Both the position numbers and the translations under genes were made by a program. The notes below the pieces were generated by a model, which saw only the letters and a program-made list of their open reading frames with translations, did not search any database and was not told the DNA's origin. Shown piece by piece: positions 1 to 64,000 of a stretch of 64,000 bases of DNA (position 1 is the first letter of the stretch; each line of letters begins with the position of its first letter). Source of the DNA: Blepharisma stoltei ATCC 30299 (Eukaryota; Protista; Ciliophora); the NCBI GenBank assembly GCA_965603825.1, contig CBFDEM010000058.1, positions 372,001-436,000 of the forward strand, given 5' to 3'.

Positions 1-12333: not shown

Positions 12334-14013
12334 ATGCAAGGACTCAAGGACCGAATTGAGGATATTTTAACTGAAAAAACAGAAATTGAAGAGCAGTTCT
12401 CACAGATCCAAAGTGAAAAGAGACAACTCATCAGTGAAAAAGATGAATTAGAAAAAGCCAATGAAGCTTTAATGGAGGAGCATGAGATATTGAGAGGGGA
12501 AAAGCAGCTAAAGGCTGACGAAGTAAAACAACTCACAGATGATATTAAGCAGCTGGCTGCAATTATTCAGTCAATGTCTGAATTAAATAAGGACTTGACA
12601 GGAAAAGTTGACAAACTGAATGCTGATTTGGAGCAGAGCGTCATTGCTTCATATGAAGCCAAAGCAAAGGCGTCTAATATGGAAGAGCTGGAAAAGCATT
12701 TGAATGAGGCCATTGAAACTAGCAAAAAGATTGAAGAGAAGAACAAAGATCTAAGAGCCAAGAACAAGCAGTTAGTTAAGTCCAATAAGGAATATACTGC
12801 TATTTGTGAAAATATTCAAGGGAAAATAGCATCATTTCTAACTGAAAACACCCCAGAAGAAGTCAGAATATTTCTTGTCAAGTTTTCACAAGATCTGGGG
12901 AAAATTCCTCAAGTGATTCAAGAAGAGAGCAGCACACCTACTGAAAACGCTGGAAATTTTGGTGAAGTTGTTGAGAATGAAAATAAGGAGCTAAGCAAAA
13001 GAGTAAAAGAAACGCAAAATAGAGAAGCATCTCTGTATGAAGAAATCGATGGCCTAAAAAAACTGCTGGAAAAGAGAGAAAAAGAATATGAAGAAATGGC
13101 AAATAAATTAAGCACACTCTTCAATGCTAGTGCAACGAATTCTGATCAGGTTAAAGAGCAGCTAAGACAAGTTCAATTAAAGCTCGGCAAAAAGAAGAAC
13201 AAGTGCAAGCTGCTTCAAACCAAACTGCTAGATATTGAGCCAAAATACAATAGAAAGCTGAGTACTCTAACTGCACAAAAAGAAAAAGCTGAGAAAAATA
13301 ACGAAGAACTAAAAGAAAAAATAGCAAAGCTTAAACCACAAATAAGCGGGTTGCAAAGCGAAAGCCGAGAGCAAAAAAGACTTGCTAGACAATACGCAAA
13401 TACAATACAAGTGCTCCACGATGAGTTTTGGAAAAGAGACACGGCGTTGATCAAGGTCAAAAGGTCCTTGATTCGTGCTCAGAAAGAAATAAAATCATTA
13501 AAAGCACTCGTAGAAAAAGCAGAAACTCATGCTAAAAGCTTAGTCGAGCACCAAACTAACAAAACACTGATTGAGCTCCAGTCTAAAGATCAACAAATTG
13601 CCCTACTTAAAGGCATGCTAAAAGGCAACCCAATAGAGCGAAGGATTCAGAATGATTCGCTCTCAAAGCGAGGTCACAGCTACCGAACAAGCTACGACGA
13701 AAGCTCAATCAATACTCTCAATACCTCAGCAACTTCAGAAACAAGGTCTTTTTCCAGCTTAACGCCCAGCATGCTCATTAATAAATTTCTTAGAATCTCA
13801 TCATTATACAAAGGTAAAGAAGAAACTCCGACTGGGACTAAGCCAAACCTTAACAAACTCGTCACAAATCTGAGAACTAAACTTAAAATATTTCCCAGCT
13901 TTAGCTCTAGCGAGCTTAATGAGAATGTGCCAGAACTCAAGGGCTCTATTGATACGTCAAAAAGCCAGCTAACACTTGATGAAGTTATCAATGCTATAGT
14001 ATCAACAATTTAA
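12334..14013 (+). CDS. Long coiled-coil protein, function unknown
   Basis: 559 aa ORF rich in E/K/L with heptad character. Confidence 0.8.
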   Translation: MQGLKDRIEDILTEKTEIEEQFSQIQSEKRQLISEKDELEKANEALMEEHEILRGEKQLKADEVKQLTDDIKQLAAIIQSMSELNKDLTGKVDKLNADLEQSVIASYEAKAKASNMEELEKHLNEAIETSKKIEEKNKDLRAKNKQLVKSNKEYTAICENIQGKIASFLTENTPEEVRIFLVKFSQDLGKIPQVIQEESSTPTENAGNFGEVVENENKELSKRVKETQNREASLYEEIDGLKKLLEKREKEYEEMANKLSTLFNASATNSDQVKEQLRQVQLKLGKKKNKCKLLQTKLLDIEPKYNRKLSTLTAQKEKAEKNNEELKEKIAKLKPQISGLQSESREQKRLARQYANTIQVLHDEFWKRDTALIKVKRSLIRAQKEIKSLKALVEKAETHAKSLVEHQTNKTLIELQSKDQQIALLKGMLKGNPIERRIQNDSLSKRGHSYRTSYDESSINTLNTSATSETRSFSSLTPSMLINKFLRISSLYKGKEETPTGTKPNLNKLVTNLRTKLKIFPSFSSSELNENVPELKGSIDTSKSQLTLDEVINAIVSTI

Positions 14014-14072
14014 TAAAATTAATCGATTTTTAATTACAATACAATAAGTTTTTTATTCTAAAGCAAACTAAA

Positions 14073-14498
14073 TTACCACTCTTGCTGAAGCCAAGAAACA
14101 ATTTTGTCAGATCTGCCTACATATTCATTTGACTGCTGCTCGAGCGTCTTCTGCTCCTTTTCTAAGCATTTGATTTGCTTATCAATCCTCATGTTTTCTG
14201 AAGTCAACTGCACAAATTCCTCTCTCATCTGTTCAATTAGTTCGTTTAATTTTGTTCCTACTAACGGATTCAAGTCATTTGTATCTTTTTCTATGTGCTC
14301 TTTCATAACATTTAGCTCACTATGCAAACTGCTGCAAGATGCTTTGTAGCTTTGGAGCGACTCCTTGCCTTCTTTGACGGCCAAGTTGATATTTCGTAAA
14401 AGGCCGCTCACTGTCGACTCTTCTATATAGGTTTGTAGCTGTTCTGGGTCTCGAAAAGTTGAAATCGTTGAATAAGGAGTGAAACGTTGTCTTTCCAT
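14073..14498 (-). CDS. Small coiled-coil hypothetical protein
   Basis: 141 aa ATG-TAA ORF filling the gap between neighbours. Confidence 0.7.
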   Translation of the reverse strand: MERQRFTPYSTISTFRDPEQLQTYIEESTVSGLLRNINLAVKEGKESLQSYKASCSSLHSELNVMKEHIEKDTNDLNPLVGTKLNELIEQMREEFVQLTSENMRIDKQIKCLEKEQKTLEQQSNEYVGRSDKIVSWLQQEW

Positions 14499-14512
14499 TT
14501 ATTTTAATTAAT

Positions 14513-15196
14513 TTATGAACTGTTAAGTTTCGAAGGAGTGAAGAGGCTTGAAGCGTGAGGAGTGAAGGGTCTTTTGAAAGGCTTGGAACCAGTGTCAAAA
14601 GAAATGCCAGAAAATAATTTATTTGTTGAAAAATTACTTTCTTGCTCACCTAAAGCAAAAATTTTCCTATTACTGGGAGGATCAAAAACTTGAGGAGAGC
14701 GCATATTGCTTTTGAGCTGCTGGTTTTCTTGTGTAAGTTGAGTATTTTGTTGCTGCAGATGCTGGAATTGCATTGCGAGTTGTTTGTAGTGGTCTTTTAA
14801 TTCCAGATATCCTTGCTGAGTTGCATAAAATGCTTGCTCAGTTTGCTTGACCTTTTCTCTATATACATTTTCCCTCTGCGAAGCCAAGTTTTTAACTTGT
14901 GAGACTTCAAGGTTTTTTTGGGCTTGCCAAAACTCTAATCCGACTCCTGCTGATTCCAAAATTTCTGAAGGATTGAACCCTATCAGTGCAATCCTTTTCC
15001 GTTCATTTATGTATTTCTTTGAAAAATTGGCTGATGTGACGTTGACTTGTCTGTTACAGATCGGGCATGTCTGGTGAGAAGAAAATCATTCTTTTCCATG
15101 CTCTGCACATAAAGCATGCCCACAGCTGATCAAGCATACTCTCTCTCCTAGTAGTGTACTGCAGGATGGAGCGTTGCATTTAAATTCAGATGCCAT
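14513..15196 (-). CDS. HEI10: HEI10/CCNB1IP1-like meiotic RING E3 ligase
   Basis: With one TGA=W: MASEFKCNAPSC...LISCGHALCAEHGKEW...TCPIC...ALIGFNPSEILESAGVGLEFWQAQ, followed by a coiled coil and S/P-rich tail. This matches the HEI10 pattern CN..C...CSHIFC..HG...CP.C...LAGL.PEIV...ALAFW..Q. Confidence 0.75.
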
Positions 15197-15226
15197 TATT
15201 AAATATCAAGTTAAATTGAGAGTTAT

Positions 15227-15955
15227 TTAATACTTAGCCATGAAGTGGCGCGAAGGGTAGTAATAACTGGGGCCAGGGGATGATGATTCACTTAGGTATG
15301 AGTACCGCTTGCTATTGGAGGGAATCACAGCTCGGGGAGATTGGGTCCTGATTTTATCCTCATTGATTGTATAAGCAGCTGGACCTGGGCTTGAAACTTC
15401 AACGTCAAGAAGTTTTCTTTTTGCTGTGTTAAAACTGCTGTGCCCAACGATGCTGCTGAACTCGGAAAAATGTGATGCAAGCTGCTTTGATTTTGAAAGC
15501 TCAATTCGGCTTATTGAATTGTGAATATCCTTACTTCTCTGCCTTTGAGAAGCTTCAGGTGAGGAAGCTAGACTTAATGCTGCTCGATTTTTGTTTACTT
15601 TTATTCTGCTGTTTAAGCTTTCCCTTCTTTTTTCTACCATACTCGTCAACGATTGAAAAGTTTCTTGAATATGCTGTGGACTCGCGACTGAATTTTCGAC
15701 TGATACTCGAGTTTCCTCTGACCCATCATTTAGCTGTGACTCATAGACTTCGTCAATTAACTTATTAACTATAAGTTTTAAGGGCTCTTTTATATTTGAT
15801 CCACTTTGATGGAAGTCTATTTTATTCAATAATATTGCAAACAACGATTTGATAGTATTTAAGTCTCCAGACCTTGATAGATATGCTTCTAATTCGGTTT
15901 GACTAATATTATGATTGGCATGTGAAGGATCTCTATACGAATTTATATCAGACAT
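15227..15955 (-). CDS. Hypothetical protein with C-terminal SPGPxxY (STPG/SHIPPO-like) repeats
   Basis: SPGPAAY and SPGPSYY motifs in a 242 aa ORF. Confidence 0.7.
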   Translation of the reverse strand: MSDINSYRDPSHANHNISQTELEAYLSRSGDLNTIKSLFAILLNKIDFHQSGSNIKEPLKLIVNKLIDEVYESQLNDGSEETRVSVENSVASPQHIQETFQSLTSMVEKRRESLNSRIKVNKNRAALSLASSPEASQRQRSKDIHNSISRIELSKSKQLASHFSEFSSIVGHSSFNTAKRKLLDVEVSSPGPAAYTINEDKIRTQSPRAVIPSNSKRYSYLSESSSPGPSYYYPSRHFMAKY

Positions 15956-16600
15956 TTTTTAGTTATAGACATTTTTTAAAAGAATGCTTTATTTGCGGTA
16001 TTTCAAAGCTATTTAACCCTTATAGATACAAAATAAATTTATTATGTTTAATTAAATAAATAAAAATCATTTTATATCACAATTTATTTATGAGCTATTT
16101 AATGATTTAAAAATTTTAAAATGTTCCTTTTTTTCCATTCTTTATCCCATTTATTTATTTTTAAAATTATTCTGACTGGCTATATATTCAATCTTAAATT
16201 TATTTTACAAATAAAACTATTATTATAGAGTATATATCCAATTGAAGTTTTCTTCAGCAAAGCAAAGACTAAAAAACTTATATTATCCTAAGAAATAGAA
16301 CTAATGGGCTTGGTTCTTATTCAAATACCTTATAATCATTTTATACAGCATAAGCAAAGTTTATTATTTTAGACTATTATAATTTTTTTTATTTTTAGTC
16401 TAAGATATTTTATGATTTTTTTTAATTTGTATTTAAATTTGGCTAATTTTTAATAATTATTGAATTTGCATCACCAAATTTTATTGATTAAACTCGCATA
16501 GAATGTACATTTTTATAACATTTATTAATGCATTATGACAAACTTATGAATTTCAGTTTCATCGACAATAGAAAAAAATTTTCATTTATAATCTCTACAT

Positions 16601-17142
16601 TTATTTTTCATGGGTTATTTCTTCATGCCTCACAAGTATATGAGCCTTCAATGTATACTTCTCTTTAAACATCTTCTCCCAGTAAGGGCATCTTTCTGTC
16701 CTTTCCTCAGTATGCTTAAGCATATGCTTCTTCAAATCTGACGGTGAGTAGTTTTTTTGCCACACAGAGTGCAAGAATATCTGAGCATTGCGAGTTTCTC
16801 TTGGTCATTGTGAATTTTTTGATGTTTGTTCAGCTCATACTTCCTCCTGAACGCCATATGACACTCGTCACACGAGTAAGGCCGTTCTCCATTATGCCCC
16901 ATCAGGTGGGTCTTCAACCGATCTTTCTGATAAAATCCTTTATCGCATTGTTCGCAACAAAATGGGAATGTCCCGGAATGTCGGAATTGATGCTCTACTA
17001 ATTTTGCTTTCTGAGAAAACTCCTTGTTGCAGACTTCGCATTGCCATTGCTTGTGCATAGCATGAGTTTGTTGATGCAGTGACAAGGCTGAGCTGCTAGA
17101 TAGGAGTTTCTCACAGATATTACAAGTAAACTTCGCTTCCAT
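16601..17142 (-). CDS. C2H2 zinc-finger protein with a frameshift in finger 5
   Basis: Four intact CxxC...HxxxH fingers with GERPY-type linkers. After an A7 run near 16752-16758 the finger pattern continues in another frame (YSPSDLKKHMLKHTEERTERCPY...) to TAA at 16601. Confidence 0.82.
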
Positions 17143-17499
17143 TGATTTTAAATTGTTCCAGTAACATCTATAGGTATGATTTCATCAAGTTTTCTGGTAT
17201 TTTAGGAATTTCCTCGCTTGAAGATTGTTCAAGATATTATTTTTATTTCGGATCTTAATAGGATACACTGATGATTAAGAGAGAAAATCAAGAAAAGAAT
17301 AGTTGATTTTGGTAGATCTTAGCGAGATCTATAATTGGACATTTTGCAGTTTGGCGTGCTAGCTGCAAAGTGGGAAATTATTTATAAATAATTTTTCATT
17401 TTTCATTTTGAAAGGACGCAAAGATATCTTTTCGTTAAAAGCCAGGATATTTTAGATTGGAACTTGCTACTTGAGCAGGATGCTCACTTATACTTGTAC

Positions 17500-17555
17500 T
17501 ATAGCGCTTTCCCGAGGATGGCGCCATTCCGCGCCATCCTCGGGAAAGCGCTATA
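17500..17555. repeat. Perfect 25-bp inverted repeat with 6-nt loop (palindrome family, copy 1)
   Basis: TATAGCGCTTTCCCGAGGATGGCGC-CATTCC-GCGCCATCCTCGGGAAAGCGCTATA. Confidence 0.97.
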
Positions 17556-18087
17556 TCATTCTATAGGAGGGGGCACATTACTGAAAGGAAAGAATGGATA
17601 TGATTAATGCTGATATCACAAATTGAGATATCTCTATTTGAATAATAACTAAGGACATTTAAGTGGACGGAATTTTGATTTTAAGCGAGAATTTAATAGC
17701 TCCATTCAATAAAAGCTTATTTGCAAGACTGAAAAGCGTATCTATCATTTTGACAGGCGAGCCCGAAATCATGACCAAAAAAATTGTCTCATGTTTTCTC
17801 AAGGATACTTGACGCTGGTGTCAACTGAGTGCTGATTATTGTTTTATGGCTTTACTTTATATGTAGCTACATATAGAAAAAGCTGCAACTATAATTCAAA
17901 AGGGAGGATTTCTTAGTCTAAGCAGAGATGTTCAATCTAATAGAGAACAAGAGTAAACTAAAGAACTGAGATTTTAAGAAGAAAGTATAAGCCTATTGAG
18001 GCTCATTTTAAAAGCTTAAATTGTATTTCCCCAGCTTTAGCTTATTGAATGCTATACTATAACTAAAAATTAAAGTAATTAACACCA

Positions 18088-20241
18088 TTACTCTATTAAG
18101 GTATCAAGAAAAGAGATAAATCTTTGAGCATAAAAGTTAGGAGGTGCACAAGATATTGCCGCTTTACCATGCACAGTAGTCTTAATCGCATGCTCGATCT
18201 TCTTCTTACTTCCATAATACGTGAGAATATCTATTATCCCCATAAAGTATATATATTTACCATCGCTGCTAACCATTCCACCTTCATCTCTTTCTGCAAA
18301 TCTTACAAACTCATCCGAAGCTGCTTTTTGATGAATTCCTCTTTCTTTAACCTCATGAATTCCTAGCAATAAGCTATAATCTATGATTTTAAGGCTTTGC
18401 AATAGCTCACAGTCTCTTTCTATCTGCTGCATCAGCAATTTCTTCCTTTCTCCTCCAAGGATAATTTTCTTGCCCTCTTGAACAAAGTCCAGGTCTTTTC
18501 TCGCAACTGATGAGCTTTCCCCTTTATTTGTGAATCTTCCATAGGTTGAGCCTTTCAAATCATAGACCTCAGTAAGTTCATGTCCTGACTGAAAAACATT
18601 TCCGAGAACAGTGAAATACAGCATTTTCCCTTTGCTAGCTATCAGCTTGTGAAAACCAAAAAATCTTGCTACCAAAGTATGCGGATTTTCCATAACATGC
18701 AGATAGTAATCCGGCAGAATTTTTTTTAAAAATAAGTATTCTTCTCTTTTCAGAGTTTTTAAAATGTACTTCCCATCATCACTGAAATAGAAGAAGCTCC
18801 CACTTTTACCAGAGGAGCACTGTCCTTCCAGAGATGAAAACTCGTTAACCATCAAACTATTCATAATTTTTTCTACCCCAAGAGACTTCACGTAGTCATA
18901 GGCACTAATTCCAAAAAATCGTCTTATTCTTTCAAAAATACTAGGAGCGTAGTCTCGTAATTTGTAAGTTTTTTGTTTAACTCCTTGATTGTTAGCAGGA
19001 AGTAAGTTGTATTTCGCTTTTTCCAAGAATTCTTGCTGAGTGGCATCAACAGTTGCATCGATATTCGCAGCTATTGATTTTACAGCTTTTTGGATTCCAA
19101 GCATCATGTTAAGGATTAAATTTCAGTCTTCGTCACCTCAGTGAATTACTGTTTCTCTTCTTTTTGATGGAGCTTGCCTAATAGCTGGCTCATGAACGCT
19201 ATTTCTATTAGCCTCATCTGGGCTATTTTGCTTGTAATCATTTATCTTTGCCAAAATATGTATGAGTTTTTCTTTAACCTCTCCAATCTTATTTTGATTG
19301 TTATGAGAGTTATTATTTTCTAAAGCTGACTCGGTAAGCTTTATTTTTGGTCATTTATTGCTTTTTGAAGCATTAATTGGTGTTGCCTCAGAGGAGCTAT
19401 CAATAACATCGTCTTCTTTTTCAAAAATTTCTGTCTTCGCCGCGTTGAATCAGTCATTTGCTGACTCTTTTCTAAAGCTTAGTTTTATACTACTATGACT
19501 TATAGCTCTAAATCTCTTAATAGGTGTCTTTGCCTCGCCTCCATCAATTATTTCTAGACACTCTCTAATCTCATTTTCCAGATCTTCAAGAGTTTCTTTA
19601 TACCCGACCACTTCAGGCTTTTTTTGCTCGATGTTTGGAGGGTTAATTTTGTCAGTGATTTTTTTATTGACAAAATCAAATCACTCAAATAGGTTTTCGT
19701 TGTTGGACATTGAAGAAGTGTACTCTTCTAAGTCAATCATATCGTCATGCTTAGTATCGAGCTGATCGAAATAATAACGAATATCTTCTTGGGTAGCACT
19801 TACTTCACTTCCGGTTAGGGTATTGTACATTTTTCATACATTGATAAGCCATGAAGCAAAATCGTTGTAAGTAATATTCCCTTCTTTTGAATTTTTAATT
19901 AGTTTAAAGCTCTGTTGAGCTTTTTCTTGGGGAGTTCCGTGCATTAGAATGTCCATGTAACTGAGGTATTCTTCAATCACAACTTTACCGGATCTTGATT
20001 TATTCATAACATCGAATATCCTGTCTGCAATCAGGCGAGTTGATTTCATACCTAATAAACCCATATTTTCACGAAAATCATCGAGGGTGAAACCATTTCC
20101 TCTTGCCATGCGATCGAATCTTTGTTTATAAGTTACTAATTCAGGCTTAGTGAATCGATACTTCTGATAGAGCACTTTTAAATCTAAATCTTTGCGTAAT
20201 AAAGTTTTTTTCTTTGACCCACATCCTCCACATATGAGCAT
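18088..20241 (-). CDS. EF-hand (NCS/calcineurin-B-like) + phosphatidylinositol-phosphate kinase (PIP5K) fusion, paralog 1
   Basis: EF-hand N-terminal ORF is co-frame with the PIPK domain (DYAP, GKSGSFFYFSDD, YDLKGS, IDYSLLLG, GIIDIL); joined through TGA codons (H*GDED*NLILNMMLGIQ). Confidence 0.9.
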
Positions 20242-20693
20242 TGAAGAGTTTTAAATATAAAATGGGCAAATAATTCTAAGGAAAAACTATATTAAAAAGC
20301 TTATCACAAATATAAAAATCAGAGTCAAAAAAATATATTTTAATATTTTCTCTAATTTATAGCAAGTTTAGAACGACCTTATAAAAGTTAAATTTTTATA
20401 AGTTTTCTTTTCAAGATCTCTTTCTCTAATTATGATATTTTTCTATTTTAATTTAAAAACTTTCCTTGTGTATTGTTTTATTATAAGCATATTTTTTATA
20501 CACTTATTTACTCCTCATAAAAATCTATTCTTCTGAATGCAATTGATTTAAATAATTTTTTCAATTTCAGCTTCTAAGAATTATTTTCAACTTGATGCCT
20601 TAGCAGGATATTCCTATTCCCTTTTATTTTAAATATACGATTTATATTATTTGTATGTATTGATAATTGTTAAATGAATACAGTTAAATCAAA

Positions 20694-21536
20694 ATGGAAG
20701 AGTTGCAGCAAAACCAAATGAACTCTTCAGTAGATGGCAATAGAATGGCTTCAGAAAACTCATCATTAATAAACTACAGATTAGATCAACAAAGATTATC
20801 AGTGCGAGTCTCAGTTGAAGAAGCCATGATTAGCAGCTATCAGGGATCTAAGTATATATTAGGAGTATTTTCTTTTGTATGCATTGGCAAACTAACAGCC
20901 TCAATTCTAATTTTAAGCTTCTGCAACACGAAAACCTCTGAGCCTCTTGATATTTATATAAAAGGATGCATTTTCATTGATATTTTGAATATGATGGTTT
21001 TAATTGCTAAAATTCTTATGTCGTTTTCAATTGTGCCTCAGCTATTTAAAATTGCTACAAGCTATCTTGATTTTTTTATTGGACTGTAATTGATATTCAG
21101 AGTTTATATCGCATGGTTTTCTCTTGGAAATTTGTGGTTCTACTCATGTGATGATTGTTTTGATGAAGCTCCTGAGCTGACTATACTCTCACTTGTTTAC
21201 ATTGTGATGGGGTGTTTTTATCTGTGCATGCCTATGATGCTAATTTGCTGTCTATGTATGTGCATTCCTATTATCATTCTATTATTAGTTGTGGTTGACA
21301 CAAGAAACCAGAATCCTGCAACAGATGAGATGATAAGAAGGCTCGCTGTGGAAGATTATAACCCAAATCAACATATAGGAGAAAGAAGCTGCGCAATATG
21401 CTCAGACGAATTTAGAAATGGAGTCAAAATCATAGCTTTATCATGCGATTCAAGACATATTTTTCATGAAAACTGTATAAAAACTTGACTGAGAGTAAAT
21501 TCAATCTGCCCACTCTGCAGAGTACCTATTGTGTAA
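20694..21536 (+). CDS. Transmembrane RING-H2 E3 ligase (15-nt intron at 21086-21100)
   Basis: Several hydrophobic segments, then CAIC...CDSRHIFHENCIKT*LRVNSICPLCR with TGA at the conserved RING Trp. Removing the intron restores the frame. Confidence 0.9.
21086..21100 (+). other. 15-nt spliceosomal intron
   Basis: GTAATTGATATTCAG; contains an in-frame TAA; A at position 10. Confidence 0.9.
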
Positions 21537-21753
21537 ATGTGATATTAATAACTTTTTAACAATTTAAGTGCTATTTCGTTTCTTTAATATATGACTTATG
21601 GTTAGTACCTTTTTAATATTAAGATATTCCGATGGCCATACGTTATTGTTAAAATTTTTAAGTGTTTAAATATTTATTAATTAGCATGCCTATAAATTAA
21701 AAACAAACTGAGCTTTTTTTACTTATTATTCATAAGATTAAGTTTCTCACCAT

Positions 21754-22734
21754 ATGATGATCAATATAAAATTAATGACAGGCAGAAAAGAAATATTAAG
21801 TCCATCTATTTATGACACTTTTAGTGGCAGCAGTTTAAAATCGTTTGGACCAAGGAACAACAGTCTTCCTAATATCTTTACTTCACTGAGTAATCAAGAG
21901 AAAATCGCTAAAACAAACGCTAAAAGCTCTTCCAGAATTTATAATTCAACAGATTCTTTAAGTAGGCTAAACAAAATTAACACAGAGAAAGTAGTGCATT
22001 TGTTTAAATCGCTAAAAATAGAAAATCCCAGCCCAAATTCGAAAAATCCTTGCTTTATTACAATAAATAAAAACTTCAAAAAGCGAGGATCAGTCATTAT
22101 CGACTATATAAAATCAAACAGCAAGCCTTTTGATTATTTAGTATCTGAAAGTACACTGGAGAGTAAAAAAAGGATTGAACAAGAAAAAGCGAGAAAGCTA
22201 AATAAAAAAGAAATTGAAGAAATTAACTCGAAGCTTAAAGAAATAATTTCTCAGAAGAAATCACAGATAGATCTTCAAATTGAGAAAAATATTGACAACT
22301 TGAATAAAAAAGGCATTTTTCCTATGAGTATTAACAAGTTAAGAGAAGAGAGCAAGGTGCTCCCGAAGTTAAGAAAAGTGTAAAACCTATATAGAATCAG
22401 CTTAGAAAAAAAGAGAATCTATTTAGACTACACTCTCCGCCAGCGAAAGAAGTTAAATATTGAAGCGTTTCAAAGCAACTTAGGCTTGACAATGAAAGAA
22501 AAGTATGATTGGGAAAATAAACGAAAGAGTAACATATTAAAAGAAATCAAAGAAGTCATTGTAAAAGACTCTCAAAAATCAGAAATCCCTGTCTCAAGGG
22601 CAGAAAATGAAAGCGAGGATGAAAACGACAGTGGACAAAATTTGAAGGAAATTTCTGACTACGTGAAATGGTTTAACAAAGAAGGAATGAAAAACTATAA
22701 GACAGCCCCTGTCAAATATCTGACAAAATTCTAA
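21754..22734 (+). CDS. Hypothetical K/E-rich protein (15-nt intron at 22380-22394)
   Basis: ORFs 21754 and 22486 are co-frame; the intervening TAA lies inside GTAAAACCTATATAG. Confidence 0.75.
22380..22394 (+). other. 15-nt spliceosomal intron
   Basis: GTAAAACCTATATAG; A at position 10; removal opens the frame. Confidence 0.85.
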
Positions 22735-22768
22735 ATTTTTATTTATTAATTAATTTCATATTCAAATC

Positions 22769-24314
22769 ATGAAAAAGGCGTCATCAAAAGATCGAATTCA
22801 GCATTGGCTTGATTTTATCGATCCAAGCCAGACAGATTTAGCCTCCACACAGTGCAGTCAACAGATGCCAAGAGAAATTCTGCTTCAGGCCAAAGGGAAA
22901 GAATATGAAGTGAAAAAGCATATGGCTCGAGTTGAGAAAGAAAAAGAAGACAAGCTCTTAACCCCTTTTCATCCATTGACCAATGCTTCTTTCACCACTT
23001 CAAATGAGCTGTAATTTCTATACAGTTAGTGTTGAGAATAGACTACTTAAAGCAGGACAGATTTACTCTCAAAAATTGCAAGAAAAAAGGAAAGAAAAGT
23101 CTGAAAACGAAAGGAAAGAAGAAGAAAAGCTGAAAATAAAGCCAAGACCTGCATCAGCTGGAAGATCGCGAGAGAGACTTTATGGAATGCATAACTTATA
23201 CAAGCAAAAACAGATCCAAAGACAAATTGAAGAAGCAGAAAGAGTGAGATCAGAGCTCAAAGACCCAGAGCTATGCAAGCGATCGCTAGAAATAGCAGAG
23301 AAAAAAGATCGACCAAATAGAGTTGAAGACAGATTGATTGAGCAGGCAAATAAATCGGTTGAAATGCTTAATACCAAACGACTGATTTCGGAAATGGCCA
23401 GAAAATGGGCATCAAAGCCAACAATTTCTCCAATGGCAAGAAAGATTAAGAGAAGCGGAAATGTATCTGAGAGACTTTCCAAGTATAGCTTCATTTATGA
23501 GGACAATTTGAACAAGTTGAAAATGAAATATGAAGATAGCATTCCGCACCCAAAATCTCCATCAAAAATCGAAAAAAGAGAAGTTCCGCTTATGGACAGG
23601 CCGAAATCCCCAATTAAAGAGCCCGAAATTGATTTTCCATTCAAGCCACAACTTTGTAAAAGATCTCTCGAAATGGCTAAAAGTCTGGGAAAATCAACTG
23701 AAAGACTGCTAAGAGCGTCTCCATCCCCCACCAATTTTACAGACGATAAAGAATGCTCTTTCAGTCCACTTGTCAATAAGAACTCAGAGAAGTTAGACAG
23801 AAGACAAAAAACCAATGAGAACGGGGACAAAACTGAGAGATGAGAAGCACTCTATAACTTGCGAAACTTAAACTCAGAAAGAAGGAGAGAGCTAATAGAT
23901 GAAAGACTAGAAGAGGAAGGCCGGGATTGTGCTTTCCATCCTCTTGTCATGACTCCACAGAAGAAAGAGTTCAATCCTGAAAAGCTCTTAGAGAGACTGA
24001 ATGGGTGGGAAAGCATTAGAAAAGAGAAAATCCAAAGAACCAGAGAAGACGAAATTGAAGGAAGCATGAAAAAGTGCACTTTCCGTCCTGAAATTTGTGA
24101 CTCTCCTTATTCATCAAAAGAAATAAACTTCCCTACCGACAAAGGAGTCCAGAAGTACATTGAAAAGCAACTATCGGCAAGAAAAAGAAGCCTCGAAAGC
24201 ACCCCGAGAACTCCTGAAAAGAAACCAAAATCAGCTTACAAAGAACTAAGCGCGAACGACTTTTTATTGGCTTTACAGAAACTCCATGTTGACTTGTGTG
24301 AAAGCCAATTATAA
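22769..24314 (+). CDS. Hypothetical protein with repeated (C/P)xFxP motifs; junction near 23011 unresolved
   Basis: TPFHP, FPFKP, CSFSP, CAFHP and CTFRP repeats run across ORFs 22769, 22983 and 23859. TGA at 23841 reads as W. An intron-like sequence lies at 23011. Confidence 0.7.
23011..23025 (+). other. Probable tiny intron (15 nt; alternative acceptor at 23029 gives 19 nt)
   Basis: GTAATTTCTATACAG(TTAG) fits the local consensus, but 15-nt removal does not restore the frame. Confidence 0.6.
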
Positions 24315-24334
24315 TGTAAATAGTTTTATTAATA

Positions 24335-25324
24335 ATGGCTTACGAAATCTGCAGCGCTTTGGAACTTCCAGCATATCCTCAACTTTCATTAGAAAACGAA
24401 GGCGAGTTCATCGTTTTGCCTGTTGACCGAGCTGCTATGGAAATAGCTGGAAACAACCCACCTATTAAGTTGGCCAAGCAAATGTCAGAGCTTAATGAGT
24501 TTCTACAAAGTGTAGAGAACGTGGATTATATGACACTAGTTCATGATGGACGATCCTTAACTCAAGATCATCCTTTGGAAGTTGCTTTAAGACTAATGGT
24601 GCAGCCTTACATATTTAGCGAGTTAGAAAGTGGCAGAAAATGCGAAGCAGATGTGAATATTGGGATTTATGTTCCAAACTCGTATATATCTGAAAGAGGA
24701 ATTTGGGATTGCGAATATTTGAATCCACATAATGTTTTCGAAAAGCAAGCCCACTATGTTCTTGAGTCAGACAAAAAATGCTTTTCTCCAGTTCTGCTCA
24801 AATTTAGCACTTGTATCCCAATTCATGTATTTTATTCGCTAATCATTTATCATAGCGCAGAGATTAGAAAATTTGCAATTGCTAAGCACGTGCTCTTAAT
24901 TGATGATAAAAATGATCTTAGTCAAATAGCTGAAAGGGTCGCCATATCAGAAGACTCAGCATCAAAACAAAATGCCATGGACTCTTGTCATTGGGTTTTC
25001 GATAGATTTTCCCCTGATACCAGGAAGCCGTTCGAATCTGATTTGCTCACTCGGCTCTTCGCAGAAATTATTAATGATGGCAACAGATCTGAAGTCATAA
25101 GAGATTTCTGGCTAAACATTTTCTACTATCTGGTATGGGACCAAAGCGGAAAACCTCAAGGAGATTTCAATTTTGGAGAGCACCAATACTTGCAGCTGGC
25201 AGAGAACAGTCTTAATCAAGTCGAATATGATCATAAAAGCCGAATTAACTGGGCAACGGCTGCAGTTGCAAGCTTTGTAAAGCGACTTCATAGGGAACTC
25301 ACAAGTTGGATAGGAGAATTTTAA
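24335..25324 (+). CDS. Hypothetical globular protein
   Basis: 329 aa ATG-TAA ORF with no motif I recognise. Confidence 0.75.
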   Translation: MAYEICSALELPAYPQLSLENEGEFIVLPVDRAAMEIAGNNPPIKLAKQMSELNEFLQSVENVDYMTLVHDGRSLTQDHPLEVALRLMVQPYIFSELESGRKCEADVNIGIYVPNSYISERGIWDCEYLNPHNVFEKQAHYVLESDKKCFSPVLLKFSTCIPIHVFYSLIIYHSAEIRKFAIAKHVLLIDDKNDLSQIAERVAISEDSASKQNAMDSCHWVFDRFSPDTRKPFESDLLTRLFAEIINDGNRSEVIRDFWLNIFYYLVWDQSGKPQGDFNFGEHQYLQLAENSLNQVEYDHKSRINWATAAVASFVKRLHRELTSWIGEF

Positions 25325-25332
25325 ATAATGAA

Positions 25333-25836
25333 TTATTTTTTAACTATGGACCTTGTTTTCACTTTAAACGGACTTGTTCCTGCTGACTTCAAGAACTCTT
25401 CAGCAAAGAAAGTTTCGAAACATTTGTTCTTGGATCTGTTGTGCCAGTCAGTTTGGGTCCTTGGCCTCATAATGACTGGATGATTATACCATCCTATTTC
25501 TTGGGAACTTGTTTGAGGGCCTCTATATTTTTGGCCTGGAGTCATGATTCCCCTATTGATGGTTCTTTTTAAATAGTCAGATGAAAAGGCTTCTTCAGTG
25601 GGGTCTCGATAAATAGTAGGAACATAGCGCTCGTTCCCTAAGACAGTTGGGTCAACTTGGTTGGGCTTTGCAGTGACAGTAGTCATGTGATAAGGATTTA
25701 TTCTGTACTTGCCAGAAAATCGCTCATATCTTTGGTTTCATTCTAGGTACTCTCGATGAATGATCATTTTGTGAACTTCGTTTGTGGGATCGATTACTTG
25801 TTGTTTGGGCTTCGGTTTCGCGTTGGCCTTGGACAT
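25333..25836 (-). CDS. FAM183/CFAP144-like ciliary protein
   Basis: Extends upstream through a TGA to ATG 25836; YRINP...KYRGPQTSSQEIGW motif. Confidence 0.7.
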
Positions 25837-26034
25837 TTACAAAATTTATGTTATTTCAGAGCAACGAAAACATGAAAAAATTCAGATTATAGGGGTTGAA
25901 CACTTAAGGTAGATCATTAAGAAACTATAACTATTTAGCTTATTGAGCATTTAAAAATTCATTCCTAATAATATCTATTAAATGACTATGAAATATACAA
26001 AACCGTTAAAATATCAATATAAATATTTCAAAGA

Positions 26035-28149
26035 CTAATCTATGATAGACGCTACATACTTTTGAAACCGAGAAGCATATATTTTTGGATGTACTGAAGA
26101 TACTGCAGACTGTCCAAAAATGCTTCCTTTCACAAGATTCTCAAACTTTTTCTTTGGAGTATAAAGAGTTAATATGTCAATCAACCCAATAAAATACAAT
26201 TCTTCTCCGTCATTCGAAATCAATCCTCCTCCATTTCTCTGTGCAAATGACATCGACTCAGCCTCTGGTTCAATATTTTCCCTCAATCTGTGAAATCCCA
26301 CTAGCAGAGAATAATCCATGATATTCATGTTAAGGAAAAACTTAACATCATTTTGAATTATCTCTAAAAATCGCTGCCTCTTTTCAGGGCCTAATTTTAT
26401 TCTCAGCCCTGAATTATTAAAATCGTTATCTTTTCTTGCAATATTTGGATCTTCGCTAGGATTTGTTGATCGCGAAAAAGTGGAGCCTTTCAAATCGAAT
26501 TTTAAGTTAATTTGATATTTCCTAGGAAATGTGTTTTTCATGACTAAGAAATACCGCTTAATATGATTTCCGTCTTTTATAAGGTAAATTTTGTGAAATC
26601 CATAAAATCGAGGCAGCAAGGAATCAGGATTTTTTAATAGATGGGAGTAGTAATCAGCCAAAATATTTCGGAAAAGAGCATACTCATCATACGGTATGGT
26701 CTTCAAAATGAATTTACCATCATCGCTAAAGTAAAATAGGCTACCACTTCTTCCGCAAGTCATCAAGCCTATCATCGATGAGAGCTCACTATTTATTAAA
26801 TTTCTCATTATTTTCTCAAGTCCTAGAGAATCTGTGTATTCTTCATCATCAATTTTGTCTCTGGTTCTGATTCGTTTAAATATCCCTGGAGCATAATCAG
26901 AAAACTTGCAGCTTTCAAATTCAGAAGTTTCATGGGAGAGCGTAAAAACTGACTTGGAAGCACATTCTTTAGCTAAAGGCACTGTGAAGTCATACGATAA
27001 ATCTTCTACTGCCTTAACAGCTTTTTGGATTCCAAGCATCATATTTAAAATCAAGTTTCAGTCATCATCTCCTCACTGGATGCATTTAATTTTGCTCGGA
27101 GAACTAATCATCCGGGAGGCATTTTCGTTTGAGGACTCTTTTATGTCGCTAATTTTTTTAGCTAGTACTCGTAGAGAGTCAGCAATAGCCTTTTGCTTTG
27201 CTTGGTAGTCAGAGCTTTCACTGAATAGTGTGTCTGTGGTTTTTGTATGCTTTGTGCTCCTGTTGGAGTCTTCCAGCATGAATGGGATTTCTGAGTCAGA
27301 GTCGCTAAAAAACGAAGGATCATCATTGTCTCCGCTGTGCTTTAACTCTTGAATTGAATTGAATTGTGGCCCTCTCTCAGGACTCACAGTTGAAATCGAT
27401 GATAAATTTAGCCTTGGCATCGATAAATCTTGATACGAAATCAATAATTCTTTGTCTTGTGAAGGTGATTCTAATATTTCTAAACAAGTGTTGATTTCAT
27501 GCTCAACTGAATCTAACCTACTCCTCCAGGGCTTTTTGATTTCGCTCCTGCTCAGTGAGTTATCAGATTTCTTGACAACATCAATTCAGTCAAATAGCGG
27601 ACAATCAGACCCAAAGCTCTGCTTATACTCCTTAAAATCAATAACTCCATCTCTCTTTGTATCAATCATGTCAAAATACTCCCTTACATCATCTTCTGAG
27701 CTTTCGATTTTATTCTCCGACATGGAATTGAATACTTTTCTAATCCCTCGAATTCAGCTTGAGAAATCGTCATAAGAGATGAACCTTTTATCTTTTTGCG
27801 CAATAAGTCTAAATGACTGGAGAAGTTTTTCTTCTCGGGTCCCGTTGATTAGTACATCCATATAATCCAAAAAATCAGTGAAATTAACTAATCCTTTGTT
27901 TGATTTGTCCATAAGTCTAAATATTCGGTCTGCGAGCACACTATTGGATCTTAGCCCAAATAAGCCCATGTGTTCTCTAAAAAGAGCTAGGTTTATTGTG
28001 CTGCCCTTTGACATTCGTTGGAATCTGTTAAGATATAGTAGCAAATCGTTTGTGGAGAAACGATATCTCTGTGAAAGCACATATAAGTTAGGCTGGCCAA
28101 ATTTATCTTCTTTATGATGGGTCTTTTTGTTTTGGGAACAGCAAAACAT
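26035..28149 (-). CDS. EF-hand + PIP5K fusion, paralog 2
   Basis: MFCCS start and EF-hands; ORFs 27754, 27073 and 26035 are co-frame via TGA (Q*GDDD*NLILNMMLGIQ). Motifs GRSGSLFYFSDD, FDLKGS, MDYSLLVG, GLIDIL. Confidence 0.9.
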
Positions 28150-28198
28150 ATTTATTAGAACCTTTGCTCAATAATTTGCAAAATGGATTATTTTACAG

Positions 28199-30343
28199 CT
28201 ATTTAAATATTGGATTAGGCAAATTGGATGGAGTATTTAAATAATCAATATATTCTTGGTAATCTGGAATTTGTCCTATTCTGTCTTCTGTCAGCATGGA
28301 TCTAAGCAGTCAGTCATTTGAAGCACCTTCAAAAAATAAGGTAATTGGTATATCTCTATTCATATTTCCTGCTTGTATTAGAGAAATTATATTGTGGAGC
28401 TTCCTTGATTCAGGAGTTTCTAATGGTGCAAGCTCTCAAGTGTCAGCGTTTTCTTTTAGCTCTTCTAGTCCTATGCCAAAAAGATTTTGGATAATAAAAG
28501 GCTCTACATTACTTCCAATAAAAATGAGGATGATTTCCCCATTAAAAAATAGGATAACTGATGTCGTTGATAATGAATCTATAGATCTTGGGGATTTGAA
28601 ATCAAAGTCTCCAAAATCACTTATATTAGCACATGAAGGGTAGATCATAAATCGAGTCTGGATAACTGATAAGCCCTTTATGTTATGAGCTCAAGCTAAG
28701 AGCAGATTTGCAGATATATTTCTAAACGTATAAGTAAATGGGGGTAATTTCATAGCAGAATTTATAAAGAGAGGCAAATACTTCAATTTATTTGGAAGCA
28801 GCATACCTGGCACATCCTTGGACTTGTAAAAAGTTCTATGCAAATTAATTGCTTTCACAAGCAAATTTGTAAAGCAGTCAATGATTTTGTTTGAAGTTTT
28901 CTCAAGGGCTTTAAGCGAGTATTTTTTAAGTCACACATGTATGCAAGCATCAGTATCGGAATTAAGCAGTGCATAATATACACTCTTTGTAGGAACTATT
29001 AAGGAATTGCTGACTCTCATTATTCTTTGGCCTGATCTGTCGTTATAGGTTAGAACACATTGAATGTATTCAGTATGGGTTAGTGTTTCATTCTGGGTAA
29101 AAAATATCACAAAAGTTTTATCACAATCTATAGCAGAAATTTTCAATTCAGCATTGCTTATCTGCTTTCTTCATTTTCCAATTATCTTTTTAATTTTAAG
29201 CCCTTTGCTGTAGAAAATTTGGATGCTGGCCTGAAATCCTTGGTTTCTTAATAATGATCTAGCAAGTTTATAGTAAAGAATTGTTGCTACATTTTTATCA
29301 TAGTGTGGGTAAAAATAAAAATCTCCTCCAGTTGCTTCACACAAATCACAAAAAGATTTAACATTAGATACTTCTGATTCAACCAAATAAATATCTATGC
29401 AAACACTTTTCATAATATAATCATTAGCAATTATTTCGAAATTAATGCTTGGATTAATACTCATTTTGTTGCAAATGGATAAAATCATTCTGCCTCCTGA
29501 ATTCTTAAAATAGCTGTTTTGCAAAATTTTGAGCAATATATCAATTGGTATCATTTTACTTGATTCTTCTTCTAATGGACTGCTCGATAAAATAAAATCA
29601 ATAAGTGAGAAAATTTCAGACTTCTGAGATAATAGATTAAATGTTAACAATGATAGAGGCTCAGGCATGAATAAGTCCTCTCAATCATTAACAACTATTT
29701 CTGTGTAATTATTTGTGCCTTTTTTGTAATAATATACGGCTGAATGAAAAACTAGTATCCCAATCGATGTTTTATCAGGAAACTGCATATAATCTAACAA
29801 ACATTTGATAGAAAGTAAGACATGCTGAAACATTCCATTTTCAAACGATTCTTTTGTTCTCTCCAAGCAAAAGAAAAAAACAGGGTTCTCATCATTAATC
29901 GAATTACCACTTAAACAATATTCATAAGTACCAAGCGATTTTTCAGGGATTGAATTAATATATTCGCTAGGAAGCCTTTGTTTTGTCTTGCAAACTCCAC
30001 ACAGCCAGTAATCATACTCAAAACACATAAAAGGACTCAAATAAGCCAAGCACTTCGCACATCGATAAGGTTCTCTTTCAATAAGAGGTATTTTTGAGTC
30101 ATTTGGCTGCTGCTCAGCTAAAGGCTGATAAATTAATGCGAGAGGTATTCCTAAAGATTTTTGCAAAGATTTTTTAGAAGCACACATAGTTGAAGTAAAC
30201 CTCATTATTCGAGGGCTAGAGACTTTATTTTCATTAACAGTATAAAGAGAATCCACAGAAGGAGGAAGAGACCCATCTGAAATAAAAAGACCTAGATTTT
30301 TAAAATCGTTTGGCCTTGGTAATGATCTGCTTTCAGTACGCAT
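28199..30343 (-). CDS. Divergent Sec24-like (Sec23/24 family) COPII protein
   Basis: SSPRIMRFT, IPLALIYQPLA, zinc finger RCAKCLAYLSPF...WLCGVC, vWA-like ATGGDFYFY, GQRIMRV, LKYLPL and MLTEDR. Single frame through several TGA codons to TAG at 28199. Confidence 0.85.
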
Positions 30344-30668
30344 TTTATAATGCTCTTATTTTATAGTGAGTGTCAACATTAAATAAAATCCTTTTCTTCT
30401 TTCTGTAAATGCATATAATAAACCCTATATTGATTATTTTAATAAGTTTTTAAACCTTTCAAAACATTTATGCAAAAATAATTTTACAAATAATTGAATA
30501 CTTTACAATTTTGAATAAAAAGTCTAAATTAATACAAAATTGGTGCGATTATCAAACTGCTTAATTTCTTTGCAAAGAGGATATAAAAAGGACAGATTTA
30601 AGCTATACAGCCTTTAGCGCTAAACTTAGTTTATACTATGAATTATGTTGTTGCATTAATTTATTGGG

Positions 30669-31802
30669 ATGCTAGTTTTCCTCTTTATCCTTGCTTTCGC
30701 GCAAGCCAGCATTGTATCAGTTGTAATATCTTTTAGGCACGGTGGAAGAGCTCCAGTTTATAAATTCAGTTGGGATACAGGAGTTTGGCCTCAAGGGTTA
30801 GGACAACTAACTCCTTCAGGCATGAGACAGCATTACTTAAACGGAAGAGAATTCAGGTACAAATACATAACTCAGAACGCAGTGATAAACCCTGTTTATT
30901 TGGAAGAACAAGTCTACGTAAGGTCCACTGATTACAACCGCACGATCCAGAGTGTGGAAAGTATGCTCTCAGGGCTCTTTCCAATAGGGCCTCAAATCGC
31001 AAGCCAGAATTTGGCAGCTAAAGCTGTTCCTCCTTTAATTGTCTCAAACTTGGACAATATCCAAGCACAACTTGGATTAAATGCCCTCCCTAATAAATTC
31101 CAAACAGTTCCTATTCATGTTGTTGCCAGTCCTTATGACTACATGCTTGCTGGCTATAGTTCCACAACTTGCGCAAGAATTGGACAAATAGCTAATGAAA
31201 TAGCCCAGCAGAATGAATATCAAGATGCATTGAACGAGTATAAATCTGGCTTACAAAAACAAATTCAGGAGCTTTGGGGAACAAGTCCTAGTTTTTCAGA
31301 AGCAGGATGGATGGGAGATACAATAACAGCAGAACTTTTCGAGGATTTTCCAATGCCGAATGGTGTATCAACTCAGATGTATTACGAACTAGCAGGCGCT
31401 TATAACTACACTGCAACTTACTATTATAATAAAGAAGTTTCTTCGCTTGCTGGCTCAGAGTTTTTTGAAGCAGTTTTGTATCAGTTCAATTCTACTATTA
31501 ACAATACAGACACTGTCAGGCTGGGACTCTATTCTGCACATGATACAACAATTGCAGCATTTTTGTCATTCATGGGGATGTTCAGTGGGAAAAATCCAGT
31601 TTTTGCTTCAACTTTGATTTTTGAGCTGCATGAAGTGACTGGCGCTTATTTTGTGCAGATTATTTATAACGATCAAGTTATGACTCTTAATGGGTGTCAA
31701 GAGATGTGCCCATTTGACACGTTTTATACATTAATTGCAGAAAACATTGTCGATGATGTTGAAGAGGCCTGCCAATTGAAAAGTACAACTATATTTCAAT
31801 AA
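30669..31802 (+). CDS. Secreted/lysosomal histidine acid phosphatase
   Basis: Signal peptide, RHGGRAP, RSTDYNRT and SAHDTT. Confidence 0.93.
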   Translation: MLVFLFILAFAQASIVSVVISFRHGGRAPVYKFSWDTGVWPQGLGQLTPSGMRQHYLNGREFRYKYITQNAVINPVYLEEQVYVRSTDYNRTIQSVESMLSGLFPIGPQIASQNLAAKAVPPLIVSNLDNIQAQLGLNALPNKFQTVPIHVVASPYDYMLAGYSSTTCARIGQIANEIAQQNEYQDALNEYKSGLQKQIQELWGTSPSFSEAGWMGDTITAELFEDFPMPNGVSTQMYYELAGAYNYTATYYYNKEVSSLAGSEFFEAVLYQFNSTINNTDTVRLGLYSAHDTTIAAFLSFMGMFSGKNPVFASTLIFELHEVTGAYFVQIIYNDQVMTLNGCQEMCPFDTFYTLIAENIVDDVEEACQLKSTTIFQ

Positions 31803-31847
31803 TTAACTTATTGAGAGTAATAAACTACTAGTAATTTAGAGAGGGGT

Positions 31848-32825
31848 TTAATAGCCTTTAACTTTATCCACAACTGATGAAAAGGGTTGTCCACTTAAAA
31901 AATTTTTGAGATGGCCTTCAAAACATCCTATGCATAGATCTGCTAAATCTTCCACCATATCTGCATTATGAGGCGATATTATCAAATTTTTCGCTGTTCA
32001 TAAAGGAGAACTTTCAGGTAAGGGCTCTACCTTAAAAACATCTAAAGCTGCCCCAGCAATGAGTTCGTTGTTTAAAGCTTCAGCGAGATCATCTTCGTTA
32101 ATGCTGCTTCCTCTTCCAACGTTTACTAAAGCAGCAGATCGCTTCATTAATGAGAATTGAGGTGCGCTCATTAAGTTGTAAGTAGTAGGATGATTTGGCA
32201 TGGCCATAACTAAGAAATCAGCAGATGGAAGGACTTCGTTCAGCTTTGATGTATCAACAATTTCGTCAGCTATACCATCAGGTTCTGTAGCAGTTCGCTT
32301 TACCCCTATTACTCTCATCCCAAAGTTTTTACCGATTCTTGCTACAGATTTTCCAATGGATCCATAGCCTAACACTACTAATGTTGATTGATAAAGAGTT
32401 GGCATTAAAAATACTTGGTAATTTTTGCTTTGTTTTTGCTGCTCAAGTTGCTGGAATTTTTTATTAAAAAAGAGCATCGCTGCTAAGCAGTATTCAGCTA
32501 ATGAATCATTATACGCTCCCCTTGCATTAGTTAATGGGACAGGAGATGCTTTGAAATATTCTGTCATATAAGCATCAACTCCAGCTGTAAATGAGTGGAC
32601 CCACTTTATAGGGTTATTACTTAAAGCTTCGTCAAATTCATCTGGGCTTCGAAATTGGACTGCTAATATATCTGTTCTTCTTCAATGATCTGAATTGCGA
32701 TATTCCTCCATATCACTAAAGCATTTGAAGTCTAACTGAGGGTACTTTGCAGCAAGAGTGCTATTAAGAAATATATGAGTATATACTTTTGACACAAGGA
32801 TAGAAACCACGTAATTTTTCTCCAT
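31848..32825 (-). CDS. D-isomer-specific 2-hydroxyacid dehydrogenase, paralog 1
   Basis: KWVHSFTAGVD, GYGSIG, NVGRG, LDVFKVEPL, SPL*TAKNLIISPH (TGA=W), ending VDKVKGY. Confidence 0.92.
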
Positions 32826-32932
32826 GATAATTATTTTAGAAGTTATTTATTTGTGATGAATAGCAATAAAATGAATTACCATTACTTTATAATTAATAAG
32901 TGATATTTAAAGATCTGGGAAGATAATTTCTC

Positions 32933-33051
32933 GTTGTCGGCCATACTATGCCTAACGCACCAGATCCCATCCGAACTCTGAAGTTAAGCGGCATAAGGCG
33001 AGGTTAGTACTTGGGTGGGGGACCGCCAGGGAAGCCCTCGTGCTGACAGCT
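32933..33051 (+). rRNA. 5S rRNA, copy 1
   Basis: 119 nt GTTGTCGGCCATAC...GATCCCATCCGAAC...GAAGTTAAGC...AGTACT...GCTGACAGCT with paired ends, followed by a T-run. Confidence 0.96.
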
Positions 33052-33169
33052 AAACATTTTATTTTTGCATGCTCACTATGCTAAATATAATTCCTAGACT
33101 TTCATATGAATTGAAATTATGCTAATTATTGAAGTATTTTAGCTCACTATTTATAAACAGTTACTCAAT

Positions 33170-34453
33170 ATGACACTTAGGAAACCAAAAATCGATGAAT
33201 GAGGAGTTATTTTAGAAAAGCAGCTGGAACTCAATAAAATTCATGAAATTGATGAAAAAGCAAGACAAGCCCATGAAAAGGAATTTCTGCGAAGAGAGCT
33301 GGATTATCAACAATCCCTTAAGGAAGCTCAAAAAAGACAAAAATTGAACTTGATTGCTAAGGACTATGAAGATGTCCAAGAAAGAACAAATTGGTTTAGG
33401 AGGCAGGATTTAATTAAACGAGAACAAGAACGCATGCAAAAAAGCGAAATCGCTGAAAATTTATTAAACCATCATTCCTTTATTAAGCAACGTGAAGCAG
33501 AAGAACGTAAGCAAAAGTATCTCGAAGAATTAGAGCAGGCTAAAATAGCCAGGCAGAATATTGAAATTGATGAACAAAGAAAAATTGCCCAAAAAATCCA
33601 ACTAAATAGGGAGCAGCAAATGATTCGGCAGCTACAAGAGGAGCAAGCCAAGGAAAGGAAACAAATTGATATGAATGAGAAGCAGCGTGAGATGGAGCTA
33701 ATAATGCAGAGAAAAGAAAGAGACGATAAAAGAGAAAGAGAATACAAGCAGCACTATCAACATATATATGAAGATCAACTCAATAAAGCAATACGATTTT
33801 CCTCAGTCATTGCAAAAGAAATGCAAAAAGACAGTCAAATTGATAATTGAATTGAGAAAGGCGTTGAAAACTATCAGCAAAAATTAGCTGAAAAAGAAGC
33901 CTATGAAAGAGAAGTAAAAGAAAGAAACGCAAAAGCAGTGAAAGATATGCTGAGAAATCAAATTGAACAAAAGGAGTCGCAAAAACGAAAAGAGATGGAA
34001 GAATACAGAAAAGAGCAGGAAGAACTCAACAAAAGAGTCGAATTCAGCAGAATGCTGGAAGAAGAAAGAGAGCGCCAAAAGTTCATGCAGAAGCAGGATT
34101 ATGTAGATCAATTGCTTAGACAGACTAAGGCTGAAGAAGATTCAAAAGCCTACACTTTCAAGCTTTCAGACCATGAAAAGCTGTTAAATAAAAATTTGCT
34201 TGATGAAGCAATTCTTAGCAGGAGGTTCAAAAGAGGAGCTGATGAAATTGTGAAAGGGCGATCTCCTTCGCAGTCATTAGAAGAAACCAATCCCAGAAAA
34301 ATCCTTGCATATGAGTACAATGCGCCTATAATTGGTGAAACTCAGAGCTTAAGACACAGAGGAAACAATTATAAAAGGATAAACCCAATTACTGGGATTG
34401 AATATGGATATGAACTCCCTAAATCCTCGTTAAACAACTCATTACTGTGGTAA
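33170..34453 (+). CDS. Coiled-coil E/Q/K/R-rich protein
   Basis: ATG 33170 is co-frame with ORFs 33344 and 33938 via TGA (IDE*GVIL, IDN*IEK); C-terminal NPITG motif. Confidence 0.8.
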
Positions 34454-34501
34454 TCATAAAGAAAATAAATGCTTTTCTGCTTATAATTATTAATTAAAAA
34501 A

Positions 34502-35425
34502 TTACACATTTAAAGGATGCTTAAAAGCAACCACAATAACTGTCATATTGTCCGACCCCTGAGCTTTCACAGCCTGATGAAAACAATTGTCCAGCAAATC
34601 TTCAGCCACATCGCCAATTGGCTTCTTCTTTTTCAGCTTCTTATCCACAAACTCTACAGCTTCTTGTGAAGTCATCAGATCCCAAACACCGTCACATGCA
34701 AGCAGAATAAAATGATCCTGCTTCGTTAAAGTGACTTCAGTAATATCAGGAACGGAAATAATCATTTGTTTATCGTGAGGCAAATCAGCGTTTGCCTTAA
34801 AATCGAGATCCCCGATAGATCTGCTCAAATTTAGATTTCCCATTACTCTTCCATCGAGAACTGTACCTCCAGCATTGATGATCCTTTCATGCTCTTCTGG
34901 CAGCTCAGGCTTATGATCAACAGTCATTTCAATTGCTTTTCCTTTGCGACTTAGGATGCAGCGACTGTCTCCTGCGTTGGCGACATATAATTTGTCATCA
35001 CGAATTAAAGCTACAACTGCTGTGCAGCCTGACATGATCGGATCAATTTTGTCGATTGGGTAACCATTTGGGATTCCTTTAGAGATCATATGCAACTCTT
35101 TTTGACCTTCAGGAGTGCGAAGTAGGTCGTCCATTCTTATAAACGTTTTTTCGAGGGCGTCACGAATTCGGCCTTTATTGTAAGCTTTGGTTTTTTTAAT
35201 TTCTGTACAAAAATGCTTTGCAACGAATTCAGAGACTTCGTGACCGCGGTGACCATCAAAGACACCGAAGACTGAGGTACGCTGATCTAATAATAAATTC
35301 ATGAGGCGGGAGTCTTGCATTGAATTTCGAAATCCTTGAGTATCAGCAGCTCCGAATTTCATTCTAGGACTTTCACCTACGTTGGAATGCTTGGCTTTCT
35401 TTGGAAGAGAGTGCTTTTGTCCCAT
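34502..35425 (-). CDS. Protein phosphatase 2C (PPM family)
   Basis: FGVFDGH, VANAGDSR, DHKP, LNLSRSIGD, LACDGVWD and SDNMT. Confidence 0.95.
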   Translation of the reverse strand: MGQKHSLPKKAKHSNVGESPRMKFGAADTQGFRNSMQDSRLMNLLLDQRTSVFGVFDGHRGHEVSEFVAKHFCTEIKKTKAYNKGRIRDALEKTFIRMDDLLRTPEGQKELHMISKGIPNGYPIDKIDPIMSGCTAVVALIRDDKLYVANAGDSRCILSRKGKAIEMTVDHKPELPEEHERIINAGGTVLDGRVMGNLNLSRSIGDLDFKANADLPHDKQMIISVPDITEVTLTKQDHFILLACDGVWDLMTSQEAVEFVDKKLKKKKPIGDVAEDLLDNCFHQAVKAQGSDNMTVIVVAFKHPLNV

Positions 35426-36006
35426 TTTTTGTTTGCTCCTCATCCATCTTAGATCAAGCAATTCTATATATAATTTGAAAAAATAATCCCTATCGTTAAT
35501 TGAATGATTTCATATATTGCAAACATTTTATAAGATTAATTAACGCTTACTAAAATTTATAAAAATATTAATAGTTTTCGAAGAGAATTTATAGTGTATT
35601 GATTTTTTAAACTCTGTTCTAAGTAATAGTGGGACGATCGATAAAGGATGGGGAGAATAGTGGAAATGAATTACGAGAAAGCCATTAAATCAGCCAAGCA
35701 TTTTTCAAGCTAAAAAATCATTTTAAATTTTTTAGCTAAATATTATAGAGACAGATCTTATTAATTGATAAACAATTTCATCTATGAACTGGAAGAATCT
35801 AATAAATCTATCAATAAAGCTAGTTAGCTATAAAGCAATCCTTAATGAATATGCTAAATAAGATAATAAATTTGAACTCTCTTTATTCAGTATGCTTTTT
35901 GAATGGAAGATGAAAGGAATCATTATTTATTGAGAAAGTGTGCCTTCTTTAATAAAAATCAACATAAATAATCAATTCTATTAGCATTTAGTTATTTACA
36001 TCCTCT

Positions 36007-36990
36007 TTAATACCCTTTTGCTTTATCGACTATTGATGTAAGCTGCCTTCCGTTTAGAAAAGACTCTAAATTATCTTTAAAACACTTCATTCTATTTTCT
36101 TCTGAAATTAATGTCATTCCTCCATTATGTGGAGAAATAAGTAAATTTGGAGCATTTCAGAGCGGTGAGTTCTGAGGTATTGGCTCATTTCAAAATACAT
36201 CTAAGGCTGCTCCAGCAATTGACCGATTATGCAGCGCATTAACTAAATCTCTTTCGTTGATACTATCTCCTCTCCCTACATTAATAATAACAGCGGTCTT
36301 CTTCATAAGTGCAATTTCGCGCTCTGCTATAACATTATTCGTCATCCTTGTGCTTGGTAGTGCCATAAACAAAAAATCTGCACTTGGAAGAATTTCATGC
36401 AATTTTTCCATATCAAAAATTTGGTCAGCAATTCCATCTGGCTCAACCTTAGTTCTTTTAATTCCTATAACACTCATATTTAACATTTTGCACATCCTTG
36501 CAACTGATTTCCCGATTGATCCGTATCCCAAAATCACTATTGTAGATTTTGATAAAGTGGGCATATTAAACGGACAAAATAATTTTTTATCTTTTTGTAG
36601 GCGAAGGGTTTCTATTTTTTTATTAAAATAAAGCATCGCCCCTAGACAATATTCAGAGAGGGAGAAGTCATAGACGCCTTTGGTATTTGTAAATGGGACA
36701 GGACTTGAAATTAATTCTTCAGTCAAAAAAGATCTCACTCCTGTTGAAAAAGCGTGAATTCACTTAAGTGGGTTACTCCTTACGCATTCGTCCACATGAT
36801 TTGGCTGTATCTTTCCAAATAAAACCAAAACATCTGTGTATCCTCATTGATCTGAGCTTTGGAATTCTTCGAATTGCTTGTAGCATTCGATTTTTAGTTG
36901 GGGATAAAAAGTGCTGTATTCAAGGAGTCTAGGAATAAGGTGGTACGATCTCATTGATATCAAGACCGAAATCACATGCTCTGCATTCAT
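36007..36990 (-). CDS. D-isomer-specific 2-hydroxyacid dehydrogenase, paralog 2
   Basis: LK*IHAFSTGV, GYGSIG, NVGRG, SPL*NAPNLLISPH, ending VDKAKGY. Confidence 0.92.
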
Positions 36991-37176
36991 TGCTAAAAGT
37001 TATTACATTTTCTTATTAATTTTCATTTCCTAATCAAATTTGTAAAAAGTTAATACTTGGTAAATTTATCGAATCTAAAAAAATAAAGTTTATTATATAG
37101 AGCTATTTTACGATGAATTTATCCCACTCATAGGGTGGAAGAAGATATATTTAAGGATCTGAAAAGGTAATTTCTC

Positions 37177-37295
37177 GTTGTCGGCCATACTATGCCTAAC
37201 GCACCAGATCCCATCCGAACTCTGAAGTTAAGCGGCATAAGGCGAGGTTAGTACTTGGGTGGGGGACCGCCAGGGAAGCCCTCGTGCTGACAGCT
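37177..37295 (+). rRNA. 5S rRNA, copy 2
   Basis: Identical by eye to 32933-33051; followed by TTTTT. Confidence 0.96.
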
Positions 37296-37683
37296 AGACT
37301 TTTTATTGTGGCAAATAATTATAAACTGCTTCTTTTGATCTTTTGTCATTTATTTAGCCTGCAAGTCTTTAAAAATTATTGAATCTTTATTTCATTTTTA
37401 TATATAAAATTAAGTAAGTTACCAATAATATTTATTAGTGCCAAAACAATTTAAATCACTATCAGAAACCTTTTTTATAAGCTTTCCATGGATTCAAGAG
37501 CTAAATTTTTGTCTCACTTTTAATTAAGAATACTTAATAATTTTTAGTGATTAAGCAAGACAGGGCTTGAAGTCTAAAGTTTGCTAGAAGCATATTCAGC
37601 GTAATATCGAATGAATTTGTATACATCAAGCAATTTTCTTGGTAAAAACTTAAACATTAATATTATCCAACTTATAAACAGAA

Positions 37684-37959
37684 TTACTTATTTCTTGGCA
37701 CTTGAGAGCTTCTTCTTGCTTCGACAGCCTCAGTGCATTCTCCAATTCAGTGCTTTTTTCCATTACAAAACGAACAAAACCCTTTTCTGCAGTTTATACA
37801 TACAAGGTTTTGTGCTTTAAACTCCTCTGTCAAGACTTGAGTTGGCTGAGGTGTTTTGCATTGAGGGCATTGAGCATTTGCAAACTGCTTTTTAGGCAAG
37901 CTCCTTTTTGTTTCTTCTTCTGGGTTAAAGCCAAATGGAAAACCTCCTGCAAGATTCAT
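37684..37959 (-). CDS. Small Cys-rich protein, IBR-like (C6HC) zinc finger
   Basis: CPQC...CINCRKGFCSFCNGKKH*IGEC with TGA=W; TAA at 37684. Confidence 0.65.
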
Positions 37960-38170
37960 TTTATTATTATATCTACTTATCAGCTCATTTTTTAATGAAA
38001 ATCATCAATTCATTCCCTGTACAAATAAGCACCTAAAATGATTAAATTAAAATTAGCCAAAATTTATTTAACTTAAACGCTTTTCTCGTTTATGTTTTGG
38101 AAATAAGTTAATAGAGCATTTAGGCAACGTAAAAATATATAATCCCTAAGCCAAAAATAACATCTTGAAA

Positions 38171-38707
38171 ATGAAACGAAAGGTTCTGCCTATGTTTTCA
38201 AAAAAGGCAATGCAAAATCCCATAGAAAGTGACTCATCTTCTGCAGATCATCATGACATGACAGCTACTACATCAACGTCTTCTACGAACTACAGCAACA
38301 TCAAAGATTTCCCAACAGTAAAAAGCTCATCAAGGTCAATCATAAACTGTCAAAGCTTAGCCACCTTCTCTCACCTAAATAATGTTGAATTTAGTCCTTC
38401 AGAATTCGAAATTGCGCCTATTAAAGAAAACAACCAAGAGACTTCTTATGAAGAAGAAGACTCTTTGCTGCTAGAATTAGCTGAGTTTCTCAGCAATCCT
38501 AGCAAGCCTAATAATCAATCTAAGCTTGCTATTAGCAAACCTAAGAGGACTCTAGGCAAAAAACTTTCCCAACCGTCAATCAGAATCAAGATCGACAGCA
38601 ATAACATTATGAGAACTGCTCGAAAACGGACGTCAAACATCACAGACGACGACCTTGCACAGCTTTTAAAAAAGGACAACAAATTTAGAAGGGGATTTTT
38701 GCAATAA
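38171..38707 (+). CDS. Hypothetical S-rich disordered protein
   Basis: About 178 aa ATG-TAA ORF. Confidence 0.6.
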   Translation: MKRKVLPMFSKKAMQNPIESDSSSADHHDMTATTSTSSTNYSNIKDFPTVKSSSRSIINCQSLATFSHLNNVEFSPSEFEIAPIKENNQETSYEEEDSLLLELAEFLSNPSKPNNQSKLAISKPKRTLGKKLSQPSIRIKIDSNNIMRTARKRTSNITDDDLAQLLKKDNKFRRGFLQ

Positions 38708-38769
38708 TTTAACTGCTAAGTCTGTTGTATAAATAAACTTAAAAGTTATGCAGAATTTTATAAGAGTAA

Positions 38770-41538
38770 ATGGATCAATTCTTCAAAGAAATCGAGGACT
38801 ACTGCGAAGCTTATTTTACAGTTGCAGACTACTTCTTGACTGTAGGGTTCACAGATCAAGTGATAAAAGACCACCTAGAATGCGGAGAAGAGCTCATCCC
38901 ATCAGTTTTGTCTCAGTTTCCTCCATCAACTCGTGGATCTCTTAATTTGCCTACAACCCTCCCTATGGTATTTTCCAATTAGTTTTGCTTTCCTTGAGGT
39001 GCATCAATCAGCCAAAGCAAAGCCAAGCTTGCTACAAATCTTTTCAATTTGATTTTGCAAGATGATCTAGGGACACCTCTATATTGTACATGCCTTCATG
39101 TTTTGGAAGAAAGAGGCGAAGAGATGAAACAAGATAGAAATGCTATCAATCTTCTTCCAAGCACTTCAACCGGTTCAGACTCAACTTTCGAAACGGCAAG
39201 TGAGAGAAGTGAGTATTTCAGCCCAGAAAATATTAGGGTTACTATTAGTGAGTGTCCGAATTACGAACAGTCAAGTACAGATCGAGATCGATCTGTCAGT
39301 GAGTTCTATACAACTTCTCTGCCGAGCTCCCCTACATTTAAATATAAGCCAGTCTTCTTGGAAAACCAAAACTCAAAGATCGTCCCCAAAGCTATTGTAA
39401 TTGTATCTAGAAGCCCGTATTTAGAAATTTTTAAGAGAATATTGCTGAATATCTATAAGATGAGCACCGATGGGATTAAGATTCCAATGGAGTGCGTGAT
39501 TTCTCATCTAATGCTGACTATTCCGCATCCTCCAAAGGGAGAAGTAGAATTAATGTACCTATTGAATACTCATTATTTCAAGTTTTCTATGCCTCCTAAA
39601 AATCAACTGCCATTACTTGATGTAAATCTTGGGGTTCTTTTTCACAGGTTAGATCTAGATAAAGTCATGTGCATTTTCCAACACTTATCACTTGAAAGGT
39701 CGATAGTGTTCTTATCCACAAATGAAGATTTGTTAACGTCTTGCTCTTACTGTTTATTATCTTTATTGTACCCTCTACAATGGACTTTGCTATATATCCC
39801 AGTTTTGCCTGAAAAAATGATTGATTTTTTGTATTCGCCAATTAAATATGTATTTGGGGTTCATTCAAAGTATAAAGAAGCAGTCTATGCAAGATGCATG
39901 AGCTCAGCTTGTATAGTCGATTTGGATGAAAATTCAATAGAAACTACTGCTCAAGCAGTTAAAATTTCTCAAACTGCAAGATATGGGCAATCAACTCTGC
40001 CAAATCTGCCTGAACATTATGGTAAAAAGTTACATAAAGAACTAAGTCAGTCTCTATTGAAAGCAGGTGGGGTTAAAGCGAACTCAATTTCTCTGTCAAC
40101 CCCAAAGCTTGATGAGTTTACAATTAAAAGCATTAGGCAGTCATTTTTTAAATATTACGTCTCAATTTTCCTGAATTATGGAAAATACGTAAACATGGAA
40201 TGGACTGAATATGGAGGCTCTAAATTTTTTTCGCATCATGAGTTTTTAGAAACGCATCCAGATAATTCAAGATCTTATATGAAAGAAATGATCAATTCAC
40301 AAATGTTCAGCAGTTTTTTGGAGAAAAAGTTAAGGCCAAAGAATAATGATGACTATTTCGAAGTTTTGTATTTTGATGAGAGTATTGTAGCGAAAATGAA
40401 TAGATCAAAGCTGAAGTATACGAAAGCTAGCACACCTTTTATAGAAGATAAATCAGTGGGGTTCAAAGACGTTGCTCAAGTTCCGTCACTATATTCAGTG
40501 TATCCAGCAGTTGGATGGTTTCAATACAAAAACTTCCCGGATTTTGATCTTCAGTTGCTATCAGCATATGGACTGCCTAAAAATAGATTGCCGAAATGTA
40601 GGGACTACCCCGATACCCCATCGTATACTAATATTTATATTCCTCACACCCACTGGCCTACAAACCAGCACTGTGTTATTGCTTGCTGGATTGAAGTCTG
40701 GGCTGCTTCTCTCTGACATCAGGATTTAGCTGACCACTCTGACATGCTCAACAAAGCAATTTTTGTCCTAGGAAAATACCACAAATTTCCTACTCCCAGT
40801 TTGCTTTCAGCTATGCTTGAATCATGCTGTGAATTCAACGCATCTCTTGGCATTTCCCTATTTTCTTTCCTTTCTTCATCTAAATTCCTTATCGATATGG
40901 TCTGTATAAAAATTCTTCGCAAAACGGTCTCAAAGCTACTCAAAGGAAACCAAAACATGGAAGATATTGACTGTGACAGAAGCTTAATGATAACAAATGC
41001 AATCATAAATTCAGATGATCTAGCTGAAAACAGCAGAAAAAGAATTTTCACAGGCGAAGGAGAAATCAATATTTTTGTAAGGGGATTTTGCAAGGTGTGT
41101 GGGAGAAAAATCCCTAATACAGAAATTGCTGAACAGCATGCTGATAACCCGTATAGCTTAGCTTGCCGATGCAAATGCGGAGAGCTTTATCAACCACAGC
41201 TGAAAGTGAGGAACTGTTTAGATGATGCAATAATTGTGGAAACTATTTTTATGTCACCTAAGTCTCTGCGGCAGTCTTTTGTAGAGCTAATCAAGGACAA
41301 AGACCTGCCACTGAAATTAGATTTTGACATCCTTCGACTGGAGCTCCCCATGATTTTTTGGAACCTAATCTGGCAATTCAACCTTTCTTCATTACCATTT
41401 GAATTCTTATTCCCCTATGAATCCCAAACAACTTCTTTCCTAACCAACAGCATCCGCAAAGAAATGTCAACACAAACAGAAAGCTACCCTAACCTAGCAG
41501 AAGTCCTGGCGATCTATGAAGAACTTGTAAGTCAATAA
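38770..41538 (+). CDS. DENN-domain Rab GEF (15-nt intron at 38968-38982)
   Basis: VADYFLTVG; spliced PMFCFP*G; LLYPLQWTLLYIPVLP and SQMFSSFLE. Co-frame through TGA at 40714. Confidence 0.9.
38968..38982 (+). other. 15-nt spliceosomal intron
   Basis: GTATTTTCCAATTAG; removal restores the uDENN FCFP motif. Confidence 0.92.
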
Positions 41539-41589
41539 TTAAACTAATTTCTAAAGAAACTTTTAGTAGTTAAAAAGCGGTTTATTAAT

Positions 41590-42720
41590 TGGGGCATTAT
41601 TATACATGGATCCATGAGCCCTCCTCCTCCTCCGCTTATTATTCCAAAGTCTGTCATTGGCATACCATGTTCATATTGCAAGGGCCGGTCCCAGCCCTCC
41701 TGTTGCTATGCCGTGGAAAATGAATCTTTAACTCCCAGAGTGCTCTCATCTCTTCCTCCACCTTTTCTTCTTCTTTTTTCTCCTTAGCCTGCGTCTTCTT
41801 CTCCAATTTTCAATCCTAGTCGACATATCTTTCATAGTCTGTATAAAGTATAGTATCGCAACATCAAAATATCCTGCTCTCCATAAAAATATCCGGTGCA
41901 ATAAAGGAATAGCACACATATATGCACACACAAATGTTTCTTTGCCTCTTATTTCTATAAAATATTTTAGTGATTTTGTAGATTTGCTTTCTTGACGGTC
42001 TCCATCGTGCCTCCGAAAACTTGGTCAGCCTTGCTGATCGCTAAGGACTGTGTGGGTATCTTTGGCTGATTCTATAAACAAGATGAGATTCTCTTCATTT
42101 CTAACAAAGCGTGGTGTTCAAGTGATTTTATTAATCCTAGCTATCGAAACTTATAACACTTTACTTGAGAGCCTCATAGTCTTCTTGCTCAATCAGCAGC
42201 TCGTTGATAGCTTCGTTTACTTATACATCTATACTGACCGAAGCCAATGGAGGCATAATCAAAGATTTCCAGCTCTTCTTAGTACTTGAACAGCTTTGGT
42301 ATGATCAATTTTGGAGAAATGTTCTTAAAGTATTCAAGATAGAAAATCATGGCTCTGAAAAATAAATTCTTGCTTTGATGTTTTTTGAATCACGTCAGTG
42401 AATATTTCATGGCTCCAGGATTTAGGAGAATGATCAATCATTTTGACCAAGCATTATCAAATTAATTATATTTTATAAATAAGAAAAATGCTTCTGGCCA
42501 TCTGAATCTTCCACAAGCTCTTAGTTTTGGGCCTCTTTCGCTGGCCATTCCGCTTTCTAAGAGAGACATAAGCTCGTTTGGGTATCCATTGTGCTCGTAA
42601 TGTCTTATAATATTTTTTTCGTATTTTAAAATATTCCAATTCAAAAAAATTATTTAATTTATAAAATGAAGGTAATATTGCTCGGTAATGCATCTGATAT
42701 CTGAGATCAGTTCTTGTAAG
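41590..42720 (-). pseudogene. Decayed clathrin heavy chain C-terminal fragment
   Basis: Broken frames give YEHNGYPNELMSLLESG, DHTKAVQVLRRAG, VNEAINELLIEQEDYEALK, LEHHALLEMKRIS and WRAGYFDVAILYFIQTMKD, colinear with clathrin heavy chain but with stops, frameshifts and deletions. Ends approximate. Confidence 0.82.
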
Positions 42721-44280
42721 GAATGTCGAGGCAAATAGTTGAGAAAAAAACTTTTAGGAGATATTCGACAATCCTTTTAGAAATTTAACAAATTGTTGCT
42801 CTTTTTAGCTTGATTTGGGATTTTATCGTTTAAACCAATTTTATTATGATAAATTAACGAAAACATTCTTAATTATTGATTTTATATGTAAATAAGGTAA
42901 ACAAAAAATTTAAATTTATATTTGAAAACTTAAAATTATTATGTCCTCCATAGACAACTTTACATTCAAGGGCGAAACTGGCAAAACTCTTATAAAGTCT
43001 CCTGGATCAATCCAAGGGCAAGTTTTCAACCTCATGCAGCTTGAAGGATGTACAATCTACTTACTAGACCACTCTGATGCAGTTTATGTTGATGAATGCC
43101 GTAATTGCACAATTTTTATCGGTCCTGTCCAGGGCTCTTGTTTCCTTCGCAACTGCAATACCTCCACTTTTTCAATTGCTTGCAATCAAATTCGTACCCG
43201 TGACTGCACTGAACTGACAATTTTTCTCTATTCCCAAGCTGACCCTCATATAGAAAAATCATTCGGCATTAAATTTGCTCCTTATAATTTCTCATACCCT
43301 TTCCAAGATAAGCACTTTCAAGCAGCAAAACTAAACCCAGACGCTAATAAATGAAGCGTGGTCTATGATCACAATTCCAGTGAAGGTGAAGGACATTTTG
43401 AATATTTACCTCCTAATCAGTTCGTTGAAGAATCCAAAGAGATTTCCGGTTTTCCACCTCCAGTCAATCCAGTCCAGAGAAGTGTGATGTATGGAGGAAA
43501 CATCAGAGAAGATATAATCCCACCTAGGGCTGCCAAAAATATTCAGAGTCCTATGCCTGTGAGAAGAGACTTACCACCTCCAGCTATCGCAAATCCTACA
43601 GATAACCAAAATTTGTCAGCGCAGGAAGATAGAAGATATGTCCCTTTTAATTCACCTAAGATGGGAGAAGTGTCTCAGGTTGAAGCAAAAATTCAAAACC
43701 AAGTACAATTAAATGCTAATATTTCTCAAAATGAAGATTTAGGCATTATACAAGTTCTAACATATAACTACAGGCAAGGCCAAGGATTTGAATATGATTA
43801 TACAGGAGTGACAAGTTTTCCAAATGAAATTATTAGGGGAACATTAGAATCTCTGGATGTGATTGTGAAGCCGTTTAATGAGAGCTTGAACTTGCTTTTC
43901 TTGTGCTCCATGCTCGTTGTTATTGGCTTTTTTGTGCTGTTTTTACAATTTTTTATATTGAGGATGACATCAGAATGGAGAAAAGAAGCTTGGGCTATAG
44001 TTATTGTGTTTATTTGTATCAGTTTTATTGTGCTTCAGGTAATTATTTTCTTAAAAAAAAGAAATCTTTCAAAGGATGGAGAAATTAAGGTGTTGGAGTT
44101 TGTAACGCAGGAGAACAGTAAATCCTATGAACAGAGAAAAGCTACATTAAATGCAACGCTAAATATGGTGAGAATTGAGATTAAGTAATAATAATATAAG
44201 AAATTAAGATAAGATAAGATTATCTTTTTGTGAAGAGAACAAAATTTTTTCAATAGTCATTAGGTGTTAAAGCAAAAATT
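42278..44280 (+). repeat. Segmental duplication unit A (clathrin pseudogene part + RP2-like gene)
   Basis: Direct repeat of about 47837-49926, from CTTAGTACTT to GTCATTAGGTGTTAAAGCAAAAATT. Confidence 0.92.
42941..44188 (+). CDS. RP2/TBCC-domain protein with two C-terminal transmembrane segments, copy 1
   Basis: PGSIQGQVF...IYLLDHS...VDEC...IFIGPVQGSCFLRNC...ACNQIRTRDC...PHIEKS; NK*SVVYDH with TGA=W. Confidence 0.88.
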
Positions 44281-44328
44281 AATACATATGTTTAAATTAA
44301 AGGGGGATTTGAATTTATTATATTATAA

Positions 44329-45130
44329 ATGGTAAAAAATCTCAAGTCTAACACTCATAGTAAAACAAGAAGACCCTTACAAAAAGCCAACTTCATTCAA
44401 ACAGTCGATATTTTCAACCTAAAGAATAATCATGAACCATTTCAAGTAGAAATCCCATTAAACAAACTTTTCCAAGAGAAAATAGCTCGTACTGCACGCA
44501 CAAAGTGGTGAAAGGTTACAGAAAACACCAAAGAGTTTCTCGATGGCTTTCAAATCGTAATCCTAAATTGCTATCGTGGGCCTGAACACGGGAGCGTTGA
44601 GAAAGAAACTCTTGCCTTTTCATGGCCAATAGAATCCATCGATGAAGAAGATATAGAAGCATGCATAATAACCGGCGAGATGGATGACTTTTACATTCAA
44701 GGAAACAACCCAGATATAAACTTAACTCGTCTCTACATGCGAAATTTGTGCAATTATTGCAGCAGTTATAGAAATAAATGGAAAAATAAAGGAACCTCTA
44801 GAAGGAAGATGAAAGAATGGCGGCTATTCTATTGCGATGCTTTTCAAATCCCAAAGCATTATCTGCGAGAAAATAGCAAAATACCAAATTGGGGTTTTTG
44901 CAGAAAGAGGTGAAAAAGTTTATCTTCTTGTCCATTTGCAAAATCTCAGCGTCATCCACTCATCATTTGCCATTGTAGAAGGGCCTTTGATTTATTTTTA
45001 TAATTCTTGAATGATGAAGCCAGTTATTTTGAAGCTTAAAGGTCTCAAGCAATTCACGATCAAGGATTTCAAAGGAAATGGAACACTTTTTATTCCGAAG
45101 GAGTGGTTCCGATTAAGAGCCTTTAAATAA
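44329..45130 (+). CDS. Hypothetical protein, apparently frameshifted near 44725
   Basis: The frame from ATG 44329 is open (TGA=W) to TAA 45003. The +1 frame is open 44726-45130 with more protein-like composition. Confidence 0.55.
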
Positions 45131-45244
45131 ATTTATTTTAGAAATTAATTTTATTAAAACTTGCTAAGCTATTAAAAATTAAATTAGGATTTAGCATTAT
45201 CTTAATGACTAATAATTTATTAATTTCATAACCCCCCTAATAAT

Positions 45245-47848
45245 ATGAGCCAGCCATCTCAAAAGCATCACAAAATTGCTGCACAGAAAGATTTCAAAAA
45301 AGAAAGGAATATTAGAGCAATGAATGAAGCCCAAGCTTTTATTCAAGCAAAAAAAAAGATTTCTCCAACAGAAACAATTAAAAATATAATTCAGGGAATC
45401 CCATATCATGAAATTTCAGAATCGCTATTTAATGATCCAGAAACTCTTCAATCTGCTTTAGAATCGATTTCTTCTGCAATAGAACATTATGATCAATTTT
45501 ATTCAATAGATCAATTAAAGACTGCAATTAATGAAGCAATTGACTCCAAAATTTCACTTTTTGAAACACAAGAATTGCAATTGAATTGTGAATTGTGGAA
45601 AGAAGCAATATTTTCTTACTTGAGCATTTTTAAAACAGAAATTGCCGAATCTTTAAAGGATTTCTGAATAAATATTATGAGTTCATCTCAAAAGTATCCA
45701 TCAATTCCTCAAAGGTCATTTCAAAATCTTCATTCCAAGATTATCGAAGAAATAGAGCATTTAAAACCCTCAAATCCTGGTTTTTCAGCAGAAGAAATTT
45801 GCATAATTGAAGATAAAGAAGGATGTAATGGAGCATTTTGCGATTCTCTTGAATCTATTGAAAAAAATGCATGTTTCAGCAATAAAATGGAATGTACTAG
45901 CAGATGCTTATGCAAAGAAGAAACTTGCCTAAATCGCTCAATATCTAAAAACAGACGAAAATACATTAAAGATGTGGATGTGATAGAAATGCCAGCTTTT
46001 GGATTTGATAAAAGAACAGCCCAGATAATTTTACAAATAATTGGAAAATCTATAGATGCGAAAAGATTTCTTAATGTTTCTATGCCAATTGCAATAAATT
46101 GGGCAGCAAATCAAATAAATGACAGCTTTAAACACATTTTACAAGGCATAATGACTGAAGAAATTTTTAATCTGAATGATAAATATTTTTCTAAAGCTTT
46201 ATATAACTCGATTGAAGCCTTAGGTGAAATATATGGGCATGATATTATTTTAAAGGAATTCACCATCCATCAAAAAGGTTATGGAATCTTTTGCAACACC
46301 TCTCAAGGAATCCCGAAAAATGCCTTTTTGGGGGAATACGCAGGCCAAATATATTCGGCAGGAGAATTTTATGAAAAAGACCTTGCAATCCAAAATAGTA
46401 AAAATAAAATCCAACCTGCAAACTCTACCAATGAATCATCCAATTTTTATACAGTTGAGCTGGAAAGAAACAAAAATGATATAAAAGGCTATTCTGTTTT
46501 TTTTGTGGATCCTATACCAAGAGGAAATTGAACTTGCAAAATTAATCACTCTTGCTACCCAAATTGCGAAGCAAGAACAGTGATTGCAAATGGCAGGTAT
46601 ACAATCGGTCTCTATACAATAAGAAGAATAAAGTCATTGGAAGAATTAACATGGAACTATTCCTCATGCACAGATCAGATTGAAGAGTATAAAAACAGTA
46701 TTTGCTTATGCTCAAAAACTAATTGTTCTGGATACTATCTCATTAACCCTTCAAAAACAGATATTTGTCTACCCCTTGCTGGAAAAATATGTGCTCTCTT
46801 ATTTTCAAGTTCAGCCAAAATTACCTCTGATGAAATTCAATACATAGAGCAATTTAATCTTGATAAATCTCTGATGCATGAAATTCCAGAGTGATTAAAG
46901 TGCTGAACCTATACAACACTTAACTATATCACATCCTATATTGAGTTAAGGAAAAATGACGCTCTAAGCAATTTAAAAGCAAAAATTGAAGCCAAATTGA
47001 GTAGCGAACTTGAAAAAATAGACTTATTAAAGGATTCATTAATAAAAGAGTTAACTATTTCTTTATCCCGGGCAAGATATTTGCTAAGTAATATCCCTGA
47101 TTCAAATATGCCTCCGATCTGCATCCTCACAGAAATTGAAGTCTTGAATTATTTATGGGGTGATGACTGCAATTCTATTAAAAATCAGCTAAATACCTTA
47201 TTTGAAAATGATATAAGCGTTAAAGTTCAAAATTTGACCAAAAAGCCCATCAACAACTTAAATGAAGCGAGAACAGAACTCTTGAAAATAAAAGACCATT
47301 TGAAAGAAAACCAATCCAACAATTGAATTTATAAAGGTATTGCAGATATTTTACATTTGACTGCCTACAACCAATTATTTTTCAGATTTAATGCTTATCA
47401 ATCGTTTACTTCAAAGAATATCAGGCTTAAAAATTGTGAACTTTATAATTTTGAATGCAGTGAATATTATGAAGAAGAATCAAATTTCGAATACGATGGC
47501 GAGCACTTGCATAGATTGCTTGCTGGGTGGAATTCGCGCGATTATGCTGCGAATAAAAGTATTATGTTTAATGGCTTAAAAGGGCCTCTCTTGCTCCCAT
47601 CAATCCAAAACTCTCAACCTTCATTTTACAACGAAATATCGCGGATCAAATTTTTAAATAAAATATTTGAAGCTCCCTTAGTTTCATGGAGTGAATATGA
47701 GGAAGCAAATTTATTTATATTTGATGAGGAAGCAAAAGTCTTTGGAACACCTATGTTCTATGACTACGTTAACAAAAATATTTCTGTGCTTAATGTATGC
47801 TTTCAGGATTTGGACGTCCAATGAAACTTAATTTCACTTAGTACTTAG
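45245..47848 (+). CDS. ATXR3/SDG2-like SET-domain histone lysine methyltransferase (about 867 aa)
   Basis: Five co-frame ORFs joined by TGA: KGYGIFCN...FLGEYAGQIY...FYTVELERNKNDIKGY...NHSCYPNCEA...GRYTIGLY...EELTWNY...EEY...CLCSKTNCSGYYL. Confidence 0.85.
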
Positions 47849-47849
47849 A

Positions 47850-48400
47850 CAGCCTTGGCATGGTCAATTTTGGGAGAAATGTTCTTTAAGTCATTAATAA
47901 GCATGGGCTGCTCTTCAAGATAAAAAATCATGGCTCTGAAAAATAAATTCTTACTTTGATGCTTTTTGAATCATGTCAGTGAAAATATCATAGCTCCAGG
48001 ATTTAGGAGAATTATCAATCATTATGGCCAAGCATTATCAAATTCATTATATTTTATGTATAAGAAAACTGCTTCTGACCACCTGAACATTTCACAAGCT
48101 CTTAGTTTTTGGGCTTCTTTTGCTGGCCACTCCCCTTTCTAAGAGAGATATAAGCTCGTCTGGGTATCCATTCTTATCGTAATATCTTATAATATTTTTT
48201 AACTCCTTCATATCAATTAGTAAACAAAAAGATTTGATCGCTCACAGAGGGTCTTAATTTTTTTCCTTCAGGTTTCATATTAAGTATTTTTTCGAATTTT
48301 AAAATATTCCAATTCGAAAATAAAATTATTTAATTTATAAAATGAAGGTAATATTGCTCGATAATGCATCTGATATCTGAGATCAGATATTATAAGGAAC
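47850..48400 (-). pseudogene. Second clathrin heavy chain pseudogene fragment
   Basis: Homologous to 42290-42720 (YDKNGYPDELISLLERG), with different indels. Confidence 0.75.
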
Positions 48401-48585
48401 GGAAATATTTGAAAATCTTTATTAGAAATTTAACAAATTTTTGATCTTTTTAGCTTGATTTGGGCTTTTATCTTTCTAACCAATTTTATTATGATAAATT
48501 AAAAGAAAGCATTTTAATTATTGATTTTATATGTAAATAAGGTAAACAAAAAATTTAAATTTATATTTGAAAACTTAAAATTATT

Positions 48586-49833
48586 ATGTCCTCCATAGAC
48601 AACTTTACATTCAAGGGTGAAACTGGCAAAACTCTTATAAAGTCTCCTGGATCAATCCAAGGGCAAGTTTTCAACCTCATGCAGCTTGAAGGATGTACAA
48701 TCTACTTACTAGACCACTCTGATGCAGTTTATGTTGATGAATGCCGTAATTGCACAATTTTTATCGGTCCTGTCCAGGGCTCTTGTTTCCTTCGCAACTG
48801 CAATACCTCCACTTTTTCAATTGCTTGCAATCAAATTCGTACCCGTGACTGCACTGAACTGACAATTTTTCTCTATTCCCAAGCTGACCCTCATATAGAA
48901 AAATCATTCGGCATTAAATTTGCTCCTTATAATTTCTCATACCCTCTCCAAGACAAGCACTTTCAAGCAGCAAAACTAAACCCAAACGCTAATAAATGAA
49001 GCGTGGTCTATGATCACAATTCCAGTGAAGGTGAAGGACATTTTGAATATTTACCTCCTAATCAGTTCGTTGAAGAATCCAAAGATCTCTCCGGTTTACC
49101 ACCTCCAGTCAATCCAGTCCAGAGAAGTGTGATGTATGGAGGAAACATCAGAGAAGATATAATCCCACCTAGGGCTGCCAAAAATATTCAGAATCCTATA
49201 CCTGTGAGAAGAGACTTACCACCTCCAGCTATCACAAATCCTACAGATAACCAAAATTTGTCAGCGCAGGAAGATAGAAGATATGTCCCTTTTAATTCAC
49301 CTAAGATGGGAGAAGTGTCTCAGGTTGAAGCAAAAATTCAAAACCAAGTACAATTAAATGCTAATATTTCTCAAAATGAAGATTTAGGCATTATACAAGT
49401 TCTAACATATAACTACAGGCAAGGCCAAGGATTTGAATATGATTATACAGGAGTGACAAGTTTTCCAAATGAAATTATTAGGGGAACATTAGAATCTCTG
49501 GATGTGATTGTGAAGCCGTTTAATGAGAGCTTGAACTTGCTTTTCTTGTGCTCCATGCTCGTTGTTATTGGCTTTTTTGTGCTGTTTTTACAATTTTTTA
49601 TATTGAGGATGACATCAGAATGGAGAAAAGAAGCTTGGGCTATAGTTATTGTGTTTATTTGTATCAGTTTTATTGTGCTTCAGGTAATTATTTTCTTAAA
49701 AAAAAGAAATATTTCAAAGGATGGAGAAATTAAGGTGTTGGAGTTTGTAACGCAGGAGAACAGTAAATTCTACGAGCAGAAAAAAGCTACATTAAATGCA
49801 ACGCTAAATATGGTGAGAATTGAGATTAAGTAA
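48586..49833 (+). CDS. RP2/TBCC-domain protein with two TM segments, copy 2
   Basis: Near-identical to 42941-44188 (about a dozen amino-acid differences). Confidence 0.88.
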
Positions 49834-51992
49834 TAAGAAATTATGATTATTTAATTTTTTTTGTGTGAATCCTTATAGATAGCAACAAAATTTTTTCAAT
49901 AGTCATTAGGTGTTAAAGCAAAAATTATAATAAAATATTTTAAATTTTTCCAATATTAAAAAGGCCTGAGTTAAAAATATCTTTTTAGGCTTTAAAAAAG
50001 CCCTTATGGGCCAGTTCAGCCTAATTAATTATAATGAATTTGATGTTTAAATTTTTTAGATTTCAATTTTAGGCTTATCTATTTGAAAATTATTGAGCTT
50101 CTTTCAAAAACTAATACAATTAGGAAATTAAAGAATGTCTATAGTAATTTAATGGTTGGTAAAATAATCCGCAGAAATAATAGCTAATGGTTTAATTATA
50201 GCAAATCTAACAATGGTTAGCTTAATTAAGTTTGAATAGCTTGATAACTATTTGAAGCTATAAAGCAATTTTGAAAAATTGTATTCAATATTAACCTAAA
50301 TTAATAAATTTAAGTAATTGTAAGTTCATTTTGATTGCTTATGCTTAAATGTAAAAGCTTTGCTAAAAAAAACTAAATATTTCAGGGAAAATAAGTTTAA
50401 TCCTGAAATATAAACTAGCCTTTAAGAACACCTAAACATGGTGAAAAATTATAATAGCAAAAAATCTTTTCGATTAAATCAAAAATTGAAAAAATTAAGT
50501 TAGAAGTGAAAAGAATAATGAAATAGATGAAACTTATGCAAAACTAGTTATATTTTTATAAATTTATAAAGCGATTTATTAGTTAAATAGAAGAATAAAA
50601 TAAGGTTCTGGAATTTAAAGAGGTCTCTTCTTATATAAATGACTAATAAAGCACTTCATAAGAAAATATTTTTCAATTATCTGAGACTTTATTAATTAAT
50701 TTGGATGACGTTGCTAAAAAATTTTATTAACAAAAGCCTTTACTGGTTTAAATAAGCTTAAATTTAGAAATTTGTAAACCATTTTTATTGGTGGCTAGAT
50801 AAGAGATACCTTAACTTGCTCTAAGTCCTTCCAAAGGGTTCTAAATTAGCATAATCTTTTACCAATATAAATGTATATTAAAATTATGACTAATCTTCTT
50901 ATATAGTTCTTTAAAAAATTTAAAAATTATTTTTGCTAGCAATAAACAGTGAAGGCCTAGCTTTATCTCTATATTCGTTTCAACCTATAATATCCTAATT
51001 TTTTATCTCTTTCATGTCTTTCGACACGATTGAGTATCTGCATTACATATGAATTCCAAGATGTAACGATATTAACTGTAAAATTATGATCCAATGAATT
51101 AAGTTCTCAAGAGGAAATAAAATTAAATATTGAGTCATTATCTTAAATTATTGATTGCATCATCAATTTTATTCTTTAGCACTGTTTTACGAGTTTCAAT
51201 CCACTTGGTGGCATCACAGCAATTCTTCTCCTCTTGGATTTTCTAAGTCTAGTGATTGGTCGGCAAGGCATAAACTTCCATAGATCATTCAGATTTGGCA
51301 CTGTCATAGCATTCACTCGAGATGTTAGCATAATTCGAACCATTAATTTATATTAATTAATGTCCTCAAATTTTCAATTTTAGAAATTTCTCTAATGGCG
51401 AACTAAAATTGAAATCTATCAAAGAATTCGTTCAAGCACTGCAGTAAAGAATGAATTAATAAGTAAGAATGATCTATATAATTAGAATATAGCTATCAGA
51501 AATTGCTGCATTTTAGAGCTGGCAAGCTTAGTCCCAGACATATTTTCCATTTTATAATTGCTTAATAGAGGATACTGGTCAGAATTTACTTTAAATTGAA
51601 ATAGACTTATTGAAAAGTTTTTTTGATTTAAAATAATTTATGAGATTATAGAATTGATATTATAGCGCAAATGGTTTTATTTGACATTATAATTATCAGC
51701 TTATTATATAAGGCATTTATGCTAAAAAATTTTGCCTTTTTGCATTTATAGAGAAATGGCCACTTGGGTAGCTATCTTTTGTAAATAATTGGCTAAAATA
51801 TTTTATTATTCTTTAAGATATCTGCCCCTGAAGTCAATGCAGCATTTTCCTTTGCATTGCCATCAGCATAATTTGATAAAATGGTCAGAGATATCTAGAA
51901 AAATTTTCATCTAAAGAGCAAAGTTTTTGAAATTCATCATAGTCAATTAATTTATTGCTTCTATAAGTTGAGTGAATTAATGTAGCAAATAA

Positions 51993-52049
51993 ATATAGAA
52001 ATTGCCCGAGGATGGCGCTATTTTGCGCCATCCTCGGCAATTTCTATAT
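51993..52049. repeat. 25-bp inverted repeat with 6-nt loop and one unpaired C (palindrome family, copy 2)
   Basis: ATATAGAAATTGCCCGAGGATGGCGC-TATTTT-GCGCCATCCTCGGCAATTTCTATAT. Confidence 0.96.
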
Positions 52050-52423
52050 CTAATTTTAGTTGGATGCTAATAATAGACTTTTTTCATAATAAAATATTTA
52101 GTTTATTTTATTTAAAGCAATGATATTTTATGGAAGGTTTATATTCAAGTGTTTGGATTACTTTTGGATTTGAAGACTAATCCATAATATTGCATAGAAT
52201 ATAATATCTTTCAAACAAATTATAACCAAAATACAAAAAAATTTACTTGAATTATGATTTGATTCTGCTTTAATTAATTTTTTATATAAAAATTTTACTT
52301 TTTTAGTTCTTTCTAAAATTTAAGCAAATACGTTTTTAATGCAAATCTTCAAATTTGTTGAATTTCAATTATAGGAAGATGCTATTATAAAGAGTCGAGA
52401 GTTTTATTTTAATTAATTTGTCC

Positions 52424-54707
52424 ATGATTCATATAAAAATGTTAAAATCTTCGTTGCTTATCACTATATGAGCGTTGGGAATGCTATTCTTAGTTTATTT
52501 ATTATTTTTTGAAATAGGCTCATATTCAGCAAGCATAACAGGATCTGTAAAGTTTATATAGAAAGAACTAAAGTTATTAGACGAATATAATCTTATTGAC
52601 CAGTGATATGAAGATGATTCAAATAGAGAATATTTTACTTTTTTGTCTAAAAGAAGCAGTCAAAGCTCAGCAAACCGAACTATAAATGAACTGTATAGGG
52701 ATTCATATATGGAAATTTACAAAGTTCAAGAAGATCAAAAATGTATTCCGGAATCTTTTGGATATACGGATGAAGATTCATTATTAAACTTTCCACGGAT
52801 GAATTTTCCAAAATGTGCAGATAAATTGAATGCACACAAAACGGTAATAGAAATTGATGTTGAAAAGGATCAGCTGATAATGAATTGCCCTGATGGGGAT
52901 GGATGATATTACTTAGGATGCAACCAAGATGATGAGCTTATAGGAGAAGATAATTATCATGGGAAAAAACAAAAATACCCTGGCCATCCAGTTAAGCTCA
53001 AAAACAATGAAGAGTGGGCATATGGAACTTGTGGAGAAAATTTTCCATTACAAGGAGCTACTTATATAAATAGACCCAAAGAAAGTTCCAAGGAAAGGGC
53101 AAAAAATATAATGAAGACCATTCAAGCACAAATGCTTAACACGAAAAGCGAAAGCCAAACTCGTCCTTTAACTGTGCTTATTTTGACCTTTGATTCCATA
53201 TCCAGAATGAGTTTCTATCGGAACCTTCCAAAAACCCAAAAATTCCTAAGTTCTCTTTCTCCTGAAAAATTTAGGGTGTTTGACTTTAAGATTCACAATG
53301 TGATGGGAGATGGGTCTATTCCTAATGTTTTTCCTCTGATTTCAGGCAGAGCCCTTGAATCTGTTTCAAAATTTGATGCTGAAAAAAATAAAAAAAACAA
53401 GACTGATTTGCTGGGCTCAGCATCAATTTGAAATTATTTAAAATCAAAAGGATGAGTAACTTTGTTTGGTACAGAATTTTGTAAAGATTATTTTGCTAAG
53501 AAATTAGGAAGAAAGCCTGATGTCGATCATTTGATGACTGGTTTTTGGTGCGCAGCCACTGACTTGCTAAATTATGAGTAAACTGCTATATAGTGATTCT
53601 GACACAGATCAGAGATGCATAGGCAATCAAAATTCTCATGTCTATTCACTAAACTACACATATCAATTTATTCAAAATTATCAAGGAATTAATAAATGAG
53701 CTCATATAATGAGTGTGCCTGCTCATGAGAAATCAGGAACTGTTGTACAAACTCTTGACGATGATTTATTAGTTTTTATGAAAAAATTTCTAGAAACAAA
53801 GGATGAATTACTAATATTTTTAATGGCAGACCATGGAATGCGCTATGGTAGCTGATATAAAATTATTGATGGGTATTTAGAACACAAATTGCCTATGCTA
53901 TTTCTAATTGGATCTACTTCAATATTGCAAGACATTCCAGATGCAATCGAAAACCTATCACACAATGCAGATCGCCTTGTGACAAAAACAGATCTCCATC
54001 GAACATTAAAACATCTTGCTAATATTCCATATTTTCGTAGCTTCAACAGATTTTCTCGATATGAGTATAAGTCTTGAACTGCTGAAGGCGATGCTATAAG
54101 CTTGCTTATCGATAAAGTCCAATTGTCTAGAGAATGCTCAAAGGCTGCTATACCAAAAATTTGATGCTCATGCCCAAAACTTCAAGCATTAGAGAGAAAA
54201 GTCTTCGATGGGAGACAAACTGATGACAAATTTATTCTTGAAATTCGAAAAATAATAGAAAATATTGCGGAAATGATGATTTATGAAATAAATCAAGAGA
54301 CTTATGGATCTTTTTACTCAGAAGGATGGCGGATATGCCAAAAAATTACCATGAAAAAAATTGATTATGCGGAATGGTCGAGATATGATTATGGAATCCA
54401 TTTGTATAAGGTAAGAGTAAGTATAAATGAAGATGAAAAAGTGAAATATGAAGGTTTGGCAATGGTTTCAGAAAGAGATATAATTGAGAGAAGTCGAAAG
54501 ACAGTTTTCCCTTTATCTTCTGTTATTAATGATGGGAAAAAAAATCTGAAAATTTTATATTTGAATAGAAAAGGCCCTCAGTCTGATTGATGCAAAAAAT
54601 TGTCTTTCGGAAAAAAAATGTTTGGGTCTCTTTGCTTATGCAATGAATATCAAGAAATAGAGAAATATAATCCAATAGCAATAGAAAAAATATTAAATGA
54701 ATCATAA
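52424..54707 (+). CDS. DUF229-like alkaline-phosphatase/sulfatase-superfamily membrane protein (introns 52547-52561 and 53578-53593)
   Basis: N-terminal TM anchor; VLILTFDSISRMSFYRNLPKT, FLMADHGMRYG, EHKLP and DLHRTLKHL. Frames reconcile with TGA=W plus a 15-nt and a 16-nt intron. Confidence 0.85.
52547..52561 (+). other. 15-nt spliceosomal intron
   Basis: GTAAAGTTTATATAG; in-frame TAG removed. Confidence 0.85.
53578..53593 (+). other. 16-nt spliceosomal intron
   Basis: GTAAACTGCTATATAG; accounts exactly for the frame change between flanking ORFs. Confidence 0.88.
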
Positions 54708-54934
54708 TTATTCCTAACTTTTAAAATTAATAACTATTCTTTTGTTCTTATTAAGTTAAATATCAGTTATGAGAGCTATTTAAACGCGATTTATAATATA
54801 TTGACATTTTATATCCCAATATTATGTGGTTTTTTGAAGAAGTACCAAGACTAATTAAAAGAAAATATGAATTAAGCTAAAAAACATTTTTAGGCTCATA
54901 TGAACAATATTAAACGCTGTTATTTTTAATAAAC

Positions 54935-57562
54935 TTAAAACTTTGGGCTTTGAGGCTTGTACATAAGCTTGAAGTATGTCTCTTCAGTTGGTGGCACAAA
55001 GCTATCTTTTACTTGCTGAGGGCAGAGCTTTAGTAAATAAATCATAGAATTTTCTATTTTCGCTTTTAATGCAAAACTTTTTGTGTCGACAGCGTTTCCT
55101 TCTTCGTCAATTTTTGGTAAATTTGCCCAATCAATAGCCCTGCAAACTGCTTCCAAAAATTCCACATAACACATTTCTAGATGTTTATTTTTATATAAAT
55201 CATCCACTTGGGTCATCATAGAAAGACTGTAGCAAATATCACTCTCTCTGGTGGTAAAGCCTTCTCTTATAAATTGTGCATCCGCGCATAGAGTTCTGAA
55301 TTCTTCTACACTGACAAATGGCTTTTTCCCTGGCAGAGTCTTTTTTCCACTATATTTTTTAAAAATTGCATCTAAAATCATTTTATGGACTTTTAATGCT
55401 AAATCGACGTCTTCTACTAAATATTTTTCATATCTCCATTTATTCGAGTCATACTTGCTGAAAACTGGTATCAAATGTGTTTGAGCTAATTTTTCAATTG
55501 CATCACCAACTGTAGAACAGACTTTATTTCTTATATATTTATCATTAGCAATCCTAACGAGTATTTCCATGAATTCATATCTGCAAATTCCATTTTTTGC
55601 GTTATATATTTGGTCTTTATGGACTTGGGATTTGATCGCATTCCAATTTACTCCAATGTCAGTAACATCATATAGCTCATCAATAATATTACACATATTA
55701 AGAAATTCACTCATCCCATTTGGCCCAATACAAAAGATTTCGCCTCCCCCAGTTGCCGAAAAATACTTATAAAATTCTCTAAATGATTGGTAAATTGCTT
55801 TCAAAATTGATTTTACGTGCTCTTGATCAGCTAGCTTTTTGACAAAATTTGGAATTCTTGTATGTTTGTAATCAAATTCAAATCCATCATTCCAAGTATC
55901 ATTTGTGTCAAAATGATAATCTTTAAACAAGCTTATAGGGATTTTCCAAATAATCCTGTCAAATTCTTGATCTGGCTTTTCATACTCTGTTCTAGCTATT
56001 CTTGGCTTTGTTTCAAAAAATCCTCTGCGAGTGCAAGTTGGACCTTCTGCCATTGCAATGTTTATTTGGGAAATTGTATAAGAATTTTTCAAGATGTTTA
56101 TTTTCACTGGATATGATAAAATCTTTTTAGCATAATTTGAGGATTTAAATGGTCCTTGGAGAGTTGAAAAGAAAAAATGTATTTTTCCTGGTGGAACTGC
56201 TCTTTTGATTGTAAAAGATCCATTATCTTGTTTTTTCATTATATCTGGCCGATATTCATCAATTTCCAAATTGATGAACACCAAATCTTCATAATTCCCA
56301 TTTTCAGGTTTATAAATAAAAACCATTTCTTTCCACTGTTCACATATTCAGCAGTTCGGGCTGCTTTCACTGTGATTGATAAAGACTTTATTTCCAATAA
56401 CTCTTTGGAAAAAATGTGATTGAAGAGCATTCTCATTGATGTTTTCATCTACTAAAAACCCTAGTGAATTTACTTTACAATGGTTTCCTTCCATGTGAAG
56501 CCCAATTAGTGTATGATTGTGTTTTAAATACTGGTTAATTATTTCACACTCTTGCTTGCTTATATCGTTATATGATAGATCTAAATGCGCCAAAACGACA
56601 TTTTCTTTTAACGATTTTCCAATAGCTTCTGCAGCTGGTGATTTTGGATTGTTTCCTATAGCATTCCATGATAAGTCACAATATCTTAAGCCTTCGTTCA
56701 TTTCGATGCCTCGAAATATTTTCACAACTCCCGTGCCTGAAATTTTATTTCAATGCAAATCTAAAAATCTTAAGTTTTGATTATATAAAAGCATTTCTTC
56801 TAAGGCTTGACAAGAAGAGTCCCCAATATTATTTTTCGCTAAATTTATTCTTGTTAGAGTCCTATTATCTGCAATGCATTTGCATAACGTTATTATTGCT
56901 TTATTCCCTATTTTACAATTTTCCAAATTCAAGTGCTTGAGAGTTGGATTTTCATCAGTAAGCAAATCACTGATTTTTGCAATAGAACTCTCTCCAATTC
57001 TATTGCCACTTAAATCAAGCCTTTTGGTATCTTTGTATTCTAAATTTTTTAAAATTTGGAAAGTCCCTTTTTCGCTTAGCCGGTTCTCTTTTAAATTGAG
57101 GACTTCTAAACTTTTTACATGCTTTAGTCCTTCAGAAAAAGCATCAGCATATTTATCTCCCATACCACGATGTGGGACATCTATAATTTTATCTGACCCT
57201 GCTCTTCTAATGATACCAAATGGCTGAGGGGACAATCTTTCTTTTTCAATAACATTTAAATAGGCCAATGTTGGGGTATCTTCTAAATGTCTAAAGTTGT
57301 TTCTTTCTGAAAGTTGTGGAAGACTTTTATACGAATCAATATACTCAAGTTTGGCCATTGGACCTACTGGACCATTATAATAAGGCATCGAGCCTCGTTG
57401 TTCGTTTCTAGAAGGCTTTAAAAGTTTACTATAGCCTTTTTTCTTTTTTTTAGGAATCATAGCAGGCTTAGGCTCTGTTGCATATGTCATATGCTTGGGC
57501 GAACCAATATAAAGATCGGTGGGAATTCTGGTTATTAAAGGCAGCCTCGTTACTGAGTCCAT
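54935..57562 (-). CDS. Leucine-rich repeat (RI-like) protein
   Basis: LNLKENRL, LDLSGNRI, LDLH*NKI and DLSWNAI; three co-frame ORFs joined by TGA. Confidence 0.87.
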
Positions 57563-57663
57563 TTATCAAAAAAATAATTTCACTGAAGTAAAAATTCGAT
57601 AGAGTTTTATCTAAAATGAAAATAGCTATTATAGTAGAAAAGCATTCTTCTGCTTTAAAAAAA

Positions 57664-59556
57664 TTATTTAGAAATTTTTACAGATGAAATGCTAAGTTCT
57701 TGCAAAGCACTTCGTGGGGTTTCTCTTGGCTTTTCTGGCTTTTTAATATTTTTGGAGTAATTTTCTATGAATTCATATAAATCAGGTAGGGCTTTTTTGA
57801 ACTCAAGGCTTTGGCTTTTTGTTGATTTGTAAACGTAAACTTTAGCAAATTCTTCGTCATCATCTTCTTGGTATTTTAATGTATTTTCTTCTAGAGAAGA
57901 CAATAAATTTCTATCCATCTCTTCTTTTTGCTTAGGCAAAGCTTCCTCAACTTCAACTATCAACGGTTTCAGATCAAGCGCAGATTCTTGGTTCATTTGA
58001 GCTAAAGATGATATATAAGAAATGCTGCTTAGCCGATCACCTCCCCCCGTTCTCCACCTTTTGCCAGACTCAGCTGATTTTGCTCTTTCCTCTTTTATTT
58101 TTATAGACTCCTGTCTATAAGATTCCCTTGATTTTGTTTCTCTCTGATAGCTTTTGCCTCGAATTTTTTTAAATAGTTTTGGCTTCGGATTTTCTGGTTC
58201 AGGGATGTCTTTAGAAGTGCGACTTATGTAAGCTTGTGTAGGCCTTAAGTAATTAGAATTTAAAATAAATGGTCTGGGCGGCTTATTCATGCTTGGTTTT
58301 CTTGCTAGCTCTGAATAATTATCAGCTTGAGGAAAAGAAGCTGTATATTCATGGACTACAGAATTGACGGTACTTGGGCGATTATTAAGCGGATCTGCAG
58401 TTTCTATTATAGTGTTTGGAGAAATTCGATGGAAATAAGGAGTTTGCTCAGTTGTTATTTCTTTTGATTGCTTTTGAGGAGAAGAGTGTTCTATATATCC
58501 AATTTCTGGGATTGTGGCTGAATCTTTTATACTGTCTAATGTTTTACTTATAATCGGAGTTGGTTCTGTCTTTATATCAATAATATCAACTGATTTATTG
58601 GAAGCTCTTTTTAATAATCCAAGCACTGAATTTACTGCCATTTGATGGACTTTATTCTTAATCACAGTAAATCTAACCCTATTCCTTTTCCAAAATTCTT
58701 TAACTCTTAAAAATACCAAGTTTTCTCTAATTTTTTCCAATTTTTTTACTTTTTCAAGTTCATATCTTAAATTTTCTATATAATTTGATGCTAAAAATTG
58801 CTTTCAGCAAACTTGGATCACGCTCGACACTTTTTGCATTTTTTTCTTTCTTTGCTCTATCCTTAATTTCAATACTGGTCCAAAATATTTTCTAATTTTC
58901 ATGCCTTTTACATATTTTTGTATAACAATTGCGGCCTTATTTGCTGATTCTCCCATATTTCTTCAGTATTCATTAACTTGGTTTTCGAGTAAAGCTAAAT
59001 AATTTTGTAATTTTTTCTTTTCAAGCTCGATGTAGGATTTGTTATAAATTTTTCTTATTATATATCCTCTTGCATATCGTTGAATTGTTACAGCTGCAGT
59101 TTCAAGTTTCTGCTCGAGCTCTTGGTGTTTTATAAACAATCTTTTGATTCTGCTTTGCTTTATGTTTTCTTGTTCTTGCTCTTTTTGAATTTCTAAGAGC
59201 TTTTGGTCTTTATCTGAAATCTGTCTTCTTGCTGAGTTAGCTCAACGCATAGATTGCAGCTCCTTTATTTTTAACCTTGTAGCTTTATCAAGAGTTTGGT
59301 CTTCGTAGAATCTGTCAGTGTATTGCCTATAAAACTTGTGGGAAACCCCATGGTTCTTTATAGGTCCTGGATTGTCTGATTTTTCATTTTTAGGATGAAA
59401 CATTTCCATTGGTCTGGTGTAAGTAGGTCTAGGAATTTCAGGCTGCTTTAAAACTGCTAAAGGCTGATTAACAGGGGATAATGATCTTGTGATTGCAGGA
59501 TGAGAATTATTTGAGTCGAAATTGCTTTTAAAATGATTTCTAATCGAGGATTCCAT
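57664..59556 (-). CDS. IQ calmodulin-binding motif protein
   Basis: IQRYARGYIIR, IQKYVKGMKIR and IQVC*KQF lie between the two co-frame ORFs. Confidence 0.8.
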
Positions 59557-59757
59557 ATTCAAATTAGAAATATTTTCATTATTTTTCTCGTCTTGATAAG
59601 ATGAATAAATCTTATTAAATATTTTAATTTTTATGATCGAATCAAAAATTAAGTTTTCACAATATATATTTCAGCGCTTTTTAAGTTAAAGAATACTATT
59701 AATTACTTGGGCTTTTAAATATAAATCCTAGTTAATTTAGAGAGAATTTTATATAAA

Positions 59758-60999
59758 ATGGAGCAAGATCTCAATGCACTTGTTGATCAAGCTTATGCTT
59801 ATAAATGTAACTATTACACAGCGAGATTCGAGTATGAGCTTGCATTAAATACTTTTAAACAAGCCATTGAAATATTGCTTAGCTACACGAAACAATATAC
59901 CGATGAAAATGAGAGAGCAAAAGCAATAAGAGCGATAGATACACTATTAAAGCAAGCAGAATTTTGCCAAGCCCAATTAAATCCTATGATACGAGAAGAA
60001 GCTAAACGACTTGCTTATATACAAGCTCCAGAGCCTAAACCCCAGTCAAGTCGACAGAGCACTCAGGTTCAGCCTTCAGCATCTCATCCTCAACCTCAGC
60101 ACCAAAGTGACGGCCCTTTGGAGGCTATGATAGAAAATGAAATTTTGGATTCTTCAAACCCTGTTAGCTGAGACGATATTGCAGGCTTAGAAAACCCGAA
60201 AAGAATGCTGCAAGAAGCAATCATTCAGCCATCACTTTTTCCTCACATCTATACAGGACTTAGGGCACCTCCTAAAGGGATTTTATTATTTGGGCCGCCT
60301 GGGACTGGAAAAACAATGCTCGCTAAAGCAGTTGCATCACAGGCAAAATGCTGCTTTTTTAGCATTTCCTCTTCAGTTCTAACTTCAAAATTTGTAAAAT
60401 TTACTTAGTATGGAGAAGCTGAAAAACTGGTGAGAGCACTTTTTACAGTTGCAAGGAGAAGGCAGCCTTCAGTAATTTTTATTGATGAAGTAGATTCCAT
60501 TCTTTCATCTAGATCTGAAAGCCAGCATGAAGCTTCAAGAAGACTTCAAACTGAGTTTTTAGTCCAAATGGATGGAGTTCGTGGAGATTCTGAAGAAAGA
60601 ATTGTCCTTATAGGTGCAACAAACAGACCTCAAGAGCTTGATGAAGCAGTAAGAAGAAGGTTCACTAAAAGAATATATATTGATTTGCCTGATGTTCCAG
60701 CCAAAATGTCACTAATAAGTTCGCTTATGAAAAATGTGAATAGTAATATAACAGATGATCAAACCAGAGAATTAATGCGGATGACTGAATATTTTTCAGG
60801 AAGTGATTTAGCAGCACTTTGTAAAGAAGCTGCAATGGTACCACTGAGAACTTTGACAAAAGAGATGCTTGCGCAAGGAATTGTGCCACCAGTTACAATT
60901 GAGTCTTTTAGGGCAGCTCTTAGAGTGATAAGACCTTCAGTTTCGAGGGATTCCTTAACATTTTATCAGAGATGGAATCAAGAATTCGGGTCTAATTAA
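59758..60999 (+). CDS. Spastin/fidgetin-like meiotic-clade AAA ATPase with MIT-like N-terminus (15-nt intron at 60394-60408)
   Basis: VS*DDIAGL (TGA=W), [33 protein letters not shown] and WNQEFGS. Confidence 0.9.
60394..60408 (+). other. 15-nt spliceosomal intron
   Basis: GTAAAATTTACTTAG; removal gives [14 protein letters not shown]. Confidence 0.93.
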
Positions 61000-61131
61000 T
61001 GATATGTTTTATTTCATTAAATTTGAACTAAACTCGTAATCAAAAAGTATCAATTATTTTTGACGAATTTCTTATATCATTTAGCTTTTAGGGTAATTTT
61101 ATTAAAACGATAAAAACAGATTAATATTATC

Positions 61132-61710
61132 ATGGCAGAAACGAAATTTGAAAGAGTAATAAGAACTCTGAATAGCATATTTTGTGACTGGGGCTGGAGC
61201 ACTGTTATAAAACCAAAAGACGGTAATTTTGTAGGAAATACAGCTCCTCTCTGAAGAAGTCCTAGTCCTTTTTTATATTTGGTTGTGGGAGTATTTAACT
61301 TGATCACTTTTTTCCTAGAATTACTGATAACTTCGTTTGCTGTTGATTTTAAAGGAAGTTGCCAAGCAGCTGTGACTTATTTCAGAAATATTCTGATATT
61401 TTTCTTCTTACTGAATGGTTTATGGCAATTTTATATGTCAAGATGAAAAATTGGAACCGATAAACAATGGTGTCGATATTTAACTGTATCAACTGTGCTA
61501 AATTCGCTTTTGTTACTATTCTCAATATTAGTGATTATTGCATTGATCGCAGACTCCGCTTGCTCTTCAGATGATTCAAATTCTTATAATATTTCTGTGT
61601 CGCTAATTGCTCTTGGGCTACTTTCAGGAGGATGCTATACAGGCTTGATAGCTTATTCGATCACCAAACTTTATTTTAGAGGGAATCCATTAGCTTATAA
61701 TTCAGAATAA
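61132..61710 (+). CDS. Small multi-pass (about 4 TM) membrane protein
   Basis: ATG 61132 is co-frame with ORF 61495 via two TGA codons; hydrophobic segments. Confidence 0.7.
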
Positions 61711-62008
61711 AAATATATTATTAATTTTAAAAGAAATTTATGAAATATATTTTTCAAAATATAAAATTTCTATATTAAATTTAATGAAATATTAAATAAA
61801 ATTATAATAAAATTGATTTAACTAGTTTTAATCTTTAAGATGTGAAGAAATCTGCTTATTAAATTAGTCAAAAGATTGATTTTTGCCTGGCTTCTCAACC
61901 AGATATTACTAATGTAAGTATTTTAAAAAACTCAACTTTCTCTAATAAGACTTCAAATTATAACTTTCCATTGTTTTCTGTCAATTTCCAAATTCCAATA
62001 ACAATAAA

Positions 62009-63655
62009 ATGGACACTCCGATTTTCCAAGACAAAGTTATTTGCATTCTCTGTGGCTTTTGTGGTTTTACTAAAGTAAGCAAAGACATCATTTCTAATAA
62101 TATCGAAAAATTAGGGGGAACCACAGTCAAAAAAATTTCTCAACTCCCCGAAAATTTAACCCATCTTATAGTCCCTTACTTTTCAACTGAATCCAAACTG
62201 CTTAAAACATTGAAAATTTCGCAGCTTCCGGACTGCAAAATAGTTACCCAAGACTGGGCAATTCAAAGCATAAAATTAAAAACTCTTTTGCCTGAAGACA
62301 CATTTTTATGAAAATGCTATTTTCAACGACAACAAGAAAAAATGGCTGAGGTTGATGAATTAAAAAGAAAAAGTCAAATAGATGAAGAGTATCATATAAA
62401 TAAACAGTTAAAGCTACAAAGTAACATAAAAATCGAAGAAAACTTTGAAGAAAATGAAAATCAAATTAAAATTGAAGAAAATCTTGAAATAAAAAATGAA
62501 GAAAATGATATAAAGATTAAATTAGATCCTGATATTAAAATAGAAATAAAGCAAGAAGACGAAAGCTCTAGGTTTATTTCTGATAAAAGGAGGAGAGCGA
62601 ATTGGAAAGAAGATGAACTATCGAAATTTAAATTTTACACAGGAAAACAGAGCATAGATAATAAAAACGACCATATAATACAAATGTTAGAAGAGCTTAA
62701 GAATAATTATACAATCCTCAAAGATAAAGGCAGAATTATAGGCTACCAGAAAGCTATATCAGCCATAAGAAGTTTTCCAGAAAAAATAACCTCAATAGAG
62801 CAGCTTAAAGGGGTTAATCAAATAGGCAAACAAACACTCCAAAAAATCAAAGAAATTCTAGAGACAGGGTCTTTGAGCAGAGTAGAAGCAATGGATGAGC
62901 ATGAAAGGCTAGGCCAATTAAAATTATTTTTAAATATCTGAGGAGTTGGAACAGAAGCTGCAGAAAAACTTGTAAGAAAAGGCTATAAGACTATAGAAAT
63001 GATAAAAGCAAATCCTCCTGATTTTTTTAACGAAAATCAAAAAATTGGCCTTGCCCTTTATGACGAGCTTTTAGAAAAAATCCCCCGAGAAGAAGTCAAA
63101 GAAATTTCAGAAAAAATTACCAAAGTAGCCGAATCTTTAGCAAATGGAAGACAATTAACAGCGATTACTTGCGGATCTTACAGAAGAGGTCGCCCACTAT
63201 GTGGAGATATTGACATTTTGATGACTTTCGAAGATGGGGGAGCCCATACTGGCTTACTATCAATTTTAGTTGAAGAACTAAAAAAAATTGGTTTGGTTAC
63301 CCACACTTTAGTAATTACTGATGAAGAAATTAAAAAGAAGCACGAAAATTCCACCTTTGAAGGCATTGCAAAACTAGAAAATGGACTACATAGAAGAATT
63401 GATATAAAAATATACCCCAGAAAAACCTATGCATGGGCATTATTATATTTCACTGGATCTGCTATGTTTAATAGAAGCATGAGACTTTTCGCTAAAACTA
63501 AAGGGTTTAGGCTTTCTGACGAAGGAATATTCCCTGCAATTCGCTATAAAACGGAAACATTTACATGTGCACCAATTGCTGACTGTTATACAGAAGAAGA
63601 AATTTTTGAGTTTTTTGGGATGGCTTATAAAGCTCCGGAAGAAAGAGACATGTAA
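62009..63655 (+). CDS. POLL: DNA polymerase lambda-like (family X, BRCT domain)
   Basis: BRCT (THLIV...VTQDW), lyase domain, NI*GVG (TGA=W), CGSYRRG...GDIDIL, RRIDI and YFTGS..FNRSMR. Confidence 0.92.
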
Positions 63656-63668
63656 TTTATAACGAAAA

Positions 63669-64000
63669 TTATCTAAAATATCTCATAAGCCCACCAGGGC
63701 GGGTTATAACTTGTTCTTCATCTTTAAATTTCCCTTTGATTGCCTTTTTAAATTCTTTTTTAGTGCTTTCATCCAGCTTTGAAGATTTTACAGGAGATGC
63801 AGTTAATCTTGAAGAATTTATAGACTGCGATGAAGGCGTAAATGGGATTGACGTCAAATTTAAGCTGAGTTGGGCATCTGAAGATTTTCTTGATTTTAAT
63901 ATCAAAGCGTTCTGAATCCCTCTCATTTTAAATACCAATAAAGCTGAAAGCAAATTTCTCTGATGAATTCTTCTCCATTGACGCAAAAATCCTGAGATTT
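63669..64000 (-). CDS. 3' end of an unknown protein (partial)
   Basis: Open frame entering from the window edge and ending in TAA at 63669. Confidence 0.6.
   Translation of the reverse strand, partial: ISGFLRQWRRIHQRNLLSALLVFKMRGIQNALILKSRKSSDAQLSLNLTSIPFTPSSQSINSSRLTASPVKSSKLDESTKKEFKKAIKGKFKDEEQVITRPGGLMRYFR

Follow-up and report, generated by a model that had tools for sequence, protein, structure and literature searches.

The locus raises the question of what kind of element forms a GC-rich palindrome in a gene-free gap of the Blepharisma stoltei ATCC 30299 genome, and whether it belongs to the host or to a transposon. The window, i.e., the whole stretch of 64,000 nucleotides that was analyzed, contains two such palindromes, designated here as copy 1 and copy 2. 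A first-pass annotation had listed a TA-bounded mini-MITE among several candidates and had preferred, as its headline, an undescribed cis-acting DNA element of the host.

The two palindromes of the window

The arms of copy 1 (positions 17500–17555) are 25 nt long and perfectly complementary, and they enclose a 6-nt loop, CATTCC. As single-stranded DNA, copy 1 folds with −33.2 kcal/mol, against a mean of −8.9 kcal/mol for shuffled sequences (z = −12). The palindrome map and the ORF map bear out these arms, this loop and the gene-free gap as they had been annotated. With UGA read as Trp, copy 1 is intergenic, located between the 3' end of the ORF 18088–20250 (minus strand) and the 5' end of the ORF 16615–17274 (minus strand).

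The second palindrome, annotated at 51993–52049, was confirmed as a copy, with limits one base less on each side (51994–52048). Its loop is TATTTT, and its right arm has 24 nt with one G missing. It is also intergenic under the same genetic code, in the ORF gap 51283–52562. The 13-nt core with its 6-nt spacer is present twice in the window, 100 dinucleotide shuffles gave no occurrence, and a palindrome scan revealed no GC-rich palindromes in the window besides these two. The GC content is 50% in the elements versus about 31% across the 3-kb loci. The flanks of the two copies are AT-rich and show no kinship, as had been claimed. The dinucleotide TC shared downstream from both copies is a coincidence, and other bases follow other copies of the genome.

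The features of the two copies are listed below; none of them is assigned to a strand.

17500–17555: copy 1 of subfamily A, with the TA target-site copies at both ends
17500–17501: left TA, inferred target-site duplication
17502–17524: left terminal inverted repeat, 23 nt, composed of the TAG end, variable CGC, conserved TTTCC, variable CGAG and invariant GATGGCGC
17525–17530: loop or spacer CATTCC, 6 nt, the sole asymmetric part of copy 1
17531–17553: right terminal inverted repeat, the perfect complement of the left one
17554–17555: right TA, inferred target-site duplication
51994–52048: copy 2, subfamily B, with the left arm at 51994–52018, the loop TATTTT at 52019–52024 and the right arm at 52025–52048 with a 1-nt deletion

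No empty site was found for the locus of copy 1 itself. Its two TA dinucleotides are interpreted as a target-site duplication by analogy with the empty sites of two other copies described below, L009 (an identical copy of subfamily A) and L014 (subfamily C). Copy 1 shows 56/56 bp identity to 8 other genomic copies. It is a recent, probably neutral intergenic insertion and an ordinary member of its family.

A dispersed family inserting at TA

The somatic (MAC) assembly of B. stoltei ATCC 30299 was reported to comprise 64 telomere-to-telomere contigs totalling 41 Mb, with telomeres of CCCTAACA, UGA encoding Trp, and introns of 15–16 nt (PMC9942806). The window and the genome searched here (G000) are treated as this assembly; the genome has 41,464,486 bp in 64 contigs, and CCCTAACA repeats are found at contig ends of C11 and C58. 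Two contig starts have another appearance: C22 (L079, G000 C22:1–80) begins with a (TATAAAGT)n tandem repeat, not with the CCCTAACA telomere, and C14 (L077, C14:1–80) begins with a degenerate C-rich tract.

The first-pass annotation had proposed a genome search with a covariance model, and had considered that only these two copies might exist. The search revealed a dispersed family far beyond two copies. The core pattern of the annotation has 31 exact sites genome-wide. With up to one mismatch per arm, 44 paired sites were found versus 0 for the reversed control, and the central core GATGGCGC-N3-9-GCGCCATC is matched exactly at 45 sites versus 0 for the control. A covariance model built from 43 copies recovered those copies and 10 more with diverged arms. 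The census counts at least 53 copies of full length, to which a truncated copy (L032) and a solo half (L064) are added, and it is a lower bound, the covariance model having scored 150 of 12,111 candidates. The copies are distributed on 36 contigs in both orientations, with unrelated flanks. The single-arm matches L043–L050 and L063 were rejected as chance matches within unrelated sequence. The solo half L064 (G000 C50:501840–501855) is a right half of subfamily B, consisting of 16 nt of arm end with TATA, and abuts unrelated AT-rich DNA; it is either a truncated copy or a deletion product.

All copies share one plan: an outer TA, then TA(G/C)-arm-GATGGCGC, a loop of 5–6 nt, GCGCCATC-arm'-(C/G)TA, and the second outer TA. 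The element itself is non-coding and 52 bp long (51 bp with a 5-nt loop), with two 23-nt arms (25 nt with the TA) around the spacer of 5–6 nt. Forms with a 6-nt loop add 54 bp, i.e., 18 codons, while forms with a 5-nt loop add 53 bp. Numbered from the first T of the outer TA, the arm positions are as follows.

Positions 1–4: TATA
Position 5: G or C
Positions 6–8: variable
Positions 9–13: TT(T/G)CC, rarely CTTCC or CTTCA
Positions 14–17: variable (CGAG, CGAT, TGGT, TATA, GGTA)
Positions 18–25: invariant GATGGCGC

The copies can be divided into seven subfamilies.

Subfamily A: 9 copies, 100% identical over 56 bp, containing copy 1
Subfamily B: 17 copies, containing copy 2
Subfamily C: 15 copies
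Subfamily D: 3 copies
Subfamily E: 3 copies, identical
Subfamily F: 4 copies
Subfamily G: 2 copies

An ATT/ATC loop core is common across the subfamilies, and this favors a single palindromic ancestor over repeated births of palindromes. Besides the identical copies of subfamilies A and E, there are copies with private single-arm mutations, a 1-nt deletion, a truncation or a solo half. Identical copies beside decayed ones are the pattern expected of bursts followed by decay.

Two independent empty sites, one each for subfamilies A and C, demonstrate duplication of TA. L009 (subfamily A, C22:103368–103423) lies in frame within an ORF of more than 979 codons of the AAA-ATPase_like family. Four paralogues align without the element and read ...AAAAAT-TA-TGTTT..., where L009 has TA, 52 bp and TA; three of them, with full-length matches, show 61–73% amino-acid identity. 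L009 is thus an exact 54-bp insertion adding 18 codons with the TA duplicated. A TATA duplication was rejected for L009, since it would require TATA in the empty site, which has TAT. A 3-bp TAT duplication was also rejected, since the element would become asymmetric. L014 (subfamily C, C36:113863–113918) interrupts a TPR gene, and its paralogue L075 (C36:118480–118700) is continuous, reading ...ATATTT-TA-ATATTT..., so that L014 is likewise an exact 54-bp insertion with a TA on each side. For L071 of subfamily G, the paralogues are too diverged around the insertion site to align an empty site.

A library-adapter artefact had been named as a way in which the annotation could fail. An artefact of library preparation or assembly, such as a hairpin adapter remnant, can practically be dismissed: the hairpin shape and nothing more speaks for it, whereas the seven sequence subfamilies with private mutations, the exact TA-duplication junctions within otherwise colinear paralogues and the in-frame read-through within long ORFs all speak against it.

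The family is short and non-coding, has terminal inverted repeats, duplicates TA relative to empty sites and is dispersed, as is characteristic of MITEs. We therefore regard it as very probably a non-autonomous cut-and-paste DNA transposon, a 52-bp palindromic mini-MITE that inserts at TA and duplicates it. Of the candidates first listed, the TA-bounded mini-MITE is the one that the TA duplications, the empty paralogous sites and the dispersed copies support. To our knowledge, 52 bp places it among the shortest eukaryotic MITEs.

TA duplication occurs in mariner-type elements and is a hallmark of the Tc1/mariner superfamily. The closest analogy in architecture is MADE1 (MiHsmar1), derived from the human mariner Hsmar1: a palindrome of 80 bp in which two 37-bp inverted repeats from Hsmar1 enclose 6 bp, and which forms a hairpin on either strand (PMC1784062). 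Both families consist of an inverted repeat, about 6 bp and an inverted repeat, giving a near-perfect palindrome and a stable hairpin. They differ in size and number: MADE1 has 80 bp, 37-nt arms and thousands of copies, whereas the Blepharisma family has 52 bp, 23-nt arms and about 54 copies. Unlike MADE1, the Blepharisma family has no parent found in the MAC genome, is split into seven arm-covarying subfamilies and resides in a host with separate germline and somatic genomes. Every paired occurrence of these termini or this core in the MAC assembly has its arms within 9 nt of each other, and neither a longer relative nor an autonomous partner was found.

Two DNA transposon groups were described from the germline of B. 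stoltei. BogoMITE is about 389 bp long and numbers about 8,000 copies, which are restricted to the germline and excised efficiently. Its 30-bp inverted repeat is C-rich (CTCCCC...) and its duplication is TAA/TTA, as in its parent Bogo (PMC9942856). In BstTc1 the inverted repeat is 38 bp long and the duplication is TATA; both BstTc1 and Bogo are germline-limited (PMC9942856). The palindrome family resembles BogoMITE, or the elements termed 'MITIES', in that it is a non-autonomous inverted-repeat element of B. stoltei, probably derived from Tc1/mariner, with identical copies indicating recent proliferation. Membership in BogoMITE was rejected, as the arms, the duplication and the size all differ and the 52-bp family is found in the somatic assembly. 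Derivation from Bogo or BstTc1 was rejected as well, the arms resembling neither of the inverted repeats given in PMC9942856. The words of the element are absent from the text and the supplement of PMC9942856, and PMC9942806 and PMC13685798 make no mention of such an element. A search for protein homologues yielded three B. stoltei paralogues with annotation, and alleles of other strains were not among the results. Two scans of JGI metagenomes with architecture patterns gave no match, in data where ciliate DNA is scarce and near-identical records may be left out. The family, which is recently active, is undescribed in the published work searched, and the suspicion that it had already been catalogued is not substantiated in that literature; MITEs of the Tc1/mariner kind (Stowaway or MADE1-like) are already known.

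Gene context, distribution and somatic fate

The first-pass annotation had suggested examining the copies for an intergenic bias and for regular spacing, and the former is evident. With the element removed in silico, ORFs of at least 200 codons hold 8 of the 53 sites (15%); for random TA sites, the share is 40% within those loci and 55% across the window. Four of the eight genic copies (L002, L009, L028 and L030) are read through in the frame TAT-AGC..., adding 18 codons. The other four (L014, L018, L020 and L025) interrupt ORFs by an in-frame TAG, and the exact deletion of 54 bp restores ORFs of 303–323 codons. The eight insertions thus use two of the three frames (4, 0, 4), and the flanking ORFs are intact on both sides. 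Among these genic copies, no depletion of stop-frame (TAG) insertions was observed (4 of 8), which leaves room for removal before translation.

Pfam domains recognized in the ORFs around the genic copies are AAA-ATPase_like (L009), TPR (L014) and a weak Ank match (L018), and nothing else could be named. Paralogues of AAA-ATPase_like (PF09820) are arranged in tandem at G000 C22:63000–69956 and 99276–103805 and at C62:11336–12295 and 33132–34070. Two members of this cluster are probable pseudogenes, with several TAA/TAG stops in frame. L010, a second copy of the palindrome family, lies 2.3 kb from L009.

The density is about 1 copy per 770 kb, and the spacing is irregular, contrary to the regularity that had been looked for. 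Across the family the flanks are AT-rich, and directly outside the TA, A is favored (55%). A modest bias towards contig ends is seen, with 33 of 54 copies less than 150 kb from an end versus 23.7 expected (KS p = 0.014). Contigs C27 and C35 are both given as 780,130 bp, either a coincidence or a slip in the table, which touches the end-distance statistic of one copy only. Clustering is also modest, with 6 copy pairs less than 35 kb apart versus 2.4 expected (p = 0.037). The clustered copies are the following.

G000 C4: 59911, 84206 and 109088
C22: 103380 and 105705
C56: 61883 and 75574
C35: 724610 and 747632
The window: 17500 and 51994

The members of a clustered pair differ in subfamily, which points to regions tolerant of insertion more than to local hopping.

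These distributions bear on the host cis-acting element with which the first-pass annotation had headed its list, i.e., a replication origin or copy-number element, a site bound as a cruciform or by a dimer, or a signal for breakage or telomere addition, under selection at each locus. The contig-end bias would suit such a site, as would the invariant central 8-bp block, the invariant ends and the strong conservation of pairing. This explanation is nevertheless highly improbable. The evidence against it, which is indirect, consists of target-site duplications and empty paralogous sites, and it is further contradicted by both orientations at unrelated loci, by identical young copies at unrelated loci, by decayed, truncated and half copies, by copies within coding sequences, some of them gene-breaking, and by the irregular spacing.

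A role as a hairpin RNA or small-RNA precursor, in which transcribed copies are processed and the pairing is selected in the RNA as for the MADE1-derived mir-548, is very unlikely. The hairpin is very stable on either strand, and some copies are inside transcribed genes. The similarity to miRNA precursors in Rfam is sub-threshold; the best match in Rfam 15 has 28.9 bits versus a gathering score of 100 and represents generic miRNA-hairpin similarity. The copies are without common promoter or terminator context, and the insertion signatures account for the origin of the family, so that an RNA role would be at most a by-product.

The mini-MITE reading overlaps with another, in which the palindromes are inefficiently excised IESs ('MITIES'); the two differ in somatic fate only. 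A PiggyMac-type excisase would clear the TA-bounded germline insertions from some somatic molecules and leave them in others; the reference assembly would represent the latter, and the host genes would still be expressed from the former. This is a live rival, if an unlikely one. TAYAG is the end consensus of Paramecium TA-bound IESs and of Tc1/mariner, and the TA boundary followed by TAG or TACAG in the Blepharisma family resembles it. The Paramecium consensus is given as TAYNR in PMC9942856. Paramecium IESs are unique sequences removed from the soma, whereas the Blepharisma family is repeated and somatically retained. In B. stoltei, 376 palindromic IESs were reported, and TATAgnnnTTT is given as the end of those IESs that measure about 153 and 174 bp (PMC9942856). 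This end, found in the TA-bound IES families rnd-1_family-87, -82 and -160, equals the end of subfamily A (TATAGCGCTTT); some of those IESs are palindromic and were proposed to be MITEs. They are 153–228 bp long and excised from the MAC; the likeness is one of end motif, and homology is to be taken as a lead.

The TA boundaries and TATAG...TTT ends like those of the 153/174-bp IES classes thus favor partial excision. So do the four TAG-interrupted ORFs that an exact deletion restores, with TAG-frame insertions undepleted, and the TPR-coding flanks on both sides of L014 beside its continuous paralogue. Compared with an IES, the family has the TA-containing terminal direct repeat and the inverted ends, but every copy is present in the consensus MAC assembly, and the length is 53–54 bp versus at least 65 bp. 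The interrupted genes are members of large paralogous families, and they could be nothing more than broken copies. The coding depletion described above contrasts with the true B. stoltei IESs, about 70% of which are intragenic, being excised (PMC9942856). IES lengths in B. stoltei show a first peak at 65 bp with a 10–11 bp period, and cryptic excision shows a peak at 72 bp (PMC9942856), so the 54-bp unit is under every reported IES or cryptic-IES length peak. It is about one helical period below the 65-bp peak, which would fit a size limit on excision.

Arm symmetry and the proposed history of the family

The complementary exchange of N6 and N6' noted between the two copies of the window is real and spans seven subfamilies. 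In an alignment of the 31 distinct sequences, 94.6% of cells are paired, and both-sided changes are observed at 12 of the 25 arm pairs, in 73 cells versus 18 in shuffles. The covariation score is 0.29 versus 0.09 in shuffled alignments (0 of 500 shuffles reach 0.29) and 0.04–0.07 in slid registers; such figures are prone to inflation among related sequences, and the qualitative point stands. Subfamilies differ from one another at about half of the arm positions, yet the two arms match within each. The private mutations of single copies are mostly one-armed (L031, L033, L034 and L037–L041), which fits decay after insertion. The inference that pairing and a conserved core are maintained holds across the subfamilies, and the arm-to-arm correction that had been offered to explain it is plausible.

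In subfamily C, arm positions 5–6 are hypervariable and often unequal between the arms, with the left and right combinations GG and CC, GG and CT, GG and GC, GT and AG, and GA and AT. These variants are found in L003, L010, L011, L013, L016, L018, L020 and L029, and the inner 19 bp is invariant. The staggered cuts of Tc1/mariner transposition and the subsequent gap repair act about where positions 5–6 sit.

When the loops are set to one orientation, they are flipped relative to the same asymmetric arm pair in three of the five informative lineages, listed below with the element at about 1489–1544 or 1501–1555 of each locus.

L011 versus L013 and L014
L008 and L017 versus L034
L069 versus L071

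Template switching within a hairpin is known to invert loops and to turn quasi-palindromes into perfect ones, as in chloroplast hairpin inversions and template-switch mutations. The loop flip-flop suggests intrastrand pairing in vivo with such template switching. Plain cut-and-paste transposition by itself leaves the strict arm symmetry at unconstrained positions and the loop flip-flop unexplained, and the identity of the arms at freely drifting positions indicates that selection on transposase binding alone is insufficient.

Structure-dependent transposition through a single strand could in principle produce such arms. The hairpin would serve as an HUH substrate, as in REP/RAYT, IS200/IS605 and Helitrons, and the arms would be free to covary. 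Covariation at 12 of the 25 positions of the arm with pairing maintained at 95%, together with the flipped loops, agrees with this possibility, and the bacterial REP/RAYT and IS200/IS605 hairpins resemble the family in being dispersed, short and GC-rich palindromes whose stems covary and whose short motifs are conserved. Those hairpins belong to prokaryotes and are moved by HUH chemistry on single strands that duplicates no target, whereas the Blepharisma family duplicates TA, with a 2-bp duplication at both tested sites. We know of no HUH element that makes a target duplication. Helitrons have asymmetric 5'-TC...CTRR-3' ends with a subterminal hairpin and no target duplication, unlike the symmetric ends seen here, and no HUH gene is linked to the family. 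An HUH mechanism accordingly has very little probability.

For the mini-MITE, the following history can be proposed. A DDE transposase of the Tc1/mariner superfamily may mobilize the element in trans, in the germline. Its putative contacts would be the invariant blocks, namely the TA ends, TT(T/G)CC at positions 9–13 and GATGGCGC at positions 18–25, and the TA-proximal bases would form a putative cleavage context. The covarying arm blocks at positions 5–8 and 14–17 would be unconstrained. Transposase domains of Tc1/mariner type, DDE_1 and DDE_3, were reported from both the somatic and the germline-limited genomes (PMC9942856). Intrastrand (hairpin) templating during replication or gap repair could keep the arms symmetric, and the same process would invert the loop. 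Somatic retention might follow from size: the smallest IES class has 65 bp, and the TA-to-TA unit, with 54 bp, falls short of it by about one helical turn. The complete scenario is tentative and is offered as possible, if doubtful: an ultra-short MITE escapes genome editing by its size, 54 bp against a minimum of 65 bp for the PiggyMac-type excisase, persists in the soma or is partly removed from it, lengthens genes there by 18 codons or disrupts them, and has its arms kept identical by a hairpin-templated correction that flips the loop.

Blepharisma is an outgroup model for the evolution of ciliate genome editing from transposons. In the published picture, its DNA-transposon derivatives, BogoMITE and BstTc1, are germline-limited and cleanly excised, and the soma was reported with retroelements only. 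A somatic family derived from a DNA transposon, with a 54-bp unit just below the smallest IES class, lends itself to testing the geometric lower limit proposed for the excisase, and also the idea of 'genome defence' versus 'accommodation'. The 54 loci merit masking or annotation, and the eight in ORFs affect gene models. The seven arm-covarying subfamilies with their loop flip-flops provide a clean data set on the concerted evolution of palindrome arms.
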